Positions 1 to 5,921 are shown, counted from the first letter of the stretch. The stretch: 5,921 bases of DNA from Geosiphon pyriformis uo1 (GCA_016748015.1 JAAOMT010000449.1:1-5921), one strand, 5' to 3'. Numbers and translations: made by a program. The notes: generated from the sequence alone by a model not told the origin.

Positions 1-685
1 CATCTCATATAGCATACATCACTACAATGTGACTCCCATAATCTCTTAGGATCTCTATGATATGTTATACACTACTAAGATGACCATATATACTAGGTAC
101 TATCCCTTACAGGTATTCTAAAGAGTATTACCTATACTAGTTACCTTGGACCTTACACTTAGAATCGCCAGCTACTCCTAGCCATTACAGTCATATGGGG
201 TATGGGATAGTGAGTGTATCTAGCACAGGGATCTAAATGTCCTATGGTACAACTCCTTTAGGATTCTACTGGTACTCGATTATTGCCATCCCCACTAACT
301 CTTGTATCTTGTACTATCTCTTAGAAGTGCTAAGTCTCCTATAGGCTATAGTGCTCTCGCCATGGCTCTACTCTAGCTACTCCCCAGTACCTCTAGTACT
401 TCATGTGGGATCTCAGTATACTATCAAGGATACCCTCACAATACCCCTAGTACATTTGAATCCTATGGCCTTAAAGGGTTTCATAGGGATTACCCATGGA
501 CCTCCCAGTACTTGTCCAAGTGGTGGAGAGCTTGCAAGAGTGATAACCCCTTTAACCCTTATCCTCTAATCCCATAGGTTCACACCACTACTAATTATCT
601 CATAGATAACTTTGACTCCCTCAGATCCTAAAAATGATCATGTAAGTATCATGGCCCTACCTCTCCAACTATACCAGATCCTCAC
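1..685 (+). repeat. Terminal direct repeat, copy 1 (685 nt)
   Basis: CATCTCATATAGC...CAGATCCTCAC at 1-685 recurs at 5237-5921 with no mismatch noticed. The ORF track gives the same 72-aa peptide at 351 and 5587, an offset of 5236. Confidence 0.97.
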
Positions 686-2424
686 AATAGACAGACTCCT
701 AGTATAATGGACAGTCATAGCTTTGATTCCCTAGACTCCTCTCAATCCTACATAAGTGCCATCCTTCATAGAGTACAATAGCAGGGTATCCTCCCCTACT
801 AAAACCTGGTACTCTAATAGAGAGCCTTATAGGGATAGCGTCATTATCCTATATCAATTAGACAACTTAGACTTGACGACTTCCCTGTACACAGCCCTCC
901 AAGCCTGTACTGAGTCCCCTACAGCCAGGGCCCTTTTGTACCAGTAACAATAGGAGGTAGGCCCCTATTTTTCCGGATGGGCCCTAATGGAGTACTTTGA
1001 CTGGGATACCCATTGGGGACCATGGTACTCGAGAACCCTGTATCTCCCCTTATACACTTTTGGTCAGATGGGTCCCTTGCACTTATTCGATGTGAGACAC
1101 CTATTTGGGTACTACTGAAAGTAGATCTCAAACTAAGCGCCAGTGTATCTGACAATCTACTATCATATCTGACTAGCTAGTTCCTCACTTAAGCATAGGA
1201 ATCCTATATCTGATGACCATCCTTGTATGGACTGCATTGACTTGGGATCAGTTCATATTAACTGTCCAATGGATATCTAGACTACATTACCAACCTTAAC
1301 TATTACTGTATCTCAACGCACACTGTAATCAACTATGTACCATCCCCTTAGCACTTCCACTGGAACCCTGTGATACGTATCCTACCCACTATAGCCAGTC
1401 CCATGATATATGACCAGAATCACATTGGGACAGTATCATATAGATGCTGAGAGCTCTCCTAGATCGACCTGCTACGGATCACACAGGATGTATTGCGATA
1501 GCTAACTCTATAGATGAATAGGCTACCCTCTGTAGGGTGCTAGACTGCCTCTTATACATACAGTGCTAAGGACCTGTACCTGCTCAATCTTCCATGACAG
1601 GGTACCATTGTTGTAGGGGGATCTAACCATGACCATAACTTTTACTAACCCACAGGGATGGTAACTGCTACCATCTCAATAAGGTGTAGCCTCCTACAGT
1701 TACGGGATACTTACCTTTTACCTCATCAGGATGACTACTATTGTAGGATGGCAGTTCTGCCCACGCTTATAGATCTAGAGCTTGTACCAATAGCTATCCA
1801 CTCAAATGGGGACTGATACCCCAACATGACTGTATCTCTAAGTAGTGTAGCAAGTACCTGTACTGGACAGCATTTAGGATGCCATCCCCTCTGTATTAGA
1901 CAGGGACTGTCCACTTGGGGTATGCTACAGGCGCTGAGATACACCGTCTAATCAGTCCTCACATTGCAAGGTACTGATCCTATACAAACATGACTGTACT
2001 ACAACTACTCTGCGGATAACTGATAGGGTCTCATCACTTAGTAAGTCCCACTACCTGTACTACTTCCACCCTTATCCTTGAGGTTATGGGGCGCCTATCA
2101 CTCTACCACACTAAGTACCCACACCACACATACGGAGTACAACTAATACAGTCCACATCAATTAACAACTATCTAAACAGTATACTCAATAGACAGCCCA
2201 CCAGTAAGATAAGTACCTATAGGTATTAGTACACTAGTGGGATTGTGTAAGGTACAATGACTATCATCTGCCCGTAGAGTCACACAGGTCCTTGTACTTG
2301 GTGCTGGATCAATAGTATTCCGATCTGCTATCACCCTCCCTATCTACCATACTACCCGGGATTAGCACGTACCTCTGAATTGGGATTGTGTGTACTTATT
2401 AGCATACCAATAAGGTTAGTAGCA

Positions 2425-2434
2425 GTACCCTGTC
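2425..2434 (+). repeat. Left boundary direct repeat GTACCCTGTC
   Basis: 9/10 identical to GTGCCCTGTC at 3753-3762 and located at the compositional switch. Confidence 0.6.
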
Positions 2435-2727
2435 CCATATAACACCCATTACTCACCATATCACACCCCTTATTCCACATACCATACCCTATCATGCCCT
2501 TATACCTCTCTCTATCCCACCATTACCCAATGTGCCAAGATATACCCTCTACCACTCTAGCCCCCATACCACCCCACACAAGCCACTATCCCACCCCAAT
2601 CCCAGATACCACCATATTCCACTATAACCCATACCCACCAATGTAGCCCATGCCACAATGGGCATCCCATCCCACATGATGTCACACTATATGCCCATAT
2701 CCCCCATATGCCCTATATTCCCCTATC

Positions 2728-3266
2728 CCACTATCTGCCCCCAGGATACCTATGTGGCATCCCATATGCACCATATACCCAGATTACCCACCCCAGATAC
2801 CCACCATCCCATATACCCACAATACCCCTAGATCCCAACTATAGCCCCATATGCCAGCCCAATCCCCCCACTAGCCAAATCTGCCACCATAGCCACCATA
2901 CCACTACCCTAACCACCATACCCTATGTCCCAGACCCATTCACTATACCCTATGTGGTAGTCCCTAGACCCATTTCCTATACCCATCTATCCCACAAGAT
3001 ACCCATATGCCCATATCCACAGGATGTGGTACCCATATGCCCTATCCACAACCCACTATAGCCCCCCATAGCAACCCCATAGGGGCCCTATAGCCCAAAT
3101 GTGGCACTACTGCCATACCATAGCCCTATCCCACTCTACCCCATGTGGCACCCTAGACCACTATCTGCCCAGATCCCAATATCCCACCATATGTCCTATG
3201 TGGCACCTATATCCCATACCCTAGATACCACTATTTGACCCATCCCCAATGCCCCACTATCTGCCC
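2728..3266 (+). repeat. Three exact copies of the 13-mer CCACTATCTGCCC
   Basis: Copies at 2728-2740, 3158-3170 and 3254-3266. Confidence 0.85.
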
Positions 3267-3586
3267 CATGTCCCACCAGATACCACTATGTGGTATCCCC
3301 TATCACTATGCCCAGATGTGGCCCCATACCACAATGACCCCCATATGTCCCTCTATCCCCCATGATATCCCAATACCACCATACCCACCATGTCCCAGAT
3401 GCCCTATGTGGCATACCCTATTACCCATATGATACCCCATGCCCCAATACCACCATGTGGCCCCAATATGCCCCCAATGTGCACCATGTGGCACCCAGAT
3501 ATCCCACCTATCCATAGTGATCCATCAACCCCAAGGTCCAAAAGGGACACCCTAATAACCCACCCAGCCAGATGTGCCCAATGTGG
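2752..3586 (+). repeat. Dispersed co-oriented ATGTGG motif array (12 copies)
   Basis: ATGTGG at 2752, 2952, 3024, 3099, 3143, 3198, 3288, 3316, 3406, 3455, 3486 and 3581, usually followed by CA, CC or TA. Only one + strand copy was seen elsewhere in the unit (403). Confidence 0.88.
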
Positions 3587-3752
3587 CCCTATCACCCATC
3601 CCCTATCCACTATATGCCCACATCTCCCATATCACACATCATATGCCCACCATATCCCATTATACCCAATATGACCCATCATGACACATCATATCCCATT
3701 ATATCCCACTATCCCACATCACACACCATCCCACCATTATACCCCACTATAT

Positions 3753-3762
3753 GTGCCCTGTC
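3753..3762 (+). repeat. Right boundary direct repeat GTGCCCTGTC
   Basis: 9/10 identical to 2425-2434. Complex sequence resumes immediately after it. Confidence 0.6.
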
Positions 3763-4189
3763 AAAGGACTTGTTAGGAGAGAGTTGGTGGACTGGTAGCA
3801 GCCATATCCACTGACCAGTACGGATACACCCACTTAGTATATACATCCCTGTAAGTAAGCAAGCCTTGTCAGAGATCGTACACTACTCTTAACATGGTAA
3901 CAATATCATACTTGCACATCACTAGCTAGTTACCAAATACTTAGATGAACATATCCACATCAATGGGGGATGCTAGCTCCATTGCCAAGTGTCCAACTAT
4001 CAGTATTTACAGGCTCCTCACCAATCCCCACTGGAGCATGCCATAATCAGCCCATCACACTCACTCCTTGTAATAGATCCTTGTTAGCTATAGGCCTCCT
4101 GATCACAAAGACCCATGACAGCTACCTACCCATCCCCATCCAGGACTGGTACTACCACTACAGTTCAAATCCTACCATCTGTGAAGATC

Positions 4190-4203
4190 ATGAGGATCCT
4201 CAT
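4190..4203. repeat. Perfect 14-bp palindrome ATGAGGATCCTCAT
   Basis: The sequence equals its own reverse complement. No function is inferred. Confidence 0.6.
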
Positions 4204-4613
4204 CAGAGTCCTAGATAAACTTCCATGCTCATTACCTTTGAATATGACCTACTGGGTATGGGAGGATCTTAACCAATAGCTACCATGGTGATACCCTGAT
4301 TACTGATGTCAAGGCTAAGAGTACCTCAGAGGATCCTGTAGCTTCTACCCTAAGTATTACCTAGGATCTACTTGTACTTGTGGCCTATACTAGACTAGTA
4401 ATCAAGTTGGGTACCTTAGTCATAGCTAAGACTGTCAGTGCTGCTGATCCCACCTAGCTATAAGTACCTGCCTCTCATGGTTAGGGTGAGAGTACCAGTC
4501 GGCATCCCCTCCATATTAACGGGCCTTGATTAGGGTAACTAGCTAAGTATCCAGATCCTTCTCTAGATACATGTACTATCACAGTTATAGCAGTATGTTA
4601 TAGTTCCCTATCC

Positions 4614-4773
4614 CCATCCTCTAGGGTCTCTACGGGCATTAGATAGGTACAGCTATGTATTAACCTATGCTTACTCATCCAAGTACTAGTAACTGGTAAG
4701 GATATTCACAGATGTCAGGTATTGTATTGATTCCCTCAGTCTACTGGTATATAGCCGACCCTAGAGGAGATGG
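4614..4773. repeat. Inverted repeat enclosing smaller hairpins
   Basis: TCCTCTAGGGTC (4617-4628) is the exact reverse complement of GACCCTAGAGGA (4757-4768). Pairing extends to CCATC/GATGG if a 2-nt bulge is allowed. Confidence 0.6.
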
Positions 4774-5236
4774 ACAACCTTTTACCACTACCAAACAGTA
4801 CTTATGATACCCTAGATTCTAGAGTGTGAGCGCTAGGATACTGATTTTACACTGGATCCCGAAAATTCTTATCACATCCTAAGGTCCTAGACCCAATCCA
4901 ATACCTATGCTAATAACAAGTCAGATCTGTCATGGTGTGAATCATAAAGGTACCTACCACCCTCCATACTTAGAGTACTGGGGATATGAGGTATCCCAGT
5001 AATAAGACAGTATCTCTCTAAGTGACACAGTAATCAAGATCCTAGCTAACTATACCAATACTGTCATGTAGCTATCCTAGATCTATCCACTGAGGACCCC
5101 AGTAGCCACTACAATCACTGTTAAACGTATCCAGTACTATCAGCGGACTGGTAGGACAAGGCAGTATTGGACCCCTGTATTGACGATCCCTTTACCATAC
5201 TATCCTGAGTGTACCTATACTTGTAAGTTCATGGCA

Positions 5237-5921
5237 CATCTCATATAGCATACATCACTACAATGTGACTCCCATAATCTCTTAGGATCTCTATGATATG
5301 TTATACACTACTAAGATGACCATATATACTAGGTACTATCCCTTACAGGTATTCTAAAGAGTATTACCTATACTAGTTACCTTGGACCTTACACTTAGAA
5401 TCGCCAGCTACTCCTAGCCATTACAGTCATATGGGGTATGGGATAGTGAGTGTATCTAGCACAGGGATCTAAATGTCCTATGGTACAACTCCTTTAGGAT
5501 TCTACTGGTACTCGATTATTGCCATCCCCACTAACTCTTGTATCTTGTACTATCTCTTAGAAGTGCTAAGTCTCCTATAGGCTATAGTGCTCTCGCCATG
5601 GCTCTACTCTAGCTACTCCCCAGTACCTCTAGTACTTCATGTGGGATCTCAGTATACTATCAAGGATACCCTCACAATACCCCTAGTACATTTGAATCCT
5701 ATGGCCTTAAAGGGTTTCATAGGGATTACCCATGGACCTCCCAGTACTTGTCCAAGTGGTGGAGAGCTTGCAAGAGTGATAACCCCTTTAACCCTTATCC
5801 TCTAATCCCATAGGTTCACACCACTACTAATTATCTCATAGATAACTTTGACTCCCTCAGATCCTAAAAATGATCATGTAAGTATCATGGCCCTACCTCT
5901 CCAACTATACCAGATCCTCAC
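5237..5921 (+). repeat. Terminal direct repeat, copy 2 (685 nt); probable circular overlap or start of the next tandem unit
   Basis: Matches 1-685 and runs exactly to the window end. Confidence 0.97.

Follow-up and report, generated by a model that had tools for sequence, protein, structure and literature searches.

A circular-mapping, apparently gene-free DNA of Geosiphon pyriformis with a C-run block and a possible mitochondrial home

What kind of DNA is a small element that seems to close on itself and encodes nothing recognisable, and how is it maintained? This question is raised by a contig of Geosiphon pyriformis (G000:C241). The window analysed here is the entire contig, 5,921 nt without flanks. 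Positions 1-685 match 5237-5921 exactly, so that the contig spans 1.13 units of 5,236 nt with identical ends, and within the unit a 1.3-kb C-run block adjoins 3.9 kb of unique sequence. The 685-nt terminal redundancy, the unit length and the two-part architecture described in the first-pass annotation are borne out by this identity and by the composition of the two parts, and its reading as a circle or tandem holds as a mapping result from the exact end overlap; a true circle is the favoured form of the molecule. The features are as follows.

1-5236, no strand: complete unit, circular-mapping or tandem, with a 685-nt exact end overlap
1-685, no strand: terminal redundancy, copy one, same sequence as 5237-5921
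5237-5921, no strand: terminal redundancy, copy two (assembly overlap across the junction 5236/1), same sequence as 1-685
1-2434, no strand: unique non-coding arm, joined to 3753-5236 via the junction, without repeats, ORF or Rfam matches, or folding signal
2435-3752, plus strand: strand-asymmetric C-run block, a degenerate repeat domain and candidate cis element, C-rich on the plus and G-rich on the minus strand
2436-2489, plus strand: degenerate 21-nt tandem repeat at the left edge of the block, family D17 (Tandem Repeats Finder, 2.6 copies, 78% matches)
2991-3003, plus strand: family-specific 13-mer CCCACAAGATACC, with four exact copies in the 128-Mb assembly
3648-3751, plus strand: degenerate 38-39-nt tandem repeat (Tandem Repeats Finder, 2.6-2.7 copies, 80% matches)
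3753-5236, no strand: unique non-coding arm, tested as 1-2434 with the same outcome

The block contains 41% C and 9% G (GC skew -0.5 to -0.69) and is made of degenerate repeats of 9-39 nt, as against 25-26% C, 18% G and no repeats in the remainder of the unit. Of the 172 runs of at least three C in the unit, 104 fall in the block, with a median spacing of 10 nt and FFT peaks at 9.1-9.8 nt; canonical G-quadruplex motifs number seven on its minus strand and none on its plus strand. All four assembly copies of the 13-mer lie on the C-rich strand (one here, one in contig C133 and two in C208), and the reversed-pattern control had no copy in the same 128 Mb. Homology of the block to any known replication origin was not detected.

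No credible standard-code gene is present, as had been claimed from the sequence. ORFs of 40 aa or more number 29, and the longest, of 117 aa, falls within the low-complexity block; Pfam searches with 20 of them (at least 41 aa) were blank at E≤1, and the contig yielded no Rfam match at E≤1 and no tRNA in the standard mode of ARAGORN, while the one call of its mitochondrial (metazoan) mode, a doubtful minus-strand tRNA-Pro(AGG) at 3112-3183, falls within the C-rich block. Period-3 power was 0.9-1.6 times the median, that is, without codon periodicity, and tblastn with 139 fungal mitochondrial ORFs, an incomplete panel that short modules could escape, reached E=0.27 at best. Under alternative codes, with every subset of stop codons, the longest frames lay wholly or largely (at least 60%) within the C-rich block. 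RNA folding showed no excess (mean z-score 0.04, s.d. 1.1, 132 windows), and inverted repeats are short ones only. Searches by blastn against plasmids and against phages, and for exact 21-22-mers in IMG/VR and GTDB genomes, returned no match, and ten ORF products were absent by exact look-up from a collection of 15 billion proteins, which may exclude this genome's records. The suggestion that the element carries RNA, gene fragments or recoded genes therefore finds no support from Rfam, stop-codon subsets, folding or tblastn. With no detectable coding capacity the element must be maintained in trans, in keeping with the earlier proposal of a non-autonomous DNA.

The unit has a base composition of its own, which we refer to as a dialect. 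At 45% GC, its observed/expected ratios are 0.15 for CpG, 0.5 for ApA/TpT (ApA 0.50) and 1.5 for TpA; the CpG depletion goes with TpG excess, and runs of A or T are few (four runs of at least four A in 5.2 kb). The signature (CpG 0.10-0.36, TpA 1.19-1.76, ApA/TpT mostly low) is carried by contigs C133, C208, C246, C324, C66, C81, C88, C97 and C148 and by part of C52, and is lacking at 16 nuclear loci (TpA 0.62-0.88, ApA/TpT about 1.0-1.3). After training on six other contigs of the family, a Markov model assigned 33 of 35 windows of the element to the dialect, which extends throughout both unique arms. Its CpG is far more depleted than in a panel of ordinary fungal mtDNA (0.5-0.73). A RIP-type origin of the TpA excess was rejected, as neither TpG nor CpA is depleted, and by reasoning, a base-swap, two-colour miscalling or editing-type change of an AT-rich template does not reproduce the asymmetry. 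C exceeds G all round the unit and all windows have a negative GC skew, as expected of strand-asymmetric rather than bidirectional replication.

On the sequence evidence, the contig belongs to a group of small circular-mapping DNAs, at least eleven in number, with this common dialect and almost no common sequence. Self-closing is also seen in other family contigs, in which motif positions recur at +10,186 (C81) and +8,448 (C109). A common core is absent, and what the contigs have in common is limited to C-rich blocks of an analogous kind and a few short motifs: no 11-mer is common to at least six of ten partly sampled family contigs, and 11-mer sharing barely exceeds the Markov expectation. 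Siblings sharing 2435-3752, which the first-pass annotation had envisaged, did not materialise; sibling C-rich blocks gave weak matches at 58-60% identity, from the block only, besides the 13-nt motif. Its idea of a set of such molecules fared better, as the assembly contains many small circular-mapping contigs, one of them (C52) with a fungal mitochondrial nad4L. Searches of the genome with 700-5236 and with 2400-3800 matched this contig alone; there is thus no second copy of 700-5236 (1-699 lay outside the query), and no NUMT-like copy was found in nuclear contigs. A match of C246 on nuclear contig C702, considered as a NUMT, is merely a (GGTAGT)n microsatellite. Because the internal repeats are degenerate (78-92% identity) and siblings are linked by a patchwork of 27-87-nt segments with 91-96% identity, we regard the element as real DNA with an evolutionary history.

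C52 combines dialect DNA with an intact nad4L of 89 aa, fungal in type and length, whose best solved relatives are fungal (Chaetomium 7zm7, E=1.6e-17, then Yarrowia). Its identity to the metagenomic relatives found is 33-50% at most, and it too was absent by exact look-up from the 15-billion-protein collection, with the same possible exclusion of this genome's records. A milder bias in the dialect direction (TpA 1.3-1.4, ApA/TpT 0.66-0.81) is seen in two metagenomic mitochondrial contigs, L051, whose nad4L is the closest full-length match, and the more distant L061. No COX1 or PF00361 gene was found in the Geosiphon assembly, from which the main mtDNA is thus absent. The unique arms of our element have nothing in common with C52 or any other contig, and therefore its mitochondrial link is compositional only. 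A contig with an eroded nad4L-nad5 (C310) was considered as an intermediate and is unusable because it is AT-rich, non-dialect and of another class.

Among known fungal systems, the element resembles the yeast rho- (hypersuppressive petite) and Podospora senDNA molecules, which are small, head-to-tail or circular, mostly or wholly non-coding and replicated in trans, rely on a G+C-cluster ori-like element and occur as several coexisting units. Set against the rho-type ori/rep elements, the 1.3-kb C/G-run block has seven one-strand G-quadruplex motifs and no known-ori homology. However, rho- and senDNA units are exact pieces of a main mtDNA, which is missing from the Geosiphon assembly, and here more than ten sequence-unrelated units have an odd composition in common. 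The Mauriceville/Varkud, LaBelle and Fiji plasmids of Neurospora are likewise mitochondrial circles of similar size (3.6-5 kb) without mtDNA homology, but each encodes a reverse transcriptase or DNA polymerase, whereas the 20 ORFs tested here gave no Pfam match. Within the Glomeromycota, two circular mitochondrial chromosomes are known from Rhizophagus sp. DAOM 213198, with the involvement of plasmid-type dpo relics (PMC4316621); these are large and gene-bearing, whereas our element is 5.2 kb and empty.

Kinetoplastids, diplonemids and dinoflagellates, to which the first-pass annotation had pointed, also have many small organellar circles that are gene-poor or seemingly empty and maintained in trans. 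Those minicircles, however, have a conserved core or constant region together with guide RNAs or gene modules, whereas this family has no shared core and its associated gene is fungal. The defining features that we tested were not found. The kinetoplastid CSB-3 12-mer (GGGGTTGGTGTA) has one site with two mismatches, against 1.63 expected by chance, and the A-run count, ApA ratio and GC content given above depart from kinetoplastid phased A-tract bending and AT-richness. A diplonemid class-wide constant region disagrees with the single-contig matches of 700-5236 and 2400-3800, and a gene-fragment cassette with the tblastn result, within the limits of its incomplete panel; the 11-mer comparison among the partly sampled siblings revealed no dinoflagellate plastid-type core. 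Rep or large-T and capsid genes of CRESS, polyoma or microvirus type were equally lacking (no Pfam match, long ORF or phage match), and the folding scores and short inverted repeats show no viroid-like, rod-shaped self-complementarity.

Several other explanations have to be weighed against a mitochondrial element. A long-read assembler would produce a contig of 1.13 units and identical ends for a tandem repeat and for a circle alike, and the contig could be a collapsed tandem array or a repeat-bounded piece of a larger genome, either a nuclear satellite or the main mtDNA, from which derivation is possible as it is missing from the assembly. Strong CpG depletion also occurs in methylated nuclear repeats (L039, L046 and L047, 0.02-0.04). 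However, nuclear repeats of Geosiphon are the reverse of our element in being AT-rich and having a TpA below 0.9; the contig and its siblings C81 and C109 have no flanks, the latter two self-close as well, and more than ten distinct flank-free units of 4-10 kb would be odd for satellites. We therefore consider such an origin unlikely. An organellar minicircle or plasmid from a fungus or protist contaminating the Geosiphon culture, and surviving binning, would account for a GC content and dialect foreign to a nucleus of 29% GC (PMC9453076), for the lack of a nuclear copy of 700-5236 and for the modest identity of the C52 nad4L to its metagenomic relatives. This nad4L is nevertheless of fungal type and length, the assembly has no COX1 or PF00361 gene of a second eukaryote's mitochondrion, and the protist minicircle features tested were not found, which makes contamination quite unlikely.

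An artefact, either de novo or scrambled DNA from whole-genome amplification or systematic long-read miscalls that were then assembled, would fit dinucleotides unlike those of any nameable genome and the lack of relatives among plasmids and phages and of exact words in IMG/VR and GTDB genomes. Yet direct terminal repeats require a circular or tandem template, the degenerate repeats and the sibling segments at 91-96% identity imply descent with mutation, a CpG deficit coupled with a TpG excess is a biological signature, and miscalling would break the nad4L ORF of C52, which is intact and contiguous with dialect DNA; an artefact is thus very unlikely. It is also conceivable that the emptiness is deceptive, as the DNA of gene-poor circles in diplonemids and kinetoplastids also looks empty, and that the element carries gene modules, guide-type RNAs, or genes that use an unknown code or need heavy RNA editing. 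Against this stand the missing period-3 signal, the confinement of long frames under any stop-codon subset to the low-complexity block, wholly or largely, the blank tblastn, Rfam and tRNA searches, folding z-scores centred on zero and siblings without a conserved block, and we regard hidden information as highly improbable.

The explanation that we favour, with a confidence that falls a little short of even, is that the contig represents a non-coding mitochondrial circle, plasmid-like or subgenomic, that is replicated in trans and has the C/G-run block as its cis element. It would be real extrachromosomal DNA of G. pyriformis, a 5,236-bp circle, and its composition makes the mitochondrion the most likely home of this 'empty' molecule. 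Since nothing recognisable is encoded, the host (mitochondrial) machinery would replicate and segregate it in trans. Only the 1.3-kb C-run/G-run block is a candidate for the cis element; each sibling has its own version of it, and it may act as an origin or maintenance element and prime strand-asymmetric replication, for example, via an R-loop or G-quadruplex. Comparable elements are known in vertebrate mtDNA, in its CSB II region, and in yeast, where GC-cluster ori sequences allow rho- petite genomes to over-replicate.

A wider proposal, which we put forward as a possibility and regard as doubtful, is that Geosiphon mitochondria hold a standing population of at least 12 sequence-unrelated, gene-free circles, each with its own C/G-run block and all with a private, neutral dialect, perhaps from a polymerase or copying mode distinct from that of the main genome. 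If true, such an ecosystem of selfish, information-free replicons would be a type of organellar DNA that has not been described from fungi. The dialect contigs are part of a public nuclear assembly, where they will mislead annotation and comparative work as long as they are unlabelled. If real and mitochondrial, these molecules would give a single fungus well over 50 kb of unique DNA that has no genes and replicates independently, and would provide a test bed for the minimum cis information of a mitochondrial replicon, for the persistence of selfish organellar DNA and for neutral mutation pressure in the Geosiphon lineage.

C241 is a complete contig of 5,921 nt in the Geosiphon pyriformis assembly (792 contigs, 128.3 Mb). 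Sequence comparison confirmed the 685-nt terminal redundancy reported in the first-pass annotation; because the two ends are identical, the contig covers a 5,236-nt unit 1.13 times, without flanking sequence. The two-part architecture described there also holds, with a repeat block embedded in 3.9 kb of unique sequence that makes up the rest of the unit:

Principal features of C241
1-685 and 5237-5921, no strand assigned: first and second copies of the terminal repeat, exactly identical
2435-3752, C-rich on the plus strand and G-rich on the minus strand: C-run block, C 41%, G 9%

Of the unit's 172 runs of three or more C, 104 fall in this block; they are spaced a median of 10 nt apart, and the FFT spectrum peaks at 9.1-9.8 nt. 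The block also contains degenerate tandem repeats of 9-39 nt and seven canonical G-quadruplex motifs, all of them on the minus strand. Around the whole unit every window has more C than G, A/T runs are scarce, and the observed/expected dinucleotide ratios are 0.15 for CpG, 0.50 for ApA, 0.52 for TpT, 1.49 for TpA, 1.33 for ApT and 1.3-1.5 for CpC and GpG. To our knowledge, this composition matches no familiar genome type. A RIP-like origin of the TpA excess was ruled out, as neither TpG (1.32) nor CpA (1.07) is depleted.

The same compositional dialect occurs in nine other contigs of the assembly (C246, C133, C208, C324, C66, C81, C88, C97 and C148) and in part of C52, with CpG at 0.10-0.36 and TpA at 1.19-1.76 in these siblings, compared with TpA of 0.62-0.88 and ApA/TpT of about 1.0-1.3 at 16 loci on large nuclear contigs. 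With six family contigs (C241 excluded) as its training set, a second-order Markov model assigned 33 of 35 C241 windows to the dialect rather than to nuclear or generic fungal mitochondrial DNA. Exact matches to the 13-mer CCCACAAGATACC occur at four sites in 128 Mb, one each in C241 and C133 and two in C208, always on the C-rich strand, and its reversed control pattern has none; with at most one mismatch, 21 of 25 matches to CCCATATGCCCATA fall in the small contigs C51, C52, C81, C109, C183, C208, C241 and C246. These two motifs tie C241 to the dialect family. In C81 the motif positions repeat after 10,186 nt, and in C109 after 8,448 nt, indicating that these contigs also close on themselves; both are likewise terminally redundant and map as circles of ~10.2 and ~8.4 kb. 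C246 3202-4581 and C133 1501-2880 are identical over 1,380 nt, tail to tail at the contig ends, and are thus parts of a single larger dialect molecule.

The suggestion that sibling circles would share 2435-3752 was not upheld: searches of the assembly with the repeat block, and with 700-5236, returned C241 only, and sensitive blastn between C-rich blocks gave compositional matches of 58-60%. No 11-mer was common to at least six of the ten family contigs, the siblings being examined as pieces of ~3 kb. Short segments (27-87 nt, 91-96% identical) recur as a patchwork among the siblings, none of them in the unique arms of C241. Judged from these comparisons, the family is one without a common core. 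Low-identity matches between the G-rich strand of dialect contigs and a nuclear locus (C702:1633458-1636548) were spurious, arising from long (GGTAGT)n/(AGT)n microsatellites there.

The claim that C241 is gene-free is well supported. It has 29 ORFs of 40 aa or more, of which the longest, at 117 aa, lies inside the low-complexity block, and for every stop-codon subset the longest frames fall entirely or mostly (≥60%) within the C-rich block. Twenty ORFs tested gave no Pfam match at E≤1, Rfam was blank at E≤1, the tRNA search found none and period-3 signal was absent. RNA folding showed no excess, the z-scores of 132 windows taken from both strands averaging 0.04 (sd 1.1, minimum -3.45). In its permissive metazoan-mitochondrial mode, ARAGORN called a tRNA-Pro(AGG)-like fold in the C-rich block (3112-3183, minus strand); it is probably a false positive, as neither Rfam nor the program's standard and mammalian-mitochondrial modes called it. 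The gene fragments that had been envisaged did not appear either: 139 ORFs (30.7 kaa), drawn as a panel from fungal-type mitochondrial metagenome contigs, gave nothing better than E = 0.27 on C241, and picked up nad4L in a sibling at E ~1e-21. Hidden, recoded or edited genes are accordingly very improbable.

That sibling, the circular-mapping contig C52, carries an intact nad4L of 89 aa; its closest relatives of solved structure are fungal, Chaetomium 7zm7 (E=1.6e-17) ahead of Yarrowia. C52 is a mosaic, as seen in the piece C52:4614-7459: nad4L and its downstream sequence (~1.8 kb) have ordinary CpG content and scored as non-dialect, and the adjoining kilobase is CpG-poor, contains a block of long G runs and scored as dialect. 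The arrangement looks as if dialect DNA had recently captured ordinary mtDNA, or ordinary mtDNA dialect DNA. Ga0314762_1002210, a metagenomic mitochondrial contig, carries the nearest full-length match to this nad4L (46% identity), and Ga0314770_1001864, another such contig, a more distant relative (37%); both contigs (39-43% GC, TpA 1.3-1.4, ApA/TpT 0.66-0.81) have a milder bias in the same direction as the dialect, which may mark the same fungal lineage. No COX1 (PF00115) or PF00361 (nad2/4/5) locus occurs anywhere in the 128-Mb assembly, so the main mitochondrial genome is not in it. It seems to have been removed, the published genome (29% G+C, 129 Mb) being tabulated at 795 scaffolds versus 792 contigs here (PMC9453076). 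C310, with an eroded nad4L-nad5, is AT-rich and non-dialect, and thus of a different class.

We are highly confident that the C241 DNA is real: direct terminal repeats need a circular or tandem template, and degenerate repeats together with diverged shared segments reflect descent with mutation. An amplification or sequencing artefact is improbable; for miscalled reads in particular, the intact nad4L ORF contiguous with dialect DNA argues against it. Organellar DNA of a contaminant is scarcely more probable, and a collapsed tandem array, or a segment of the missing main mtDNA, is unlikely, if the least so of these.

Among known systems, kinetoplastid minicircles carry CSB-3 and A-tracts, whereas C241 lacks CSB-3 and has almost no A-tracts; diplonemid chromosomes have a constant region, which the own-genome search did not reveal, and dinoflagellate minicircles a shared core, which the 11-mer comparison did not find in the C241 family. 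Without Pfam matches in the 20 ORFs, C241 belongs neither with fungal plasmids encoding a polymerase or RT nor with small DNA viruses. Searches of plasmids and phages, and exact-word searches of IMG/VR and GTDB genomes, turned up no relative.

Our preferred reading, held tentatively and at somewhat less than even chance, is that C241 is a non-coding mitochondrial plasmid-like or subgenomic circle, replicated in trans by the host, with the C/G-run block as its candidate cis element. In Glomeromycota, mtDNA in more than one circle has been described before (PMC4316621). The one-signed GC skew around the unit fits strand-asymmetric replication. The block may serve as an origin, in the manner of CSB II in vertebrate mtDNA and of the ori GC clusters in hypersuppressive yeast petites. 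For such a circle, the closest functional parallels would be rho-/senDNA-type amplicons or gene-less mitochondrial plasmids.
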